Assembly: GCA_036677365.1 (NCBI GenBank)
Contig: JAVBWN010000003.1
Coordinates: 20,678 to 84,677 of the forward strand
Reading direction: 5' to 3'
DNA length: 64,000 nt
DNA from: Acholeplasma sp.
GTDB taxonomy: Bacteria; Bacillota_I; Bacilli_A; Acholeplasmatales; UBA5453
Of the stretch, positions 1-64,000 are shown one piece after another. The notes below the pieces were generated by a model. The model was given only the letters and a program-made list of their open reading frames with translations. It ran no database searches and was not told the origin of the DNA. Every line of letters begins with the position of its first letter. Positions within the stretch are counted from its first letter, which is position 1. Both the position numbers and the translations under genes were made by a program.

Positions 1-2
1 AA

Positions 3-1115
3 CCCGTCTATGATGATTTAGGTAACGTCATCGCGTTAGAAGGCATCATTATTGACCTCAATAAACGCCGTGAACGCGATTTAGAAATTGAACACATGAT
101 TTACCATGACCAACTCACCGGATTGAAAAACCGCCTCTATTTTGATGAATCTGTCGCCCTTTTAGATGAACAAGGGGCTTACCCATTTGGGCTATTGATC
201 GCCAACATCGATAATATGAAGATGATCAATGATAACTTTGGTAGAGCCGCCGGTGACCAAGTGATCTTAGATTTTACAAGCATTTTGAGAAATTACGAGA
301 AAAAAGACATTGTGGTGGCGAGAACCGGTGGCGATGAGTTTACGATGTTGCTTAAAAATTCAAGCAGCCAAGTGACCTACGATACGATGATTGAGATTCA
401 AGAAAAAGCGAAAGCTTTCAGTTATCAAGATCCGAGTGGGTTATCGTATCAACTCACCGTATCTTGTGGTTTTGAAACCAAACTCGACCATAAGACATCG
501 ATCAAAGACATCATCCGAAGTGCAGAAGATTTCATGCACAGACGTAAATTATTGGCACACAGTCGTTCAAATCGTGACTCCTTATCCTCGATTAAAGCAA
601 CCATGATTGCGAACTCACAAGAAACCCAAGACCACATGGAACGCATGGGCGAAATTGCCTTGAGGGTGGGTGTGAAATTGGGCTTGAAACAAACCACCAT
701 GGACGATTTATATTTGCTCGCGATGTTACACGATATCGGGAAAATTGGGGTGCCATTCCACATCATCAATAAACCAGGACCACTTTCTGAGGACGAATGG
801 GAAGTCATGAAACGACACCCGCTCATTGGCTATCAAATCGCCATTTCATCGGTGGATTTAAAACCGATCGCAGAAGGCATTTTGAACCACCACGAACGTT
901 TTGATGGTAAAGGTTATCCAAACCAAGTGAAGGGCAGAGACATCCCATTGATTGCGAGAATTGTCTCGATCATCGATGCCTATGACGCCATCACTCAAGA
1001 CAGACCATACCGACCGAAAAAATCGCACGAAGCAGCGATGGCAGAAATTAAAAAACACGCAGGTACACAGTTTGACCCAGATATCGTAGAGGTATTTGTT
1101 CATATATTCGATTAG
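3..1115 (+). CDS. (PAS/PAC)-GGDEF-HD-GYP c-di-GMP signalling protein, 5' truncated by window edge
   Basis: The frame is open from nt 3 (PVYDDLGNVIALEGIIID, a PAC-like end). It has DQLTGLKNR, RTGGDEF, and the HD-GYP motifs LHDIGK and HHERFDGKGYP. Confidence 0.9.
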   Translation, partial: PVYDDLGNVIALEGIIIDLNKRRERDLEIEHMIYHDQLTGLKNRLYFDESVALLDEQGAYPFGLLIANIDNMKMINDNFGRAAGDQVILDFTSILRNYEKKDIVVARTGGDEFTMLLKNSSSQVTYDTMIEIQEKAKAFSYQDPSGLSYQLTVSCGFETKLDHKTSIKDIIRSAEDFMHRRKLLAHSRSNRDSLSSIKATMIANSQETQDHMERMGEIALRVGVKLGLKQTTMDDLYLLAMLHDIGKIGVPFHIINKPGPLSEDEWEVMKRHPLIGYQIAISSVDLKPIAEGILNHHERFDGKGYPNQVKGRDIPLIARIVSIIDAYDAITQDRPYRPKKSHEAAMAEIKKHAGTQFDPDIVEVFVHIFD

Positions 1116-1126
1116 GAGAAAACCCT

Positions 1127-2491
1127 ATGGATGGCTTATTAAGAAGAATCAAAATCTTTTTGATCACTTTCATCAGCCTCCTTTCTCTATTGACGATTTT
1201 TGGTATATATAGCCCTTTATCCAGAACGATTGAAACAGAAAAACGGTTAAACTTCATCACGGCAGCGGAAATCTACCGTGATTCGGTCCAATCGTTCATT
1301 TCAATCTCGCTTCAAGAAGCCAACATCATCGCTTCAAACTACGATACCAAGACGAAAATGAAACAATATTGGGAGGGAGACATCGACCAAGCAGCTGTGA
1401 CTGCTTATTTTGCTGCGTCTTTTCCTGCCAATATGGCACTGTTTGACCATGTGGTGTACGCTGAGATTGGTACCAATCAATTTGTTTTATCGACGTATGG
1501 TACCCCGGTAGAAACGTATACCTATGCCGAAATCATCTATGATTTTTACGACCACGAGTTGATACCATTAGAAAGTAAGAACGTCTTACGTGTGACTTAC
1601 CCAGTCACGATGAATTTCACCAATATTGGTTATTTAATGATTTACTTCGATTTGAGTGACGCTTTGTCTTCGAATGAGACCTTGACCCTCAGTTTATTCA
1701 AGAATGACACCGCACTACAGTCCATCTATGCAGAAGCGAAAAGACTTGAAGTCGATGGTCGAATCGTGTATGTCCATCAAGACCACATCGATTTTGTCGG
1801 TGCCTTCGCAGGCAATCAAATCTTTTATGTCATATCGATGGCAAATGATGTTTTATATGGCAACACCAATTCGATTGTCAAATACGCGATCATCGCTTTG
1901 GTACTCATCATCATCATCGCGTTTACCCTCTTCAATACACTGATTTATCAAAAGGCAGATTCAATCGTTAAAGAAACCACGACCTTAAAAGATGAAATCA
2001 CGTTGATCGCCGATATCGATTCATTGACCGGGGCGTATTCTAGAAGTTACTTTGACCGCTACGCCAATGCTTTTGATTCACGCTATGAGGCAGGTTGGTT
2101 AGCCAGCCTCATCATGATTGACTTTGATAACCTGAAAGCCATCAACGATACCTATGGTCACTTGGCTGGGGATACGGTTTTACAAAATATTTCGAAACTG
2201 ATCAAAGAATCACTGCGTGCCAATGACCTATTCTTCAGATTCGGTGGCGATGAGTTTGTCCTTATTTTAGAAGACTGTGAATTGGAACTCGCTGAAAAGA
2301 TTGCGAGAAGGTTGAATCAAGAGATTTTGAAATCCTCCGAATCCTTACCTTATGTCGTATCGATTTCTTATGGGATTGCGAAACTGACACACAACAGTGA
2401 TTTAAAGAAAGTCATCCATGAAGCCGATTTGAATATGTATCAAGATAAAAAACAAAAAAATAAAAAAGATTACGATTTATTCGACGTTTAG
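1127..2491 (+). CDS. membrane-anchored diguanylate cyclase (GGDEF)
   Basis: Two TM segments flank an extracellular domain. Motifs DSLTG, DFDNLKAINDTYGHLAGD, RANDLFFRFGGDEF. Confidence 0.9.
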   Translation: MDGLLRRIKIFLITFISLLSLLTIFGIYSPLSRTIETEKRLNFITAAEIYRDSVQSFISISLQEANIIASNYDTKTKMKQYWEGDIDQAAVTAYFAASFPANMALFDHVVYAEIGTNQFVLSTYGTPVETYTYAEIIYDFYDHELIPLESKNVLRVTYPVTMNFTNIGYLMIYFDLSDALSSNETLTLSLFKNDTALQSIYAEAKRLEVDGRIVYVHQDHIDFVGAFAGNQIFYVISMANDVLYGNTNSIVKYAIIALVLIIIIAFTLFNTLIYQKADSIVKETTTLKDEITLIADIDSLTGAYSRSYFDRYANAFDSRYEAGWLASLIMIDFDNLKAINDTYGHLAGDTVLQNISKLIKESLRANDLFFRFGGDEFVLILEDCELELAEKIARRLNQEILKSSESLPYVVSISYGIAKLTHNSDLKKVIHEADLNMYQDKKQKNKKDYDLFDV

Positions 2492-2536
2492 ACCTCAACA
2501 ATCTAAACGTTTTGTTTTATAATAAGGGTAGGAGGT

Positions 2537-2986
2537 ATGGCCATGAAAAAATATGAAAAATGGATTTACCTTGGCTTATATGTGGTATTCACATTGATTT
2601 ATCTTCAATTACTCTTTGGATTTGCCCGTTATGAAGGGGCATCCGGCATTGTACTGTTTTTACTTACTATGATTTTATTCAATATCCCGTATGGTGTCTA
2701 CGCAGTTAAGGTTAAAACCAACCCGACAGCTTTAGCGTTATCCATACTATATTTCATTTGGTTCACAGTGGCTTTCTTCTTTATTGAAACCGAAGGTGCG
2801 GTATTACTGCCAAGATATTCAATCCATTATTTATGGATCGATGGGGCGTACTACCCAGCGAAACTGACAGCACTGAATGGTTATTTTGAAACGGTACTCG
2901 CGGTATCGGTTTACGCCATCCCATTATTATTGTTACTCAATATGGAACTCTTCAATAAATTCAAAAAGGACATCAAGAAAGGATAA
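2537..2986 (+). CDS. hypothetical membrane protein
   Basis: AGGAGG RBS, 149 aa, about 4 hydrophobic segments. Confidence 0.75.
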   Translation: MAMKKYEKWIYLGLYVVFTLIYLQLLFGFARYEGASGIVLFLLTMILFNIPYGVYAVKVKTNPTALALSILYFIWFTVAFFFIETEGAVLLPRYSIHYLWIDGAYYPAKLTALNGYFETVLAVSVYAIPLLLLLNMELFNKFKKDIKKG

Positions 2987-2990
2987 TACC

Positions 2991-3170
2991 ATGGACGAAC
3001 AAAACAAAGTTTTACAAGTATTAGAAGACGCAGGGATCCCGTTATCTCAAAAGGAAATCGAAGCCAAATCAGGTCTCGATACCAAAGTCGTCGAAAAAGC
3101 CATGAAAGCACTGAAGAAAGAAGAAAAGATTGTTTCTAAAGTGCGTTGTAAATGGGAACCGAATCGTTAA
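2991..3170 (+). CDS. small winged-helix HTH protein (59 aa)
   Basis: ATG at 2991 after AAGGA. The sequence LSQKEIEAKSGLDTKVVEKAMKALKKEEKI...RCKW is typical of a small wHTH. Confidence 0.75.
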   Translation: MDEQNKVLQVLEDAGIPLSQKEIEAKSGLDTKVVEKAMKALKKEEKIVSKVRCKWEPNR

Positions 3171-3212
3171 TGTAAGTATCCCTTTTGGGATATTTTTTCT
3201 AAGGAGGTACCG

Positions 3213-4214
3213 ATGGAACCAAAAATCAAAGCATTATTCGATGAATCGATGTTAGAAGGTGCGAAAACTCTTTATGATATGGATGAAGGTTCACTCAAGC
3301 TTTTAGGTGGGTTTGAATCATTTGTCTATGAATACACGAAGCACCAACAAAGTTATATTCTGAAAGTGACACACAGTTCCCACAGAACCAAAGATCAAAT
3401 CGATTCAGAGTTTGATTTCGTGAACTACTTATTTCTAAATGGTGGTAGGGTATCCAAACCAACCCTTACTCGTCATGGCAACTATACCCACAGAATCCCC
3501 CTCGATGAGGGTTATTTTACCTTGTCATCGACACAAAAAGCGGTGGGTAATCGACCAACCGATATATTAAATAATCCTGATTTGATTGATCAGTACGGTC
3601 AGACGATTGGTGGTTTTCACCACATCACGATGGGTTACCAACCTTCATTCAATATCGACAGAAGGTTCACCTGGTATGAAGACCCGTTGATTGTGGATTG
3701 TAAGAAATATTTAGATGAATCAGACCTGTTTGTGTATGACGCCTTAATCTCTGTGATGAATCAAATCAAACAAATCCCAATGACAAGTTCAAACTACGGG
3801 CTTATCCATACCGATATCCACCGTTCAAATTTCTTGGTGGATGAAGAAAACAAACTCACGGTATTTGATTTTGATGACGCGGCTTATTTTTATTTTATGA
3901 GTGATATCGCCATCGCAATTTTCTATACTGTCTTTTTCCATCCAAATAGACAAAATGTTTCAAAGGATTTCATCGTTAATTTGATGAAAGGGTATATGAA
4001 GAAACATACCATCACCAAGAGTGATTTCATGACACTCGATTTATTCTTTAGGTTGAGAATGATCATTTTATATGTGGCTTTGAAACGAAGTACACAAAAA
4101 ACAGATCCTTTCACTGAAAAATATAACAACTTATACCTCAATCTTATCCGCGACAATCAGCCATTTTTAGACCTCGATTTTGATAAGCTTTATGATGAAA
4201 TCATTCAAAAGTAA
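3213..4214 (+). CDS. phosphotransferase (APH / Ser-Thr kinase-like family)
   Basis: YGLIHTDIHRSNF (Brenner motif) and VFDFDD. Confidence 0.85.
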   Translation: MEPKIKALFDESMLEGAKTLYDMDEGSLKLLGGFESFVYEYTKHQQSYILKVTHSSHRTKDQIDSEFDFVNYLFLNGGRVSKPTLTRHGNYTHRIPLDEGYFTLSSTQKAVGNRPTDILNNPDLIDQYGQTIGGFHHITMGYQPSFNIDRRFTWYEDPLIVDCKKYLDESDLFVYDALISVMNQIKQIPMTSSNYGLIHTDIHRSNFLVDEENKLTVFDFDDAAYFYFMSDIAIAIFYTVFFHPNRQNVSKDFIVNLMKGYMKKHTITKSDFMTLDLFFRLRMIILYVALKRSTQKTDPFTEKYNNLYLNLIRDNQPFLDLDFDKLYDEIIQK

Positions 4215-4245
4215 TGTGATATAATACAGGAGGGAGAACGATATT

Positions 4246-5250
4246 ATGGCGAACATTAAAGGTGTCAATTTGGGTGGTTGGTTTGTCTTAGAAATGTGGA
4301 TGAGACCTGCATTATTCGAAGGCTTATCTGGACCAGATGAAACCCACTTTATGCAGCACCACAAAGACCCTCATGGGGCATTAGAAAGACATTACCAAAC
4401 CTTCATTACGGAAGAAGACTTTAAGTATTTAAAAGAACATGACGTCAAACAGGTGAGATTACCTGTACCTTGGTGGTTTTTAGGGACTGAACTCTACCAC
4501 CGTTCAAAAGAACACATCGACCGGGCATTTGAATATGCGAATCGATATGGCATTCAAATTCTTGTAGATTTACACACCGCCCCAGGGTGTCAAAATGGCT
4601 TTGACAATGGTGGTATTACCGGTGTCATCGACTGGCCAAAAGAAAAAAAGAACATCGATCAAACGATTGAAGTCTTAAAGACATTGACACAACTTTATCA
4701 TAAGAATGACGCCTTCTTAGGCATCCAAGTATTGAATGAACCGCACAGTTCAATCGATATCGATATCATTTTGGATTTTTATGAAAGAAGCTATAAAGCC
4801 ATTCGTAAAATCACTCAAAAGCTGATTGTATTCCATGACGCTTTTAGACCAAAACTCGATGTATGGCAAACCTTCTTTAAAAACAAAGTGAATGTGGCTT
4901 TCGATTTACACTTATACCACTGTTTTGACCCTAAAATCTATAATGGCGGTGAACTCAATCATTTGAAGGTCGTCCTTGAAGAACGTCATCAAATGATTCA
5001 AGACATCTCTAAATTCGTCAGAGTCATTGTTGGCGAATGGTCGTTAGGTCTGAAAGAAAATAAAGATGACTATAAAGACGCCTTCTCACACGACATTTTT
5101 GTTAGACTATTGGCCGATGCTCAACTCTATGTATATAATCAAGCATATGGGTTTTATTTCTGGAGTTATCGAATTGACCGCGAATCTCATTTGAACTGGG
5201 ATTTTAGACGTATGATTGAAGCGGAATTGTTACCAAAAAATTATAAATAA
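4246..5250 (+). CDS. GH5 glycoside hydrolase (exo-1,3-beta-glucanase-like)
   Basis: GVNLGGWFVLE, DLHTAPGCQNGFDN, NEP acid/base motif, VGEW nucleophile motif. Confidence 0.9.
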   Translation: MANIKGVNLGGWFVLEMWMRPALFEGLSGPDETHFMQHHKDPHGALERHYQTFITEEDFKYLKEHDVKQVRLPVPWWFLGTELYHRSKEHIDRAFEYANRYGIQILVDLHTAPGCQNGFDNGGITGVIDWPKEKKNIDQTIEVLKTLTQLYHKNDAFLGIQVLNEPHSSIDIDIILDFYERSYKAIRKITQKLIVFHDAFRPKLDVWQTFFKNKVNVAFDLHLYHCFDPKIYNGGELNHLKVVLEERHQMIQDISKFVRVIVGEWSLGLKENKDDYKDAFSHDIFVRLLADAQLYVYNQAYGFYFWSYRIDRESHLNWDFRRMIEAELLPKNYK

Positions 5251-5264
5251 TAAAGGAGAATCCC

Positions 5265-5570
5265 ATGAAAGCACTGTTTCATATCGATGAGAGACATAAA
5301 TGGCCGTTATTATCGATGAATATCAAAAACCTTCTCCAGGTGAGTCCAGTGATCAACATCGCTGTGATCATCAATTCGGAGGCGGTAGAATTATTCATAA
5401 AATCCACCGTGAAGCTTGAACCCAACGTGAAATATTACTTATGTGAGAACTCTTTAAAAACGAGAAATTTAAACCCAAACGATATCTTGCCTGGCACAGA
5501 AATCGTAAAGAGTGGGGTCTATCAAATTGTCTTACTTCAAAACCAAGGCTATGCTTATATTAAACCGTAA
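5265..5570 (+). CDS. DsrE-family protein
   Basis: LCENSL and SGVYQIVLLQNQGYAYIKP C-terminal signature. Confidence 0.8.
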   Translation: MKALFHIDERHKWPLLSMNIKNLLQVSPVINIAVIINSEAVELFIKSTVKLEPNVKYYLCENSLKTRNLNPNDILPGTEIVKSGVYQIVLLQNQGYAYIKP

Positions 5571-5631
5571 AAATCTTACGGTTTTTTTCTTGTTGAAATG
5601 TTATAATTAAATCAATGGTGAGGTTAATCCA

Positions 5632-6039
5632 ATGAAAAAAATATATATAATTATGATCTTATTTCTCATAACACTGTCTGGCTGTCAACAAAGTGATTTG
5701 ATTGTTCGTTACGCTGATAACTTGAATATCAAACAAGATGGGTTGATTTATCTTGTAGATGCATTTTATGAGAATGGGTCAAATTTGACCTTTAGAATCT
5801 CCATAGAAAATACCAACGATGAGTCACAAACAATCAAACTAGAAAACTTTTTTATCACAAGATTGAGTAATGATGTGGGTTACCCTGTCAATTGTCGAAT
5901 ATTTGATAATGAGGTAACAATATCAGCCGAATCAAAACAAAATCTATCGTGTGTGGTTGTTTTACCAACATCGATTGAAGATGAACATTATAAATTAACA
6001 TTCAACAAGTTTGTTTTTAACTTGTTTGAAAAGAAGTAA
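5632..6039 (+). CDS. putative lipoprotein (beta-rich / Ig-like)
   Basis: MKK, a hydrophobic stretch and an LSGC lipobox. Confidence 0.7.
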   Translation: MKKIYIIMILFLITLSGCQQSDLIVRYADNLNIKQDGLIYLVDAFYENGSNLTFRISIENTNDESQTIKLENFFITRLSNDVGYPVNCRIFDNEVTISAESKQNLSCVVVLPTSIEDEHYKLTFNKFVFNLFEKK

Positions 6040-6079
6040 GAAAGAAGTATTTAAATTTTGCAGTGATTAGGGGAAAACA

Positions 6080-7306
6080 ATGAAAAAAAGTAATGATATT
6101 AAAGTGGTTGAGTTATTCGCAGGTGTTGGCGGATTTAGAGTAGGCTTAGAGCAAGCATCGACAAGATTTAAAACAGTATATGCAAATCAATGGGAACCTG
6201 GGAAAAAAAGTGATTATCAATATGCGTATAAGTGTTACACATCTCATTTTGGAATTAGTGATAATTACACAAATATTGATATAGGAATCGTCAAAGACTC
6301 TATCCCCAAACATGATTTATTAGTTGGTGGATTTCCGTGTCAAGATTATAGTGTTGCTCATGGAAACAGTGCAAAAGGTATTGAAGGAAAAAAAGGAGTA
6401 CTTTGGTGGGAAATAAGGGACATAGTATCAAACAAAAAACCTAGTTTCATTTTATTAGAGAATGTAGATAGATTGATTAAATCTCCATCAAAACAAAGAG
6501 GAAGAGATTTCGGTATCATGTTAAGGACTCTACATGATGAAGGATACAATGTTGAATGGAGAATAATAAACGCTGCTGATTATGGTGAGGTTCAACGAAG
6601 AAGACGTGTATTCATTTTTGCTTATAAAACAGATATTTTGGGTTTATTTAATGATTATGACGATTGCAGTTTGTTGCTAAAAAATGGATTCTTTTCGGAT
6701 ATCTTTCCAGTGGATTCTACGTATTCAAAAATCAAAGATGTGAAAATAGGAAATAATGAGTTCAAAGATTTAGTTGAAGTATCAGATAACTTCACGTTCG
6801 AATTCTTAAATTCAGGAATAATGAGAAGCGGAAAAATCGTGACAATTGATACAAAACCGATTAAAACACAGAGTATGACTTTATATGATATTCTTGAAAA
6901 AAATGGTGTAGATGACAAATATTTCATCCTGAAAGATTTAGATAAGTTTCACGAATTAAAGGATACAAAAAGAATCCCAAGATTTACACCGGATTTAGAA
7001 ATCTATTACTATACAGAAGGAAAAATGAAATTACCTGATCCCATGGATAGACCAGCAAGGACGATATTGACTAGTGAAGCAAAAATAGCACGCACAACTC
7101 ATGTTGTTATTGATCCATTAACCAATAGAATGAGATTGTTAACCCCTTTAGAGTGTGAAAGACTAAATGGATTCAAAGACAATTGGACACTAACAGGAAT
7201 GCCTGAAAGTTATAGATATTTTTGCATGGGTAATGCTCTTGTAGTACCTCTTGTTACCAAAATGGGAAAAAAAATTATAGAAATGGTGGATAAAAAAGAT
7301 GAATGA
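6080..7306 (+). CDS. DNA (cytosine-5)-methyltransferase, M.Sau3AI-like
   Basis: Motif I ELFAGVGG, IV GFPCQD, VI ENV, VIII QRRRR, X GNA. Confidence 0.95.
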   Translation: MKKSNDIKVVELFAGVGGFRVGLEQASTRFKTVYANQWEPGKKSDYQYAYKCYTSHFGISDNYTNIDIGIVKDSIPKHDLLVGGFPCQDYSVAHGNSAKGIEGKKGVLWWEIRDIVSNKKPSFILLENVDRLIKSPSKQRGRDFGIMLRTLHDEGYNVEWRIINAADYGEVQRRRRVFIFAYKTDILGLFNDYDDCSLLLKNGFFSDIFPVDSTYSKIKDVKIGNNEFKDLVEVSDNFTFEFLNSGIMRSGKIVTIDTKPIKTQSMTLYDILEKNGVDDKYFILKDLDKFHELKDTKRIPRFTPDLEIYYYTEGKMKLPDPMDRPARTILTSEAKIARTTHVVIDPLTNRMRLLTPLECERLNGFKDNWTLTGMPESYRYFCMGNALVVPLVTKMGKKIIEMVDKKDE

Positions 7307-7973
7307 AGTGATTAGAAATGAAATAAAAGAAAAAATCCAAGAAATATTTCAACCTTATTATGGATTATCAACAGATTGTATAAAACAAAAATTTCAAATT
7401 AAATCTTCAGCAAAGAGCATTAACTCTATAATAATTTCTAAAATTTTCGATTTACCATCTCTAGATTTGGAAGTTGTGAAGTACATGAAGGATTACTTTT
7501 CTTTTAAGACAGTGTGTATTAATGACAAAAATCGTGTTACAGAAAGTATGTCTTTTCCGGCAATAAACTACTACGATATGATAAAAAATGATTGGGAAAA
7601 TTCAATCACATATAAGTATTTTTCAAGTAGATTAATTACTATTTTTACATTTAGGAAAAACGAAGATTCTACAATTTTTGAGAATGTTTGTTTCTTAGAG
7701 CTTAATTCTGAAGAATTGGTTCATATTGGAAATGTATGGAGGAAAGTAAAAGATCTTATAGTTAGTGATTCTTTAGTAATAGGTGGTAAAAACAACACTT
7801 CTGTAGAAAATTTCCCTAAGAAAGATGAAAATCCTATTATTCATGTGAGACCACATGATAACAATACTAGGGAAGGAAAAGTACTTCTTCCCAACGGAAG
7901 TAGGATTATCAATTATTGTTTCTGGTTAAACAACAACTTTATTGAAGAAAAAATCAAGGAGAAACAGTTATGA
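7299..7973 (+). CDS. single-domain MutH/Sau3AI-family protein (resembles the Sau3AI C-terminal domain)
   Basis: KTV...ESMSFP, NFPK..EN...HVRPH, LPNG...CFWLN. Only 224 aa, with no clear PD-(D/E)xK. Confidence 0.75.
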   Translation: MNEVIRNEIKEKIQEIFQPYYGLSTDCIKQKFQIKSSAKSINSIIISKIFDLPSLDLEVVKYMKDYFSFKTVCINDKNRVTESMSFPAINYYDMIKNDWENSITYKYFSSRLITIFTFRKNEDSTIFENVCFLELNSEELVHIGNVWRKVKDLIVSDSLVIGGKNNTSVENFPKKDENPIIHVRPHDNNTREGKVLLPNGSRIINYCFWLNNNFIEEKIKEKQL

Positions 7974-9247
7974 AGCAAAATATTAATGTTTTAGAATATG
8001 CTAATAAAATTGGTAAAGAAGTTCCTGACTGGTCGACAGATGGCATTCTTCTTGATGTGTATTTAGTGCCAATTAACAAGCTATACTACAACGATGAAAA
8101 TGGTAGAATTGCTACTTGGATTAGTGGATATAATGACGACCAAGGGGTAAAACCTTTAGAGGAACTTACTATCAAAGAATATAACGATTTGATTTCTAGC
8201 TATATAAAAAAATCAAATTCTACATCATCATTCAAGAAAACATACGACGATATAAAAACAAAAGGTCAAATTAGACCAGGAGTTGTATTAATCGATGGTA
8301 GGGTAGTTAGTGGTAATAGAAGATTTACAGTATTACGCGATTTGTACGAGGATACATCTGATGACAAATTCAATTACTTTAAATGTTTTATAATTGACAA
8401 GGACTTAAATGTTGATGAAAGTAGAAAGCAAATCAAGACTATTGAAAGGTTAACCCAATTTGGGGTAGATGAGAAGCAAGATTATGATCCAATTGATCGA
8501 CTAGTGGACATTTACAATGACTTAATTGGACCAAATAAAATTTGGACTATTGATGAATACCAAAAAAAGTTAAAATTAACAAAATCTGCTGTTTATCAGA
8601 TGTATTACAAAGCATTAGTAATGGTAGATTATCTTGAATACATAAATAAACCTGGAAAATTTCACATAGCCAGATATAAAAAGCTTGATGGTCCGTTACA
8701 AGAATTAGGCAGGCTTTACAAGGATTTAAATAGAAAAGAATGGAATAAGATTCGTATTTATTTTTATTCACAACTACAAAAAAATGGCGATAGGACTCGA
8801 GATATCCGGGATTCTATTACAACTTACAAAAACAAGACAAACGAATTCTATGATTTATGCAGTCAATTGGAGAAAAGCATTCAAGAAGAAGAAAGAAATC
8901 ACATAATAAATGAAAGTCAATATTCGATTGCAGAAAATGCGGATAGTCAATTATCGTCAGATAGTCAATTATCACCAGATAGTGAAAAACCAATTTTTGA
9001 TTTAGGCACAACAATTATAGACAAAGTGTTGACTCCAGAAACAAATAATCAGTTTTTTGATTTAACATTTCAAGCAATTGCAGAGAAAAAAAGAGCAGAC
9101 AAAATCAAAAAAATTGGTGACTCCCTTGACAGTTTAATACTTAACATTCAAGATGCTGTTAGTATAGCCAAAGAAGATGAAAAACATATGCTGCTCCTAA
9201 AAATAGAAGAATTTATCCGTATAGTAGCAATCTTTTCTGAAAAGTAA
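7970..9247 (+). CDS. ParB/Srx-like N-terminal domain protein
   Basis: NDENGRI...GQIRPGVVLIDGRVVSGNRR (ParB-like GxxR box) followed by a helical C-terminus. Confidence 0.7.
   Translation: MKQNINVLEYANKIGKEVPDWSTDGILLDVYLVPINKLYYNDENGRIATWISGYNDDQGVKPLEELTIKEYNDLISSYIKKSNSTSSFKKTYDDIKTKGQIRPGVVLIDGRVVSGNRRFTVLRDLYEDTSDDKFNYFKCFIIDKDLNVDESRKQIKTIERLTQFGVDEKQDYDPIDRLVDIYNDLIGPNKIWTIDEYQKKLKLTKSAVYQMYYKALVMVDYLEYINKPGKFHIARYKKLDGPLQELGRLYKDLNRKEWNKIRIYFYSQLQKNGDRTRDIRDSITTYKNKTNEFYDLCSQLEKSIQEEERNHIINESQYSIAENADSQLSSDSQLSPDSEKPIFDLGTTIIDKVLTPETNNQFFDLTFQAIAEKKRADKIKKIGDSLDSLILNIQDAVSIAKEDEKHMLLLKIEEFIRIVAIFSEK
8942..8983 (+). repeat. 18-bp tandem repeat (about 2.3 copies) in a linker of the ParB-like protein
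   Basis: GATAGTCAATTATCGTCA GATAGTCAATTATCACCA GATAGT encodes DSQLSS DSQLSP DS. Confidence 0.8.
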
Positions 9248-9252
9248 CGACA

Positions 9253-11829
9253 ATGGAACAATTAAAAATTAAACCTTTCTATAATTCAAAAATAGACAAT
9301 TTAATAGAGGATTTCTACAATCCATTATTATCAAAATGTACTAATTATAAGCGCGTTAGTGCATATTTTGATTCTGCTATAATAGAACATTATTCAAAAG
9401 GAATCGAAAACATAGTTAAAAACCAGGGGAAGATACAATTCATTTTTTCAGCTGATATATCACGGGAAGATTTTGAAATAATAGTTAATGGTTATCAAGA
9501 AAGAGAAAAAATATACGACGATTTAGCTAATGGTTTAAGTTTTGAAAATACTTTTTATGAAATTTCAAATTTGGCGTATTTGATTAAGTATGGTTATGTT
9601 GATATTAAAATTGCGTTCACTAGAAAAAGTGGGGTTTTTCATGATAAATTTGGACTATTTGAATTAGGAGATAAGACTGTATATTTTCGCGGATCAAATA
9701 ATGAAACTGTAGCTGCTATTAAGTCAAATTTTGAATCATTTGAAACCACCGCATCATGGACTGCTGATAACAATGAAATATCAAAACTAATTTTAGCCCA
9801 AAAGACATTCAATGATTTATGGAATAATGAGTTTGATGATAGTATTTATGTTGTTGATGTTCCAAAGGCTATAAAATTAAAAATCATGACATATGATAAA
9901 AACAAACTAATCATTGATTGGCCACTCGATTCCAATTGTTTGATAGTTAGTTACGAAAATGATAAATTAATTTTTACAAATAATCTCGAAAACAAAAATT
10001 TTCTGTCCAGAGAGTTGACCTTTTACAAAAAAGTATTATCGAATTACTTGGAGAAAACCGAGAATAACCAATTCTATTTTGATAAGGAATTAACATATGC
10101 AGATATTAAATACATTGTCAGTGAAACTCTTTTGTATGGACAAAATATGGGTTTTATTGTAACATTAATGCCTAACTTAAAAAAATTTCTTCTTGATTAC
10201 AATATTGTAATAGAAAAGAGACGTACATTAGGGTTAACAATTAAGTCGAAACATGAAATCCTTCAAAAGGATTTTAATGAGTTTTCTAGAATTGTTAACA
10301 AAGAAATGAAACGTGAACTTCGCTTACCGCAGCTTTGGGATGCTTATCATATGGCAAATATGATGAGAAGTGCTAATTTTTCAGTGCCAGGTTCAGGTAA
10401 AACATCTATTGTTTATGGGGCATATGCCTATTTGTCATCTTCAGAGAAAGCTTTAGTCAACAAAATTGTTGTGATTGGACCCTTGAATGCTTTTTCGTCA
10501 TGGAAAGATGAATTTGACAATTGTTTTGGTGACAAGAGAAGGTTAAATGTTCTTGATTATCAAAAAATTAAATCACTACCAAAAGCCAATAAATACGACT
10601 ATGTCGTTTATGAAAGTCAAGATTATAACGTGATGCTCTTCAATTATGAAGCAATAAATTCTAACTTAGATATATTAAGAAGGATAATTGACGATAAGAC
10701 AATTTTGGTTTTTGATGAAGTGCACCGTATAAAATCAATTGAAGGTATAAGAGCAAAGGCTGCATTAAGTATCATTGACAAGGCTAAGTACAGAATTGTA
10801 TTAACGGGTACACCGATGCCAAATGGGTTTCCTGATTTACACAACATGTTAAAAATATTATTTTCGGAAGATTATGACAATTATTTTGGATATAGCAGAA
10901 GAGCTTTAGAAATTGCTAATCATGATAAAAATCAACAAATAGAAATCAAAGAAAAAATCAACCCATTCTATTGTAGAATAACAAAAGAAGATTTAAGAGT
11001 ACCACCAGCAGAAAAAGATGACATTCAAAGTGGTTATATAATCGCAAATAATGATGAAATCAAAATTTTCGAATTGCTATACCGGCATTTTCATAAGAAC
11101 TTTTTGACATTATACATTAGATTAATCCAAGCATCGTCAAATCCTGCATTACTGCTAAAAGATATTAACTTGAATGAGCTAGTAATCGATTACCATGAAG
11201 ATTTTTATAATATAGAATTAGGTTCAGTTATAACTCGACCTAGTTTAAGCGCAACTGATATAGAATTAATTCAAAAGGTAAAGTATAGTTCTAAATTTCT
11301 TAAAGGTATTGAACTAATTGAATCGTTAACATCAAAAGGCTCTGTTATAGTGTGGGGTATCTTTATTGACACGATTCATTCCATTAGTGACTTTCTTAAT
11401 AATCGAAAGATTTCAACAAAGGTCATAACAGGGAATACTAGTTTAATCGAGAGAGAACGAATATTGTCCGAGTTTAAAAAGGGAGAATTCAATGTTCTAG
11501 TCACGAACCCACATACACTTGGCGAATCAATTTCGTTACACAAGGTATGTCATCAAGCAGTATATTTTGAACTAAGCTACAATCTTGTACACCTATTACA
11601 ATCGCGAGATAGAATTCATAGATTAGGATTAGAAAATAATGAAAAAACCTATTACTATTTTATGTTATTAGATTCTCCGTTTGCCTTATATCCACCGATT
11701 GATGTTAGAATCTATAGTAGATTAAAAGAAAAAGAAAGGCTTCAAAACATGCTTCTACAAAAAGATGAAATATCATTTATTGAGGATGACATCATGCAAG
11801 ATATCAAAGCTATCATAGGGGACTTGTAA
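9253..11829 (+). CDS. PLD-like nuclease domain fused to a SNF2/SF2 helicase
   Basis: N-terminal HDKFGLFE...GSNN (HKD-like). Helicase motifs PGSGKT, DEVH, LTGTP, GESISL, QSRDRIHRLG. Confidence 0.85.
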   Translation: MEQLKIKPFYNSKIDNLIEDFYNPLLSKCTNYKRVSAYFDSAIIEHYSKGIENIVKNQGKIQFIFSADISREDFEIIVNGYQEREKIYDDLANGLSFENTFYEISNLAYLIKYGYVDIKIAFTRKSGVFHDKFGLFELGDKTVYFRGSNNETVAAIKSNFESFETTASWTADNNEISKLILAQKTFNDLWNNEFDDSIYVVDVPKAIKLKIMTYDKNKLIIDWPLDSNCLIVSYENDKLIFTNNLENKNFLSRELTFYKKVLSNYLEKTENNQFYFDKELTYADIKYIVSETLLYGQNMGFIVTLMPNLKKFLLDYNIVIEKRRTLGLTIKSKHEILQKDFNEFSRIVNKEMKRELRLPQLWDAYHMANMMRSANFSVPGSGKTSIVYGAYAYLSSSEKALVNKIVVIGPLNAFSSWKDEFDNCFGDKRRLNVLDYQKIKSLPKANKYDYVVYESQDYNVMLFNYEAINSNLDILRRIIDDKTILVFDEVHRIKSIEGIRAKAALSIIDKAKYRIVLTGTPMPNGFPDLHNMLKILFSEDYDNYFGYSRRALEIANHDKNQQIEIKEKINPFYCRITKEDLRVPPAEKDDIQSGYIIANNDEIKIFELLYRHFHKNFLTLYIRLIQASSNPALLLKDINLNELVIDYHEDFYNIELGSVITRPSLSATDIELIQKVKYSSKFLKGIELIESLTSKGSVIVWGIFIDTIHSISDFLNNRKISTKVITGNTSLIERERILSEFKKGEFNVLVTNPHTLGESISLHKVCHQAVYFELSYNLVHLLQSRDRIHRLGLENNEKTYYYFMLLDSPFALYPPIDVRIYSRLKEKERLQNMLLQKDEISFIEDDIMQDIKAIIGDL

Positions 11830-12599
11830 TGAGATCATTCAGGGTTACATTTTCAGAAGATGAAGAAGAAATTCTAAAGAAAAACTCTATTAGGTTCAAT
11901 AAAAATGAACGTAACTATCTTTACTATGGGAGTAAAAGAAAAATAATTAAAGATTTTGGTGTTCCTATGGAACTTGATTCTGAGGATTTTAAATGGTTTG
12001 GTTCTTCATGGAAAAAACTATTCGAAGATTTTTGTAATCATTTCATAACAATAATACCTGATTTCAAGGTATTGCTTACGATGAACCCAGATTTTTCAAA
12101 CAAAAAAATATTTTTAAGAGAAAAAATTACAAATTCAATTGGTCCTTTATCAAATGGTTTATTCATCGATGGTAATAGAAGCCCAACTCACATTTGGTGG
12201 TCTATAATCTACTTATCAGAATTAATAAATAGTGATTATGCTAACAGTTTAATACTATACGTACATTATCCCTCAGCAATTGAACCAAAAGAAATTATTG
12301 ATATAATTTGGAAAAAAGAAATAATAACTCTTCATAATTATCTCAATGCTTACGGTTACAATAGGGAAAAAATTGATTCTGTTATAAATTCGGTACGTAA
12401 TCTGAATAAAATATATAGAGAAAAAACAAAGAATTATGTATTTTATTTAATTGATAGAAAACAAGATCTTAGCAATGCCATAAGTTATATCAAGAAAACT
12501 AATCTGTATCAACAAAATGCAAGGGATTTTGATATCTACTTTGAACACATTACTACAATTAAAAGTGAATTATTGTATCCTGATTTTACCTATAGATAA
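11829..12599 (+). CDS. hypothetical protein, last gene of the island
   Basis: 256-aa ORF coupled to the helicase gene (TAATG overlap). No recognisable motif. Confidence 0.7.
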   Translation: MRSFRVTFSEDEEEILKKNSIRFNKNERNYLYYGSKRKIIKDFGVPMELDSEDFKWFGSSWKKLFEDFCNHFITIIPDFKVLLTMNPDFSNKKIFLREKITNSIGPLSNGLFIDGNRSPTHIWWSIIYLSELINSDYANSLILYVHYPSAIEPKEIIDIIWKKEIITLHNYLNAYGYNREKIDSVINSVRNLNKIYREKTKNYVFYLIDRKQDLSNAISYIKKTNLYQQNARDFDIYFEHITTIKSELLYPDFTYR

Positions 12600-12623
12600 G
12601 AAGTTCAGGCGAACTTCTTTTTT
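12598..12623 (+). terminator. intrinsic terminator of the island operon
   Basis: AAGAAGTTC-aggc-GAACTTCTT followed by a T-run. Confidence 0.8.
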
Positions 12624-12728
12624 GCTAAATATAAAAAGTTTCACTTGATTAGATAGTGGTTATAAAAACCATATAACTATGTTATAATACCAATGTAAAC
12701 GCTTTTATTTCGAAGGGAGAAATTTAAC

Positions 12729-13811
12729 ATGAATGAATTTAAAGTATTTGAGTACATGGAAAAACACAAGTACGAACAAGTAGTCTATTTCTATGATAGA
12801 ACTACAGGCTTGAAAGGTATTACGGTGATTCATAATACCACATTGGGGCCAGCCCTTGGTGGCACTAGAATCTGGAATTATGAATCAGAAGACGCAGCAG
12901 TTATGGACTGCTTAAGACTCGCTAGAGGGATGACCTATAAAGCTGCAGCTGCAGGTTTAAACCTCGGTGGTGGTAAAACCGTATTGATTGGTGATGCTAC
13001 TAAAGTAAAGAGCGAAGCGTATTTCAGAGCATTGGGTAGATATGTACAATCCTTAAATGGTCGTTATATCACCGCTGAAGACGTTAATACCAGCACCAAA
13101 GACATGAGTTATGTCCATATGGAAACAGACTTCGTTGTCGGATTAGAAGGTAAATCAGGGAACCCATCCCCAGTCACTGCTTTAGGTGCCTTATATGGTA
13201 TCAAAGCATCTTTAAAGTATCGTTTTGGTAATGAAGACATTTCTAAATACACATTCGCAGTTCAAGGCGCAGGTCAAACGGGTTATTACCTCATCAACCA
13301 CCTCGTTGAATTAGGTGCGAAAAAGGTATATTTCTCAGAAATTAACCCTAAATACATTGAAAGAATGAAAAACGAACATCCAGAAGTGGAATTCGTGAAC
13401 CCAGATCAAATCTATGGCTTGGATGTCGATGTATTCGCACCATGCGCATTAGGTGGCGTACTCAACAATCAAACAATCCCACAAATCAAAGCGAAAATCA
13501 TTGCAGGTACTGCCAATAACGTCTTACTAGATGAAGATATCCACGGTCCTATGATCAAAGAACGTGGCATTTTATATGCCCCAGACTTTGTCATCAACGC
13601 TGGTGGTTTAATCAACGTTTATGTTGAACTCATGAATTGGCCTCAAGAAAAAGCACTCGCAGACGTTAAATTGATTTATGATCGTCTATTGGAAATCTTT
13701 GAAATTTCTAAAGCACAAGACATCCATACTCAACAAGCAGCCAAAGTGTTTGCGAAAAACAGAATCGAAACCATTAAAAACTTACACGATAACTATATAC
13801 CCAAAAGATAA
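12729..13811 (+). CDS. leucine dehydrogenase (Glu/Leu/Phe/Val dehydrogenase family)
   Basis: LGPALGGTR, LARGMTYKAA, GGGK, TAEDV, PCALGG, NAGG. Confidence 0.92.
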   Translation: MNEFKVFEYMEKHKYEQVVYFYDRTTGLKGITVIHNTTLGPALGGTRIWNYESEDAAVMDCLRLARGMTYKAAAAGLNLGGGKTVLIGDATKVKSEAYFRALGRYVQSLNGRYITAEDVNTSTKDMSYVHMETDFVVGLEGKSGNPSPVTALGALYGIKASLKYRFGNEDISKYTFAVQGAGQTGYYLINHLVELGAKKVYFSEINPKYIERMKNEHPEVEFVNPDQIYGLDVDVFAPCALGGVLNNQTIPQIKAKIIAGTANNVLLDEDIHGPMIKERGILYAPDFVINAGGLINVYVELMNWPQEKALADVKLIYDRLLEIFEISKAQDIHTQQAAKVFAKNRIETIKNLHDNYIPKR

Positions 13812-13814
13812 GGA

Positions 13815-14045
13815 GTGATTCTATTGGCTAAGTATCAACTCGATTTTAACAACGATGCCTGCAAGGGCTGCGAACTGTGCGTCAACAGTTGTCCTGTTAA
13901 AATTTTGGGTATGTCCAATACCCGCATGAATGCCTCTGGTTACGCACTCGTGGATGTATTAGACATCGACAAGTGCATTGGTTGTACATTTTGTGCAATC
14001 ATTTGTCCAGATTCTGTCATTAAGGTGGTAAAAAACGATGCCTAA
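13815..14045 (+). CDS. 2[4Fe-4S] ferredoxin, delta subunit of 2-oxoacid:ferredoxin oxidoreductase
   Basis: CKGCELCVNSCP and CIGCTFCAIICP. Confidence 0.9.
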   Translation: MILLAKYQLDFNNDACKGCELCVNSCPVKILGMSNTRMNASGYALVDVLDIDKCIGCTFCAIICPDSVIKVVKNDA

Positions 14046-15105
14046 AAAACTCGTCAAAGGGAATGAAGCGATTGCTTTAACCGCCATCAAAGCCGGTGTA
14101 GATGCCTATTTCGGGTATCCGATTACCCCACAAAATGAAGTACCAGAATATTTATCGAAGTATTTACCAGAACACGGTAAAGTCTTCGTTCAAGCAGAAT
14201 CCGAGGTTGCAGCGATTAACATGGTGTATGGTGCAGCAGGGTGCGGTAAGCGCGTCATGACGTCATCATCATCTGTAGGGATTGCTTTAAAACAAGAAGC
14301 GATTTCGTATATTGCTGGGGCTGAATTGCCATGCTTAATTGTATCTGTGATGCGTGGTGGTCCAGGCTTAGGTGGCATTCAACCCTCACAAGCCGATTAC
14401 TATCAAGCGACCCGCGGTGGTGGAAATGGTGACTATCATTTGGTCGTCATCGCGCCTGAATCCATTCAAGAAACCGTCGATTACATCAAAGAAGGGTTTG
14501 ATATCGCCGATACTTATCGAAATCCAGTCATGATTTTGATCGATGGACTCATCGGACAAATGATGGAAGCTGTGGATTTAGATAAAGAAGTACCAAAAAG
14601 AAAACTACCAGACAAACCTTGGGCAACGATTGGCACAGACCATCATGCCGGAAGGAACATTGTCAATTCGTTATATTTGGATGCACCAAAACTAGAAGAA
14701 CACAATTTAAATTTAAAAGCGAAATATGACGCCATCAAACAACATGAAGTCAAATTTGAAATGATCAATATGGAAGACCCAGATTACGTCATCGTGGCTT
14801 ATGGGTCGGTGGCGAGAATTGCGAGAAGCTCGATTGAAATGCTCAAAGAAGTGGGCATCAATGTCGGTATGATTCGTCCAATTACCGTTTGGCCGTTCCC
14901 TAAAAAAGCATTTGACCTCATTCCAAGTTCTTGTAAAGGTATTTTAGTGACTGAAATGTCTTTAGGACAAATGCTCGATGACGTTGAAATTGCGAATAAG
15001 GGCAGACATGAAATCGCCTTTTATGGGCGTACTGGCGGGATGGTTCCAGATCCAACTGAAATCAGAGATGCCATCATAAACTTTAAGAAGTGGGTGATAT
15101 CATGA
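14038..15105 (+). CDS. vorB: 2-oxoisovalerate:ferredoxin oxidoreductase alpha-type subunit
   Basis: GYPITPQNE, QAESE, RGGPGLGGIQPSQADY. Confidence 0.85.
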   Translation: MPKKLVKGNEAIALTAIKAGVDAYFGYPITPQNEVPEYLSKYLPEHGKVFVQAESEVAAINMVYGAAGCGKRVMTSSSSVGIALKQEAISYIAGAELPCLIVSVMRGGPGLGGIQPSQADYYQATRGGGNGDYHLVVIAPESIQETVDYIKEGFDIADTYRNPVMILIDGLIGQMMEAVDLDKEVPKRKLPDKPWATIGTDHHAGRNIVNSLYLDAPKLEEHNLNLKAKYDAIKQHEVKFEMINMEDPDYVIVAYGSVARIARSSIEMLKEVGINVGMIRPITVWPFPKKAFDLIPSSCKGILVTEMSLGQMLDDVEIANKGRHEIAFYGRTGGMVPDPTEIRDAIINFKKWVIS

Positions 15106-15848
15106 CCGTCAGATATGAGAAATCACTAGGTTTAACAGAACGTAAAACGCATTATTGTCCAGGGTGTACACATGGTATTTTGCATAAAATTGTAGCGGAA
15201 GTTTTAGTCGAACTTGGCGTCTTAGGTAAAACCGTAGGTGTTGCTTCGGTTGGCTGTTCGGTCTACTCTTACGAATATTTTAATTGTGATATGCAACAAG
15301 CCCCACACGGTAGAGCTTGTGCCACAGCGACTGGCATCAAACGTGTTTTACCAGATAATGTGGTATTTACCTATCAAGGGGATGGTGACCTCGCTTCGAT
15401 TGGTATCGCTGAAACGATTCACGCAGCGAACCGCGGCGAAAACATCACCGTTATATTTGTGAATAATGCTACCTATGGTATGACTGGTGGTCAAATGGCA
15501 CCAACCTCCTTAGTTGGTCAAAAAACAACCACCTCTCAAGGTGGACGTGACCCACACAATCAAGGTTATCCAATTAAGATCAGCGAAATGTTTTCACACA
15601 TCGAAGGTGTAGCGTATCTTGAAAGAGTCGCGCTCACTGGTCCACAAAACGTTAAAAAAGTCAAAAATGCAGTCAAGAAAGCTTTTTCTTTACAACTTGA
15701 AAAGAAAGGCTTTACGATGATTGAAGTCTTATCCACTTGCCCAGTGAATTGGGGCATGTCTCCAATCGATGCCTTGAAATGGGTCGATGAAAAGATGGTC
15801 CCTGTATTCCCGTTGGGTATTTATAAGGATGTGACTAAGCATGACTAA
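15102..15848 (+). CDS. 2-oxoacid:ferredoxin oxidoreductase beta (TPP-binding) subunit
   Basis: YCPGCTHG and the GDGD...NN TPP motif, plus YGMTGGQ. Confidence 0.9.
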   Translation: MTVRYEKSLGLTERKTHYCPGCTHGILHKIVAEVLVELGVLGKTVGVASVGCSVYSYEYFNCDMQQAPHGRACATATGIKRVLPDNVVFTYQGDGDLASIGIAETIHAANRGENITVIFVNNATYGMTGGQMAPTSLVGQKTTTSQGGRDPHNQGYPIKISEMFSHIEGVAYLERVALTGPQNVKKVKNAVKKAFSLQLEKKGFTMIEVLSTCPVNWGMSPIDALKWVDEKMVPVFPLGIYKDVTKHD

Positions 15849-16371
15849 AACCATCCGTATTGCTGGATTTGGTGGACAAGGGGTTATGTTATTGGGTCAA
15901 GTACTCGCTTACAGTGCCACTTTAAAAGGCATGCATGCGATCTGGGTGCCCACCTATGGCCCTGAAACCAGGGGTGGGACTGCCAATTGTATGGTAACCA
16001 TTTCCGATACACCCATTTACTCTCCTGTATTTAAAGATTCAGATGACTTAATCGTTCTCAACGAACCGAGTTATCAAAAATTCAAACACACCGTTAAATC
16101 CGATGGATTCATGCTATATAATGCCTCTTTAATCCATGTCGATGAACAACCAAAATACCAAATCAAAGGCGTCAAAGCCAATGAGCTGGCATTATCGATT
16201 GGCGAATCGAAAACGATTAATTTCGTCTTATTGGGGGCTTATCTCAAACAAAACAACTTATTTTCAGAAGAAACCATCATCGAAGCGCTTAAATACTTCT
16301 TTGGTTCTAAAAAAGAACACTTGATTGAAGTCAATAAGCAAGCGTATAATTTAGGTCAAAACGCACAATAA
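15841..16371 (+). CDS. 2-oxoacid:ferredoxin oxidoreductase gamma subunit
   Basis: AGFGGQG and YGPETRGG. Confidence 0.9.
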   Translation: MTKTIRIAGFGGQGVMLLGQVLAYSATLKGMHAIWVPTYGPETRGGTANCMVTISDTPIYSPVFKDSDDLIVLNEPSYQKFKHTVKSDGFMLYNASLIHVDEQPKYQIKGVKANELALSIGESKTINFVLLGAYLKQNNLFSEETIIEALKYFFGSKKEHLIEVNKQAYNLGQNAQ

Positions 16372-16438
16372 GTGAACAAACTGCACGTTATCATGTTATG
16401 ATAAAAGCGTGCAGTTTTTCTTTTCATGAGGTGGCCAT

Positions 16439-17851
16439 ATGAAAAAAGTTGTTTTATTGACACTGAGTACGATGTTATTAATACTGGTAGGGTGTCAAAA
16501 AAAATCCATTCAGTCTTATACATTTACCCCCTACTTAACCGCAGGCGATAAATCTGCCCTCTTACAAGAAGGCATTTCAATCCATACCGATGAAGCGAAC
16601 CCTTCCATCTATAAAATCACAGTGGATACCAAAAAGAAGTATCAGACCATCGATGGTTTTGGTGCAGCGATGTCAGAATCTGCAGCCTATGTCTTGTCCA
16701 ATTTAAACGAATCGAAACGCAACGAAGTCATGGAAGCCTTGTTTGGTGAATCTGGCATCGGTATCGATTTTGTTCGAATCCCGATGGGTGCGTCTGATTT
16801 TGCTTTAAATAATTACACGTATAATGACCTTACCAGTGGCACAGATTTGACATTAGAACAGTTTTCCATCCAAAGGGACTTATTATACGTCGTGCCGCGC
16901 TTACAACAAGCCTTGGCCTTGAACCCGGACTTAAAACTCATGGGTTCGCCGTGGAGTGCACCTGCATGGATGAAATCCCCTCAAAAATTGAATGGGGGGT
17001 CACTCAATCCAATTTATCACGCCGCTTATGCGGATTACTTTGTGAAGTTCATCGAAGCTTATGCCGCTTTAGGGTTACCTATATACGCGATTACCCCACA
17101 AAATGAACCCTTACATGAAACCAGTGGTTACCCATCGATGTTGATGACTGTGGCTCAACAGATCAATTTCTTAAAAGTCTTAGGACCTAAATTTGAGGAA
17201 AATCAAATCGATACTAAAATCATTGGGTATGATCACAACTGGGACAATACTTTCTACCCACAGGCTTTACTCAATAACGAAGACATCAAACCTTATTTAG
17301 ATGGTGTTGCATTCCACTGTTATGCAGGCAGTTACACGGCTCAACAAACGATTCAAACCAATCACCCAGACCGTGACATTTGGTTTACCGAATGTTCGGG
17401 TGGACGCTGGGCAACCAATTTTGGTTCAAACATCAGTTGGAACCTCGAAAATGTCTTTTTAGGGTCACTCAATTATGGTTCACGTTCGGTGTTATTATGG
17501 AATCTGGCTTTAGATACCCAAGATGGACCACAAAACGGCGGATGTACCAACTGTAGAGGTGTGGTCACTGTGGATGGGACTGACAGTTTTACCCTCAATG
17601 AAGAATACTACATGATTGGTCATTTTTCGAAGTTTATCGATAAAGACGCGAGACGGGTGGATGCGAAATCGACTTCGCCCAATTTATTGACAGGTGCGTA
17701 CTTGAATCCAGATGGGTCATTAGTCATCGTTGCTCATAACAAAACCAACGCTGACATGCTCATCCAAGTGGATATCAACGGACATCTATTCAATTATTCC
17801 TTAAAGCGCATGTCTACAGTCACCTTTGATGGGATCCCTACATATGCCTAA
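16439..17851 (+). CDS. GH30 glycoside hydrolase lipoprotein (beta-1,6-glucanase / glucosylceramidase-like)
   Basis: LVGC lipobox, YQTIDGFG, SPWSAPAWMK, QNEP, WFTEC. Confidence 0.9.
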   Translation: MKKVVLLTLSTMLLILVGCQKKSIQSYTFTPYLTAGDKSALLQEGISIHTDEANPSIYKITVDTKKKYQTIDGFGAAMSESAAYVLSNLNESKRNEVMEALFGESGIGIDFVRIPMGASDFALNNYTYNDLTSGTDLTLEQFSIQRDLLYVVPRLQQALALNPDLKLMGSPWSAPAWMKSPQKLNGGSLNPIYHAAYADYFVKFIEAYAALGLPIYAITPQNEPLHETSGYPSMLMTVAQQINFLKVLGPKFEENQIDTKIIGYDHNWDNTFYPQALLNNEDIKPYLDGVAFHCYAGSYTAQQTIQTNHPDRDIWFTECSGGRWATNFGSNISWNLENVFLGSLNYGSRSVLLWNLALDTQDGPQNGGCTNCRGVVTVDGTDSFTLNEEYYMIGHFSKFIDKDARRVDAKSTSPNLLTGAYLNPDGSLVIVAHNKTNADMLIQVDINGHLFNYSLKRMSTVTFDGIPTYA

Positions 17852-18311
17852 TTATATAAAAGAGATCCGAAGCCTCGTTGGACACACCCCGATTCGTAGT
17901 GTATCCACAGGCATCATCGTAGAATACAAAAATCAAATTCTTTTACAACACAGAAGCGATACGAACGATTATGGTACCCCAGGGGGGAACGTAGAACTCA
18001 ATGAAAAATTGAAAGACGCAGCGAAAAGAGAACTTTTTGAAGAAACCGGTATTGAAATTACAGACTTGTCCTTATTTGGGATTTATTCAGGGGACGATCA
18101 AATAACGGTGTATCCCAATGGGGATGTTACCCACTATGTCGTGGTTGTATTTTATGTCAAACTCGATAAGAAACCTAAATTAACTAAAGATGATGAATCC
18201 CATGGTTTGGATTTTTATGATAAAAACGCATTGCCTTCGCCATTAAAACCCACCGATGCCTTTTGGATCGATGCTTGGGTCAAGGGTGAGTTTGAAATTG
18301 AAATCGATTGA
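17844..18311 (+). CDS. NUDIX hydrolase
   Basis: Nudix box GGNVELNEKLKDAAKRELFEETG. Confidence 0.9.
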   Translation: MPNYIKEIRSLVGHTPIRSVSTGIIVEYKNQILLQHRSDTNDYGTPGGNVELNEKLKDAAKRELFEETGIEITDLSLFGIYSGDDQITVYPNGDVTHYVVVVFYVKLDKKPKLTKDDESHGLDFYDKNALPSPLKPTDAFWIDAWVKGEFEIEID

Positions 18312-18478
18312 AAATGTGTCTATGGCACATTTTTTTTCTTTTTTTGATTTGTTCATAACTTTGACACAATCTTTTACTATAATACAGTTGAACAAGACAG
18401 CTATAGTCATTTCAAAATATTAAATATCAAATTACATATATACAATACTTTTGAAAAAGTCTATAATCATAAATAGAG

Positions 18479-19192
18479 GTGATCGATTTGGACAATATTG
18501 TCAGTATTAAGAACTTAAATAAATCCTATGGTCAAACCAGAGCATTGGTGAATGTCAACTTAGACCTCACCAAAGGGAAGATCATTGGTTTACTCGGACC
18601 CAATGGGTCGGGTAAGACAACCCTCATCAAAATCTTAACAGGCCTTTTACAACAATTTGAAGGCAATGTTACGATCGATGGGATGAAGATTTCTCCAGCA
18701 ACCAAAAATGTGGTCTCTTACTTGCCAGACCAACTTTATTTTGAATCTTGGATGAAAATTGATGATTTAAAGCAGTATTTTGAAGACATGTATAGCGATT
18801 TTAACCCACTCCGTTTCAATGAATTGATGTATCAATTTCAAATTCCTTCACGTGACTTGATCCGCAAACTATCCAAAGGGAACCAAGAAAAGCTACAATT
18901 GGCGATGGTATTGTCGAGGGATGCGAAATTATACATCTTTGATGAACCCATCGGTGGGGTAGACCCAGCACTCCGTGAAATCATATTGGATACCATCATG
19001 AATTACCGAAATACTGAAGCGACGATTTTATTATCAACCCATCAAATCTATGATGTGGAAGAATTGTTTGACGAAGTGGTCTTCCTCAAACAAGGCGAAG
19101 TGATGTTACATCAAAACTTAGATGAACTTATTATGGAAAGAAATAAATCACTGCTTGAAATATTCAAGGAGGTATTCAGATATGCTCGCTAA
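18479..19192 (+). CDS. ABC transporter ATP-binding protein
   Basis: GPNGSGKT, LSKG signature, FDEP. Confidence 0.9.
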   Translation: MIDLDNIVSIKNLNKSYGQTRALVNVNLDLTKGKIIGLLGPNGSGKTTLIKILTGLLQQFEGNVTIDGMKISPATKNVVSYLPDQLYFESWMKIDDLKQYFEDMYSDFNPLRFNELMYQFQIPSRDLIRKLSKGNQEKLQLAMVLSRDAKLYIFDEPIGGVDPALREIILDTIMNYRNTEATILLSTHQIYDVEELFDEVVFLKQGEVMLHQNLDELIMERNKSLLEIFKEVFRYAR

Positions 19193-19925
19193 ATTGATGA
19201 AACATGAGATTCTATCCTCCTATCGTAAGTTTTTACCGATTTATGCCGGTGTGATTTTGCTTACACTCATCACGTCATTCAGTTTTAATATTCAAAGCAT
19301 TTCTGCAGCAGCTACATTCACCAGTTTGTTATTCACATTGGTGGGGATTACCATGTTGTTTACATTCTATACCATCATCATCAACTTGGGCCAACGTGTC
19401 TTCGGTAAACCAGGGTATTTATTATTCACTACCCCGGCATCGACCATCGAAATCATGTTATCTAAAGTCTTAATCAATATGATGTGGCTCATTGTTTCGA
19501 TATTGGTCAGTATGTTCGCTGCTTCCCTATTCATTTTGTCAGCCTTTAGAGAAAACGTCTTTACGATCCTTGGACAACTGATCGATTTGGTCATTCAAAA
19601 CCCTTATGAATCCTATACCATCATTGTTGCAGGTTTTACGTATGCACTCTATATGATTGGGATGTTGTTCTTCTTATTCGCCTTACTCAATATGATTTAT
19701 AAAGGTGAGAAGAAGATTTTAATCGGGATTTTGTTGTATTTCGCGATTGGTCAAGTGGTCAATGTGATCACATCGATTTTCTTAGGTGCGTATATGTCCT
19801 TTGGTACAGCATTCATCGAAGACTTCAATTCGATTTGGGTATTCACGGGGACGTTCTTCGTACTCAGTGCTGCTTTCTATGTTTTAACTTATATCATCAT
19901 CGATCGTAAACTTGAAATACAATAA
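19182..19925 (+). CDS. ABC-2-type permease
   Basis: Six TM segments. Overlaps the ATPase gene, with an AGGAGG RBS. Confidence 0.8.
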   Translation: MLAKLMKHEILSSYRKFLPIYAGVILLTLITSFSFNIQSISAAATFTSLLFTLVGITMLFTFYTIIINLGQRVFGKPGYLLFTTPASTIEIMLSKVLINMMWLIVSILVSMFAASLFILSAFRENVFTILGQLIDLVIQNPYESYTIIVAGFTYALYMIGMLFFLFALLNMIYKGEKKILIGILLYFAIGQVVNVITSIFLGAYMSFGTAFIEDFNSIWVFTGTFFVLSAAFYVLTYIIIDRKLEIQ

Positions 19926-20048
19926 AAAAACAAAAGTGTATGCATTTTCGTTCTATCATGGTATACTGGGTTGTAACAAAAATATAAAAGCAATTTTTAT
20001 GGGGTGTTACCAAACACCTCATATTTTTTTTGAAGAAAGTGAAACGAC

Positions 20049-21452
20049 ATGACATTTAGAGATTTAAACATTATTGACCCCATTTTAAAATCGATCGCAA
20101 TCGCAGGGTATAAGGAACCTACACCCATACAAACAGACGCGATTCCTGTGCTTTTAAGCAAAAAAGACATTTTAGGTAGTGCGCAAACAGGCACCGGTAA
20201 AACCGCTGCGTTCGCGATACCCATCCTACAAAACCTATATATCGAAAAACCCGATTCGAACCACAAACACATCCGTGCGTTGATTTTGACACCAACCCGA
20301 GAACTCGCAAGTCAAATCTATGAGAATTTCACTTTATACGCGAAATTTGTCAATCAAAGAAGCGCTGTGATTTATGGTGGGGTTTCTCAAAAGAAACAAG
20401 AAGAAGCGTTAGCCAAGGGTGTCGATGTTTTGATCGCAACCCCAGGAAGATTGCTGGATTTGATGTATCAAGGGTTCATATCCTTACAACACGTTTCTTA
20501 CTTGGTACTCGATGAAGCCGACCGTATGCTCGATATGGGATTCATTAAAGACGTCAACAAAATCATCGAATTCGTGCCTAAAGCACGTCAAACGATGTTG
20601 TTTTCAGCAACGATGCCAAAAGAAATTGAAACCTTATCCAAAACCATCTTAAATGACCCTGTGCGTGTATCGATTGTCCCAGTCAATCAAACGATTGACG
20701 TCATTGAACAATCGATTTATCATGTCAATAAAGGCAATAAAACCAAACTATTGGTAGATTTAATCACCTCGTATCAAATGAAATCGGTCTTGGTTTTCAT
20801 GAGAACCAAACACACGGCCAATAAGCTCGTGACAGAACTCTTAAAAGCCAATGTGTCGGCTGAACCGATCCATGGTAACAAGTCTCAAAGTGCCCGTGAA
20901 CGTGCACTACTCAACTTTAAAAAAGGCAAAACCCAAGTTTTGGTCGCAACCGACATCGCTGCTAGAGGGATTGACATCGAAGCGCTCAGTTTCGTGGTCA
21001 ATTATGATTTGCCTGAAACCCCTGAAACCTACATCCACCGCATTGGTCGTACCGGACGTGCTGGGTTAGATGGTAAAGCCATTTCTTTATGTGATCCTAA
21101 AGAACTCAGCCTCTTAAAAGACATTGAGAAACACATCAAGATGACGATTCCAGAAATCGCGCATGGCTACCCTGTGACTAAAGAGTCTACCAATAAGCCA
21201 GCTCAACCAAAAACCAGTAGTCAACCGAAAACAAAAGCATTCAACCCACTCAAACCAAATTACGATACCAAACCAAAAACGAAGACAAAAAAAGAACAAC
21301 CTGAACAAAAACCGGAGAAGAAGGATATGAACGGATTAAAAAACTTAGCCCCTAAAAGCAAGTTTGGACCGACCAAGCCAGTGAATAACTACTTAAAAGT
21401 CCAACAACCTAAACGCAATCAAAACAACAAAAACAGAAGAGCAGTTAAATAA
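20049..21452 (+). CDS. DEAD-box RNA helicase (RhlE-like)
   Basis: GTGKT, PTRELA, DEAD, SAT, HRIGRTGR and a basic C-terminal tail. Confidence 0.95.
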   Translation: MTFRDLNIIDPILKSIAIAGYKEPTPIQTDAIPVLLSKKDILGSAQTGTGKTAAFAIPILQNLYIEKPDSNHKHIRALILTPTRELASQIYENFTLYAKFVNQRSAVIYGGVSQKKQEEALAKGVDVLIATPGRLLDLMYQGFISLQHVSYLVLDEADRMLDMGFIKDVNKIIEFVPKARQTMLFSATMPKEIETLSKTILNDPVRVSIVPVNQTIDVIEQSIYHVNKGNKTKLLVDLITSYQMKSVLVFMRTKHTANKLVTELLKANVSAEPIHGNKSQSARERALLNFKKGKTQVLVATDIAARGIDIEALSFVVNYDLPETPETYIHRIGRTGRAGLDGKAISLCDPKELSLLKDIEKHIKMTIPEIAHGYPVTKESTNKPAQPKTSSQPKTKAFNPLKPNYDTKPKTKTKKEQPEQKPEKKDMNGLKNLAPKSKFGPTKPVNNYLKVQQPKRNQNNKNRRAVK

Positions 21453-21489
21453 TAAATCGGAGCCAACCAAAGGCTCCGATTTTATTATA
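21451..21489. terminator. terminator hairpin, copy 1 of a duplicated pair
   Basis: AAATCGGAGCC-aaccaaa-GGCTCCGATTT. Confidence 0.8.
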
Positions 21490-21583
21490 ATAATGAATGT
21501 GAGATTGACCATCTCTCTTAATAAGTGTATAATTTTTGTATAATTGATTAACTATTATAAATATTAGATAAAACAATGGATAA

Positions 21584-22789
21584 ATGAGGTTTGACATGAA
21601 CGATTACGATTTATCGAGCATTAGAAGACATATAAAATATACCTATGCCTTTTATCAACTACAACTCTTTTTAAGCGTTTGTTTGATCATCATTTATGGA
21701 TTACCTTTGTTTAACCCCTTCTTTTTGTTTTCACAAGCCATCGGTGTTTTTATCATCACAATCACCAAACTATTGAAGCCAAACACTTTAACAAAAAGTA
21801 AACTCGTCTTTTGGAGTATCATACTGCTAACATTATCATCGTTAGGCACACTATCCTATTTGGAATATGGGGTTATCACCATCTCTTCTGCAAAACAGTT
21901 AGAACGATTTTCATGGAATCCTAGAGGTCATTTTCGATTAACTGAAGACATCGATGTCGAATCCATGAAACCCTACTCAGATGACTGTTTAATCAACGTG
22001 TTTTACGGTTCTTTGGATGGTGATAACCACCAGATAAACCAACTATCCATGCCATTGTTTTGTTTGATTAACGATGGTGTCATTAAAAACGTATACTTAA
22101 ACGATGTGAATATCAACCTGTCAATAGCACAAAGTATTGGGAGTATAACCAATGTCAATAGCGGTGTGATTGAGAACGTTCATGTGAAGGGAACTATTCA
22201 TAATACTGGTGGTATCGGTGGATTGACCGGTACAAGCAGTGGTATTATTCTTAGAAGTTCTTTTAGGGGAACCATCCATGCCCCAAATTCGAACATAGTT
22301 GGCGGTATCACCGGAACCAATACAGGATTGATTGAAGAGACGTTTACCCAGGGTAGTATTACCGCGAAACATGTCGTTGGTGGCATTGTTGGTAACACAC
22401 ATGGAGGTATCATTCGAAACTCATATAGTTCTATCGATGTTACCGGAGAAACATATGTGGGGGGCATTGCCGGTCAATCATCTGAAACTGAACTGAGTGG
22501 TTTGGTTGTTCATGGGGACATCACCGGTGCATCATCTGTGGCAGTGATTACCCCAACATACCACACGTATGATCATAAAATATTATTCACAGGTCATATC
22601 TATTGTGATACTTACGTGATTGAACCATCTGTGTTATATTATGAGCAACAAACATTCTTAGTCCCACCATGGAATCAAATCGATGTATCTCAAATGGATT
22701 CTGATTTTTGGACTCAAACGTTAGGACTGGATTTAAGCATCTATCGAATGGATCATATATACCCAAAACTCATCCAAAATGATGAGTAA
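21584..22789 (+). CDS. membrane protein with a GLUG-like beta-helix repeat domain
   Basis: Three N-terminal TMs, then repeated VGGI(T/V/A)G motifs. Confidence 0.75.
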   Translation: MRFDMNDYDLSSIRRHIKYTYAFYQLQLFLSVCLIIIYGLPLFNPFFLFSQAIGVFIITITKLLKPNTLTKSKLVFWSIILLTLSSLGTLSYLEYGVITISSAKQLERFSWNPRGHFRLTEDIDVESMKPYSDDCLINVFYGSLDGDNHQINQLSMPLFCLINDGVIKNVYLNDVNINLSIAQSIGSITNVNSGVIENVHVKGTIHNTGGIGGLTGTSSGIILRSSFRGTIHAPNSNIVGGITGTNTGLIEETFTQGSITAKHVVGGIVGNTHGGIIRNSYSSIDVTGETYVGGIAGQSSETELSGLVVHGDITGASSVAVITPTYHTYDHKILFTGHIYCDTYVIEPSVLYYEQQTFLVPPWNQIDVSQMDSDFWTQTLGLDLSIYRMDHIYPKLIQNDE

Positions 22790-22830
22790 AATAGAAATCG
22801 GAGCCAAACAACGGCTCCGATTTTCATTAT
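22790..22830. terminator. bidirectional terminator hairpin, copy 2 of the duplicated pair
   Basis: AAATCGGAGCC-aaacaac-GGCTCCGATTT between convergent genes. Confidence 0.8.
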
Positions 22831-23237
22831 TCAAGTTCCAAATATTTCTTGGTTTCAATTTTCTTGGATTCTTTCGGGATTTGAATTTTCAAGACCCCTT
22901 TATCAAAGGACCCTTTGATTTCATCCATGTGGACATCCCCCACATAGAAACTGCGTCTCATGACGCCATAGTAGCGTTCACGACGGATAAATTTGCCTTT
23001 AGGGTCATCTGAATTGGTTTCATGCTTTCTTTCCGCTTCTACCAATAGATACCCTTCATCTAGGCTCACTTTTACATCCTGCTTGTCAAAGCCAGGCATT
23101 TCGATGGCCAATTCATAGCCATGGTCATTTTCTTTGATATCTGTTCTCATGGAGACATCATTACCAAATGGTGCGACTCTAAATTCATCGAACAAGCTAT
23201 CAAAGAAGTCTCGGTCTTTTTTGAGTAAACTCAACAT
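22827..23237 (-). CDS. small heat-shock protein (Hsp20/alpha-crystallin)
   Basis: MRTDIKE, EMPGFDKQDV, RERYYG...RSF, GVLKIQIPK. Start at MLSLL after AAGGAG. Confidence 0.93.
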   Translation of the reverse strand: MLSLLKKDRDFFDSLFDEFRVAPFGNDVSMRTDIKENDHGYELAIEMPGFDKQDVKVSLDEGYLLVEAERKHETNSDDPKGKFIRRERYYGVMRRSFYVGDVHMDEIKGSFDKGVLKIQIPKESKKIETKKYLELE

Positions 23238-23292
23238 AAAACATCGCTCCTTTTCTCTATTGTTCTTGAACTTATCCCCTAAGTTCACTTAT

Positions 23293-23335
23293 ATTATAAT
23301 ACAACAATTTGGCACTGTCAAGTATAGAGTGCCAA
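23293..23335 (-). promoter_or_regulatory. sigma-A promoter overlapped by a CIRCE (HrcA) operator
   Basis: Minus strand TTGACA-17 nt-TATAAT (23321-23293). TTGGCACTC-N9-CAGTGCCAA at 23309-23335 resembles CIRCE TTAGCACTC-N9-GAGTGCTAA. Confidence 0.88.
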
Positions 23336-23367
23336 AAAAATGATAAAAAAAAGAGACATGAAGTCTC

Positions 23368-24060
23368 TTAATTGTTCAAAACGTCCATATTGATTCGACC
23401 ATCTTTGATTTCAATGATACGATCGGCTTTTTCAGCTATCTTTCTATCATGCGTAATGATGATGAATGTAGTTTTGTATTTGGCATTGATTTCTCTTAAT
23501 AGCGTATACACTTGTTCTGTAGAATCGCTATCTAAGTTACCTGTGGGTTCATCAGCTAAAATGATCTTTGGATTATTGATCAAACTTCTCGCAATCGCGA
23601 CCCTTTGTTGTTGACCCCCAGACATATTTTTAGCGAGATTGTTTTTAACTTTCTTTAACCCAACAAAGTCTAATAGTTCATTGGCACGGTCTAAAATCTC
23701 TGGTGTTATCTTTTGTTTCGAGATTTTATAAGGCATCAAGACGTTCTCTAACGCAGTAAACTCTGGTAACAAATAGTGGAATTGGAAGATGAATCCAATG
23801 TTTTGATTTCTCAAGAAGGAAATCTCATTGGCTTTCATCGATTTGGTATTTTGACCATTGATGAAGATTTCACCATCGGTTGGGTTATCAAGTGTTCCTA
23901 GGATATTCATCAATGTGGATTTACCGGAACCACTTTGACCAATGATGGCGTTGAATGAACCCGATTCAAATTGTAAATCGACACCAAACAAGACTTGTGT
24001 TTTGATTTTTTCACCATACACTTTGGTGATGCCTTTGAGTTCCATGACGGGATTAAGCAT
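23368..24060 (-). CDS. ABC ATP-binding protein (LolD/MacB-like)
   Basis: GQSGSGKST, MSGGQQQRVAIAR, DEPTGNLD. Confidence 0.92.
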   Translation of the reverse strand: MLNPVMELKGITKVYGEKIKTQVLFGVDLQFESGSFNAIIGQSGSGKSTLMNILGTLDNPTDGEIFINGQNTKSMKANEISFLRNQNIGFIFQFHYLLPEFTALENVLMPYKISKQKITPEILDRANELLDFVGLKKVKNNLAKNMSGGQQQRVAIARSLINNPKIILADEPTGNLDSDSTEQVYTLLREINAKYKTTFIIITHDRKIAEKADRIIEIKDGRINMDVLNN

Positions 24061-25216
24061 TGCGGATCACCTCAATGACGGATAATTTAGAAGATTTACG
24101 TGCGGGTACCAAAGCCGCCAATGTAGATACACCCACCGCGATTAAAGCGGATAGAGCGATGAAGCTGTATTCGATATTGAGCGGAATCACTGGGTCACCG
24201 GTGGTGGCGTCAATCGCGAAGGTTTGGAAGGATACCAATAAACCAATACCAAGCAGTACCCCAGTCAATGCTCCAAAGATACCTAAGATCAAGCCTTGAA
24301 ATAAGAAGATTAAGGAAGCGTCACTGTTTTTAATCCCCATCGCTTTTAAAATACCAATTTGTTTGGATTTTTGTAAAACGATGATGGCTAAGATTGAAGC
24401 GATCCCTAACACAACAGAAATCAAGACGAATACTTGAATCATTAAAGAGGAAATACTTTGACCTTGTAAACCAGAGAGTAAGGATGCGTTATTTTCTATC
24501 CAGTTTACAGTCACATAATCAGACCCGATTTGTTCTGAAACCTTAATTGAGATGGCATCGGCTTCAAAATAAGCCGATGCTTTCACTTGAGATTCAATCG
24601 AAGACACGACATCCCCCACTTGGAAGAGTGTTTGGGTGGTATTTAAAGTGGATACGGCCCACAACTCATTGATGGCTTTCACTTCAAAATTGAAGAAACC
24701 AACCACAGTTAACGTGGTATTGCCTTTGAGTGGGACTTGAATCGAAAGGGTATCCCCCACGTTTAAATTGAATTCGGATTTAAAGAAGATCCCTAAGATG
24801 ACTTCGTTGTTAGCGTTTGGTAGTCTACCTTCAGTGAGTTTATCACTAAATTTATATATCCCATCGGCTTGACTGAGTTCAAACCCACGAACCAAGACGG
24901 GTAAGGTATCACTGTTTTTTTCTAACGTACCAGCGACATTGAAGTTTCCTGCAGCGACACGAATACGTGAATCGCTTGCGAGAATGTCTTCGATCAAAGC
25001 GTCATAATTGTCTATGTAATCTTCATCGGTACGGGTAATGGTGATTTGAGAACTGTTACCAATGGTGGTATCTACCAAGCTTTTTTGAAGCCCTGAAATC
25101 AACGCCCCAATGAATACTTGAACCGATACACCCACACCAATCCCTAAGATGATGAATAAGGTTTGAAGTTTACCTGATTTTAAAAACCGAGATGCGATTT
25201 GGAAGGCGAGTTTCAT
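24053..25216 (-). CDS. FtsX/LolE-like ABC permease
   Basis: One TM, a large extracellular domain and 3 TMs. Motif IGILKAMG. Confidence 0.88.
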   Translation of the reverse strand: MKLAFQIASRFLKSGKLQTLFIILGIGVGVSVQVFIGALISGLQKSLVDTTIGNSSQITITRTDEDYIDNYDALIEDILASDSRIRVAAGNFNVAGTLEKNSDTLPVLVRGFELSQADGIYKFSDKLTEGRLPNANNEVILGIFFKSEFNLNVGDTLSIQVPLKGNTTLTVVGFFNFEVKAINELWAVSTLNTTQTLFQVGDVVSSIESQVKASAYFEADAISIKVSEQIGSDYVTVNWIENNASLLSGLQGQSISSLMIQVFVLISVVLGIASILAIIVLQKSKQIGILKAMGIKNSDASLIFLFQGLILGIFGALTGVLLGIGLLVSFQTFAIDATTGDPVIPLNIEYSFIALSALIAVGVSTLAALVPARKSSKLSVIEVIRNA

Positions 25217-25854
25217 TAATGTTTACCCCCCAATTTGAATATATCCTCTTTATGAGTGAGGTGATAATCATACACCAAATGGTCTAAAGCACCGGGTTTA
25301 TTGAAGGCATTACCACCCACAATGATTTTTACATTGGGGAATAAACCTTTGACTTGTTCGGTGATTTGTTTGGTCACAACAAGATTATAATAATTGGTTA
25401 CCGACAAAGCCAAATAATCGGGTTTCAACGCTTTTACAGCCGATAAAATGTCGTTTTTAGGGGTATTGGCACCGATGTACTGAGCGTCAAATCCAGCCAG
25501 TGAGAAGTAATTGGTGACGATGATGGCACCCACTTCATGGAATTCCTCACTTGGACAAACGACCATCACTTTTTGGTTGTTCTTTGGTACTGATTTCTTG
25601 ATTTCGATCAAATAAGGGTAGGTGGATTCGAGGATGGTACGAACAATCGATGTTCTCACGTGTTCTTTCCATATACAAATTTCTTCATCTTCAGAGCTAC
25701 ATACAAATTCATTCAATACAGGTCTTAAGAAGAAGTCATACAAATCATACAATTCAATTTTCTTGTCTTTCAATAAGTTCAGTACATAAGTCATCGCCTC
25801 GTCTTTATTTTCTTCATTGACGAGTTTTAGAAACGGTTCATAATAAGGATGCAT
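25216..25854 (-). CDS. stand-alone cobalamin-binding-domain protein
   Basis: Cap with KEH, then EEFHEVG (His ligand motif), IGANTP and IIVGG. Confidence 0.8.
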   Translation of the reverse strand: MHPYYEPFLKLVNEENKDEAMTYVLNLLKDKKIELYDLYDFFLRPVLNEFVCSSEDEEICIWKEHVRTSIVRTILESTYPYLIEIKKSVPKNNQKVMVVCPSEEFHEVGAIIVTNYFSLAGFDAQYIGANTPKNDILSAVKALKPDYLALSVTNYYNLVVTKQITEQVKGLFPNVKIIVGGNAFNKPGALDHLVYDYHLTHKEDIFKLGGKH

Positions 25855-26011
25855 ATTTTCCTCCTGTAGGTTTACTTAACTATAGTATAACAACTTTATC
25901 ACTTTCTTGTTATAGTCTACCAACAATTATTTCTAATTTCAACTAAAAAGCATTGTATACAATTTAATTTTACACAATTGAATTGATGAGAAAAAAAAGA
26001 GGTTTTACCCT

Positions 26012-26968
26012 CTAGTTTTTCGATGCGAGAATGGCTGTGATTGGTACCAATAAGAAAGCGATCCAAGAGATATAGAACAAGTCGAAGAAGTAACCCAAGG
26101 AATAGAATATGATGACTGAGAAGAAAGGCATGAGGGCGATGATGTTCGCTTTTCCAAAGATCGAAATTGCCATCATTGGGATGAATAAGACAAATTGCCA
26201 ACTCCAAGCCCACGCGTTATAAAAATATCCAATCAATAGGAATAACGCAATCATACTGATACTAAAACCCAAGAATAAGATGGTTTTACGTCTTTCTTGA
26301 CCCTTGAGATTGCCAAAATTGATGGCGATATCGCCTCTTAAAATACTATAAATAATCGCAGGTGCGAATGATAGCCAAGAGACGTTGAATCCATACATTT
26401 GGCCGAAAACAACATACCCTGCAATACCTAAAACGATGAGCATGAAGAATACCCACGCATCGAGTTTTTTACCATGGGTGAAGTAACCCAAAACCGGTAT
26501 CGATAAGAATGGCAACCAAGCATATTCCCAAAACCCAGTTAAGAACCCAATCAACATCATCGCGATGACGGATATAAACGGTGCGAGTGCGACGATACGG
26601 TCGCGTCTTGGTGAGTTGAATATAATGCCCAACATCGGAATCATCAAGAAGAAGAGCCATCCGTATTGCCAACCATCGAAATAGAACCCACTGATGAAGA
26701 AGCAGATGGTTGCGACAAATGGCGATACAGCGACGATTTTATTGCCTTGTGTACGTCTGACTTGTTTTTGTGTTAGAGTGTCTTTTAATGCTTCGACCAC
26801 TTCGTGTGGGTCTCCCAACATCGCTTCAACAGCCGCTTCCGATTTACCTGAGGATAAAGCGTCATCATACATTTCTTCATAATCTTTGAGAATGTCTTTA
26901 ATATCTGCGTAATTGTTGGTGTATTTGTTTAATGCCTCTTTGAGTGATCCTAAATAATCTGCTTTCAT
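26012..26968 (-). CDS. DUF1700/HAAS-like domain membrane protein
   Basis: DILKDYEEMYDDALSSGKSEAAVEAMLGDP followed by many TMs. Downstream of padR. Confidence 0.8.
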   Translation of the reverse strand: MKADYLGSLKEALNKYTNNYADIKDILKDYEEMYDDALSSGKSEAAVEAMLGDPHEVVEALKDTLTQKQVRRTQGNKIVAVSPFVATICFFISGFYFDGWQYGWLFFLMIPMLGIIFNSPRRDRIVALAPFISVIAMMLIGFLTGFWEYAWLPFLSIPVLGYFTHGKKLDAWVFFMLIVLGIAGYVVFGQMYGFNVSWLSFAPAIIYSILRGDIAINFGNLKGQERRKTILFLGFSISMIALFLLIGYFYNAWAWSWQFVLFIPMMAISIFGKANIIALMPFFSVIIFYSLGYFFDLFYISWIAFLLVPITAILASKN

Positions 26969-27279
26969 TGTTTTTCCTCCATGATCTTCATGACCCCTGA
27001 TAAGAATGAACTCCATTCATCCTGATACAACTTCAATGCTTCTTTACCTGATTTGGTAGTAACGTAATATTTACGTGGCGCACCATAGACGGTTTCTTCC
27101 ATTTGAATGTCGAAATACCCTAAGGTGGTCAGTCGTCTTAAAATGGGATAAACGGTATTTTCGGACACATCGATGATTCTGGATAAGGTATCGATCACTT
27201 CATACCCATACATCTTTTTATCATCGATGAGTTTTAAAATACACATCTCGAGGATCCCTTTTTTGAATTGTGAATTCAT
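26965..27279 (-). CDS. PadR-family transcriptional regulator
   Basis: QFKKGILE, YGYE, TVYPILRRL, PRKYY. Confidence 0.92.
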   Translation of the reverse strand: MNSQFKKGILEMCILKLIDDKKMYGYEVIDTLSRIIDVSENTVYPILRRLTTLGYFDIQMEETVYGAPRKYYVTTKSGKEALKLYQDEWSSFLSGVMKIMEEKQ

Positions 27280-27289
27280 ACATGCCCCC

Positions 27290-27342
27290 TACTGTGTCTT
27301 GCACAATACCAGTATACAACAGTACTGTGCGAAACACAATAC
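27290..27342. promoter_or_regulatory. two palindromic operators upstream of the padR-family gene
   Basis: TACTGTG-N5-CACAATAC at 27290 and again at 27323 (33-bp spacing). Confidence 0.65.
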
Positions 27343-27423
27343 CCAATTTAATAAAAATAAAAGACGCAGATTCAGGGGGTCTGCGCCTTTGCTATATAAC
27401 CACACAAAACGGGGGGATGTGTG

Positions 27424-29130
27424 TTATAAGTTTGGTTGATCAATCATTCGAATGGCCGTGTTGATCCAAGTTAAGATGGACATCGATAACCCAACGGTAA
27501 TCCACATAAATCCACCAGCCGCGATGCCAGAAGGATAGTAACTGATGACTTGAATCATCATACTACTAAAATCAAAGGAAAGGATACACGTGAACAAAGC
27601 CAATGCTAGGAATAGTATTGAAAACAAAGTATCTATGCCTAAGTGAATCCATTTGTTTTTCAACAAGAAGTGTTTTACACCGAACAATAGTATCAATACA
27701 AACAAACCAATCGGTGGAATTAATATATAGTAGGTACCATGAACATTGAATGCAGGATTGACAATGCTAAAGCCTTTTACGACATCCCATAGATAGGCAT
27801 CGAAGCGGTGCTTAGTATATAAAATAGGTTGTGTCAAACTAAGTAGCAGGATGACTACCATGGAAATGATGAAAATTTCAAATGCCTTTTTTAAGTACTT
27901 TGGATTTCTAAATAGTAATTCAAAACCAAAGCCAATCAAAATGGCTGGGATGGTGATGAATCCAGGAAAAGCATGCATGCTTCTATGTGTATACGTGAAG
28001 AATAGTACGACAAACGCTAAAGTGATGATGACATTTCTTAAATAGCTGAAGAAGCGTTCATTGTATCTATGTTCTGTTCTTACCTCATAAATCATCATGA
28101 TGGTTGAGCATACCCATGTAATCAAAAAGAAAGCAAATGAATAATCAAAGTATTCCATGAAATGGCCTGGTTGGTCAAAAGGCACTGTACCATCATGTGA
28201 AAAACCTGTGATGATTAAACCGATGGATAATACAATGGAAATCAACAATCCAATTGCACCTTTTTTATCAACGATGGCTAAATAGACATTAGGTAACAAA
28301 ATGACAATTGGAATGAAGAAAATCAAACGATTCATCGTACCCCAAACAAAATCATAGATCAAGATACCGAAGAAAATAAATACAAATAGGAACATCCCAA
28401 TCATAATGGTTCGATAAATATTTTGATTATGAACGATGCTTTCGTGCTTGTAAGTTACAGATTTATACATTTTCAAGACAACCATCGATATGGGAATTGA
28501 TAACATCAAGGCCACTGCAGCTGACCATAAGAAACTTAAGAAATCGATATAATGATCATTCAGCACATATACCAGTCCATAGCCCATTTCTTCCACGATG
28601 TATTTCAAAATAAATTGTGGTAATAAAATCGCGATGGCAGAGATGAGTGTAACGATTTGAAGTTTAGATTGACGATAAATCGTAAACTTATCCAAATCAT
28701 TGAACACCGATGCTCGAATGAATTGGTATTTGCCATATTGGTAAATGATAAACCCAATGAACCACCCGATGGATAATGGAATCAAACTCACAAATTTGTC
28801 TTCCTTCAAATAAATCAGACCTATCCCAATCAACAATCCAAATAATATAAACGCGAGTGATACACGTGAGATCATTTCAAATAAAGATACAACTTTGACG
28901 GAAGTGGTTTCACAACCAATCGCTTGATCACCATTCAATAATTCATCGACAGACACGCCCAAAGTGTAAGCGAGTTTAGGTAGAATGGTGACTTCAGGGT
29001 ACCCCTCACCAGTCTCCCAACGTGAGATGGCTTTGTCGGTTACTTGCAATATTTCAGCCAATTCACTTTGAGTCATTTTCTTTTCTTTTCGTTTTTTCGC
29101 AATAAACTGCCCAGTTGTTTTTGTGTTCAT
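27424..29130 (-). CDS. XRE-family HTH fused to a polytopic membrane domain
   Basis: MTQSELAEILQVTDKAISRWETG followed by more than 10 TMs. Confidence 0.85.
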   Translation of the reverse strand: MNTKTTGQFIAKKRKEKKMTQSELAEILQVTDKAISRWETGEGYPEVTILPKLAYTLGVSVDELLNGDQAIGCETTSVKVVSLFEMISRVSLAFILFGLLIGIGLIYLKEDKFVSLIPLSIGWFIGFIIYQYGKYQFIRASVFNDLDKFTIYRQSKLQIVTLISAIAILLPQFILKYIVEEMGYGLVYVLNDHYIDFLSFLWSAAVALMLSIPISMVVLKMYKSVTYKHESIVHNQNIYRTIMIGMFLFVFIFFGILIYDFVWGTMNRLIFFIPIVILLPNVYLAIVDKKGAIGLLISIVLSIGLIITGFSHDGTVPFDQPGHFMEYFDYSFAFFLITWVCSTIMMIYEVRTEHRYNERFFSYLRNVIITLAFVVLFFTYTHRSMHAFPGFITIPAILIGFGFELLFRNPKYLKKAFEIFIISMVVILLLSLTQPILYTKHRFDAYLWDVVKGFSIVNPAFNVHGTYYILIPPIGLFVLILLFGVKHFLLKNKWIHLGIDTLFSILFLALALFTCILSFDFSSMMIQVISYYPSGIAAGGFMWITVGLSMSILTWINTAIRMIDQPNL

Positions 29131-29289
29131 GGACTCACCTCACTCATAGGATACAATTTCCTTATAAAAACCACTACCCACGCAAACTAGAATCGCTCTA
29201 TGAATCGTGGACAACCCCATTTTACCTTAAATCAGAAAAAAATAAAACCACTAAAAAATAGTGGTTTTTCGCTTATTTAAGCCTTTTTA

Positions 29290-29931
29290 CTAATTCACGT
29301 ATGGACGTTCTTCTTTTTGTTCATCCAAAATAACTTCTTTTTGCTTTTCAACTTCTTTTTGTTTTTCTTTGCCTTGATTGAGTTCAAGTTGGAATTGACG
29401 ATACTTCTTATAACCACCAAAACCATCGACACCTAGGTATCCAGCACCAATCAACGATACGATGAGTAAGAAGATGCCTACAGTTTCATAAGAGAAGTCT
29501 GGTGTGACAGCGATATAAGTACCTAAGGTAATCGCTAGGATGTGAATCCAAAATTTTGGAATTTCTGTTTTTTCACCAAGGAAGACAACCGAGTTCAAGA
29601 ACACCAACGCTCTAGCATAGAAGAAGAAAGCGAGTGAATAACGGTAGACTTCTTTCCATAAATCACTATTATCCATTTGACCGGTTGCAGCGACATATAT
29701 GAGCACACCACCAATGATGGTATCAAAAATGATTTCAATCAAATTGATGGTTCTGAGCACTTCTTTTTTAAGTGTTTTTAATAAAGGAACCACCCTAAAC
29801 AATGAGAAGATGACAATGACCACACCTGTAATCAAGTAGACAACCTCATTGGCAAATACCATATAGATGCCTACCCCAAGTAGGATGGCAGCAAGTACAA
29901 ATTTTAATACCCAACCATAACCATATTTCAT
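29290..29931 (-). CDS. hypothetical membrane protein (about 6 TM, HdeD/DUF308-like)
   Basis: GAGGAGG RBS before MKYGYG, hydrophobic hairpins and a charged tail. Confidence 0.7.
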   Translation of the reverse strand: MKYGYGWVLKFVLAAILLGVGIYMVFANEVVYLITGVVIVIFSLFRVVPLLKTLKKEVLRTINLIEIIFDTIIGGVLIYVAATGQMDNSDLWKEVYRYSLAFFFYARALVFLNSVVFLGEKTEIPKFWIHILAITLGTYIAVTPDFSYETVGIFLLIVSLIGAGYLGVDGFGGYKKYRQFQLELNQGKEKQKEVEKQKEVILDEQKEERPYVN

Positions 29932-30031
29932 GTAATTAAATCCTCCTCTAGTTTCTCTCATTATAGTGCATTCAATCTCATTTATCAACGAGATTAGAAT
30001 GGTTTTAGAAATGAATTAGTAAAAACAAAGA

Positions 30032-30766
30032 CTAACCTATCAATTCTGATAGTTTTTTAATCGGTACTCGGATGTCGAACATCCGATTGTCATAAATGAA
30101 TGCGGTATCCTCTTCAATCTTGATCAACGGATGTAGCTTCTTCAAATACAGGCCAATCTCATATAAGCTGTATTTGTGGTTACTGTTCAGTAAGTAGATG
30201 TCAGGTGGTAAATGCAAGACCACGTGATAGATGGCATTGGCGGTATCTTCTAGGAAAGAGGCTGAAGGGTAAAATCTTGAGGACAGTTTACACACACCAT
30301 GGGCTTTCATTTGCTCATGGATGTAGTGTAACATTTGATTATGATTTTCATCATAACCAATTTGCCAGCCCAACCTTAAAATATAAGCCTTCGGGTTGAT
30401 CGCAACACATGCCTCTTCACAAGCTTTCTTATAAGTACCATAATCATCATTGGGGATCACAGGGTCTGATACGACAAATGGGCCTTTTTGATTATTTCCA
30501 TATACCGATACGGTGGAGGTATAAACAAATGTGATATCGAGCATGCGTGCCAGTTTTGCCAATATTTCTGCCCAAGTCACCGGACCTAAAGCACAGTGGA
30601 TGATGACCCGTGGGTCATGGGACTCGATGAACTTTTGTATGGCAGTTTCATCGTCGATGGAAACCACGCTACGGTCATAAGGTATGATTTCATAGCCTTT
30701 GGCTGTATACACTTTTGCAATCCATGGGGCAACCGTCCCATTCATGCCAGTGATGATGACTTTCAT
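30032..30766 (-). CDS. RmlD-like NAD(P)-dependent SDR
   Basis: ITGMNGTV, ST..VY, YGTYK. Confidence 0.8.
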   Translation of the reverse strand: MKVIITGMNGTVAPWIAKVYTAKGYEIIPYDRSVVSIDDETAIQKFIESHDPRVIIHCALGPVTWAEILAKLARMLDITFVYTSTVSVYGNNQKGPFVVSDPVIPNDDYGTYKKACEEACVAINPKAYILRLGWQIGYDENHNQMLHYIHEQMKAHGVCKLSSRFYPSASFLEDTANAIYHVVLHLPPDIYLLNSNHKYSLYEIGLYLKKLHPLIKIEEDTAFIYDNRMFDIRVPIKKLSELIG

Positions 30767-30845
30767 AACATCACCTCCCCTTACTCATATTATAACGAAT
30801 CGAACTTAAAAAAACAAAAAGCGAAACGATGTTCGCTTGAGGTAG

Positions 30846-31427
30846 TTATGCAGGTAATGGATCATCTTTATTTTGGCGAAACCAGTAGAGTACAGTAGAA
30901 ATCATCAATAGACCATAAAACATGTGTGTTATCGTATATATGACAAAGAATTTTTGCATGAATGCAGTATCAAATGGACTGATGTAGTATACTGCGTATA
31001 AATAGTAACCATAGAATAATATAAGCATGGATTGCATCCAAATGATCAATGCCTTACCTGCTTTGGTATATACCATCAATAAACCCAATAAGGTAATACC
31101 ATGAAAAGCAAATGGTGTAAAAATTAGGATAAGATCGATTGTCATTATGGGTTCGCTAAAATCTAAGTTTTGAAGTATGTCAATCACATTTTGAAAAATA
31201 CCAAGTACACTACTAACCAACAATATCATAAATAAGCTTGGTTTGTGCTCTACGACCAAAATAATCGCAATCCCTAAAGCAACCAACACACCTAATATAT
31301 GATTCAACCCGAAAGTCATGATGTTTTGAATCGATAGACTATATTCCAATCCCCGAAACATATACACACGGTATACAATCGATAATACCAAATAAATCAA
31401 TCCGGCCAACTTCAATATCCATTTCAT
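30846..31427 (-). CDS. hypothetical membrane protein (paralogue of the neighbouring gene)
   Basis: Six TMs, starts MKWILKLAG. Confidence 0.7.
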   Translation of the reverse strand: MKWILKLAGLIYLVLSIVYRVYMFRGLEYSLSIQNIMTFGLNHILGVLVALGIAIILVVEHKPSLFMILLVSSVLGIFQNVIDILQNLDFSEPIMTIDLILIFTPFAFHGITLLGLLMVYTKAGKALIIWMQSMLILFYGYYLYAVYYISPFDTAFMQKFFVIYTITHMFYGLLMISTVLYWFRQNKDDPLPA

Positions 31428-31443
31428 AGGGGCATTTCCTCTC

Positions 31444-32049
31444 TTAATCAAACGAAATATCGCTAGGAGACTTTTGAATGATCGTCTGTTTTGTTTTATC
31501 GTAATAAGTTAATGCAAACACTAATATAATCAAAGCGGAGAATCCATAATAGATGGCGTAGGATAGAAATGTCATTTTCATCGTATAACTTGGGTAATCT
31601 GTGGTTACCAAGATGGACCCAATTAAGAATAGTGCAAAACATATCGTTAACATTTTCGATACGATTAAGGTCAATACACCCCGTTTTTGCTGAATCAGTA
31701 TCAAACCAACCAAAGACACAATGATCAATACGACTGGTATAGTTTCAGTCAGCCAAAACATCCAGTGTAATGATATGCGAAACGTACGATAGGCTAACAA
31801 CTGATATATTCCAGAAAAAAAACCAATGCCGTGACTGATGAGTAATACAACCCATGTAAGCATCTTATGCTCAATCCATAATGCAATCGCTATGGCAATC
31901 GATAGGATCAAACTTAAGCCATTGCTTAGAATAAAATTCACTATCCATGGTGCTGATGCATGTAAAAGTATCATTTCCCATTTGAAAAAGATATTTACCA
32001 TCAGTAATACCAATGAAACAATGCCACCAATCTTCACAAATTTTTTCAT
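31444..32049 (-). CDS. hypothetical membrane protein
   Basis: Six TMs, starts MKKFVKIGG, GGAGG RBS. Confidence 0.7.
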   Translation of the reverse strand: MKKFVKIGGIVSLVLLMVNIFFKWEMILLHASAPWIVNFILSNGLSLILSIAIAIALWIEHKMLTWVVLLISHGIGFFSGIYQLLAYRTFRISLHWMFWLTETIPVVLIIVSLVGLILIQQKRGVLTLIVSKMLTICFALFLIGSILVTTDYPSYTMKMTFLSYAIYYGFSALIILVFALTYYDKTKQTIIQKSPSDISFD

Positions 32050-32234
32050 ACGACCTCCGAAGAATAATTATTATGAATGAAAATAATTAATAATTTATTT
32101 TTTATCGACATAACTGTCTATATTATATCAAATAAATGTGATTAATCAATCATTATTTTGACTCGATCATATCGAAAAAAAAGACTAGGAGATGTCTCCT
32201 AATCTCAGGTTACGAAAAGATGATTTCACACCGT

Positions 32235-32981
32235 TTATTCTTTTGGTTGTTCTGGTTCTTTGGGTTCTTCAAATGTGATTTCAGTATTTGGTGCTTCCAC
32301 CGATTTTGGAAGTTTTGCTTTCTTAACAGGTTTTTCTTCCACAATCACTTCAGGTTCAATGCTGACTTTCTTGTCAAAGATTTCTTTGAAGAACATGATG
32401 TCTACAATCATGATTTCTGCGAAAATGAGTGGCATAATTAAAACGTAACCTAAGGATAGTATCATACCGATGAATGGAACAAGTCTAGCGAAAATGGCGA
32501 TGACTAAGCTGATACCTAGTGGAACAACAGCACCCAATAAACGAAGCATGAACAAATTGACTTTATTGCCATTCATGACTTCAAAAGAAGATTTGAATGC
32601 TTCAGAAGTCGTCATATCTGGTTTTTCAGTGATGATATAAAATAATGGCGCAAGTGAGAATGCAAAGATGATCCCTGGAATGAAGAATAAAGCAAAACCG
32701 GCAGCAATGACCACAATTTGTAGTAATGAAGCAATCAACAATCTGAGGTAACGATCTGCGGTCATATCGACCCCTTTTAAGGTTTCAAACAAATCGGCTT
32801 CCCCTTTTTCTAAGAAGGCTTTGAAGAAAGATACCGACGCAATCATCGCAATCGGTGTGAGCACGGGCACGGCTAGTGATAATATGAGTATCACTGAAAA
32901 TAACAAAAGCTTCACCAAATTCATGAGCCCTTTTTTGAAGACGAGTTTATAAGCCTCGACGTGGTACTGAACAAAATTCAT
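32235..32981 (-). CDS. DUF975-family membrane protein
   Basis: LFFIPGII and EAFKSSFEVMNGNK motifs. Confidence 0.75.
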   Translation of the reverse strand: MNFVQYHVEAYKLVFKKGLMNLVKLLLFSVILILSLAVPVLTPIAMIASVSFFKAFLEKGEADLFETLKGVDMTADRYLRLLIASLLQIVVIAAGFALFFIPGIIFAFSLAPLFYIITEKPDMTTSEAFKSSFEVMNGNKVNLFMLRLLGAVVPLGISLVIAIFARLVPFIGMILSLGYVLIMPLIFAEIMIVDIMFFKEIFDKKVSIEPEVIVEEKPVKKAKLPKSVEAPNTEITFEEPKEPEQPKE

Positions 32982-33235
32982 AAATCCCCTTTCTCCCTCA
33001 AGGGAAACGTCTATCTACTGACGTTTACTTTTCAAGGTCATTATACCCTAAAAACGCATCATTTCAATCAAAAATCGTCAAAATTTGAATATTTATTTCA
33101 ACAGATTGTGCTAAAATAGATGTGGATTTGTGGCGATACACGTATTGGATAGCATGAACTATTTTTTTTGCAACCAAGCGTTGCGTGACAGATCTATTGT
33201 TGGCATATACAATAAAGTTGTTGGAGGGTAAAGAC

Positions 33236-33283
33236 ATGTGGATTACATCAAAAATACAAAACATCGTTGTTATAACGAAATAG
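33236..33283 (+). CDS. putative leader peptide MWITSKIQNIVVITK
   Basis: GGAGG at 33223-33227 precedes the ATG at 33236. The ORF lies in the long leader of the ABC operon and is flanked by complementary segments. Confidence 0.5.
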   Translation: MWITSKIQNIVVITK

Positions 33284-33337
33284 CTTTACCTCAACACAAT
33301 AAGCATCATCAAACCAACACAGTAGGAGAATATAATT

Positions 33338-34342
33338 ATGGAAATCATCAAAGTAGAAAATTTGAAAAAAGAGTTCATCATATATGAAAAAGAACCTGGA
33401 CTCAAAGGCGTCATCAAAAGTTTTTATAACGCGAAAAAGATTGTTAAAAAAGCTGTGGATGACGTATCATTTACGATCCAACAAGGGGAAATTGTTGGAT
33501 ACATCGGACCCAATGGGGCCGGCAAATCGACCACCATCAAGATGCTGACAGGCATTTTAACACCAACCTCTGGTGAAGTTAGAGTCGATGGCATCATCCC
33601 TTATCAAAAACGTACCGTCAATGCGAAAAAGATTGGGGTTGTTTTTGGTCAACGTACACAACTCTGGTGGGATTTACCACTGATTGAATCGTTCACCGTC
33701 TTAAAAGAAATTTATCAAATTAGTGATGCAGATTATAAAGAACGTTTGGCGTATTTTACGGAACTCTTTGGTTTAAATGAGTTCATCAAACAACCGGTGA
33801 GACAACTGTCTTTAGGTCAGCGCATGAAAGCGGACATCGTCGCCTCGTTATTGCACAACCCAAAATTATTATTTCTAGATGAACCAACCATTGGTCTAGA
33901 TGTCATTGCGAAAGAAAACATTCGTAAGACATTGAAAGACATCCATGAGAAGTACCAAACCACCATCATCTTAACTACCCATGACTTGGCTGATATTGAA
34001 GAGTTGTGCGATCGTATCATGATGATTGACCAAGGGAAAATCATTTACGATGGTAGTTTGGAAACCATCAAAGCGAAGTTTGGATCGAAGAAAATCGTTT
34101 GTTTCACTTTAAAGAACGATTCAGACATCGATTTAAAAGTCTTCGAAACCTTGAAACAAAAAGACACCGATTTGACGTGTTCAATTGAGAATAAACAATT
34201 GACCGTCATCTTCAATAAACTCAAAATCAACGTGGGCGACATCATTGGCCCTGTATTGACACAAACCGAAGTACTCGATATCGATATTTCCGATGACCAT
34301 CTCGAAAATATCATCAAAGCGATTTATAAAAACGGTCTATGA
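33338..34342 (+). CDS. ABC exporter ATP-binding protein (drug-resistance-like)
   Basis: GPNGAGKST, FGQRTQLWWDLP, LSLGQRM. Confidence 0.92.
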   Translation: MEIIKVENLKKEFIIYEKEPGLKGVIKSFYNAKKIVKKAVDDVSFTIQQGEIVGYIGPNGAGKSTTIKMLTGILTPTSGEVRVDGIIPYQKRTVNAKKIGVVFGQRTQLWWDLPLIESFTVLKEIYQISDADYKERLAYFTELFGLNEFIKQPVRQLSLGQRMKADIVASLLHNPKLLFLDEPTIGLDVIAKENIRKTLKDIHEKYQTTIILTTHDLADIEELCDRIMMIDQGKIIYDGSLETIKAKFGSKKIVCFTLKNDSDIDLKVFETLKQKDTDLTCSIENKQLTVIFNKLKINVGDIIGPVLTQTEVLDIDISDDHLENIIKAIYKNGL

Positions 34343-35148
34343 TATCCAAGATTAAAAAGTATTTACCGTTCTTTAGAACGAGTGTCATGAACATGTTCAT
34401 CTATCGGGGTACGATTATATTATGGCTTTTATTAGACGTATTCCAATTCTTTATGATGGTCTTTTTATGGATGAGTGTTTATGAATACAACCAATCCATC
34501 CAAGGGTTTACCTTGCATGAAATGTTACTGTATTATTTAATCACCAATTTGTTGTATGTCTTTTCTGATACTGAAGCGATGTATATCATGAGTGAGGAAA
34601 TCAGAGAAGGTAGAATCAGTATGATGCTGATCAAACCGATTTCTTATAAAGCACGTTTATACTCAGAAGTATTTGGACGTGTGATTGGTATATTCTCATT
34701 GACATTACCGATTGTTGGGATCACAGCAGGGGTTTTGTTATGGGCATTTAAAATCCCTTTCCCAATCACAGGGTTACAAGTTTTACTCGCGATTGGATTT
34801 GTCCCTTTGATCTTCATGTTGATGTTTGAATTTACCTATTTCTTTGGTACGATATCCATCCATACCACCAACGTATTTGGTCTAGCGATATTAATGAATG
34901 TGGTCATCCGTATTGTTTCAGGACAACTCATTCCACTGGCATTATACCCAACCGCCATTTTAAACGTGATTGATTATCTCCCTTTCAAATACATCAGTTA
35001 CCCTACATTAGTCATGCTCGGTAAAATATCGACCACAGATGCGTTACAAGGTTTACTGATCTTAGCCATTTGGGTTCTCGTATTCAATCTCTTTTCTAAC
35101 CTCATCTTCAAACTCTCGATGAAGAAAATTGTGGTCTTTGGAGGTTAA
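34339..35148 (+). CDS. ABC-2 family permease (DUF990-like)
   Basis: EIREGRISMMLIKP, 6 TMs. Confidence 0.85.
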   Translation: MISKIKKYLPFFRTSVMNMFIYRGTIILWLLLDVFQFFMMVFLWMSVYEYNQSIQGFTLHEMLLYYLITNLLYVFSDTEAMYIMSEEIREGRISMMLIKPISYKARLYSEVFGRVIGIFSLTLPIVGITAGVLLWAFKIPFPITGLQVLLAIGFVPLIFMLMFEFTYFFGTISIHTTNVFGLAILMNVVIRIVSGQLIPLALYPTAILNVIDYLPFKYISYPTLVMLGKISTTDALQGLLILAIWVLVFNLFSNLIFKLSMKKIVVFGG

Positions 35149-35149
35149 T

Positions 35150-35935
35150 ATGAGACATTTAAAAATTTATGGTATATTCTTTAAACAATACTTAAAAGGG
35201 TTGATGGAATACCGTGTCGATTTCTTGATCGGGATGGTAGGGTTCTTATTTACCCAAGGGGCAGGGTTGTTGTTCTTATACATCATTTTCCAAAACATCC
35301 AAGCTTTGGCTGGGTTCTCATTGGATCAAATCTTATTGATGTATGGGTTATCCTTAATTCCCAAAGGGATTGACCACTTGTTTTTTGACAATATATGGTT
35401 GTTACCAAGGTATGTCAGACAAGGCGGGATGGACAGATACATGTTACGTCCAATCAATGCGTTATATGTATTTCTAATTGAACGCTTTCAACCGGATGCG
35501 TTTGGTGAAATCATTTTAGGTTCATTCTTAGTCATCACGACCTTATCTAATTTGAACTTAGGGCTAGACCCCGTTCAAATCATTGTGATCGTGATTACAT
35601 TATTCATTGGTATATTCATATTTACAGGGCTAAAACTCGCCACAGCATCCACATCGTTCTGGTTGAAAAACAGCTATCCACTCATTCAAGTGACCTATAA
35701 TTTGAGTGACTTTATGAAATACCCAATCACCATATTCCCAAAAGTCATGCAACTCATTTTGACCTACATCATCCCATATGCATTGGTGTCTTATTATCCA
35801 GCGATGTATTTGTTTGGTGCAGTATCGCTCATTGAACTGACACTATATTTACTTTTGGTGACACTCTTCATCATTGGGTTGGGGTTATTTGTTTGGCAAA
35901 AAGGCTTAAAACATTACGAATCCGCAGGTAGTTAG
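35150..35935 (+). CDS. ABC-2 family permease (DUF990-like)
   Basis: MEYRVDF, GGMDRYMLRP, C-terminal YESAGS. Confidence 0.85.
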   Translation: MRHLKIYGIFFKQYLKGLMEYRVDFLIGMVGFLFTQGAGLLFLYIIFQNIQALAGFSLDQILLMYGLSLIPKGIDHLFFDNIWLLPRYVRQGGMDRYMLRPINALYVFLIERFQPDAFGEIILGSFLVITTLSNLNLGLDPVQIIVIVITLFIGIFIFTGLKLATASTSFWLKNSYPLIQVTYNLSDFMKYPITIFPKVMQLILTYIIPYALVSYYPAMYLFGAVSLIELTLYLLLVTLFIIGLGLFVWQKGLKHYESAGS

Positions 35936-35961
35936 AAAAATAAAAACAGATTCCATCATCG

Positions 35962-36032
35962 TGATATGATCCCCTTAAAGTAGACACTACAAATAATTAA
36001 AGTTTGTAGAAGTATACAGAGAGGGGATCATC
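35962..36032. mobile_element. MITE-like inverted-repeat insert (IS3/IS150-like ends) inside a terminator loop
   Basis: TGATATGATCCCCTTAAAGTAGACA ... GTATACAGAGAGGGGATCATC nested inside the AAAAACAGATTCC / GGAACCTGTTTTT stem. Confidence 0.5.
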
Positions 36033-36047
36033 GGAACCTGTTTTTTT

Positions 36048-37100
36048 CTATTCTTTTTTGGAAACAACGATTTGTGGGAATGGAATTTCGATGTTATGCG
36101 CATTCAATATTTCTTTGATGAGCTTGCGCATGCCGCGTTCAACCACGTAATGTTGTTCATTTTCCGTTTTCGCAATCGCCCTTAAGGTGACCTGTGAGGC
36201 ATCTAAAGCGGTGACACCGACCACGGTTGGGTCTTCAACAATTTGCGGGAACATTGTTTTCAATACTTGGAGCTCCTTGTTCAAGATGTCCATCACGGAT
36301 TGAATGTTTTCTTCATAGGCAATGCCAAATTCAACCACAGCCACAGAAATGTTTCTGGAGTAGTTGATCATATTGGTGATTTCACCATTGGCTAAAATCA
36401 TGACATCGCCCTTCCAGTTACGGATACGGGTGGTTTTTAATCCGATGTCAGATACCTGGCCTTTAAAACCTTTGACTTCCACGGTATCACCGACATCAAA
36501 GTGTTGTTCGAAAATGATGAAAAATCCAGCAATCAAGTCATTGATGAATTTTTGAGCACCTAAACCGATGACCAAACCCATGATGCCTAAACCAGCCAAG
36601 GCAGGTACGACATTCACACCCCACATCGCTAAAATAATCAATATGGTGAGTAAACCTACGGTATATCGAATGATGGATAAAGTGACTTTCGCAATCGTTT
36701 TCTTACGTTTTTGGGTCGCCGTGGGTTTGACCCCCACTTTCTTTAAAGCAATCTTCGCGATTCTAACAATCATCATGGAAACGAAGAATACCAAAATTGT
36801 ACCAATTATACGTCCAAGAGAGGCTTCAATATAGGCCAATGTACCGTCTTGTAAATCTTGAATGAGGGTATTGTAGTCAAATGACCAAATCCATAGAATG
36901 AGCAATAAACCACCAGTCATCAGGAAGAAAGATACAATATAGGCGGAAATAATGATGAATTTGTTTAGATTGTCTTCGTGTTTTTTAATCCATTTACCCT
37001 CTATAATAAATAGAAGAATGAGTAAAGCAATGATTCCAACGGTTAGTCCAGCGTTGAGATAAACCGAATTGGATAATAGAATAGTTAACATGATAATCAT
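36048..37100 (-). CDS. MscS-family mechanosensitive channel
   Basis: GLGAQKFINDLIAGFFII, VGDTV, IGLKTTRIR, IEIPFPQ. Confidence 0.92.
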   Translation of the reverse strand: MIIMLTILLSNSVYLNAGLTVGIIALLILLFIIEGKWIKKHEDNLNKFIIISAYIVSFFLMTGGLLLILWIWSFDYNTLIQDLQDGTLAYIEASLGRIIGTILVFFVSMMIVRIAKIALKKVGVKPTATQKRKKTIAKVTLSIIRYTVGLLTILIILAMWGVNVVPALAGLGIMGLVIGLGAQKFINDLIAGFFIIFEQHFDVGDTVEVKGFKGQVSDIGLKTTRIRNWKGDVMILANGEITNMINYSRNISVAVVEFGIAYEENIQSVMDILNKELQVLKTMFPQIVEDPTVVGVTALDASQVTLRAIAKTENEQHYVVERGMRKLIKEILNAHNIEIPFPQIVVSKKE

Positions 37101-37163
37101 CCTTTCTATGAATACTATAACATAGGTTTGGATACAAAACCAATGACAACCCCAGTTGAATTA

Positions 37164-37201
37164 TATTTCGAATTCGAAGCAAATGATTTGATTTCGAAAT
37201 A
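37164..37201. promoter_or_regulatory. palindromic operator pair (MhqR-like) upstream of the FMN reductase gene
   Basis: TATTTCGAATTCGAA and ATTTGATTTCGAAATA. Confidence 0.45.
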
Positions 37202-37241
37202 ATTGAATGATAAAATCGAATCATACGGAGGATATTATTAT

Positions 37242-37778
37242 ATGAATCAATTAAACATCGGCATCATCACAGGTTCAACCAGAGAAGGCAGGGTTTCCCC
37301 ACAAGTAGCTGCATGGGTACTCGATTACGCCAATCAAAAAGGATCAGCAAACTTTGAAGTCATCGACATCAAAGACTACCATTTACCATTTTTAGGGGAA
37401 GGCTTTAATGAAGGCGTGGTAGCATTTCAAAACAAACTCAAACAAATGGATGGGTTCATCTTTGTGGTAGCTGAATACAACCATTCCATCACAGGGGCAT
37501 TGAAGAATGCACTTGACTGGGCAAGAGATGAGTGGCACAACAAGTCTGCTGGCATCGTATCCTACGGGTCTGTCGGTGGCGCAAGAGCAGCAGAACATTT
37601 AAGAGGGATTTTAGGTGAATTGATGGTTGCTGACGTAAGAAGTCATGTATTGCTGTCACTATTTACCGATTTTGATGGACAAACCTTTAAACCCCAAGCC
37701 TTACATCAAACCAACTTAGACGCATTATTGAATCAAGTGGTACTATGGGGCACAGCACTCAAGACCATTAGAAAGTAA
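37242..37778 (+). CDS. NADPH-dependent FMN reductase / azoreductase family
   Basis: GSTREGR, EYNHSITGALKNALDW, SYGSVGGARA. Confidence 0.92.
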   Translation: MNQLNIGIITGSTREGRVSPQVAAWVLDYANQKGSANFEVIDIKDYHLPFLGEGFNEGVVAFQNKLKQMDGFIFVVAEYNHSITGALKNALDWARDEWHNKSAGIVSYGSVGGARAAEHLRGILGELMVADVRSHVLLSLFTDFDGQTFKPQALHQTNLDALLNQVVLWGTALKTIRK

Positions 37779-37857
37779 AACACTACCATTTGGTAGTTTT
37801 TTTTCTATAATGAGATACTATATAGGTTATAATATAAGTAGAATTGGAGGGATTCCA

Positions 37858-39378
37858 ATGACCTTTGACGTAAGAACACTATTTCTAGCGAATATGATCA
37901 TTTATGGTATCAATATCTTCGCCATCGCTCTGCTTTGGCAAAACAACGCAAACCGCTATAAAGGCCTTTTCCAATGGATGATCTCCATTGTTTTGGTGTT
38001 TATCGGTAACCTGCTCATCGTTTTCAGGGGAACCATACCTGATTTCTTTTCAATTTGGTTGGCCAATGTCATCATCATGTTTGCTTTTCAAATCAATGTG
38101 TATGGCTTGGTCCGATTCTTCTTGTTGCGTTATAGAAAGTTTTACCACATACTCTTTGGATTTTTCTATGTAGCTTTATTCAGTTATTTCACCTACATTG
38201 AACCCAACCTCAATGCGAGAAACGGTTTAATTGGCTTATTGGGCCTATTCACTTTTGGTAGTATGTTTATCTATATTCACTTTGATTTATCGGCTTATTT
38301 CAAACGTATTACACGCTCATTCGAACTTGTTCTCATTCTATTCATGATTGGTAATGTCATTCGTATTATTTATGCCATCATTGATCCAACCCACCATGAA
38401 GATATTTTTGCGAATCACCCAAGAGATGTGCTCTCGAATATTTTCGTGACCGTATTCGCCATCATTTTACCACTCGCATTCATCATTCTTGTCAATAAAC
38501 GGACACTCGATGAAGTCGATGTCGAGGAAGCGAAGTTTAAGAGTGCCTTTGAAAACTCGCCAATCATCATGATCATTTCAAGATTATCCTCCGGTGAAAT
38601 TTACGATGTAAATCAAGCCTTCTTAGAGACCTTTGAATTTACCAGAGACCAAGTGATTGGTAAAACCACAGGTCAAATCAAGATTTGGGGTCCCGATAAT
38701 ACCAGAAGATTGGCCTTGTTAAAGCGGATTGAAAACAGAGAAAACATTGAACACCAAGAAATGACATTTTATAAGATGAATGGAGAACCGGTTGAAACCA
38801 TTTATTCGTGTCGTGTCATCCGTATGTTTGGTGATGATTTCTTATTGTCCACGGCCTCGGATACCACTTTATTGGGCAGAGCGAAAAGAGAACTCATTTA
38901 TATCGCCACCCATGACGCTCTCACGGGGTTACTCAATAGACACGAACTCGAGCATTACTTCCAAGAACTTAAAGAAATCTATACCAAAGAATTGAAACCA
39001 TTCTCATTGATTCTAATCGACTTAGACCGCTTTAAAGCAGTCAACGACACGTATGGACACAATGTTGGTGACGATCTTTTGGTTCACATTTCCAAACGTT
39101 TATCACTCATATTTAAAGACCACTTTGTGGCACGACTTGGTGGCGATGAATTCATCATTCTCTTAAAGAATATGAGTCAAGAAACCGAGATCATTAAATT
39201 CATGATTAAAACCAGAAATGAGATTACAAGCATGAAAGCGATTAATGATAAACCAATCGATATTGGCGCATCCATAGGATTCTCCATCTATCCAAAAGAT
39301 GGCTTATACCTAGAAGATTTGGTCCGTCAAGCCGATAAGATGATGTATAAAGAAAAGGATTCGAAACGACGCGTATGA
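37858..39378 (+). CDS. 7TM-PAS-GGDEF diguanylate cyclase
   Basis: N-terminal TMs, a PAS domain (VNQAFLETFEFTRDQVIGK), HDALTGLLNR and RLGGDEF. Confidence 0.9.
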   Translation: MTFDVRTLFLANMIIYGINIFAIALLWQNNANRYKGLFQWMISIVLVFIGNLLIVFRGTIPDFFSIWLANVIIMFAFQINVYGLVRFFLLRYRKFYHILFGFFYVALFSYFTYIEPNLNARNGLIGLLGLFTFGSMFIYIHFDLSAYFKRITRSFELVLILFMIGNVIRIIYAIIDPTHHEDIFANHPRDVLSNIFVTVFAIILPLAFIILVNKRTLDEVDVEEAKFKSAFENSPIIMIISRLSSGEIYDVNQAFLETFEFTRDQVIGKTTGQIKIWGPDNTRRLALLKRIENRENIEHQEMTFYKMNGEPVETIYSCRVIRMFGDDFLLSTASDTTLLGRAKRELIYIATHDALTGLLNRHELEHYFQELKEIYTKELKPFSLILIDLDRFKAVNDTYGHNVGDDLLVHISKRLSLIFKDHFVARLGGDEFIILLKNMSQETEIIKFMIKTRNEITSMKAINDKPIDIGASIGFSIYPKDGLYLEDLVRQADKMMYKEKDSKRRV

Positions 39379-40622
39379 ACCACGTATATACCATTAATGA
39401 CATCGTTATCGATGCGAAAAAGCAATATCAAACATTGATTCATCTGGTGGAAACAAATCAAAACAAACCATTTTTGTATACAGGTAGAGATGAAAACTGT
39501 CGTGATGTCTTATATCATTTGTATGGTTGGCATATCATCTTGTTAGAATTGGTTAAAAAAAACCCAAAAAGTCCATTCGAATTGAGACCAGGCTTTACCT
39601 GGAAAACACTTGAGCAGTTGAACTATACCATCAAAAAAGAAACCGAGGCGTTTGATTTATCCACGGTATTATCGATGATTGAACAAACACACCAGGCAAT
39701 ATTATCCTGGGTTCAAACCCTATCAGATGCTTTATTGAATGACCCAAACGTATACCCGTTTACCGCACCTTCTAACTTAGGTGAGTTTGTCCATGAATGT
39801 ATGGGTGGTCATTATGCTTGGGCAATCCAATCGATCCAATTTCATTTGGGCGATGATGACATCAGACCTTTATTTGAACGGTTCAAAACCATACCAGAGG
39901 TAGAAGCCATTGTCTTGGGTGGGTCTAGAGGTAAACAACAAGGCGATGAGTTGTCAGATTACGATATTTATGTCTATACGACCAAACCAATCGATGTCGA
40001 AATTAGAAAGAAAATCATCAATCCATCTGTCAGTTTGATGGAATACAACCACCAATTCTTTGAAACAGAGGATGATGGCATCCTAAACAACGGGGTTGGG
40101 ATTGAATTCATTTATCGAAACTTAGCGGATTTTAAGTCGATGATGGTTCGGTTATTTGAAGGCCAGGTCAACCGTGGCTACAGCACTTGTTTCTTGGACA
40201 ATTTACTGACCACAAAAATCATTTACGACCCAAAAGGCGCTTACAAGCTTTTACAAGATACCTATCGATTCAAAGATAAAACAGCCCTCTATCAACAAGT
40301 CATCCAACAAAATATCCCACTGTTATATGGGACCCAACCAAACTATGTAGATCAAATTGAAAAAGCAGTCAAACGGGGTGACATCGTCGCGATCAATCAC
40401 CGCTTAACTGAGTATTTCAGTTTATTCTTCGATACCTTGTTCGCCATCAACAGGATCAATCACCCAGGTGAAAAGCGGATGTTAGAAAAGGCACTCACCT
40501 TACCAAAACAACCGAAAAACCTCAAAGAAATCATGAAAAAAATCTTGAATAACCCTACTTCAGGGTTGTACATGGATGATTTAAAAGCACTCACTATCAA
40601 CTTGATTTCCCTATCCAAATAG
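39375..40622 (+). CDS. ClbS/DfsB (DUF1706)-like domain fused to a nucleotidyltransferase (DUF4037-like)
   Basis: N-terminal RDENCRDVLYHLYGWH...HYAWA. C-terminal LGGSRG...DELSDYD and HPGEKR. Confidence 0.7.
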   Translation: MNHVYTINDIVIDAKKQYQTLIHLVETNQNKPFLYTGRDENCRDVLYHLYGWHIILLELVKKNPKSPFELRPGFTWKTLEQLNYTIKKETEAFDLSTVLSMIEQTHQAILSWVQTLSDALLNDPNVYPFTAPSNLGEFVHECMGGHYAWAIQSIQFHLGDDDIRPLFERFKTIPEVEAIVLGGSRGKQQGDELSDYDIYVYTTKPIDVEIRKKIINPSVSLMEYNHQFFETEDDGILNNGVGIEFIYRNLADFKSMMVRLFEGQVNRGYSTCFLDNLLTTKIIYDPKGAYKLLQDTYRFKDKTALYQQVIQQNIPLLYGTQPNYVDQIEKAVKRGDIVAINHRLTEYFSLFFDTLFAINRINHPGEKRMLEKALTLPKQPKNLKEIMKKILNNPTSGLYMDDLKALTINLISLSK

Positions 40623-40837
40623 AAGAACCCGACAGGGTTTTTCTTTTGTTATGAAGAATTAATAATTTTAGAATATGGCTTTAAAAAGCGATTTAAAAAC
40701 AGTTTGAAAATCAAATAGTTGGAAATTCAAAATAAATTGTCAAAAAATGCTTTGAAGTTCTAAATAAATGTGTTACAATGAGCGTGGTCTGTCTAATTGG
40801 ACAGGGAGTTAACGTGAAAGGGGGATCTTTCAAAGAT

Positions 40838-41302
40838 ATGAATAAATCACTGTTACTCAAAGTTTCAAAATCCGTTTTACTGGGCTTATTTGCGTTAGGT
40901 TACTTTTTACCTTTCGTAGTAGGTAAGGCTATGGGGGCTGACTATAGCGATTCGCTATGGAACGTTCAAGATTTCGCAACCCGCTTAGGTAGTTCTTCAG
41001 ATTCACCATTACTATTGGTGGTATTGGCATTATTGGTTAGCGTCGCTGCTGTGGTTGTATTCTTCTATAAAGAATCACTCAGCAGATATGTTCACCTCGC
41101 TGCTGTGGTTGTGGGTTTAGGTGTTGTCTTATATGTTTATTATCAAGTATTCATTGACAAATCGGCTGCATTAGAAGGTGCGATTGGTGCTGGTTTTGTG
41201 ACCATGAGCTTAGGTTTAGGCGTTTATCTACAAATCGTATTTGCTTTACTATCTGTAGTCTTAGAATTCTTAGGCGAAAAAGTATTCTCCTTCTTAAAAT
41301 AG
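40838..41302 (+). CDS. hypothetical membrane protein
   Basis: Four TMs. Start at MNKSLL after AAGGGGG. Confidence 0.7.
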   Translation: MNKSLLLKVSKSVLLGLFALGYFLPFVVGKAMGADYSDSLWNVQDFATRLGSSSDSPLLLVVLALLVSVAAVVVFFYKESLSRYVHLAAVVVGLGVVLYVYYQVFIDKSAALEGAIGAGFVTMSLGLGVYLQIVFALLSVVLEFLGEKVFSFLK

Positions 41303-41351
41303 TTCACTCCAACAAAAAAGGAACCTTCAAAAGTTCCTTTTTTTTGATTAA

Positions 41352-42164
41352 TTAGGCTGGAATGACGGACCCACCATACGTTTGTGTGATGAAATCTTTC
41401 ACCGCTTGGCTATTTAAAATTTCAGCTAGCGCTTTGATTTTCGCCGATTCTAACAATGAAGATTTCACTGCTAAAATGTTGACATATGGGTTGTTTCCTG
41501 TAGACTCAATGAAAATCGAATCTTCAAGTGGGTTTAAATTACCTTCTAAAGCATAGTTGGAGTTGATGATGTACAAATCCGCTTCTTTGGCGTTATATGC
41601 AGAAATCAAGAAGTCTGGTGCGACATTCGCACGGATGACTAAGTTCTTTGGATTGGAAACAATGACTTCACTGAAGTTGATGGAAGATGCTAAAATATCA
41701 AAATTTTCAGACAACCCAATCAAACCGGCTTGAGCGAGTAAGTTCAATGCTCTACCATGGTCTGAGGTCGAATTAGACAGTAATACCGTCGCGCCATCTG
41801 GGATATTTGATAATGACGTGATGGTGTTGGCGTATAAGCCAATGGGTTCAATGTGGACATAAGAAGCAATGACCAAAGTTTTGTTTGGGTTTTCGGTGTT
41901 GTATTTATTTAAGAAAGGGACATGTTGGAAAAAGTTCGCATCTGCATCCCCAGCAGCCACCGCTGGGTTAGGGAAATAATAATCGGATGTGATGATGACT
42001 TCTAGGTTATAGCCGCGTTCTTTTAATAATGGTCGCGCAAACTCTAAGATTTCTGCGTGTGGGATCGATGTCGCGATGACCTTGATGGTTTTTTCTGAAT
42101 TGTTGCATGCTGCTAGGGTGAAACTTGTCAATAATACGACAAGCAACGTGATGATTTTTTTCAT
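41352..42164 (-). CDS. metQ: methionine ABC transporter substrate-binding lipoprotein
   Basis: LAAC lipobox, PHAEIL, DANFFQH, NSNYA. Confidence 0.92.
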   Translation of the reverse strand: MKKIITLLVVLLTSFTLAACNNSEKTIKVIATSIPHAEILEFARPLLKERGYNLEVIITSDYYFPNPAVAAGDADANFFQHVPFLNKYNTENPNKTLVIASYVHIEPIGLYANTITSLSNIPDGATVLLSNSTSDHGRALNLLAQAGLIGLSENFDILASSINFSEVIVSNPKNLVIRANVAPDFLISAYNAKEADLYIINSNYALEGNLNPLEDSIFIESTGNNPYVNILAVKSSLLESAKIKALAEILNSQAVKDFITQTYGGSVIPA

Positions 42165-42178
42165 GAGAATCTCCTTTT

Positions 42179-42844
42179 TTATTGATGGTTTAATTTTTTA
42201 GATAAATAATCCCCAGTGATCTGGATGATGAATACGAGTAATAAAATGGTGAAGATGGCTAGATACATCAAGGTGTAATTGTTGCCAAACTTTCCATTTT
42301 CATACGCAAGAAATGCGAGTCCACCGGCACCGATGACGGCAGCAGCGGACATGAAGCCGACCAAAGTCACTAAAGTCAATGTGAACCCAGACACCAATGG
42401 GCTTAAGGCTTCTGTAAATACGATTTTAATGAGGGTCCATTTGGATGCACCCATCGATTTTAATGCTTCTAAGGTATTTTCACTGACCGATTTTAAAGCA
42501 TTATTGACAACACGAGCGAAAAACGGGGATGCCGATACAATGAGTGCTGGCAGGGCACCTTTAGCCCCCAACATCGTACCCACCAACGCACGGGTCAATG
42601 GAATCATCATGATGAGTAAAATGATGAATGGAATCGAACGCGCGATGTCATTGATCGTCGATAGAACTCGATAAGCAAGGGTTCTATATAAGCTGGGTTT
42701 AATGATCGTATCATTGGCTAAGATATAGATCAAAAACCCAAGAATCAGGCCAATCACTAAGACAAACGCACCTGTTCCAAAGGTTAAGAACAAGGTTTCA
42801 TACAATGCCTTTAAAAACTGGTTCCAATCATGACTACTGAGCAT
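42179..42844 (-). CDS. metI: methionine ABC transporter permease
   Basis: RSIPFIIL, PFFAR, SAAAVIGAGGL. Confidence 0.92.
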   Translation of the reverse strand: MLSSHDWNQFLKALYETLFLTFGTGAFVLVIGLILGFLIYILANDTIIKPSLYRTLAYRVLSTINDIARSIPFIILLIMMIPLTRALVGTMLGAKGALPALIVSASPFFARVVNNALKSVSENTLEALKSMGASKWTLIKIVFTEALSPLVSGFTLTLVTLVGFMSAAAVIGAGGLAFLAYENGKFGNNYTLMYLAIFTILLLVFIIQITGDYLSKKLNHQ

Positions 42845-43814
42845 AGAGGTTCACCTCCACGTTGTGTGCTTTTAAATAAGCAATGGCTTCACTGGTTTGC
42901 TTACCGAAGAATTGAACGTATAAGAAGCCAATGGTTTCAGATTTCAATGCTAAAGTTTTAGCGTATTTGATATTGACATCGATGTTATATTGCTTGATAC
43001 AATCGGAAAGAATCGTATCGTCACTATTTTTATGGTTATAAACCAATTCATAAACCATCGACTCGGTGGTTTCATATTTGAAGGTTTGTAATAAGGATTT
43101 CGCAACCAACGATGTTGGATGGATGAATAAGTGCTTGATTGGGGTATCCTCGACAATGCGACCTTGATCCATCACCACCACACGGTCACACAACGCTTTA
43201 ACCACTTCAATTTGGTGGGTGATGAAGATGATGGTAACACCTGTTTTTTCATGAATTTGTTTAAGTAAATCTAAAATATCTGTGGCTGTCTTTTGATCCA
43301 AAGCAGACGTTGCTTCGTCACAAAGCAATACTTTCGGGTGGTTAGCCAGCGCTCTAGCGATACCAACCCTTTGACGTTCACCACCGGACAATGACTTGGG
43401 GTACATCTCTTTTTTATCCGATAAACCGACCAAAGACAATAACTCTAAAATACGTTCATCCTTATTACCTGGGTATTTAGCGATATCCAAAGGTAATTTT
43501 ATATTTTCATACACGGTCATCGAATGGATCAAATTGAAATGTTGGAAAATCATACCGATGGTGTGACGCATTCGATCAATCGCCTTTTGCTTATGCATGT
43601 CTAAAGCAACACCATCGATGCTGACAATCCCACCGGTGGGCTCGATTAAGCCGTTGATGATGCGTACCAACGTGCTCTTGCCAGCCCCACTATATCCCAA
43701 AATACCAACGATCTCACCGGCTTCGATGGTTAAATTCACATCATCCAAAGCATGAAATGTCGTTTTTTTATTGGGATAGGATTTAGATATGTGTTTGAGT
43801 TCAATCATGGGCAT
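42834..43814 (-). CDS. metN: methionine ABC transporter ATPase
   Basis: GYSGAGKST, LLCDEATSALD and a C-terminal NIL-like domain. Confidence 0.92.
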   Translation of the reverse strand: MPMIELKHISKSYPNKKTTFHALDDVNLTIEAGEIVGILGYSGAGKSTLVRIINGLIEPTGGIVSIDGVALDMHKQKAIDRMRHTIGMIFQHFNLIHSMTVYENIKLPLDIAKYPGNKDERILELLSLVGLSDKKEMYPKSLSGGERQRVGIARALANHPKVLLCDEATSALDQKTATDILDLLKQIHEKTGVTIIFITHQIEVVKALCDRVVVMDQGRIVEDTPIKHLFIHPTSLVAKSLLQTFKYETTESMVYELVYNHKNSDDTILSDCIKQYNIDVNIKYAKTLALKSETIGFLYVQFFGKQTSEAIAYLKAHNVEVNLYAQ

Positions 43815-43821
43815 CTCCTTG

Positions 43822-43856
43822 AAAAATAAAAATACCTATCGCTTCGCGACAGGCAT
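43822..43856 (-). terminator. riboswitch expression-platform terminator
   Basis: Minus strand ATGCCTGTCGC-gaa-GCGATAGGTAT-TTTTATTTTT, between the aptamer and the metN RBS. Confidence 0.8.
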
Positions 43857-43876
43857 GTATGTGTGAGTAAATGCGT

Positions 43877-43957
43877 CCATCGCTTATAGCTTTACCACCG
43901 TGATCTTTCCGGTTGGTAGACGTTCATCGAGCTATATCTCTCCCGTCTTCTTGATAG
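43877..43957 (-). ncRNA. SAM-I-like riboswitch aptamer (compact variant lacking P4)
   Basis: Minus strand CUAUCAAGAAGACGGGAGAGAUAUAGCUCGAUGAACGUCUACCAACCG...CGGUGGUAAAGCUAUAAGCGAUGG. P1 AUC/GAU, AACC/GGU core, UAUAGC/GCUAUA pseudoknot. Upstream of metNIQ. Confidence 0.85.
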
Positions 43958-44118
43958 TGATATTGAATTAACCCAATTTTAGCACACCTAATTAAAAATG
44001 TATACGCTTATCCTTATGAAATCGCTTTTATGTTATTTTGAAGATAATCCTGCCATAAAGCGCTCTTTATTTGAAATGGATGATGCAGATGTCTATACTG
44101 TTAATAGAGGTGATTTAG

Positions 44119-44712
44119 ATGCGAAAAGGATTATTCATCGCACATGTGGGTTTGATTATATACGCCATCATCCACTTAACAACCCATTTTCAAGCAGGGA
44201 CATTCTTAAACGATGTATTTTCAAATGATGCTGACCCTACACTACTGATGGTCTTCAATTTATTGGGTCTATTGCCTTTGGCATTCATATTATTTGGTAT
44301 AAAGTATTTAGAGATGAATAAAAAACAGTGGGTATTATTGTCAATGGGGTTTGTGTTGGGTGGTTTCATCCTAACGATCCCATTCATCGATGGCAAGCTA
44401 CAATCCAAACCCATATCGAAGAAAACGCACTTAGTCGCTTTGATTGGACTGATCTTATCGGTGATGACGTTGGGTTATGGTGTGATATTAGGTGATTTCA
44501 ATCTGTACTATGAAGCATTCTTAAATGACTCATTCGTACACATCATGACCATGGATTTCCTGTTTTTATATGGGTTATCGATCTATTTATCGTTTAAAAC
44601 ATTCAAAAAACCATATCTATCACTCATCCCAGTGGTGGGTCTATACTCTTATTATTTCAAGACACAGATTGATTTCAATTTGTGTCTTTTTCTTAAGAAG
44701 CATCTTCCTTGA
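44119..44712 (+). CDS. hypothetical membrane protein
   Basis: About 6 TMs, FVHIMTMDF motif. Confidence 0.7.
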   Translation: MRKGLFIAHVGLIIYAIIHLTTHFQAGTFLNDVFSNDADPTLLMVFNLLGLLPLAFILFGIKYLEMNKKQWVLLSMGFVLGGFILTIPFIDGKLQSKPISKKTHLVALIGLILSVMTLGYGVILGDFNLYYEAFLNDSFVHIMTMDFLFLYGLSIYLSFKTFKKPYLSLIPVVGLYSYYFKTQIDFNLCLFLKKHLP

Positions 44713-44769
44713 TATTCAAAGTATATTTGATAAAATTAAATTGAATACAATTAATTGGAGGATAAGACA

Positions 44770-45282
44770 ATGTCAATTTATGAATTCGAAGTCAAACGTT
44801 TAAATCAACAAAAAACATCTTTAAGCAAGTATGAAGGCAAAGTATTGTTAATATTTAATAGTGCAACCAAATGTGGTTATACCAAACAATACGATGGCAT
44901 TGAAGCCTTATATGAAAAATACAATAAGCAAGGGTTAGAAGTATTAGACTTTCCTTGTAACCAATTCATGAACCAAGCCCCTGAATCGGGTAAAGAGATT
45001 GAATCTTTCTGTAAACTCAAATTTGGCACCAAATTCGAAATTTTCGATAAAATCGATGTCAATGGTAAAGATGCAGATCCTTTATTTAAATACTTACGTG
45101 CGAAGAAAGCCGTGGATTACCCTAAAACCAAATCCTCACTCATCGACAGAATTCGTGGGAAAAATACCATCAAATGGAACTTTACGAAATTCTTAGTCGA
45201 TCGTAACGGCAACATTGTATATCGCTTTGGACCCAGCTTCACACCAGAAGAAATGGAGTCCTTCATTCAGGGGTTGTTATAA
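44770..45282 (+). CDS. glutathione-peroxidase-family peroxidase
   Basis: NSATKCGYT, DFPCNQF, IKWNFTKFLVD. Confidence 0.95.
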   Translation: MSIYEFEVKRLNQQKTSLSKYEGKVLLIFNSATKCGYTKQYDGIEALYEKYNKQGLEVLDFPCNQFMNQAPESGKEIESFCKLKFGTKFEIFDKIDVNGKDADPLFKYLRAKKAVDYPKTKSSLIDRIRGKNTIKWNFTKFLVDRNGNIVYRFGPSFTPEEMESFIQGLL

Positions 45283-45717
45283 ATGAATTGGAAACTCGAT
45301 GAACAATTGTGTTTCTTACTGTATGCGAGTTCTCGTAATGTCATCAAAGCGTATAAAGATATATTAGATCCCTTCGGATTGACCTATACCCAATACATCA
45401 CAATGATTGCTTTATGGGAACAAGACCATCAACTCGTCTCTGAACTGGGGGATAAACTCCAACTCGATTCAGGTACATTGACACCCTTATTGAAGAAACT
45501 AGAAAAAGAAGGACGCGTTACACGCGTTAGAGATTTAGAAGATCAAAGAAAGGTCTACATCAGTTTGACCAAAGCAGGTAAAGATTTGGGTGAGGCATGT
45601 AAAGTTGTGCCTGAACGTCTTTTACAATGCGTTCAAATCGATTTTGAAAAAGCAAAGCAGTTGTATTTCATCCTCAAAGGGGTATACAATGACTACCTCG
45701 AAGGAGACAAATCATGA
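45283..45717 (+). CDS. ohrR: OhrR-like MarR-family regulator
   Basis: LDEQLCFLLY (redox Cys), LTYTQY, LDSGTLTPLLKKLE. Confidence 0.85.
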   Translation: MNWKLDEQLCFLLYASSRNVIKAYKDILDPFGLTYTQYITMIALWEQDHQLVSELGDKLQLDSGTLTPLLKKLEKEGRVTRVRDLEDQRKVYISLTKAGKDLGEACKVVPERLLQCVQIDFEKAKQLYFILKGVYNDYLEGDKS

Positions 45718-46796
45718 CCGAACTAGAAAAGAAAGCCTATATGCAAAAAGCGATTGAACTCGCCCAAAAGGGGGAAGGATTTGTTAACCCCAACCCACTG
45801 GTAGGTTCAATCATCGTGAAAGATGGCAAAATCATCGGTGAAGGCTACCATGAATGTTATGGTGGACCCCACGCTGAAGTGAATGCGTTTAATCACGCCA
45901 CCGAAGATGTCGAAGGGGCAACGATGTTCGTTACCTTAGAACCGTGTGCCCACTATGGGAAAACACCACCGTGTGCCTTAAAGATTGTTGAAAAGAAGAT
46001 TAAAAAAGTCATCATCGCGAAAACCGATCCAAACCCTTTGGTCAACATGAAAGGGATAGAAATCCTTAAAAATGCTGGGATTGAAGTGGAATACGGTTTG
46101 ATGAGCGATGAAGTCGAACTTCAAAATGAAATCTTCTTAAAATACATTCAAACCAAAAAACCGTTTGTTTCAATCAAATATGCGATGACCGCCGATGGGA
46201 AACTCGCAACCAAAGATCACGACTCTAAATGGATCACCAATGAAGCCTCGAGGGCGTATGTCCATGAACTGAGAAACAGACACATGGCCATCCTGGTGGG
46301 TGTCAATACCATCATCCATGACGACGCGAGATTAAACACCCGTTTGGACAAACCACACCGTAATCCAATCCGAATCATCATCGACCCAGAACTATCCATC
46401 CCTAGGGATGCTTACGTGATTAAGACCGCGACTGTCCAACCCACTTGGATTGTCACAAAAAAATACGAACAACGCTTGGTGGACCAAGGTGTTCGTATCA
46501 TCCAAATGTCTGAGATTGATTTTGTTCAATTGATGGATAAATTGGGTGAAGAAAAAGTCGATTCTGTCTTGATTGAAGGCGGGTCTTATACCCATGGCAA
46601 GGCCTTAGAATCTGGCATTGTCGATAAAGTTTACGCATTCATAGCACCGAAACTCATCGGTGGTAAAAACGCACTCACCCCGGTGGGTGGCGAGGGGGTC
46701 GCCCTCATGAGTGATGCCTATCAACTCAAAAACGTTACATATACCCCATTTGGAGATGACATCCTCATGGCAGGTAATATCATAAAAGGAGCTTAA
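45714..46796 (+). CDS. ribD: bifunctional pyrimidine deaminase/reductase RibD
   Basis: [33 protein letters not shown]. Confidence 0.95.
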
Positions 46797-46797
46797 C

Positions 46798-48000
46798 ATG
46801 GATAATTTATTTCACACAGTAGAAGAAGTTTTAGAAGACATCAAAGCCGGTAAACCCATCATCTTGGTCGATGATTACGATGAAGATAATACCGGAGATT
46901 TTGTCGTAGCCGCTGAAAAAGTCAATACAGAAACCTTGGCTTTAATGGAAAAATATGCGAAAGGGATCATCAACATCACCACCGATAAAGAAAGATTCCA
47001 CGCCCTAGGCATTCAAGCCTTATACGAACAAACCATCACCGCGTATCAAACCGCGAAAGTGATGTCCGTTGAACTCAATTGTACGGGGAATCGCACTGAA
47101 AAAGCGTTAAAAACAATCAAAGCCATTTTGAATCCAGAAACCAAACCAGGGTCGTTTTTTCAACCAGGGGTCATTTTCCCGATTCAATACCGTCAAGGTG
47201 GGGTCTTAAAGCGTGCAGGTCGTCCTGAGGCTTCGGTAGATTTCGCTAAACTCGGTGGGTTATACCCAGCTGGGGTGACTTCGATCATCTTAAAAGAATC
47301 TGGTGAACCTTACCGTTTATATGAACTCAGAGATTTGGCTCAAAAACTCGGGTTAAAATGGACCGCTGTTTCAAGTTTAATCGAGTTCCGTAAACGCAGT
47401 GAAAACTTCATTAAACGTGCCGCTGAAGCGAACTTACCAACCTCACATGGGGACTTTAGAATGATTGGTTTTGAAAACGCGATCAGTGGCGAACACCATG
47501 TTGCTTTAGTCAAAGGGGACATCAAACCTGGCGATGAAGTCTTGGTCAGAGTCCACTCCGAATGTTTAACAGGAGACGCTTTTGGTTCAATGAAATGTGA
47601 CTGTGGTGAACAACTCCAAGCCGCTTTGGATAAGATTGAAAAAGCCGGTAAAGGGGTATTGGTTTATATGCGTCAAGAAGGCCGTGGGATTGGTTTAATC
47701 AATAAAATCAAAGCATATAATCTTCAAGATCAAGGGATGGACACCGTTGAAGCCAACCTCGCACTTGGCTTTGCAGAAGACTTAAGAGACTATGGTATTG
47801 GGGCTCAAATCTTAAATGATTTGGGTGTAACCAAAGTCAAGCTCATGACCAACAACCCATTAAAACTGTCAGGTTTAACCGGTTATGGCATTGAGATTGC
47901 TTCGAGAGAACCCATCCAACTTAACCATAACGAACGTAACGAGTTTTACATGAAGACCAAAAAAGATAAGATGGGTCACATGCTTAAATTCAAGGAATAA
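46798..48000 (+). CDS. ribBA: RibBA-type fusion: intact GTP cyclohydrolase II, degenerate DHBP-synthase domain
   Basis: RibA motifs [20 protein letters not shown] and TNNP are intact. RibB motifs are altered (DEDNTGD, PGVIFP, AGRPEA). Confidence 0.9.
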
Positions 48001-48004
48001 ACTC

Positions 48005-48652
48005 ATGGCGTATAAAACCATCTGTTTGGACTACGATGGTACCATCCATGACAGTATCCAAATCTATTATAAAGCGTTCCTAAAAGCCTTTGACTATTTG
48101 GTCCAACATGGCCATCAAGCCAAAAAAGACTGGACCAAAGATGAAGTCAAACGCTTTTTAGGACAAAACCCACCGGAAATGTGGGCATCTTTCCAACCAG
48201 CCATACCCCCGGAAGTCATTTCAGTGGTTTCAAAAATGATTGGTGAAGCGATGCGAGACTCCATATTAAACCATGAAGGGGTATTGTTTGAAGGTGCATT
48301 AGATACTTTAGCCTATTTAAAAGAAAAGGGCTATACTTTGGTCTACTTATCAAATTCTAAAAACTACTATATGGAAATCAATAAAAACGAATTCCAATTG
48401 TACCGATACTTTGATTTATTCGTGTCTTCTGAAATGTATGATTACATCCCTAAAAAAGACATCTTAAAAAAACTCAAATCCACACTCCCTCAACCGATTT
48501 TGATGGTGGGTGACCGAATCCATGACATGGAATCGGGACACACCAATCAAATCGATACGGTGGCGTGTTTGTACGGGTATGGTAAGGAAGAAGAATTCAT
48601 CGGTTCAACCTACCAAATTCAAGATATTCGAGATTTAAAAAAAATCCTTTAA
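48005..48652 (+). CDS. HAD-family phosphatase
   Basis: DYDGT, LSNS, VGDRIHD. Confidence 0.9.
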   Translation: MAYKTICLDYDGTIHDSIQIYYKAFLKAFDYLVQHGHQAKKDWTKDEVKRFLGQNPPEMWASFQPAIPPEVISVVSKMIGEAMRDSILNHEGVLFEGALDTLAYLKEKGYTLVYLSNSKNYYMEINKNEFQLYRYFDLFVSSEMYDYIPKKDILKKLKSTLPQPILMVGDRIHDMESGHTNQIDTVACLYGYGKEEEFIGSTYQIQDIRDLKKIL

Positions 48653-48657
48653 AAGAC

Positions 48658-48700
48658 AAAACGACTGATTCTCACAAAAGAGATCATCAGTCGTTTTTTT
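48658..48700. terminator. bidirectional terminator ending the rib operon
   Basis: AAAACGACTGAT...ATCAGTCGTTTTTT between convergent genes. Confidence 0.75.
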
Positions 48701-49513
48701 TTATTTGATTGAGATGAATCGTGGTTTTCTATGTTCAAATTGAGCCACTTCATTAAAACCAGCAGCCTTTATTAGATTTATCGCTGTGTCAAAATCTTTT
48801 TGATAGTCTTTTAAGTAATGGGCATCTGAACCTAAGGTGATGATTTTCCCACCCAAGTTTTTATATAATTTCAACACTTCTAACCTTGGATGCGTGACCC
48901 CTAAACCATATCTAAACCCAGAGGTATTGAGCTCAATGCCTTTGTTTTTTCGAATGATTGTTTCAAGGATTTTCGTAATGATGGGTTTGAAATAATCAAA
49001 ATCATACATTCTTTGTGAAAAACCCCCATAACGAATGATGTAATCGATGTGACCAAACACATCGTAATTATCGAAGTTTTCAACCGCGTGTAAGACAATT
49101 TCAAAATAGCGTTGATACGCTTCGATTTGGGTTTTCCCTTTGAAAAAATCGCCATTATATAAATCCAAACCATCGCCCATGTGGATCGATAAGATGACAA
49201 AATCAAACTGGTATTGATTTAAGAACGTATCGATGCGTTGGTTCAAATGGGGTTGATAACCCATTTCAACCCCCATCAAAATGGGTAAAGTATATCGCTG
49301 TCTTAAAGATAGGATATTTTTGTAATAAACATCATAGTCGATGGGTTCGTTAAAAATAGGTGCAGCAAAATCAAAATCTACATGGTCTGAAAAAAGTACC
49401 CCTGGATACCCTTTTTGTTGTGCAACTTCAATGTAGTTTTCCATCGATAAACTTTGATCCGCATCTGGGGATGCTTGGGTATGCATGTGGTGATCGATGA
49501 TTTTTATGGACAT
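48701..49513 (-). CDS. PHP-domain histidinol-phosphatase (HisJ family)
   Basis: DHHMHT, SDH, GHIDY, ELNTSG, GSDAH. Confidence 0.85.
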   Translation of the reverse strand: MSIKIIDHHMHTQASPDADQSLSMENYIEVAQQKGYPGVLFSDHVDFDFAAPIFNEPIDYDVYYKNILSLRQRYTLPILMGVEMGYQPHLNQRIDTFLNQYQFDFVILSIHMGDGLDLYNGDFFKGKTQIEAYQRYFEIVLHAVENFDNYDVFGHIDYIIRYGGFSQRMYDFDYFKPIITKILETIIRKNKGIELNTSGFRYGLGVTHPRLEVLKLYKNLGGKIITLGSDAHYLKDYQKDFDTAINLIKAAGFNEVAQFEHRKPRFISIK

Positions 49514-49688
49514 AACATTTCTCCTTATTATTAACCGAATAAATCTATACAATTCGGATTTTGAGTTATGCGAGTATAAACTTATCATACAACAGTAGGG
49601 ATATTTTATAAACGATAATGAATAGACTTATAACGAAGTACTATTGCCTATGTTCATTTATGTTGAGGAAAAAAGCACTCGAAAGTGC

Positions 49689-50423
49689 TTAAGATCTGAA
49701 TAACCAAGGCAATGCTTTTTGAATGCCTCTGTCCCAATATTCCCAGTTGTGTTCACCATCATCAAAGATATAGGTGTGAGGAACTTGTTTATCTGTTAAG
49801 AATTGATGGAAGCTTTTGTTATCTTCAATCAAGAAGTCATGTTCACCACAGGTTAAGAATAGTTCTGGCAAAATACCCTTTTTAATATCTTTTTCCATTA
49901 AAAATCTCAAATCGTTTTTGCCGGTGGTTTTCTTACCAAACATGAGATCAAATTGAGGTAAACGGTGAACCATCCATGGAATCGCACGAATAAAATCAGG
50001 GTTCATGACACCCGATAAACTGACGGCTTTAACGAATTTCTTTGGGTTGCTTAGAGCGAACTTCATCGCCCCATAACCACCCATCGATAAACCTAAAATG
50101 TAGGCTTCTTTTTGAACTGGGAAGAGGTTCTCAATGAAAGGCACCAACTCTTTCATGAAATAGGTGTAGTATTGTAACCCGATGACATGGTCGGTGTAAT
50201 ACGCATTGAAGCCTGAAGGCATGATGACACAAGCGCGGTAGTTGCGCATGTAGCGTTCAATCGCGGTGAGTCTGGTCCAGTCTTGGTGATCGCCATTATA
50301 GCCATGTAAGACATAAAACGGACGGAGTTTTTCATTCTTTTTTAAATCATCGGGTACCAAAACGGTCAGCGATGTGTTCATTTCGAGTGCTTGAGAGAAA
50401 AACGATAATTGAATTTTTGACAT
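49689..50423 (-). CDS. alpha/beta-hydrolase esterase (S-formylglutathione hydrolase / tributyrin esterase-like)
   Basis: LHG, GLSMGG, D and H of the catalytic triad (GEHNWEYW). Confidence 0.88.
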   Translation of the reverse strand: MSKIQLSFFSQALEMNTSLTVLVPDDLKKNEKLRPFYVLHGYNGDHQDWTRLTAIERYMRNYRACVIMPSGFNAYYTDHVIGLQYYTYFMKELVPFIENLFPVQKEAYILGLSMGGYGAMKFALSNPKKFVKAVSLSGVMNPDFIRAIPWMVHRLPQFDLMFGKKTTGKNDLRFLMEKDIKKGILPELFLTCGEHDFLIEDNKSFHQFLTDKQVPHTYIFDDGEHNWEYWDRGIQKALPWLFRS

Positions 50424-50425
50424 GG

Positions 50426-50923
50426 TTAGTCCTCCTTCAAAGGAATGATATGGGTTTGTTCAGCAGCCCCATAACTGCCATAAGTGATGATGAGTTCACC
50501 ATCCATAAATGTGTAGTTGCAATAAGCATCTTCACCCGTCTCACAGGTGAAAACCTCACTGTAAAACAAGCCATTTCTTTGATAAAAACGGTCAGTGCCA
50601 CTGAAGAAGAATGATCGAGATTCCACGATGATGCCTGCCTCAGGATGCATGACTTTGGTCGGTGTTTCAAATATCACCACAATGAAAAAAGCAAACCCAG
50701 TGATGAGTACGAATAGACTCATGAGTACTTTGATGAACCACTGTGCAGAAAAGACAATCGCGAGGTAAATCATGAACCCACCAATTGGAATTAAATAGAC
50801 ATAACTATTGATTACAAATAACCCATCAAGTAAAGTCAATATCCCGAATCGATTGAGGATGAATGAAAGTATCCCGACGACAAGCAACGTAGACGCGATA
50901 TAAATCCAATGACTGATTTTCAT
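50426..50923 (-). CDS. hypothetical membrane protein
   Basis: Three TMs and a soluble C-terminus. Coupled to both neighbours. Confidence 0.7.
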   Translation of the reverse strand: MKISHWIYIASTLLVVGILSFILNRFGILTLLDGLFVINSYVYLIPIGGFMIYLAIVFSAQWFIKVLMSLFVLITGFAFFIVVIFETPTKVMHPEAGIIVESRSFFFSGTDRFYQRNGLFYSEVFTCETGEDAYCNYTFMDGELIITYGSYGAAEQTHIIPLKED

Positions 50924-51897
50924 AAGACAGTTTCGTTGGGGTAAGCGACGCCGATTTGTTTTCGAATCTCATCCATTTGGCGTAAGATTTCTAGGGTATT
51001 CTCGTCATTCATCCAAGGGGTTCTAAAACTATGATTTTCTACGGCTTCAATGAATCCATGGATTTCATACTCGTAGCCATTGACTTTGTGTGGTATTTTG
51101 ATGTGTTCGATGATCTCTTTAGATAAATCATAGATGTATGCCTCATGGGCACCCCAGAAGAATGGGACTTTGATTGAACCTTTAGAACCATAAATCCAGG
51201 CATCTTTACCGCCTTCTTCAATGACAGAGGCGTGTAGGGTTGCTACTGCATGGTTATAATGATAAATTAAGTCCACAGTACCATCCACTTTTGTATGGGT
51301 CAAGCGTGCTTTAGCTTCCAGGGTATTCGGTACACCTAAAACCAAATTGGCGTAAGTAATCGGATAAATCCCAACATCGAGTAGCGCGCCGCCACCCAAA
51401 GCAGGATTCATCAAACGGGCGTCATCCGATGGGTTACCACCAAACGCGAAATCGACTTTCATCGATTGGATTTCACCAATCATACCATTTTGAATCCGAT
51501 TCAGGACGGTTTGTGTGACAGGTAAGAAGCGTGTCCACATCGCTTCCATGACAAAGACACCTTGGGCTTTCGCAAGCTCAAAGATGTGTGATGCTTGTTG
51601 TCTATTGAGCGTAAATGCTTTTTCACACAAAATGTGTTTCTTATGTTGAATGATTTCTTTCATTTGTTCATAGTGTAACCCATGGGGTGTTGCGACATAG
51701 ATCGCATCCACTAAGGGGTCTTGATACAAAGATAAGTAATCCCCATAAGCTTGGATAAATCCGTATTTTTGTTGAAACTCACGGGCTTTTTCAATCGAAC
51801 GACTGGCTACCGCCTGAAGCGTAACGCCAGTGCCTTGACACGCTGTTGAGAATGCATGGGCAATCGCACCAGCACCAATTAAACCGAAGCGTAACAT
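50920..51897 (-). CDS. Gfo/Idh/MocA oxidoreductase
   Basis: GAGAIA, CEKAF, EAMWTRF, GGGALLDVGIYP. Confidence 0.92.
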   Translation of the reverse strand: MLRFGLIGAGAIAHAFSTACQGTGVTLQAVASRSIEKAREFQQKYGFIQAYGDYLSLYQDPLVDAIYVATPHGLHYEQMKEIIQHKKHILCEKAFTLNRQQASHIFELAKAQGVFVMEAMWTRFLPVTQTVLNRIQNGMIGEIQSMKVDFAFGGNPSDDARLMNPALGGGALLDVGIYPITYANLVLGVPNTLEAKARLTHTKVDGTVDLIYHYNHAVATLHASVIEEGGKDAWIYGSKGSIKVPFFWGAHEAYIYDLSKEIIEHIKIPHKVNGYEYEIHGFIEAVENHSFRTPWMNDENTLEILRQMDEIRKQIGVAYPNETVL

Positions 51898-52065
51898 TGT
51901 ATCACCTCATCATATTCATCATAACATAAATCACTATAAATAAATGGATTTGTTCAAAAATTACCAACTCTGTAAAAAATATGCGAAATAATCTTGAAAT
52001 ACATAGTGTTTTCTAATTAATAGCGTTATAATATAGCAAAAGCATCATTTCATAAGGGGGATATT

Positions 52066-52308
52066 ATGAGAGCACTACTTAAATTAATCTTACTCGTCTT
52101 ACTGGGCCTAACTGGACTATTCTACTTTTTACCACTCATTGAAAACGCCGATTCTTTAGTCGCTGTCGTTTCTGCATTTGAAGCCAACATGGCATGGGTA
52201 GAATCCTTATACTTAGAAGTCGCAGCCGTTCTTACATTTGGTAGAGACTTGATGTTGCTCATGATTTTTGAAGTCATGTGTATCATCGCTTTAAAAAAAG
52301 ACAAATAA
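52066..52308 (+). CDS. small hypothetical membrane protein
   Basis: AAGGGGG RBS, 80 aa, 2 hydrophobic segments. Confidence 0.6.
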   Translation: MRALLKLILLVLLGLTGLFYFLPLIENADSLVAVVSAFEANMAWVESLYLEVAAVLTFGRDLMLLMIFEVMCIIALKKDK

Positions 52309-52349
52309 GATGAAACCCGGTGACGGGTTTTATTTTTAAGGGGGATATC

Positions 52350-53315
52350 ATGAAAAAAGTGATCGGTATCGGTGAACTATTAATCGATATGATGCCTAAT
52401 CAATCGGGTATGAAACTCAAGGATGTATCTGGGTTTACCAAAAAAGCCGGTGGCGCTCCTGCGAATGTGTGTGTTGCAGCGGCCAACCTCGGCAACCCAA
52501 GTATTTTTCTAGGCCAAGTCGGTAAAGATGCGTTTGGCGATTTTTTGGTGGATGAATTGAAGAACTATGGTGTGAACACGCGCCATATAAATCAAACCAA
52601 AGAAGCCAACTCCTGTTTGGCTTTCGTCACTCTATCTTCAGAAGGCGAACGTGATTTTATCTTTTATCGTAATCCAAGTGCTGACCAACGCTATGATGGA
52701 CCAAAAGATTTATCGATTTTAGACAATCAAATCCTCCATTTTTGTAGTGTGTCTTTGTTGGGGGATTATCCAATGGTTCAAACACACAAGCGTTTGTTGG
52801 ATTACGCCAAAACAAAATCTACCATCCTCAGTTTTGACCCAAACATTCGTTTGGCTTTATCCGAGGATCACACCAAATATCAACGTACGATTCAATCGTA
52901 TTTACCTTATGCAGACATCCTAAAAATTGGTATCGATGAACTTGAATTCATCACAGGCAAATCAATATACTTTGATCAAATCCACTATTTAAAGCAGTTT
53001 CCGTGGCAAATCCTCGTCGTCACTTTAGGTAAAGATGGGGTACATATCTATACGAGAAAAGAAGATGTGATCGTTAAGGGCTATGAAGTTTCTGTTAAAG
53101 ATACCACTGGGGCAGGGGATGCTTGGATTGGTGCCTTTTTGGCTCAATGCGCACATCATGACACATTACCAACCGATATGAGGTTACTTCAAAAATACGC
53201 TAAAGTTGCCAATGCGTTCGCGGCCTTAACCACCACGAAGCTCGGGGCGATGGAAGCGATGCCTACCCTAATAGAATTAAATGCCTTTATAGATGAAAAA
53301 GACCTCAAAAAATGA
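52350..53315 (+). CDS. PfkB carbohydrate kinase (fructokinase-like)
   Basis: GGAPANV, FDPNIR, DTTGAGDA. Confidence 0.92.
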   Translation: MKKVIGIGELLIDMMPNQSGMKLKDVSGFTKKAGGAPANVCVAAANLGNPSIFLGQVGKDAFGDFLVDELKNYGVNTRHINQTKEANSCLAFVTLSSEGERDFIFYRNPSADQRYDGPKDLSILDNQILHFCSVSLLGDYPMVQTHKRLLDYAKTKSTILSFDPNIRLALSEDHTKYQRTIQSYLPYADILKIGIDELEFITGKSIYFDQIHYLKQFPWQILVVTLGKDGVHIYTRKEDVIVKGYEVSVKDTTGAGDAWIGAFLAQCAHHDTLPTDMRLLQKYAKVANAFAALTTTKLGAMEAMPTLIELNAFIDEKDLKK

Positions 53316-53319
53316 GGTC

Positions 53320-54213
53320 TTATTTGTCCTTATAGCGGTTTCTTGGGTGAACTCGACAGTCATCCGAACATGAACCACGGTATTTGATTTCATTTTCAAC
53401 GGTGCATAAGATTTGTTTGTTACAATCCGGGTTGGCACAGTTGATATACCTTTCACACGGTTCACCAGTGAAATGGTCTTTACCCACAATTCGTGGGTTC
53501 ACTTGATTGATTGGTACTGCGATTCGGTTATCAAATACATAGCACTGTCCATCCCAATAAGCCCCTTGAGCTACCGGGTCTTTACCGTAAGTGACAATCC
53601 CACCATGGAGTTGTCCAACATCATCAAAACCTTCCCGTTTGAGCCATCCTGAGAATTTCTCACAACGTACCCCACCCGTACAATACGTCAAAATCTTTTT
53701 GCCTTTAAATTGTTCTTTATTTTCCCTAATCCAGTTTGGCAAATCTCTAAAGCGTTTGATCTCTGGTTTGATGGCCCCTCTAAAATGACCTAAATCGTAT
53801 TCGTAGTCATTTCTCGCATCGATGATGATGGTTTCAGGGTCATGGATTCGTTCAAAAAACTCTTTCGGTTCGACGTAACGCCCAGTCAATTCCTTGGGAT
53901 TCACATCGTCTTCTAAACTGAAGTTCACGAGTTCATTTTTCACACGGACATGCATCTTTTTAAAGGCGTGACCATCCGCTTCATCGATTTTATAAGTCAC
54001 CCCTTTAAAGTAAGGGTGTTGTTCCATCCAATCAATGTAGGTTTGAACCTCTGACACGGTCCCTGATACGGTACCGTTGATGCCTTCTTCAGAAATATAA
54101 ATGCGGCCGAGTAAGCCTAAGTTTTGACAAAAAGCCAAATGTTCTTCACGTAAGACTTGTGGGTCTTCGATTCGAACGTAATGGTAGTAGAGTAAAACAC
54201 GATAATCTTGCAT
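53320..54213 (-). CDS. trhO: rhodanese-domain UPF0176 protein (tRNA uridine hydroxylase TrhO-like)
   Basis: [30 protein letters not shown]. Confidence 0.85.
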
Positions 54214-54450
54214 AAAATCCTCCGTTACGATAGTTATACTATAAGGAAATATCTAAAGATATTCAAACCATATGCACAGCCTCAAATAGAAAAAATATAA
54301 TAAAAGTACCAATAAAAACCTTAGGGTATCCGTATATTGGGTGCTGGTGATTCAAAATCAGCATCTCCCACACAAAAAGCACGGCCTTTGTCGTGCTTTT
54401 TTTCTCTATTTTGGCGATAATACGCTATAATTGAGTATGGAGTGATTGCT

Positions 54451-55653
54451 ATGTTGCTAGATTGTATCGTCATTGGGGGTGGACCAGCTGGATTGATGGC
54501 TTGTAACCAACTCGAAGGACACAAAAACTACATCCTATTGGAAAAAAACGATAAAGTCGGTAAAAAGTTATTGCTCACCGGTGGAAAACGTTGTAATATC
54601 ACCAATAACCTGTCTGTACGTGACTTTATAGAATCCTTGCATATGCCCCATAAACGATTTCTTTACCCGGCTTTAACCCAATTTGGACCCAAAGATGTCA
54701 TCCAATTTTTCAATGTTCGTGGTCTTGAACTCGATTTAGAACAAAACTTTAAATACTTTCCAAAAACAGGTAAAAGCCAATCGGTGTTGGATGCGTTATT
54801 AAAAGGCATCAAAACCGAACGGATCCATTACAATGAACCCGCTAAAAAAATCACCAAACAAGAGGATTTATATGTCGTTGAAACGGAATTAGAAACCTAT
54901 CTAACCAAGAACCTCATCATCGCGGTAGGGTCAAACGCTTACCCATCGATGGGGTCAAGCGGTGACGCCTTGGTGTTTGCGAAATATTTGGATATCCCTT
55001 ATAAACCCTATACGCCAGCGGAAACTTACCTATTTTCAGATAAAGTCAAACAACAAGATTTAGACTTACAAGGGGTTGCGATCACAACCCAAATCCGAAT
55101 CAATCAAGATAAAAAGACCCACGATGGCGATCTCCTATTTACCCATTTTGGGGTATCTGGACCCATCATTTTACACATCTCTGAACTCATTTATGCCCGC
55201 CTTCAAAAAGAACCGGTCACTTTATATATCACATTAACGGATGCTGACCCGGTTATTTTATTCAATGAGAGTAGAACGACCAAAGACACGGTGATGACCG
55301 TCCTAGAAAAAATCACTTCAAAGCGTTTAGCGAAAAAAGTCATGGATGTCTCAGGGATTGAAAATAAACGTGTCTCGGATATGAAGAAAACCGAAGTTGA
55401 ACTTATATCCAAATTATTGACCGAATTCCCGATCCCGATTGAACGGGTTGAAGTCAAAGAAAAAGCCTTTGTCAATGCCGGTGGGATTGATGTAAAAGCG
55501 TTGAACCCACAAACCATGGAATCAATACAATCCAAAGGGTTATATTTTGTTGGCGAATCCACCGACCTCCAAGGACCGATTGGGGGATTCAATATCACGA
55601 TTGCATTATCCACGGGCAGGTTGGCTGCCAATCACGTCGTATCGAAGGGGTAA
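54451..55653 (+). CDS. HI0933/YhiN-family flavoprotein
   Basis: GGGPAG, GKKLLLTGGKRCNITN, LFTHFGVSGP, GPIGGFNI. Confidence 0.92.
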   Translation: MLLDCIVIGGGPAGLMACNQLEGHKNYILLEKNDKVGKKLLLTGGKRCNITNNLSVRDFIESLHMPHKRFLYPALTQFGPKDVIQFFNVRGLELDLEQNFKYFPKTGKSQSVLDALLKGIKTERIHYNEPAKKITKQEDLYVVETELETYLTKNLIIAVGSNAYPSMGSSGDALVFAKYLDIPYKPYTPAETYLFSDKVKQQDLDLQGVAITTQIRINQDKKTHDGDLLFTHFGVSGPIILHISELIYARLQKEPVTLYITLTDADPVILFNESRTTKDTVMTVLEKITSKRLAKKVMDVSGIENKRVSDMKKTEVELISKLLTEFPIPIERVEVKEKAFVNAGGIDVKALNPQTMESIQSKGLYFVGESTDLQGPIGGFNITIALSTGRLAANHVVSKG

Positions 55654-55656
55654 TTT

Positions 55657-55980
55657 ATGGCCAGTTCACAAGATTATGTCTCTTATGTGGTAGAAAAACT
55701 CAGTCGTTTTTATGATGTATCTTATCGAAAAATGTTTGGTGAATACATGATTTATATCGACTTAAAACCAATTCTATTGGTATGTGATGACCAACCTTAT
55801 CTTAAAATACACGAATCAACAACACCCATCTTAAAAGACGCTGAAACAGGTTATCCTTATCAAGGGGCTAAACTACACTATCTTTTGGATATCGATGATG
55901 ATTTCATCACCAAACAAGCGATCGATGCGTTATTGCCAAATATCGTCGTTAAACCCAAGAAAAAGAAAAAACAAACCTAA
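55657..55980 (+). CDS. TfoX/Sxy N-terminal domain protein
   Basis: YRKMFGEY...CDD and PYQGAK. Confidence 0.8.
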   Translation: MASSQDYVSYVVEKLSRFYDVSYRKMFGEYMIYIDLKPILLVCDDQPYLKIHESTTPILKDAETGYPYQGAKLHYLLDIDDDFITKQAIDALLPNIVVKPKKKKKQT

Positions 55981-55997
55981 TATGTTGAGGGATTACT

Positions 55998-57062
55998 ATG
56001 CAAGCTAAACCGAATTATGTCGATATTGAGACAAGACAATACTATCATCAAGCCAATCTGGTCTATTTATCGACCATCGCAGCAGACTGTATTATTGTCC
56101 CCATCATCTTTTTTACCGGTAGTATGGTCTCCTTTTATGGGAATCTCATCGGTATGGTGATTGCTTTAATCGCGGTGTATCTAAATAAGAAGAAGAAATA
56201 TGGATTATCGGCATTTTTATTCATTCTTACCATCACAGCGCTTGGTGTAATTCAAGTCTTGTTATTTGGACTCAATTCGGGCTTCATGTATTATTTTTTC
56301 AACATGAGCGTATTGATCGTCTATACAAAATGGCGTCCGAGCCTCAAGTTTGTCGGTGTATTGACCCAAATCATCTTGTTTGGATTTACATTTGCCTATG
56401 CCATTCAAAACCCACCTTTATACCCATTAGAGCTGGGATGGATCATATTCTTCCATGTCATTAACTTCGTTCTTAACATCATCGGTGTCGCCAACTCAGC
56501 GTATTATTATATTCGAATTGCGAAAGACGCTCAAAATTCATTATCGACACTGGCGACCACAGACTACTTAACGGGTGTTAATAACCGTGTTGCTTTTGAT
56601 TCGTATATGCAAGATAAGAAGAACGCTTTTGATAAAACCAAACGCCCTTTTGGGCTATTGATGATCGATGTCGACTTCTTCAAAAAAATCAACGATACCT
56701 ATGGCCACAGTTGTGGCGATGAGATTTTGGTTTCAATCGCGAAATTACTCAAAGAAGAACGCGGAAACCAAGACTTTGTGGCCCGTTATGGGGGCGAAGA
56801 GTTTGTCTATGTCATCGATGCTTTCCAACCAAAGACAGTCATAGAAATCGCTGAACGCTTACGTAAAAAAGTAGAAGCCTATGTCTTTAAATATCGAAAA
56901 CAGGAAATCAAAATGACCATATCGATTGGCGGAATATTCGTCAATCGTGAATGTACTGAAACCATGGATGGTTGGATCGAATGCGCAGACCAACGTCTAT
57001 ACCAAGCCAAATCGGAAGGCAGAAACCGAGTCATCATAGGAGAATCCATGCATGCAAGCTAA
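55998..57062 (+). CDS. membrane diguanylate cyclase (GGEEF)
   Basis: Six TMs, TDYLTGVNNR, DVDFFKKINDTYGH, RYGGEEF. Confidence 0.9.
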   Translation: MQAKPNYVDIETRQYYHQANLVYLSTIAADCIIVPIIFFTGSMVSFYGNLIGMVIALIAVYLNKKKKYGLSAFLFILTITALGVIQVLLFGLNSGFMYYFFNMSVLIVYTKWRPSLKFVGVLTQIILFGFTFAYAIQNPPLYPLELGWIIFFHVINFVLNIIGVANSAYYYIRIAKDAQNSLSTLATTDYLTGVNNRVAFDSYMQDKKNAFDKTKRPFGLLMIDVDFFKKINDTYGHSCGDEILVSIAKLLKEERGNQDFVARYGGEEFVYVIDAFQPKTVIEIAERLRKKVEAYVFKYRKQEIKMTISIGGIFVNRECTETMDGWIECADQRLYQAKSEGRNRVIIGESMHAS

Positions 57063-57282
57063 ATTTATCGTACCTAATTTAACCTGTCAGGATTGTAGTT
57101 GTGGCCATTGTGCTCAAATGTTACTGATTGGACTAAAAAGCAATAAAGACATATTATCCGTCAAACCCGATTACAAACAGAAAACCCTAGAAGTAGAATT
57201 CCAAAAACCCATGACCATTCGAAGAATCATGATATTTGCGAGAAATAAAGGGTACGAAATCGAAGAAATTCAAGCACTTTAG
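57052..57282 (+). CDS. heavy-metal-associated (CopZ-like) domain protein
   Basis: NLTCQDCSCGHC in an HMA-like fold, with a C-terminal GY. Confidence 0.7.
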   Translation: MQAKFIVPNLTCQDCSCGHCAQMLLIGLKSNKDILSVKPDYKQKTLEVEFQKPMTIRRIMIFARNKGYEIEEIQAL

Positions 57283-57342
57283 GGTGCTTTTTTCGTTTTT
57301 ATAGGATTTATAATCAAAAATCCACAAATTCTTAAAATAATA

Positions 57343-57708
57343 TTGAAAAAGAGACAAATAAAAATTGTCTTTTTTAACAACACAATCAAGAAGTACGCAT
57401 CCTCTTCAGGTACGGGGTCATTCACACAAGCCGGGCTCTATTTTTCATACCCACAAAATACGTCCATGATTACCATCTTAAACCGTGTAGGGTCATACCC
57501 AGCCGTGACAGGTGCAGAAAATTTTGGGTCTTATGAGGGTTCAGTCTTGATTGAATTCTTAATGCCGAATGCTTACATGTATATGAGTTATAATGGGGGA
57601 GACTATGTATACTTACCACATAGAGTTTGTCTTGAACGTGTCGGTTATTATGCATTATATTATAGAACCGCCACAGGCATTCAATCGATCTCATTTGAAA
57701 TTAAATAA
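57343..57708 (+). pseudogene. ORF or gene remnant carrying an in-frame 48-bp insertion
   Basis: Open frame with only a TTG start and no clear RBS. Contains the mini-element at 57378-57425. Confidence 0.4.
57378..57425 (+). mobile_element. 48-bp non-autonomous IS200/IS605 derivative (PATE-like)
   Basis: Preceded by TTTAA. The first 17 nt, CAACACAATCAAGAAGT, are identical to the IS left end at 63735. Then a hairpin remnant CCTCTTCAGG and an end at TTCAC. Confidence 0.7.
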
Positions 57709-57737
57709 TGAATAAGGGACGCCGCGGCGTCCCTGCA

Positions 57738-58523
57738 TTATTTTTGAATGCTTTGATTGAGTTTTATTAATTCGTCGTTGGTGAGGTATCGATAATAACC
57801 CACAGGCAAACCTGTTTTGGTGATGTGCATGATACGAATGCGTTCGAGTGACACCACTTCATAGCCTAAAGCGGTAGTCATACGTCTGATTTGACGATTC
57901 ATCCCTTGTTTTAAGATGATTCGAAAGTGGGTATCGTCTTCTTGAATGAGTTTACATGGTTCGGTTTGTTGGAACTTTTTGGTTTTTAAGTTGAAAATGA
58001 CAACCCCTTGTTCCATATAATCGATGAATGATTTAGTCAAAGGCTTATCCACTTCAACCAAATATTCTTTTTCATGACCATATTCAACCCGTAGGATTTT
58101 ATTGACGATATCGCCATCGTTGGTGAGTAAAATCAACCCTCTTGAATCTTTATCTAGTCGACCAATCGGAAAGATGACCTCATCGAGATGCATATAGTCA
58201 ACAATGTTGTTTTCGATGTGTCGTTCTGTGGTACAGACGATGCCTTCGGGTTTATTCAACACGATATAGACCTTATCTTCAATCGGTTTAACCACCGCAC
58301 CATCGATTTTGACGATATCGTTTTTTTCCACACGCATGCCAAGCTGAGCAGTCATCCCATTTAAAGTCACCACACCCGATTGAATGAGTTCATCGGCTTT
58401 TCGTCTCGAACAATAGCCTGAATCTGCGATGTATTTATTGATCGAAATCCCTTTGTCTTTGACATGTTCTATTTTAATGTCTTCGGTTTGGAAGACTTGA
58501 GTTAATCGTTTTGCATAATCCAT
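57738..58523 (-). CDS. RsuA/RluF-family pseudouridine synthase
   Basis: S4 domain CSRRKAD, NKPEG, IGRLDKDSRG, GMNRQIRRM. Confidence 0.92.
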   Translation of the reverse strand: MDYAKRLTQVFQTEDIKIEHVKDKGISINKYIADSGYCSRRKADELIQSGVVTLNGMTAQLGMRVEKNDIVKIDGAVVKPIEDKVYIVLNKPEGIVCTTERHIENNIVDYMHLDEVIFPIGRLDKDSRGLILLTNDGDIVNKILRVEYGHEKEYLVEVDKPLTKSFIDYMEQGVVIFNLKTKKFQQTEPCKLIQEDDTHFRIILKQGMNRQIRRMTTALGYEVVSLERIRIMHITKTGLPVGYYRYLTNDELIKLNQSIQK

Positions 58524-58676
58524 AGTATCACCGAAATCATTATACACAAAATAGGGGGGGATTGCTAAAAAAAAACACCTTATTTATAATAAAAGAAACT
58601 TTTTGGTCATTTGATATGCAAAATGAATCCATGCGCGTCCGTCTTCATATAAAATAAAATCAAGAGGTGATTTACA

Positions 58677-59084
58677 ATGAAAGTTTCGATTCAAACAACC
58701 ATCCAAAAACCAATCGAATTGGTTTGGAAAACATACATTACACCCAAACACGTGGATGCTTGGAATCACGCCACTCCGGACTGGGAAACGGTCGGTTCAA
58801 CATCGGATTTTAGGGTGGGTGGATATTTCAAATACCCGATGCGTGCTAAAGACCATTCATTTGGTTTTGATTTTGAAGGTGAGTTTCTACAGATAGAACC
58901 GCTCAAGTACATTAAATATCGATTATTAGATGACCGTATTGTTGAAATCAAATTTAGTGAACAACCTAAACAAGTGAAAGTTGAAGTCATTTTTGATACG
59001 GAAACTGAAAATAGTGTAGAGTTACAACGACAAGGGTGGCAACAAATCCTAGACGCTTTCAAGCGTTATTGTTTGACCCTATAA
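58677..59084 (+). CDS. SRPBCC/AHSA1 domain protein
   Basis: WNHATPDW, DFRVGG, GFDFEG, QRQGWQQIL. Confidence 0.85.
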   Translation: MKVSIQTTIQKPIELVWKTYITPKHVDAWNHATPDWETVGSTSDFRVGGYFKYPMRAKDHSFGFDFEGEFLQIEPLKYIKYRLLDDRIVEIKFSEQPKQVKVEVIFDTETENSVELQRQGWQQILDAFKRYCLTL

Positions 59085-59158
59085 TTTGAAAACAATAATG
59101 ATTGTAAAAATGTCATAAATCGCTTATAATGTATACGATTTAGAGAGGATATATACAC

Positions 59159-59578
59159 ATGAAAATAACCGATGAAGCAAAAGTCTTATTACAAGATATT
59201 TTAAAGAAAGAAAACTTCAACTGCGTGATTGCAGGATTACACTACCATTGTTCTTGTGGGGACGCGACTGTTCAATTTGGCCTAGGGAACATCGAAGATG
59301 GCGACCAAGTCTATACCTACAATGAAATTCCAGTGGTGATGGAAGAAGAAACCGTCTCCCGCACTGAACTCATTACGATTTATGTCGAAAATGGCGAATT
59401 GATGTTTTTAGATGAAGCAGAATTCGACGAAGTTGAAGATGGCTGTGGCTGTGGACATCACCACGACCATGATCACCACCATGAAGGCGATTGTGACTGT
59501 GGTCACAACCATGAAGATGGCGAAGATTGCGCTTGTGGACACGATCACGACGATTGTGAATGCAAACACCAACACTAA
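59159..59578 (+). CDS. HesB-like domain protein with a His/Cys-rich metal-binding tail
   Basis: MKITDEAK...CSCG; tail GCGCGHHHDHDHHHEGDCDCGH...CECKHQH. Confidence 0.7.
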   Translation: MKITDEAKVLLQDILKKENFNCVIAGLHYHCSCGDATVQFGLGNIEDGDQVYTYNEIPVVMEEETVSRTELITIYVENGELMFLDEAEFDEVEDGCGCGHHHDHDHHHEGDCDCGHNHEDGEDCACGHDHDDCECKHQH

Positions 59579-59696
59579 CACCTGTCAAGGGTGTTTTTTT
59601 TCGCAGTGTGCGCGCACATATATCATTTTTAGAAACAGTATGATATAATGCTTATTGTTATAAAATTATTCATCAAGGAGAATATTAAGCCCATAT

Positions 59697-60959
59697 ATGG
59701 ACAGTGACAGTAGTAGTATCTATCTTATATTAATCATCATCAGCATCTTTTTATCCAGTTTCTTCTCAGCCACCGAGACTGCCTTTTCTTCCTATAATCG
59801 CATACGTATGAAAAATTTAAGCGAAAAAGGACATAAAAACGCAACCCTCGCATTGAAGTTATCGGAACGTTATGACGTGATTCTATCGACCATTTTGATT
59901 GGTAATAACATCGTCAATATTTTGAGTGCGTCTCTCGCAACCATTTTGTTTGTCAGTTTACTTGGCCAAGAATTTGGTGCAACCATCGCCACGGTGGTCA
60001 TCACCATCGTTGTTTTGATCTTTGGTGAAGTGACACCGAAATCGATTGCGAAAGAATACCCTGAAAAGTTTGCTATGTTTTCCGCACCGATTGTATTGGT
60101 GCTTGAAAAAGTATTCTTACCATTCAACTTTTTCTTTAAGCAATGGAAAGTGTTGATGTCTAAGATTGTCAAACCCAATGAAGATAGAAGCATCACTGAA
60201 GAAGAACTCTTGACCATCGTCGATGAAGCCCAAGAAGGTGGCGGTATCAACGAAACCGAAGGGACACTCATTCGTAGTGCGATTGAATTCTCTGAGTTAG
60301 AAGCTGTAGATATTTATACCCCGCGTATCGACATCGAATGTGTACCGATTGACGCTACGAATGCCGAAATTCAAAAAGTGTTTGTCGATACAGGCTACTC
60401 TAGATTACCTGTATATGAAGGCAATATCGACCACATCATCGGGATCATCAACCATAAAGACTTTTACAATTACGTATATACCTCCAATAAAAATATCCAA
60501 GACATCATTAAACCTGCGTTATACATCACCAAGAATAAAAAGATTGACGCATTGCTCAAAGAACTTCAAGTCAAAAAAATGCACATCGCCATCGTCTTAG
60601 ACGAGTTTGGTGGTACCGTCGGATTGGTAACTTTAGAAGATATCTTAGAAGAACTGGTCGGTGAAATTTGGGACGAACACGACACCATCATCCACGAGAT
60701 TGAAAAGATCAACGACCATGAGTATTTGGTCATGGGGAATGCGAACGTTGAAAAATTCTTTGAATTGATTGGTAAGGATGAAGAATTAGACGTCTTAACC
60801 GTCAACGGTTGGGTCGTCGAAACGATTGGTCATTTGCCAAGTGAAAAAGAAGTGTATCAGTCTAAAGACATCAAGTTCGAAATCATCAAAATGAACGGTA
60901 AGCGCATAGAACAAGTGAAAATCACCTTGATTCCATCCGCGGATGAACTCTATATGTAA
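59697..60959 (+). CDS. HlyC/CorC (CNNM) family transporter
   Basis: FFSATETA, GEVTPKS, a CBS pair, DEFGGTVGLVTLEDILEELVGEI. Confidence 0.93.
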   Translation: MDSDSSSIYLILIIISIFLSSFFSATETAFSSYNRIRMKNLSEKGHKNATLALKLSERYDVILSTILIGNNIVNILSASLATILFVSLLGQEFGATIATVVITIVVLIFGEVTPKSIAKEYPEKFAMFSAPIVLVLEKVFLPFNFFFKQWKVLMSKIVKPNEDRSITEEELLTIVDEAQEGGGINETEGTLIRSAIEFSELEAVDIYTPRIDIECVPIDATNAEIQKVFVDTGYSRLPVYEGNIDHIIGIINHKDFYNYVYTSNKNIQDIIKPALYITKNKKIDALLKELQVKKMHIAIVLDEFGGTVGLVTLEDILEELVGEIWDEHDTIIHEIEKINDHEYLVMGNANVEKFFELIGKDEELDVLTVNGWVVETIGHLPSEKEVYQSKDIKFEIIKMNGKRIEQVKITLIPSADELYM

Positions 60960-61046
60960 CCTTTAACAAGCCATTTGGCTTGTTTTTTTTCACTTATCGC
61001 TAGCTTCATGCTACAATGTGGGTAATAGAAAGAAAGGTGCTAACCT

Positions 61047-62447
61047 ATGCAACACACATTAAAGCGTAAGCTAGCTTTCGCTGCAGCCGACATTTTCGGT
61101 GGTGGTTCGTTTAACATCATCAATTTTCTTTACCCTGGATTTCTCGCATTGACCGTGGGGCTTTCCCCTTACTGGATTGGTCTGGTGATGCTCATCGCGA
61201 GAATTTGGGATGCTGTCACTGACCCATTGATGGGTTATATTTCAGATAGAACCCAATCCAAATGGGGTAAACGTCGAATTTATTTGATTTTCGCCAGCCC
61301 ACTGGTTTTAGTATCAATGTATTTATTATTTTTCCCATACAACATCTCTGACTTGGGGTTACGTGTCACTGCGGTACTCACTTCCTACTTGTTATTTACA
61401 ACCGTTCAAACCGCAGTCATGATTCCATATTATTCATTATCTTCAGAAGTATCCTCAGATTATCAACAACGTGCAAGCTATAATTCTTACCGCTTAGGCT
61501 TCTCAATCTTCTCATCGATCCTTTGTGTCGCTGTCCCTGGCATCATCGTCGGTTTGTTTGATGAAACCATCGGTTACCAAGTGATGAGTTTATCGTTTGG
61601 TACACTGTTCTTCTTATCGGTATTGTTCACCGGTTTATTTGTCAAAGAAGAAATCCAAACCAAACCACTACAATCCAAATTTAATGTCAAAGACATGGTT
61701 AAACCTTTGGTATTAAAACCATTCAGACAATATTTAGGGATGTTCCTTGTCCTTCAAATGGCGATGGCCATCATGAGTGGGTTGTTTTTCTTTTATGTGG
61801 ATTTTTACATCACCAAAGATTTAACTGCGGCTCAAGAGCCCACCGTGGTCGGTTTAATCTCTGCAGCACTCATGTTTTCGATGCAAATCGTGGCTTTACC
61901 TGTCTACATCAAAATGATTGAAAACAAAGGTAAAACCTATGCTTACCGATTTGGAGCGATTTTATGGATTTTAACTGCGCTATTTATTTTGGTCATTCCT
62001 GCCAACATCAACCCAGTCTTACTGTACGTGATTGCCGCTTTGATGGGGTTTGGTATTTCTGGTCCAGGGCTTGTACCACACACCATGTATGGCGATGTCG
62101 TCGATGCGGGGCAACTCTATTTCAATGACCGTTTGGATGGTCAAATGAGCGGGTTTACTAACTTCATCAACAAGGTGGCTCAAGCCTTAGGTTTGGCTTT
62201 GGTCATGGGGTTAATCGGTTTGGCGGGCTTCAAAGAAAGAGCCCCTGGGGCAGACCCCATTTTATCACAACCAGATTCGGCGATGAACGCGATTAAATTC
62301 ATCATGGCGTTCGCACCGCTAGTATTCATGACGATTGGGATTTTGATTTCACTCAAATATAAAATCGATGCGAAAAAACAGGCCGAAATCAAAGCAGCCA
62401 TCCTTCACCCTGAAAACAAAGCAGCGGTGCTTGAGTCGATCCAATGA
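61047..62447 (+). CDS. MFS glycoside-pentoside-hexuronide (MelB-like) transporter
   Basis: WDAVTDPLMGYISDRTQSKWGKRR, 12 TMs. Confidence 0.9.
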   Translation: MQHTLKRKLAFAAADIFGGGSFNIINFLYPGFLALTVGLSPYWIGLVMLIARIWDAVTDPLMGYISDRTQSKWGKRRIYLIFASPLVLVSMYLLFFPYNISDLGLRVTAVLTSYLLFTTVQTAVMIPYYSLSSEVSSDYQQRASYNSYRLGFSIFSSILCVAVPGIIVGLFDETIGYQVMSLSFGTLFFLSVLFTGLFVKEEIQTKPLQSKFNVKDMVKPLVLKPFRQYLGMFLVLQMAMAIMSGLFFFYVDFYITKDLTAAQEPTVVGLISAALMFSMQIVALPVYIKMIENKGKTYAYRFGAILWILTALFILVIPANINPVLLYVIAALMGFGISGPGLVPHTMYGDVVDAGQLYFNDRLDGQMSGFTNFINKVAQALGLALVMGLIGLAGFKERAPGADPILSQPDSAMNAIKFIMAFAPLVFMTIGILISLKYKIDAKKQAEIKAAILHPENKAAVLESIQ

Positions 62448-63607
62448 AAAAACCCAGTGGCGCGTTATTTTGGCCGCTCGGTGGATTACTGAAACTGTAT
62501 GCATTCGGTAAAGGCCAAAGAATCATCCATAAAGATCCCATCACCGGTCCGGCCATCACCCTATCCAACCATACCTCGTTTTATGATTTTATTTACACAA
62601 CCACAGCGTTATACCCGAAAAGAATGAATTACTTGGCTGCTCATAAAATGTTTTTTGATCCCCTATTAGGGCCATTTTTAAGGTTATCTAGAGCCATACC
62701 CAAAGCCCTTTTACAACCAGACGCTGTAGCAACCATCAAAGCCTTGAGGGTGCTTAAAAACAAAGGTATTTTATCGATTTTCCCAGAAGGTCAAATCTCA
62801 CCCTCGGGTCGATTCATGAAACCCACTTTTTCGGTGGCGAAACTCATCAAAAAAGCCAAAGTCGATGTCTTCATCGTCAAACACCAATTCCCATACTTGG
62901 TCAATCCACCTTGGACCAAAAAAACATTTAAAGGCAGAATGGATACGCAAGTCGTGAAACTGTTTGATCAAAATGACATTCCCAATTTATCTGAACAAGC
63001 GATTTATGAAGGTGTCGTTAAAGCCCTCTATCATAGCCCATATGAAGATAATTTAATCCAACAATACACCTACAAATTAAACGACATCCATGGCCTTGAA
63101 TATGTCTTAACCGAATGTCCAAAGTGTTTTAAAACGGGATTGATTTCACAAAAACACCAATTGAATTGTCCCCACTGTCAAGCCGTTTTTAAATACGATG
63201 CATACGGTAGAATTGACAATCAAGGGGTCGATGTCTATTATGAAGCCCAAAGACAACGCCTCATTCAAACGGTTCAAAAAAACCCAAACTACACTTTAGA
63301 AAGTCCTGTCCGTTTGGAAGGGTATCTAAACAAACGGGTTCAAACCCTCGGTGAAGGTCACTTAACGTTATCTAAAGCGGGGTACCATTTTGAAGGTAAA
63401 GTATTAGAAGAAGACAAAATCTACCATTTTGATGTTAAAGATGTTCCTACCTGTCCTTCCGATATTGGCAGAAACATCCAAATATATGAAGGGTATGAAC
63501 TCTATCAATTTGTGTTTGATGACCCCTATTTGCCTACCCAATTTGTTTTGTTGGGTGAAGTTTTACATGACCTCTATATCAGAAATCAAGAAGGAGAACT
63601 CATATGA
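62444..63607 (+). CDS. lysophospholipid acyltransferase (PlsC-like) with a Cys-rich C-domain
   Basis: NHTSFYD, IFPEG, CPKC/CPHC. Confidence 0.85.
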   Translation: MKKPSGALFWPLGGLLKLYAFGKGQRIIHKDPITGPAITLSNHTSFYDFIYTTTALYPKRMNYLAAHKMFFDPLLGPFLRLSRAIPKALLQPDAVATIKALRVLKNKGILSIFPEGQISPSGRFMKPTFSVAKLIKKAKVDVFIVKHQFPYLVNPPWTKKTFKGRMDTQVVKLFDQNDIPNLSEQAIYEGVVKALYHSPYEDNLIQQYTYKLNDIHGLEYVLTECPKCFKTGLISQKHQLNCPHCQAVFKYDAYGRIDNQGVDVYYEAQRQRLIQTVQKNPNYTLESPVRLEGYLNKRVQTLGEGHLTLSKAGYHFEGKVLEEDKIYHFDVKDVPTCPSDIGRNIQIYEGYELYQFVFDDPYLPTQFVLLGEVLHDLYIRNQEGELI

Positions 63608-63734
63608 CTGTAGATCAATACATTCAAAGTTTAGAAGAACCTCAACAATCGATCATGGTTGAAATCCGAAGACGCATGAAAGCTGCATTTCCGGATGCTA
63701 CTGAAGCCTTGTCTTATGGTGTACCTGCATTTAA
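63604..63734 (+). pseudogene. DUF1801/YdhG-like gene, 5' part, interrupted by an IS
   Basis: MTVDQYIQSLEEPQQ...FPDATEALSYGVPAF runs into the IS left end and stops at 63781-63783. Confidence 0.8.
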
Positions 63735-64000
63735 CAACACAATCAAGAAGTCCCCTACCTCTTTAGGTAGCGGGATGAATTGATTCGTAAAATTCTTTCA
63801 TATTTATTTCACAAAACCCATAAATAATGTTATAATATAGTTGAATAATCTCTATACATAAACACTATGAAAGGGCGGATTTGGTATGAACAAAGCTTTT
63901 AAGTTTCGAATCTATCCAAATGAATCTCAAAAGACTTTAATCCATATGACTCTAGGCCATAATCGCTTTCTCTGGAATAAGATGTTAGAAGATAAACAGA
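63735..64000 (+). mobile_element. IS200/IS605-family (IS1341-type) element: left end and start of tnpB, truncated by window
   Basis: Subterminal hairpin AATCAA..TCCCCTACCT-cttt-AGGTAGCGGGA..TTGATT, promoter TTCACA-17-TATAAT (63808-63836), then tnpB. No tnpA between the end and tnpB. Confidence 0.85.
63886..64000 (+). CDS. tnpB: TnpB RNA-guided endonuclease, N-terminus (partial)
   Basis: MNKAFKFRIYPNESQKTLIHMTLGHNRFLWNKMLEDKQ matches the HTH_OrfB_IS605 N-terminal pattern (K.R.YP...Q......G..RF..N). Confidence 0.88.
   Translation, partial: MNKAFKFRIYPNESQKTLIHMTLGHNRFLWNKMLEDKQ

Follow-up and report, generated by a model that had tools for sequence, protein, structure and literature searches.

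An AbiR-like cassette with a stand-alone Sau3AI C-terminal domain and an in-operon C5 methylase gene in Acholeplasma

In a stretch of 64,000 nucleotides from an Acholeplasma sp. genome (the window), we found a five-gene operon that is a variant of AbiR, a known but mechanistically unsolved system. The cassette is probably a horizontally acquired, ATP-dependent defence of the AbiR family, similar to restriction-modification (R-M) systems and keyed to C5 methylation of GATC. As described in a 2026 review, AbiR of the Lactococcus lactis plasmid pKR223 has been known since 2000 and consists of a sigma70-like protein (AbiRa), a ParB-like protein (AbiRb) and an endonuclease-Snf2 protein (AbiRc), the workings of which the review calls unclear (PMC13064643). 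According to the same source, AbiR flanks the LlaKR2I R-M genes and depends on their methylase, in the absence of which it is toxic; it is classed as abortive infection and lowers phage DNA replication, as opposed to classical restriction (PMC13064643). M.LlaKR2I is a GATC C5 methylase and LlaKR2I an isoschizomer of Sau3AI.

Features of the operon and its surroundings, in positions of the window.
Feature	Position	Strand	Evidence
Gene 1, C5 DNA methyltransferase	6080-7306	+	Pfam, TIGR and PADLOC profiles
Gene 2, stand-alone homolog of the Sau3AI C-terminal effector domain	7299-7973	+	NF040973 and PDB matches
Gene 3, ParB-fold protein, AbiRb-like	7970-9247	+	AF2 model, Foldseek
Gene 4, PLD(HKD)-SNF2 fusion, AbiRc-like	9253-11829	+	PADLOC, Pfam
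Gene 5, lineage-specific, 256 aa	11829-12599	+	Five homologs; AF2 model
Terminator-like hairpin closing the operon	12598-12619	+	9-pair stem, 4-nt loop, T run
Second terminator-like hairpin, upstream of the operon	5562-5584		

All five genes are tightly packed into a single operon: genes 1 and 2 overlap by 8 nt, genes 2 and 3 by 4 nt (ATGA) and genes 4 and 5 by 1 nt (TAATG), and 5 nt separate genes 3 and 4. A preliminary description of this DNA had reported five co-oriented, packed reading frames ending in a single terminator, and coordinates, strand, junctions and the closing hairpin with its T run were all confirmed. The operon is also more AT-rich than its flanks, as had been claimed: its G+C content is 0.26-0.32 in every 500-nt interval from 6001 to 12500, compared to 0.35-0.45 on the right and 0.37-0.45 on the left, except for 0.31 at 5501-6000, where a conserved lipoprotein gene is situated (genome mean 0.383). 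Out of the two codons said to be enriched, ATA is indeed about tenfold more common in the cassette (34.9 versus 3.4 per 1000 codons; 0.34 versus 0.04 of the isoleucine codons), while AGA is raised slightly (0.57 versus 0.51 of the arginine codons). With this foreign codon use, and with the ParB-like gene found in none of 40 relatives of the host, the cassette was probably acquired horizontally. At the equivalent chromosomal site, one congener (G009) carries two C5 methylases and a Helicase_II/MzaC-like gene, and another (G005) a SauUSI-like type IV enzyme (mREase_IV, 4.7e-164).

The domain calls made earlier for the first four genes (C5 methylase, Sau3AI C-terminal half, ParB fold and PLD(HKD)-SNF2 fusion) hold, and the motifs named for the methylase, the ParB-like protein and the helicase were all found. 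By its profile matches, gene 1 encodes an M.Sau3AI/M.LlaKR2I-like methylase (Pfam PF00145, 3.9e-63; TIGR00675, 1.2e-71; PADLOC MTase_II PDLC03329, 1.4e-152 over the full length) with the motifs FxGxG13, PC86, ENV127 and QRRR172. Residues 7-406 are 52% identical to the methylase adjoining a true Sau3AI ortholog in a Staphylococcus locus (L008), and from this identity the predicted target is GATC, modified to GAT5mC. The methylase is the predicted self-marking subunit of the cassette. In the host genome GATC is the most depleted 4-bp palindrome, with 4940 occurrences observed against 10803 expected (O/E 0.46). This depletion may be older than the acquisition of the cassette. No other Sau3AI/MutH, DpnII or Dam-type gene was found in the host genome, which is 99.86% complete.

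The product of gene 2 (224 aa) matches the restrict_Sau3AI profile NF040973 at 3.1e-38, over positions 238-475 of 475 only, and the Sau3AI C-domain structures 2reu and 7xm0 in the PDB at 1e-12. The C-terminal half alone is thus encoded, and the catalytic, MutH-like N-terminal domain of the family is missing; Pfam MutH had no match in gene 2 or anywhere in the genome. In an alignment of nine stand-alone proteins with eight full-length Sau3AI-like ones, all nine stand-alone proteins lack D and E of the catalytic N-domain motif D-x6-E-x-K and keep the K alone. By alignment, gene 2 therefore corresponds to a Sau3AI C-terminal effector domain devoid of the catalytic D and E, and it is predicted to be a non-catalytic reader of unmethylated GATC. 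Across eight sequences from Bacillota, Mycoplasmatota and Bacteroidota, the half protein has a constant length (224-238 aa) and 19 invariant residues at 24-49% identity. In a Lactiplantibacillus plantarum plasmid, dcm, ParB and PLD-SNF2 also occur together with a Sau3AI-C-like protein of 247 aa, the gene order being different; this last protein had been considered as a homolog of gene 5 (E 0.14) and proved to be one of the Sau3AI C-domain. Prediction of a complex between the ParB-like and half-Sau3AI proteins gave no answer (score 0.00 in two runs without controls) and speaks neither for nor against an interaction.

According to its AF2 model (pLDDT 89.4), the ParB-like protein (425 aa) starts with a ParB N-domain containing a GNRR box, continues with a helical domain and ends in a long hairpin of helices. 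Foldseek matched the model to Myxococcus xanthus ParB (7bnk), pNOB8 ParB (5k5d), Noc (7nfu) and KorB (8qa9), with E from 6e-4 to 3e-2 and a probability of 1.00. The box of canonical ParB is GERR, as opposed to GNRR here, and G115-N-R-R118 is invariant across 72 sequences. The fold is that of ParB. Neither Pfam nor PADLOC has a family that matches the protein. It is 39% identical (E 9e-55) to AAF75618.1 from L. lactis bv. diacetylactis, a protein labelled 'unknown' which, going by organism, date-like accession and length, is probably AbiRb.

Residues 2-216 of the 858-aa gene 4 product match PADLOC PbeA (PDLC02707) at 4.2e-62, and the remainder includes the Pfam domains SNF2-rel_dom (2.8e-19) and Helicase_C (9.7e-11). 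The motifs H130-D-K132, GSNN147, GSGKT380, DEVH488 and TGTP518 point to one conserved HKD nuclease motif joined to an intact SNF2 ATPase. H-x-K...GSxN is kept in all 31 long helicase homologs; 39 of 73 helicase homologs lack the PLD domain, and the effector of the family is therefore not always an HKD nuclease.

Gene 5 has five known homologs, three in a collection of 5.8 billion proteins and one each in loci L001 and L002, with 56 invariant columns across five sequences. Its best AF2 model has a pLDDT of 82.1, the five models ranging from 34.8 to 82.1. With VIA-align, the top matches of residues 51-144 were SeqA structures (3fmt, Z 7.6, rmsd 2.8 A over 92 residues; 3sk7, Z 7.5), at Z values within the range common for unrelated models with this tool, and residues 160-250 resembled the N-domain of XerD (Z 6.5). 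SeqA is a binder of hemimethylated GATC. The protein possibly combines a SeqA-C-like domain with an integrase-N-like helical DNA-binding domain, the modeled resemblance to SeqA being weak: Pfam SeqA (PF03925) gave no match at E up to 10, nor did any other relevant Pfam family, and hhalign against Escherichia coli SeqA gave a probability of 0.7%. Foldseek yielded no PDB match at E <= 0.001 and at best an uncharacterised giant-virus protein in BFVD (E 0.09), while the ESM Atlas returned unnamed clusters only. With hhalign against 13 AbiRa-like proteins, residues 152-255 were paired to the extreme C-terminus of those proteins at a probability of 5.7%, too low for gene 5 to be called an AbiRa fragment.

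Counting one genome per species, 326 relatives of the pair of ParB-like and nuclease-SNF2 proteins were found, with more than 1000 proteins or protein clusters in total, in Bacillota, Actinomycetota, Bacteroidota, Spirochaetota, Melainabacteria and one archaeon. The two proteins constitute the invariant core of a cassette that is widespread and usually includes a third partner, which fits AbiRa (a protein of about 820 aa). The nuclease/SNF2 gene lies directly 3' of the ParB-like gene in 77 out of 80 fetched loci, and a sigma70-like DNA-binding protein is encoded upstream of the pair in most of them. Of the 81 gene sets formed by the 80 loci and the window, 60 include an AbiRa-like protein, which has an RNA polymerase alpha-CTD and a sigma70 region 4. 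Neighbors of the cassette in other genomes include GmrSD, type IIG/III-like and AspBHI/Mrr-like restriction genes. None of the PADLOC-DB v2 models matches the ParB-like or AbiRa-like proteins, and for this reason the cassette goes unnamed by any independent classifier.

An M.Sau3AI-like methylase and a Sau3AI-like protein occur together in 21 of the 80 loci: eight have the stand-alone half protein just 5' of ParB, like the window, another 11 encode a Sau3AI-like enzyme in full length, and in two (L013 and L039) the Sau3AI-like domain is fused to the AbiRa-like protein. A third such fusion was found on a 2.9-kb contig (L010). The sub-type with a stand-alone Sau3AI C-domain and a methylase in the operon, and with no sigma70-like subunit, comprises nine loci, including the window. 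The four-gene order was recovered in eight of the 80 loci and the five-gene order in two; the cassette stands because its genes do co-occur elsewhere, the preliminary description having named lack of such co-occurrence as grounds for rejecting it. In a quick ParB tree, the eight stand-alone-reader loci (with the window, without L002) form one group together with L003 and L006 (SH-aLRT 98). The stand-alone-reader label requires two changes on this tree, a value reached by none of 500 shuffles.

According to the reading we favor, the methylase would mark host GATC as GAT5mC, and the dead Sau3AI domain would bind unmethylated GATC on incoming DNA, taking the reader role of AbiRa. The ParB-like protein, likely a dimer via its C-terminal hairpin, could act as a nucleotide-gated clamp or adaptor licensing the motor. 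The SNF2 motor would then translocate, and two nuclease-helicase molecules would pair to cut, as each chain has one HKD motif; such pairing of single-HKD chains for cleavage is established for PLD nucleases of the Nuc/BfiI type. The fifth protein may modulate the system, perhaps by reading hemimethylated GATC. The more general proposal made earlier, of methylation-based discrimination of self from non-self by separate reader, NTP-binding and motor-nuclease subunits, fits all the evidence gathered.

A different reading, which we consider unlikely, is that two unrelated neighbors lie side by side: an orphan methylase with a decayed Sau3AI remnant, and a methylation-independent ParB-SNF2 abortive-infection pair with an accessory gene. 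Decay of restriction genes often leaves orphan methylases. Moreover, a complete and separable Sau3AI-type R-M pair, sometimes on the other strand, stands beside the trio in 11 of the 80 loci, and 56 of them have no Sau3AI-type methylase at all. The constant length and invariant residues of the half protein are nevertheless not those of a remnant, its gene overlaps the methylase stop at its start and the ParB start at its stop, and it recurs at another position in the L. plantarum plasmid. The three fusions of Sau3AI-like domains to AbiRa-like proteins likewise speak against two modules, as does the GATC methylase having been reported as necessary for AbiR (PMC13064643). It is similarly improbable that the cassette is mainly a post-segregational-killing or abortive-infection module, in which the methylase is the antidote and the host chromosome is destroyed by the reader, ParB-like protein and nuclease-motor when methylation lapses, phage DNA not being cut directly. 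Such a lapse could follow, e.g., cassette loss or phage interference. The toxicity of AbiR to L. lactis when the LlaKR2I methylase is lacking, and its abortive character with less phage DNA replication, agree with this (PMC13064643), yet toxicity of that kind is equally expected of any R-M system. Relatives are carried by many plasmids that are conjugative or mobilizable (69 records, of which Enterococcus accounts for 52), which suits a killing module, while the cassette described here is chromosomal, at a site occupied by ordinary restriction systems in congeners, and the strong avoidance of GATC by the host fits sequence-directed attack on DNA.

Very improbable, in our view, is that the ParB-SNF2 core serves a mobile element, e.g. 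in establishment, anti-restriction, partition or transcription control, with an incidental link to the methylase. Such a role could be read from the numerous plasmid copies, from the RNA polymerase alpha-CTD and sigma70 region 4 of the AbiRa-like partner, and from the co-occurrence of ParB, SNF2 and methylase domains reported in proteins of conjugative elements and phages (PMC5512222). Phage resistance by AbiR has, however, been shown experimentally, as the review reports (PMC13064643), genes for an integrase, a relaxase or replication are lacking beside the present cassette, the neighbors elsewhere are the restriction genes listed above, and 50,697 phage records gave four weak matches only.

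Going beyond the R-M-like defence proposed for this operon, AbiR-family cassettes might, rather speculatively, constitute a large unrecognised class of NTP-dependent R-M systems, with an invariant ParB-like clamp and SNF2 motor and with swappable readers and effectors. In the present variant, these would be the allosteric, dead C-domain of Sau3AI, recruited from a classical type II enzyme as free-standing sensor of unmethylated GATC, and a SeqA-like reader of hemimethylated GATC sparing freshly replicated host DNA. If true, this would explain why AbiR requires the LlaKR2I methylase, which has been a puzzle for 20 years. The window variant is a stripped-down system, with a domain of known specificity, the Sau3AI effector domain that binds GATC, at the usual place of the sigma70-like subunit. 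It gives a simple model, in which a reader of unmethylated GATC and an HKD-SNF2 motor-nuclease would be joined by a ParB-like protein as nucleotide switch. As the PADLOC-DB v2 library does not detect the core pair, defence-system censuses using it probably overlook this pair.

Among known systems, the type II R-M systems Sau3AI and LlaKR2I share with the cassette the methylase family and a homologous C-terminal GATC-binding effector domain, and differ from it by their catalytic MutH-like N-terminal domain. With that domain missing, cleavage would have to be the task of a different protein, probably the HKD-SNF2 fusion, with an expected need for ATP. CglI and NgoAVII comprise a C5 methylase, a PLD nuclease R-protein and an SF2 ATPase N-protein, with cleavage driven by nucleotide hydrolysis. 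By this description the combination of C5 methylase, PLD-family nuclease and SF2 motor is alike; in CglI/NgoAVII the nuclease carries a B3-like DNA-binding domain and the ATPase is a protein of its own, whereas in the window nuclease and ATPase share one chain, the predicted reader is a protein of its own and a ParB-like subunit is added. In published work, PbeA is a fusion of an HKD endoDNase with an SF2 helicase, at times accompanied by cytosine methylases (PMC10853773). The gene 4 product matches PbeA models over its first 216 residues (4e-62) and weakly in its helicase part, but the CxC ABC ATPase PbeC, the DndE-like PbeD and the small PbeB of PbeABCD are absent from the five genes and their immediate neighbors. 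DISARM class II, too, has a C5 methylase and a PLD nuclease next to an SNF2-type helicase. The cassette differs from it, as had been noted before, in that a PADLOC scan of the five proteins found no DrmA, DrmB (DUF1998) or DrmE; the methylase drew generic DrmMII matches, and the helicase C-domain matched DrmD at 1e-10 to 4e-9, with 40.6 bits far below the NCBIfam cut-off of 610. BREX-related (BR) systems, described as centred on DUF499 (PMC12839542), were dismissed since DUF499 is absent here.

A literature search for a named system joining ParB, PLD-SNF2 and Sau3AI found none under that combination. The earlier claim that a Sau3AI-type module occurs with ParB-like and PLD-SNF2 proteins in none of the described systems nevertheless fails, as AbiR with the LlaKR2I R-M genes is already described (PMC13064643). 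Both systems have a ParB-like subunit, that of the window being 39% identical to the probable AbiRb, and 5K5D, given in the review as the best PDB match of AbiRb, ranks second for the window model (PMC13064643). Both also have an N-terminal endonuclease joined to an Snf2 ATPase, as far as AbiRc is described in the review (PMC13064643), and AbiR is linked, genetically and in function, to a GATC C5 methylase, the operon of the window encoding an M.Sau3AI-like methylase as gene 1. A Lactococcus plasmid from PLSDB carrying the core pair was rejected as pKR223, its pair being coupled to type III-like Mod/Res genes. The sigma70-like AbiRa, on the other hand, is found neither in the operon nor in the host genome, where tblastn with three AbiRa-like queries gave a sole match to a 47-residue alpha-CTD-like stretch (contig C30), presumably rpoA. 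Its position in the operon is taken by the stand-alone, predicted catalytically dead Sau3AI C-domain. The absence of AbiRa, a defining AbiR subunit, from both operon and genome counts against the reading favored here, in which this domain would replace it as reader. Furthermore, the methylase gene comes first in the operon of the window, that of AbiR belonging to a neighboring complete R-M pair, and the window has no active Sau3AI-type nuclease but an extra fifth gene. The proposal of an undescribed system is hence to be narrowed: the core pair fits AbiR, while an architecture with no AbiRa, and with a stand-alone Sau3AI C-domain, an in-operon methylase and gene 5, looks new, and with it the cassette looks like a distinct sub-type of AbiR-like system.

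Re-reading of the window reproduced exactly the coordinates that the preliminary description had assigned to the five ORFs, as well as their junctions (in order, overlaps of 8 nt and 4 nt, a 5-nt gap and a final 1-nt overlap) and the terminator. The AT-rich island that it reported was likewise confirmed, with a G+C of 0.26-0.32 in all 500-nt windows of positions 6001-12500, compared to mostly 0.35-0.45 in the flanks and a genome mean of 0.383. The reported codon bias held for ATA, which is enriched approximately tenfold across the five genes, while the enrichment of AGA is merely marginal. A lipoprotein gene of 135 aa next to the operon is AT-rich as well; as it occupies the same position in a congener, it is counted as flank, outside the island.

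Features of the operon, its insertion site and related loci (window positions unless a locus, contig or accession is named)
Feature	Position	Strand	Description
Variable interval	5250-12729		GH5, DsrE-like and lipoprotein genes on one side, Leu/Phe/Val-dehydrogenase gene on the other
Lipoprotein gene	5632-6039		
Gene 1	6080-7306	+	Full-length C5 DNA methyltransferase; PF00145 3.9e-63; PADLOC MTase_II PDLC03329 1.4e-152
Gene 2	7299-7973	+	Half-Sau3AI
Gene 3	7970-9247	+	ParB-like (AbiRb-like)
Gene 4	9253-11829	+	PLD-SNF2 (AbiRc-like)
Gene 5	11829-12599	+	Rare, lineage-specific
Terminator	12598-12619		Hairpin and T run
L085, congener cargo	G009:C2:231400-245000		Two C5 methylases, 934-aa Helicase_II/MzaC-like protein, four more genes
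L086, congener cargo	G005:C2:12500-19300		1100-aa SauUSI-like type IV enzyme, 246-aa protein
L013 fusion ORF	L013:4817-8752		1311 aa; complete Sau3AI-like enzyme N-terminal to AbiRa-like protein; REase_II 5.9e-103, Pfam MutH 4.3e-31
L039 fusion ORF	L039:5200-7914		
L010 fusion ORF	L010:103-1707		
L087, plasmid locus	NZ_CP087603.1 36069-44083		ParB-like/helicase pair

The NCBIfam Sau3AI model was matched by the 224-aa product of gene 2 at 3.1e-38, at model positions 238-475 of 475 only, and crystal structures of the Sau3AI C-terminal domain (2reu, 7xm0) match it at 1e-12. According to a preprint (10.64898/2026.04.21.719898), this domain is a non-catalytic effector, which binds a first GATC site and frees the N-terminal MutH-like nuclease from auto-inhibition. 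When the gene 2 family was aligned against the halves of eight full-length Sau3AI-like proteins, D-x6-E-x-K was present in the N-halves of the latter, and D and E were absent from all nine stand-alone proteins, with K alone retained. Invariant in the stand-alone family are the KT, ESMSF, W, HVRPH and FW.N blocks, which the Sau3AI C-domain also has. Judged by this alignment, gene 2 has lost the catalytic residues.

Gene 3 had no family match in Pfam or PADLOC. AF2 modelled it confidently (pLDDT 89.4), and in the PDB this model best matches CTP-binding ParB proteins, pNOB8 ParB, Noc and KorB. A GNRR box is invariant across 72 homologues (N at residue 116 in the window), whereas canonical CTPase ParB proteins carry GERR in their ParB box. 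In this family, the acidic residue that is linked to hydrolysis of CTP may be replaced, hinting at nucleotide binding without fast turnover. The N-terminal domain of gene 4 matches HKD models of PbeA at 4e-62, PbeA being described as a fusion of an HKD endoDNase and an SF2 helicase (PMC10853773), and the downstream part is a SNF2 ATPase with motifs I, II and III intact. Clustering yielded 32 helicase ORFs of at least 800 aa, namely 31 true long forms with PLD, all of which keep H-x-K...GSxN, and one mis-called fused ORF (L018). The PLD domain is absent from 39 of the 73 helicase homologues, which are short (560-700 aa).

For gene 5, three homologues were found in a collection of 5.8 billion proteins and two in the fetched loci. 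One of the latter belongs to Spiroplasma and is intact under table 4 only. The Spiroplasma sp. locus (L002, NZ_JAKNSP010000004.1) has the five-gene cassette, and its gene 5 contains TGA codons that interrupt it under table 11 and are read through under table 4; the cassette has thus either adapted to a host with TGA=Trp or been acquired inside one. The best AF2 model reaches pLDDT 82, with five models, built from five sequences only, spanning 35-82. In an all-against-representatives structural search, the SeqA C-domains of E. coli (Z 7.6, rmsd 2.8 A) and V. cholerae (Z 7.5, rmsd 2.5 A) rank first, at residues 51-144, a Z of 7-8 being typical for best matches between unrelated proteins. Residues 160-250 resemble N-terminal DNA-binding domains of tyrosine recombinases (Z 6.5). 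SeqA binds hemimethylated GATC, and the modelled likeness, coinciding with a GATC-keyed operon, is a lead only; the sequence methods used (Pfam, and hhalign against E. coli SeqA) gave no support for the link.

At E <= 0.001, 1028 relatives of the ParB-like protein were found. A one-genome-per-species scan confirmed 326, the best 80 loci of which were used for neighborhood counts. In 77 of these 80, the gene directly after the ParB-like one is a gene 4 homolog; of the exceptions, L010 and L063 end at contig ends and L035 had no match. Neighbor clustering showed that 60 of 81 gene sets (the 80 loci and the window) have a third partner of about 900 aa immediately upstream. It combines two or three repeats of the RNA-polymerase alpha-CTD with a sigma70 region-4 helix-turn-helix and ends in an unassigned C-terminal part of about 440 aa. 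This sigma-like partner is referred to as AbiRa-like, after the lactococcal phage-resistance system AbiR.

Linkage and fusion with Sau3AI-type modules recur across loci. An M.Sau3AI-like methylase and a Sau3AI-like protein occur together in 21 of the 80, eight of which (L001, L002, L011, L022-L025 and L079) have the window layout, i.e. methylase, half-Sau3AI, ParB and PLD-SNF2 without the sigma-like partner. A full-length Sau3AI-like enzyme adjoins the trio in 11, and a Sau3AI-like part is fused to the sigma-like partner in two (L013, L039); a third such fusion is found on a short contig (L010). The Sau3AI-like enzyme of L008 (Staphylococcus) is a true Sau3AI ortholog, matching 4pxg at 2.6e-250. 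On a L. plantarum plasmid the order is dcm, ParB, PLD-SNF2 and a 247-aa Sau3AI-C-like protein (E 4e-15), with vsr adjoining. The five-gene order including gene 5 was restricted to two of the 80 loci (L001, L002).

A quick ML tree built from 72 ParB-like proteins, with several long branches, provisionally places the eight loci encoding the Sau3AI C-domain as a separate protein (the window, L001, L011, L022-L025 and L079; L002 was left out, as its ParB gene did not cluster under table 11) in one group with L003 and L006 (SH-aLRT 98). This stand-alone-reader label required two changes, a value reached by none of 500 shuffles. L003 and L006 each carry an apparently active Sau3AI-like gene of full length, followed in the same direction by a shortened sigma-less partner and then ParB and PLD-SNF2; provisionally, these two loci look like intermediates.

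Other configurations were also encountered. Loci L046-L080 carry identical or near-identical ParB-like proteins in several Actinomycetota genera and one Bacteroidota genome (hosts: Collinsella, Bifidobacterium, Paraeggerthella, Alistipes, Senegalimassilia), in a cassette of a type II methylase, a 1127-aa ResIII/type IIG-like protein, a 437-aa AbiRa-core-only protein, ParB, a PLD-less helicase and GmrSD, which points to recent horizontal spread among gut bacteria. On a conjugative Lactococcus lactis plasmid (L087), the ParB-like/helicase pair is coupled to an annotated type III methyltransferase and type III restriction endonuclease, and the locus has no AbiRa-like gene. The AbiR-like trio is furthermore common on Enterococcus plasmids (L081, NZ_CP098027.1, and 51 other records), annotated as "sigma factor-like helix-turn-helix DNA-binding protein", "hypothetical protein" and "DEAD/DEAH box helicase", with no defense-system annotation on the trio in these records.

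Operon structure, domain identities and conserved HKD, SNF2 and GNRR motifs are established. This is a genuine, conserved cassette, and very probably a defense system. In the model we propose, the gene 1 methylase would protect host GATC, unmethylated GATC would be sensed by the dead Sau3AI domain of gene 2, the ParB-like protein would serve as a nucleotide-gated adaptor or clamp, and the SNF2 motor would unite two single-HKD nuclease domains for cleavage.

In the host genome (1.97 Mb, 99.86% complete), all five genes are single-copy, and a search for full-length Sau3AI and for genes of the MutH, DpnII or Dam type found none. GATC is its most depleted four-base palindrome out of 16 (O/E 0.46, maximal-order Markov model), which, for this one genome, is no more than supportive of the GATC model. 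Further depleted palindromes are GGCC (0.57), GCGC (0.65) and AGCT (0.71); together with three more C5-methylase-like stretches, two on contig C25 and one on C14, these suggest additional restriction-modification systems. The ParB-like gene was found in none of 40 relatives (9 from the genus, 12 from elsewhere in the family and 19 from elsewhere in the order). In two congeners (G009, G005) the same flanking genes enclose different cargo, and the insertion site is thus a defense hotspot in the genus.

Lastly, the preliminary description regarded the operon as a candidate undescribed system. It is not categorically new, the AbiR architecture having already been described in a 2026 review (PMC13064643). 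According to that source, AbiR of pKR223 comprises three genes in two loci with the LlaKR2I R-M genes between them, interferes with phage DNA replication, and requires the LlaKR2I methylase, being toxic without it; AbiRa is read structurally as sigma70-like, AbiRb as ParB-like (PDB 5K5D), and AbiRc as a Snf2 ATPase preceded by an ATP-dependent endonuclease domain (7CLG) at the N terminus (PMC13064643). Compared by description, the common trio in the fetched loci has this architecture. Gene 3 is furthermore 39% identical (E 9e-55) to AAF75618.1, a 398-aa "unknown" of L. lactis subsp. lactis bv. diacetylactis found among the homologs of the L. plantarum protein, and probably AbiRb. LlaKR2I is a Sau3AI isoschizomer, and its methylase product is GAT5mC. 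The cassette is thus AbiR in a new architecture, and its value is that it would provide this system with a reader domain whose specificity is known. The proposed mechanism resembles type I/III/ISP enzymes and CglI/NgoAVII in its working logic, and by ancestry the cassette goes with AbiR.

Follow-up and report, generated by a model that had tools for sequence, protein, structure and literature searches.

The riboflavin genes of Bacillus-type bacteria form a ribD(G)-ribE-ribBA-ribH operon under an FMN riboswitch, and related Bacilli have D-E-BA-H-HAD operons. A dedicated ARPP phosphatase was still termed unidentified or weakly supported in 2025-2026 (excerpts of PMC12051542 and PMC13151069). In yeast, according to excerpts of PMC7138843, NO-derived species are scavenged by the product of Rib1 in a manner that does not depend on riboflavin; the stress was nitrosative, not peroxide, RIB1 was not induced and the later pathway genes were dispensable. 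Escherichia coli RibA hydrolyses 8-oxo-dGTP and ribA belongs to the SoxRS regulon, as related second-hand in excerpts of PMC6092379 and PMC6906586. The window analysed here (the whole stretch of DNA, 64,000 nucleotides) holds a cassette, gpx-ohrR-ribD-ribBA-HAD, in which part of the riboflavin pathway is joined to peroxide-defence genes.

The predicted operon and its operator

The original prediction described the five genes as contiguous, and the ORF coordinates agreed exactly with the gaps it gave (0, -4, 1 and 4 nt). All are on the forward strand. The first, gpx (44770..45282), encodes a 170-aa cysteine glutathione-peroxidase-family protein (GSHPx, PF00255, E 1.7e-38) and is followed by ohrR (45283..45717), encoding a MarR-family repressor, ribD (45714..46796), encoding a bifunctional deaminase/reductase (TIGR00326, 369.8 bits, cut-off 156), ribBA (46798..48000), and a gene (48005..48652) for a HAD phosphatase (HAD_2, PF13419), predicted to act on ARPP (5-A-RU 5'-phosphate). 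The membrane-protein gene upstream ends in a terminator-like hairpin (44659..44688, forward strand), which sets the cassette apart from that gene. A predicted sigma-70 promoter (44709..44736, forward strand) has the -35 box TTGATA and an extended -10 box, TG-n-TAAAAT. The terminator claimed for the operon end (48658..48702, forward strand) was confirmed by folding: the hairpin at 48658-48697 with its U-tract had an energy of -20.8 kcal/mol (z -4.4) that was equalled by 0 of 200 shuffles, although it was missing from the list of a simple terminator scan. RNA-library contigs, all derived from sludge metagenomes, spanned the four junctions (44762-48655) and in run X1 stopped at 48655, which is weakly suggestive of the predicted unit, as contigs cannot prove a single transcript. 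The interval 48707-49073 was without RNA-contig cover in four of four runs; we do not read this as marking where transcription stops.

Overlapping the -10 box and the RBS was a predicted OhrR-type tandem operator (44731..44760, forward strand) that had been overlooked in the first reading. By hand count, 22 of its first 24 bases and 24 of all 30 were identical to the B. subtilis ohrA operator (reference sequence from PMC2651793), and its placement over the promoter, with a TACAATT-n-AATTGTA-type pattern, is that expected of an OhrR regulon. A matrix built from the sites of 18 relatives ranked it as the best match genome-wide (33.8 bits, versus 22.9 for the next). The pattern alone was mildly enriched in the window (four matches against an expectation of 1.35; four or more arose in 4 of 100 shuffles), and the weight of the operator therefore comes from its position and conservation. 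All 22 loci whose contig extends over the promoter had the operator, and also TGATA(A/C)AAT within the promoter, and because the left half of the operator coincides with the -10 box, part of this conservation belongs to the promoter. Further matrix matches (C14:147716, C12:70843, C12:71220 and C1:69364) were within or at the start of ORFs.

The repressor has the N-terminal sensor motif QLCFLLY (Cys10), and Q(L/I/V)CFLLY was found in 27 of 27 cassettes, as in MarR repressors with an N-terminal peroxide-sensing cysteine. OhrR was its best NCBIfam family match (NF052638, E 5.6e-38), with a score below the cut-off of that Vibrio-based model. Together, the conserved operator and sensor cysteine argue for the OhrR control that had been suggested. 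The Ohr/OsmC peroxidase family (PF02566) had no match in the genome, and Gpx stands in place of Ohr. A second OhrR-type box (25958..25972, reverse strand) precedes a B12-binding-domain gene (25216-25854, reverse strand) by 121 nt, and this gene is followed by an FtsX/MacB-type ABC pair. Of 13 orthologous upstream regions, eight had the box, all of them from genomes that have the OhrR orthologue, and these genes are possibly a second member of the OhrR regulon.

Retained and missing steps of the riboflavin pathway

The RibB (DHBP synthase) domain of ribBA (46798..47403) is predicted to be catalytically dead, although retained. Its score was below the family cut-off (TIGR00506, 122 versus 177 bits), the canonical DDEDRENEGD is altered, a further motif reads GIIN, and PGH, GHTE and CEI have become PGV, GRPE and TSI, in keeping with the degeneracy noted earlier. 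Canonical RibB rows retained R-E-E-D-C-H-R-H-T-E in 18 of 18 cases, whereas among 37 cassette rows the Arg and first His were kept in none, the Cys in one and the second Glu in three; we presume these scored residues to have their accepted catalytic roles. All three zinc cysteines of RibA were kept in every one of the 37 cassette rows. In the RibA (GTP cyclohydrolase II, GCH II) domain (47404..48000; TIGR00505 over cut-off), C256, C267, C269, Y307, D328 and R330 are intact, judged by alignment to PDB 2BZ0 and by invariant columns, and from these motifs alone (zinc cysteines, Tyr, Asp, Arg) the domain is predicted to be active. In RibD, alignment to PDB 2B3Z showed the zinc motifs HAE and PC..C to be intact, together with the motifs of the reductase, as expected of a bifunctional enzyme. 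The HAD protein has DxDGT and GDRxxD motifs, and its orthologues outside the order, in 16 places, were after ribH in 13, in truncated cassettes in two and unlinked in one. These motifs and the linkage to rib operons place it in a rib-operon phosphatase family and predict an ARPP phosphatase (the RibZ role), making this family a candidate for the dedicated enzyme.

The dN/dS values were 0.045-0.083 for the RibB domain against four relatives, 0.008-0.024 for the RibA domain and 0.01-0.06 across RibA, the RibD deaminase and HAD. Decay of the half pathway was rejected on these values, far below 1; the exceptions were the comparison with the nearest relative, where the estimates were noisy (RibB 0.43 and RibD reductase 0.29, at dS 0.02-0.03), and a RibB value of 0.34 against one distant relative. 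By this measure, the half pathway is under purifying selection. When pairs were matched for RibD identity, RibA was also more conserved in cassettes than in ordinary operons, with medians of 88% versus 72% at RibD 55-62% (14 versus 20 pairs) and 91% versus 76% at RibD 62-70% (145 versus 4 pairs), in comparisons whose pairs are not independent. Twenty-one RibA positions were clade-fixed.

The reported absence of ribH and riboflavin synthase extended to the whole genome, which is 99.86% complete: lumazine synthase (RibH, PF00885) and riboflavin synthase (RibE, PF00677) had no matches, RibB (PF00926) matched this locus alone, and tblastn with the RibH and RibE of G029 gave no match below E 0.3. 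No intact ribB, ribH or ribE was thus found elsewhere. An assembly gap was rejected as the cause given this completeness and the lack of both RibH and RibE in 33 of the 43 GCH-II-bearing genomes of the order, some of them single-contig. An Rfam search of the 64-kb window found no FMN riboswitch, as had been claimed; the only one in the genome, at C21:27872, is ahead of a probable ECF transporter subunit (family match below cut-off). The locus accordingly has neither the active DHBP synthase, nor RibH plus RibE, nor the upstream FMN riboswitch of a riboflavin operon of the Bacilli type.

Genes marking several possible consuming pathways were not found. A deazaflavin precursor role, raised in the original prediction, was excluded, with no match to CofH_C (PF19288) in the genome and, among 1940 ORFs, six with CxxxCxxC, none CofG/CofH-like by inspection. 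A folate bypass fed by GCH II and a lumazine-antenna FeS-BCP photolyase were likewise rejected, dihydropteroate synthase (FolP, PF00809) being found in none of five genomes and the photolyase not being found. Toxoflavin-type clusters have methyltransferase and tailoring genes beside ribA/ribD, and none of these recurred inside the cassettes.

Within the order, 260 genomes were screened and 43 had GCH II. The catalytic residues of RibB were lost in 36 genomes, in which RibA was intact and unusually conserved. Immediately before ribD there was an ohrR in 26 of these 36 (tallied), and eight had no adjacent ohrR and partly scattered rib genes. The half pathway spans two families of the order, and the arrangement is conserved in relatives. 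Two cassettes outside the order had no gpx-ohrR in front. Cultured carriers include Paracholeplasma vituli and Acholeplasma equifetale. Riboflavin-making genomes use an ordinary ribE-ribBA-ribH. Three genomes (G111, G123 and G128) have both halves: an operon of ribE, intact ribBA and ribH, with neither ribD nor HAD, and the OhrR operon, in which their only full-length RibD sits. An Rfam FMN riboswitch precedes the lower-half operon in the two of these that have upstream DNA on the contig. These observations likely reflect the splitting of an FMN-riboswitch ribD-E-BA-H-HAD operon, its upper half thereafter being controlled by OhrR and its lower half by FMN; most lineages then likely lost the lower half. 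Our tree was a quick, midpoint-rooted version of 81 of 91 rows (ten, including G183 and G186, were dropped by the domain-cutting pattern), and the succession of events cannot be read from it.

Proposed role of the half pathway and rival explanations

From known enzymology, oxidation of Cys10 would free the promoter from OhrR, RibA would open the ring of GTP to give DARP, RibD would deaminate and reduce DARP to ARPP, and the HAD protein would remove the phosphate to give 5-A-RU. The 5-A-RU would have no enzymatic consumer, and riboflavin would be taken up via the ECF component under FMN-riboswitch control. The electron-rich 5,6-diaminopyrimidine may react with peroxyl radicals, reactive nitrogen species or dicarbonyls, making 5-A-RU a putative sacrificial small-molecule oxidant sink beside the Gpx peroxidase. 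Because the half pathway was kept in this wall-less bacterium and numerous relatives and joined to peroxide-defence genes, the oxygen-sensitive 5-A-RU is likely made on purpose, and probably as an oxidant scavenger rather than a vitamin precursor. We give roughly an even chance to the joint reading that the five genes are one OhrR-boxed operon, that of riboflavin synthesis it holds the GTP branch alone, and that this branch serves oxidant-induced synthesis of a diaminopyrimidine scavenger. The earlier idea of a half pathway repurposed under OhrR control is supported at the level of sequence. Its proposal of 5-A-RU as end product holds as a prediction for most cassettes but not for every lineage: G046 and G062 have RibA alone, and G008 and G111:C11 have RibA with a reductase-only RibD. 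As lineages halting at these different steps would all yield a 5,6-diaminopyrimidine, it seems that a shared chemical group was kept and not one molecule.

The yeast Rib1 product is a precedent for the scavenger reading, although the literature searched yielded no report that 5-A-RU scavenges peroxyl radicals. Related aminopyrimidines are able to redox-cycle, producing peroxide. In favour of the reading, oxygen degrades ARPP (excerpts of PMC12051542). Against it, RibA is slow, at about 0.06 per second (excerpts of PMC13151069), which would limit the supply of a stoichiometric scavenger. An ARPP-mass peak was reported for A. laidlawii only, in a metabolome that assigned a ribosyl isomer to two species without the enzymes, so the identifications in these excerpts of PMC3942410 are soft.

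The main rival is nucleotide sanitation, in which RibA would be retained to degrade guanine nucleotides that have been oxidised (8-oxo-(d)GTP, Fapy-GTP) and RibD and HAD would only drain the reactive DARP by-product formed from GTP. RibA is the one gene common to all carriers, including the two RibA-only genomes, and its elevated conservation at matched RibD divergence and the E. coli precedent fit such a function. However, the genome already has seven NUDIX proteins (assigned at family level, none established as MutT), an NADPH-consuming RibD and dedicated phosphatase in most carriers would be costly for disposal alone, and the canonical RibA active site gave no sign of altered specificity; we regard sanitation as unlikely, if a serious contender. 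Conversion of 5-A-RU into a new cofactor or metabolite by an unrecognised downstream enzyme appears quite doubtful. A dedicated phosphatase would be sensible if the dephosphorylated compound were wanted, and the second OhrR-type box ahead of the B12-binding protein and ABC pair offers candidates, but no additional gene was common to the cassettes, CofH_C, FolP and FeS-BCP photolyase were absent, and lineages halt at different steps. The B12-binding gene occurs also in cassette-free genomes and was not found in several carriers; it and the ABC pair were rejected as obligatory partners on these differing distributions.

It is improbable that the OhrR link is incidental, the rib genes having been captured behind gpx-ohrR with an oxidant-unrelated function or as a slowly decaying remnant. 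The eight of 36 carriers unlinked to ohrR, the absence of any visible GCH II from 217 of the 260 genomes and two cassette copies with interrupted ribBA (G127 and G128, possibly assembly errors) are compatible with this. Against it are the near-zero-gap fusion retained across two families, the low dN/dS of RibA, the RibD deaminase and HAD, the loss of only lower-branch functions, and G065, which has the box and ohrR-ribD-ribBA-HAD with no gpx, so that OhrR there would control only rib genes locally. Export of 5-A-RU, whether feeding partners with only ribE-ribB-ribH or acting on hosts via MR1 as methylglyoxal adducts, is very improbable: dephosphorylation makes export possible, mgsA was in five of five genomes tested and lower-half-only operons occur, but those observed are in genomes also carrying the upper half, the RNA sources were sludge rather than hosts, and 5-A-RU is oxygen-labile. 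As mgsA was also in the cassette-free G003, it was rejected as a discriminator for dicarbonyl scavenging. Finally, that riboflavin is still made by unrecognised replacements of RibB, RibH and RibE is scarcely credible: non-homologous enzymes would be invisible to profile searches, but three independent substitutions would be required, the FMN riboswitch governs a probable uptake component and the genomes that produce riboflavin use the ordinary genes.

If the scavenger reading is correct, selection would have given a vitamin-pathway intermediate a separate function, and bacterial oxidant defence would gain a new chemical type; partial rib pathways need not mean decay or annotation gaps. The rule of thumb that MAIT antigens come from riboflavin prototrophs only would also be broken, because 5-A-RU requires no more than ribA, ribD and a phosphatase. 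We advance more tentatively, at somewhat less than an even chance, the full proposal that in Acholeplasmatales the rib operon was divided into OhrR and FMN halves, of which the FMN half was discarded while the upper, OhrR half became a dedicated, peroxide-inducible means of making a ribityl-diaminopyrimidine as a non-thiol small-molecule antioxidant. On this proposal the riboflavin auxotrophs would in addition supply MR1/MAIT ligands, and their HAD would represent a dedicated ARPP phosphatase family. No earlier description of the arrangement was found in the literature searched, the scope of which did not extend to subscription-journal genome papers that may mention a partial pathway.

Comparison with known systems

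The cassette resembles the Bacillus-type operon in RibD, the RibA domain and the D-BA order, and its HAD is of the same family as in the D-E-BA-H-HAD operons. It differs in that ribE and ribH are gone, RibB is predicted to be dead, an OhrR-boxed promoter with gpx-ohrR replaces the riboswitch, and riboflavin would be out of reach. The deazaflavin (FO/F420) branch shares the precursor 5-A-RU (excerpts of PMC12240317), but this genome has no CofG/CofH/FbiC. With B. subtilis ohrA-ohrR the cassette shares the sensor-cysteine motif and operator sequence, but it has no Ohr/OsmC and its predicted targets are Gpx and three biosynthetic enzymes. In E. coli too, GCH II is reported, second-hand, to be under oxidant-linked control, as predicted here, but there a single gene of a complete pathway is concerned (excerpts of PMC6092379 and PMC6906586). 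In yeast, protection by the GCH II product is likewise riboflavin-independent and through an ortho-diamine, but that product is DARP, the stress is RNS, and the effect is an uninduced side effect of a complete pathway with no dedicated operon (excerpts of PMC7138843). Arabidopsis RIBA3, which according to excerpts of PMC3509567 belongs to a riboflavin prototroph with a bifunctional RIBA1 alongside, is nonetheless, as is predicted for the cassette protein, a bipartite RibBA in which a dead DHBP synthase has been long conserved with an active GCH II.

Gene order, transcription and proposed OhrR control

The ORFs gpx (44770-45282), ohrR (45283-45717), ribD (45714-46796), ribBA (46798-48000) and HAD (48005-48652) all lie on the forward strand at gaps of 0, -4, 1 and 4 nt, and a hairpin with a U-tract (48658-48702, +; z -4.4) directly follows HAD, as expected from the contiguous, terminated cassette of the original prediction. 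The family scan agreed with the names of gpx, ohrR and HAD, and ribD and the RibA domain of RibBA scored over their NCBIfam cut-offs. Upstream of gpx were a terminator-like hairpin (44659-44688, +) and a predicted sigma-70 promoter with an extended -10 (44709-44736, +). Contigs of RNA libraries from four metagenome studies (sludge or unspecified source), whose runs were selected by match to this stretch, bridged gpx-ohrR-ribD (run X5, 44762-46029) and ribD-ribBA-HAD (run X1, 46531-48655), and overlapping X1 pieces spanned 44766-48655. These contigs are compatible with a single cassette transcript, without proving it.

An OhrR-type operator of 30 bases (44731-44760) overlaps the -10 box, and 22 of its first 24 positions are identical to the B. 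subtilis ohrA operator (PMC2651793). The box was found in all 22 of the 27 ohrR-linked loci whose promoter was on the contig, and the motif Q(L/I/V)CFLLY in all 27 repressors. The site ranked first genome-wide with a matrix built from the sites of 18 relatives. Because the genome had no Ohr/OsmC gene, Gpx is the likely peroxidase target of OhrR. A second OhrR-type box (25958-25972, -) lies 121 nt upstream of a B12-binding-domain gene (PF02310), whose downstream neighbours in the unit 23368-25972 (-) are a permease and an ATPase of FtsX/MacB type. It recurred in 8 of 13 orthologous upstream regions, all eight in genomes with an OhrR orthologue, and was missing in G001 and G003, two genomes with neither OhrR nor rib genes; this unit could be a second OhrR target. 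A SAM riboswitch (RF00162, barely above gathering score; 43874-43960, -) precedes metN-metI-metQ-like genes at 41352-43814.

Catalytic state and the lower pathway

Ten DHBP-synthase positions (R-E-E-D-C-H-R-H-T-E; roles and numbering after E. coli) were invariant in 18 canonical RibBA rows. Among 37 cassette rows, the canonical residue was kept in none at the first Arg and first His, in one each at the Cys and Thr, and in three each at the first and second Glu; the Arg of GGVLKRAG was the sole position of the ten kept in 37/37. With the RibB domain also below its NCBIfam cut-off, the predicted degeneracy was confirmed. The three RibA zinc cysteines were present in all 37 rows, and the window RibD aligned over its full length to B. 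subtilis RibG, with deaminase and reductase motifs in place. Judged by these residues, RibB appears to be dead, and RibA and RibD do not. A protein of this type, Arabidopsis RIBA3, works as GTP cyclohydrolase II (GCH II) only (PMC3509567). The stretch GGVLKRAG(H/R)PE (RibBA residues 134-148) of the dead RibB is still conserved, and 21 positions of the RibA domain (205-396) are fixed in cassettes and variable in canonical proteins.

Profile searches of the genome (1.97 Mb, 99.86% complete) found no lumazine synthase (RibH; profile positive in 14/14 control genomes), no riboflavin synthase (11/14) and no DHBP synthase beyond the cassette RibB domain (14/14), which upheld the predicted absence of these functions. 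The sole FMN riboswitch, on another contig, precedes a 232-aa membrane protein whose one NCBIfam match, a putative ECF transporter subunit, was below cut-off. Together with the missing lower pathway, this suggests an organism that imports riboflavin.

Distribution, selection and origin

Among 260 genomes of the order (completeness at least 80%), 43 were positive for GCH II, 10 for RibH, 12 for RibE and 42 for a RibD match. Neither RibH nor RibE was found in 33 of the 43 GCH II genomes. RibD was full-length in 28 of these 33 and reductase-only in one, and the remaining four gave no RibD match at E 1e-40 (G007 and G127, with contig breaks; G046 and G062, 99% and 94% complete). The dead-RibB protein was carried by 36 genomes, with ohrR directly 5' of ribD in 26, obscured by contig ends in two and unlinked in eight; the arrangement is kept in relatives. 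Close named relatives of the window RibBA were Acholeplasmatales (Paracholeplasma vituli 91%, Acholeplasma equifetale 71%, uncultured Mariniplasma 64%).

In a quick, unrooted tree the 37 main dead-RibB rows grouped together (SH-aLRT 92), close to the canonical RibBA of tenericutes, and G008 and G111:C11 made a separate pair. This pair (L030:7631-9813 and L191) is a second truncated type, a dead-RibB RibBA beside a RibD; the deaminase domain of this RibD is degenerate in G008 and lost to the contig start in G111:C11; G008 has gpx and ohrR elsewhere, divergent and flanking a box (L254). In G031 (L064:6143-8516), ribD-HAD stands tail to tail with an ORF that by eye is superoxide-dismutase-like, and ribBA lies elsewhere. 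G006, a 64%-complete genome and possibly a mixed bin, has two differing gpx-ohrR-ribD copies (L067, L021). In genus g19 (L226, L228, L237-L253) a sarcosine-oxidase-like flavoprotein cluster and a gene for an aldehyde dehydrogenase come after the cassette; together they are proline-catabolism-like and might be a local oxidant source. The cassettes L233 (G061), L235 (G065) and L085 adjoin ORFs that by eye are recombinase-like or restriction-modification-like, and G065 RibBA is 89% identical to that of the window, though from a different family; these may be signs of horizontal movement.

Against four moderately diverged relatives (comparisons with the nearest and most distant were noisy or saturated), RibA had a dN/dS of 0.008-0.024, the RibD deaminase 0.036-0.056, the dead RibB 0.045-0.083 and HAD, in three of the four, 0.051-0.055. 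At like RibD divergence (22 cassette and 15 canonical loci), median RibA identity was 88-91% in cassettes versus 72-76% in ordinary operons.

Outside the order, 399 genomes sampled from the class had HAD orthologues in 16 places. Twelve were complete ribD-ribE-ribBA-ribH-HAD operons, and one, at the start of a contig, read ribBA-ribH-HAD. Two had the order ribD-ribBA(dead B)-HAD, lacked gpx-ohrR and came from genomes in which the search found no RibH; the last was unlinked. Nine of 61 relatives had the orthologue, all with ribBA. This operon context and co-occurrence argue that HAD is a rib-operon phosphatase, and the same contexts that the cassette corresponds to that operon without ribE, ribH and RibB activity, which are the three functions acting below 5-A-RU. 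The HAD family that immediately follows ribH in the complete rib operons of several families of Bacilli (L284-L294, L296, L278, L279, L090) is a candidate dedicated phosphatase for 5-A-RU 5'-phosphate (ARPP).

Three genomes (G111, G123, G128) also hold the mirror image, ribE-ribBA(intact)-ribH without ribD or HAD. In the two whose contig extends upstream, an Rfam FMN riboswitch precedes it. In all three, the sole full-length RibD sits in the OhrR operon. One operon may have split into two complementary, differently regulated halves, the FMN half then being lost in most lineages. Such a history would explain both the cassette and its mirror image; the tree, being unrooted, gives no order of events. 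Genus g34 (L231, L232; genomes ~1 Mb) has complete FMN-riboswitch rib operons adjoining ORFs that by eye are photolyase-like and carotenoid-enzyme-like.

Use of the product and known systems

No known consumer of the half-pathway product was present: profile search found no CofH_C, FolP was absent in 5/5 genomes searched, no FeS-BCP photolyase was found, and no additional gene recurred within cassettes. Stop points vary by lineage, namely RibA only, RibA with a deaminase-dead RibD, and RibA and RibD with or without HAD; the first would yield DARP and the second a 2-amino ribityl compound. An ortho-diaminopyrimidine is the group common to all predicted products. In yeast, the GCH II product was reported to scavenge NO-derived species via this group, independently of riboflavin (PMC7138843). 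ARPP was reported to break down in oxygen (PMC12051542). A metabolome study of three mollicutes recorded an ARPP peak for only one of them, A. laidlawii, and interpreted the annotated enzymes as FMN synthesis (PMC3942410). Based on the shared group, the yeast precedent, the oxygen lability and this peak, we give an even chance to the half pathway being an oxidant-inducible supply of a small-molecule scavenger.

The slow RibA turnover, reported as about once per 17 s (PMC13151069), and the 8 of 36 carriers without an OhrR link count against this reading, as does the absence, from the literature searched, of any measured peroxide scavenging by 5-A-RU. The chief alternative, which we consider rather unlikely, has RibA removing oxidised guanine nucleotides and RibD and HAD draining the by-product. 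RibA in E. coli was reported to act on such nucleotides (as related second-hand in PMC6092379 and PMC6906586), and the extra RibA conservation and the RibA-only genomes fit nucleotide removal too.

Among the listings and abstract openings searched in the open literature, none described a half pathway linked to OhrR, and the arrangement, which is real, conserved and selected, is apparently undescribed. Each of the cassette enzymes is of a known kind; by membership, the system does not qualify as a riboflavin operon.
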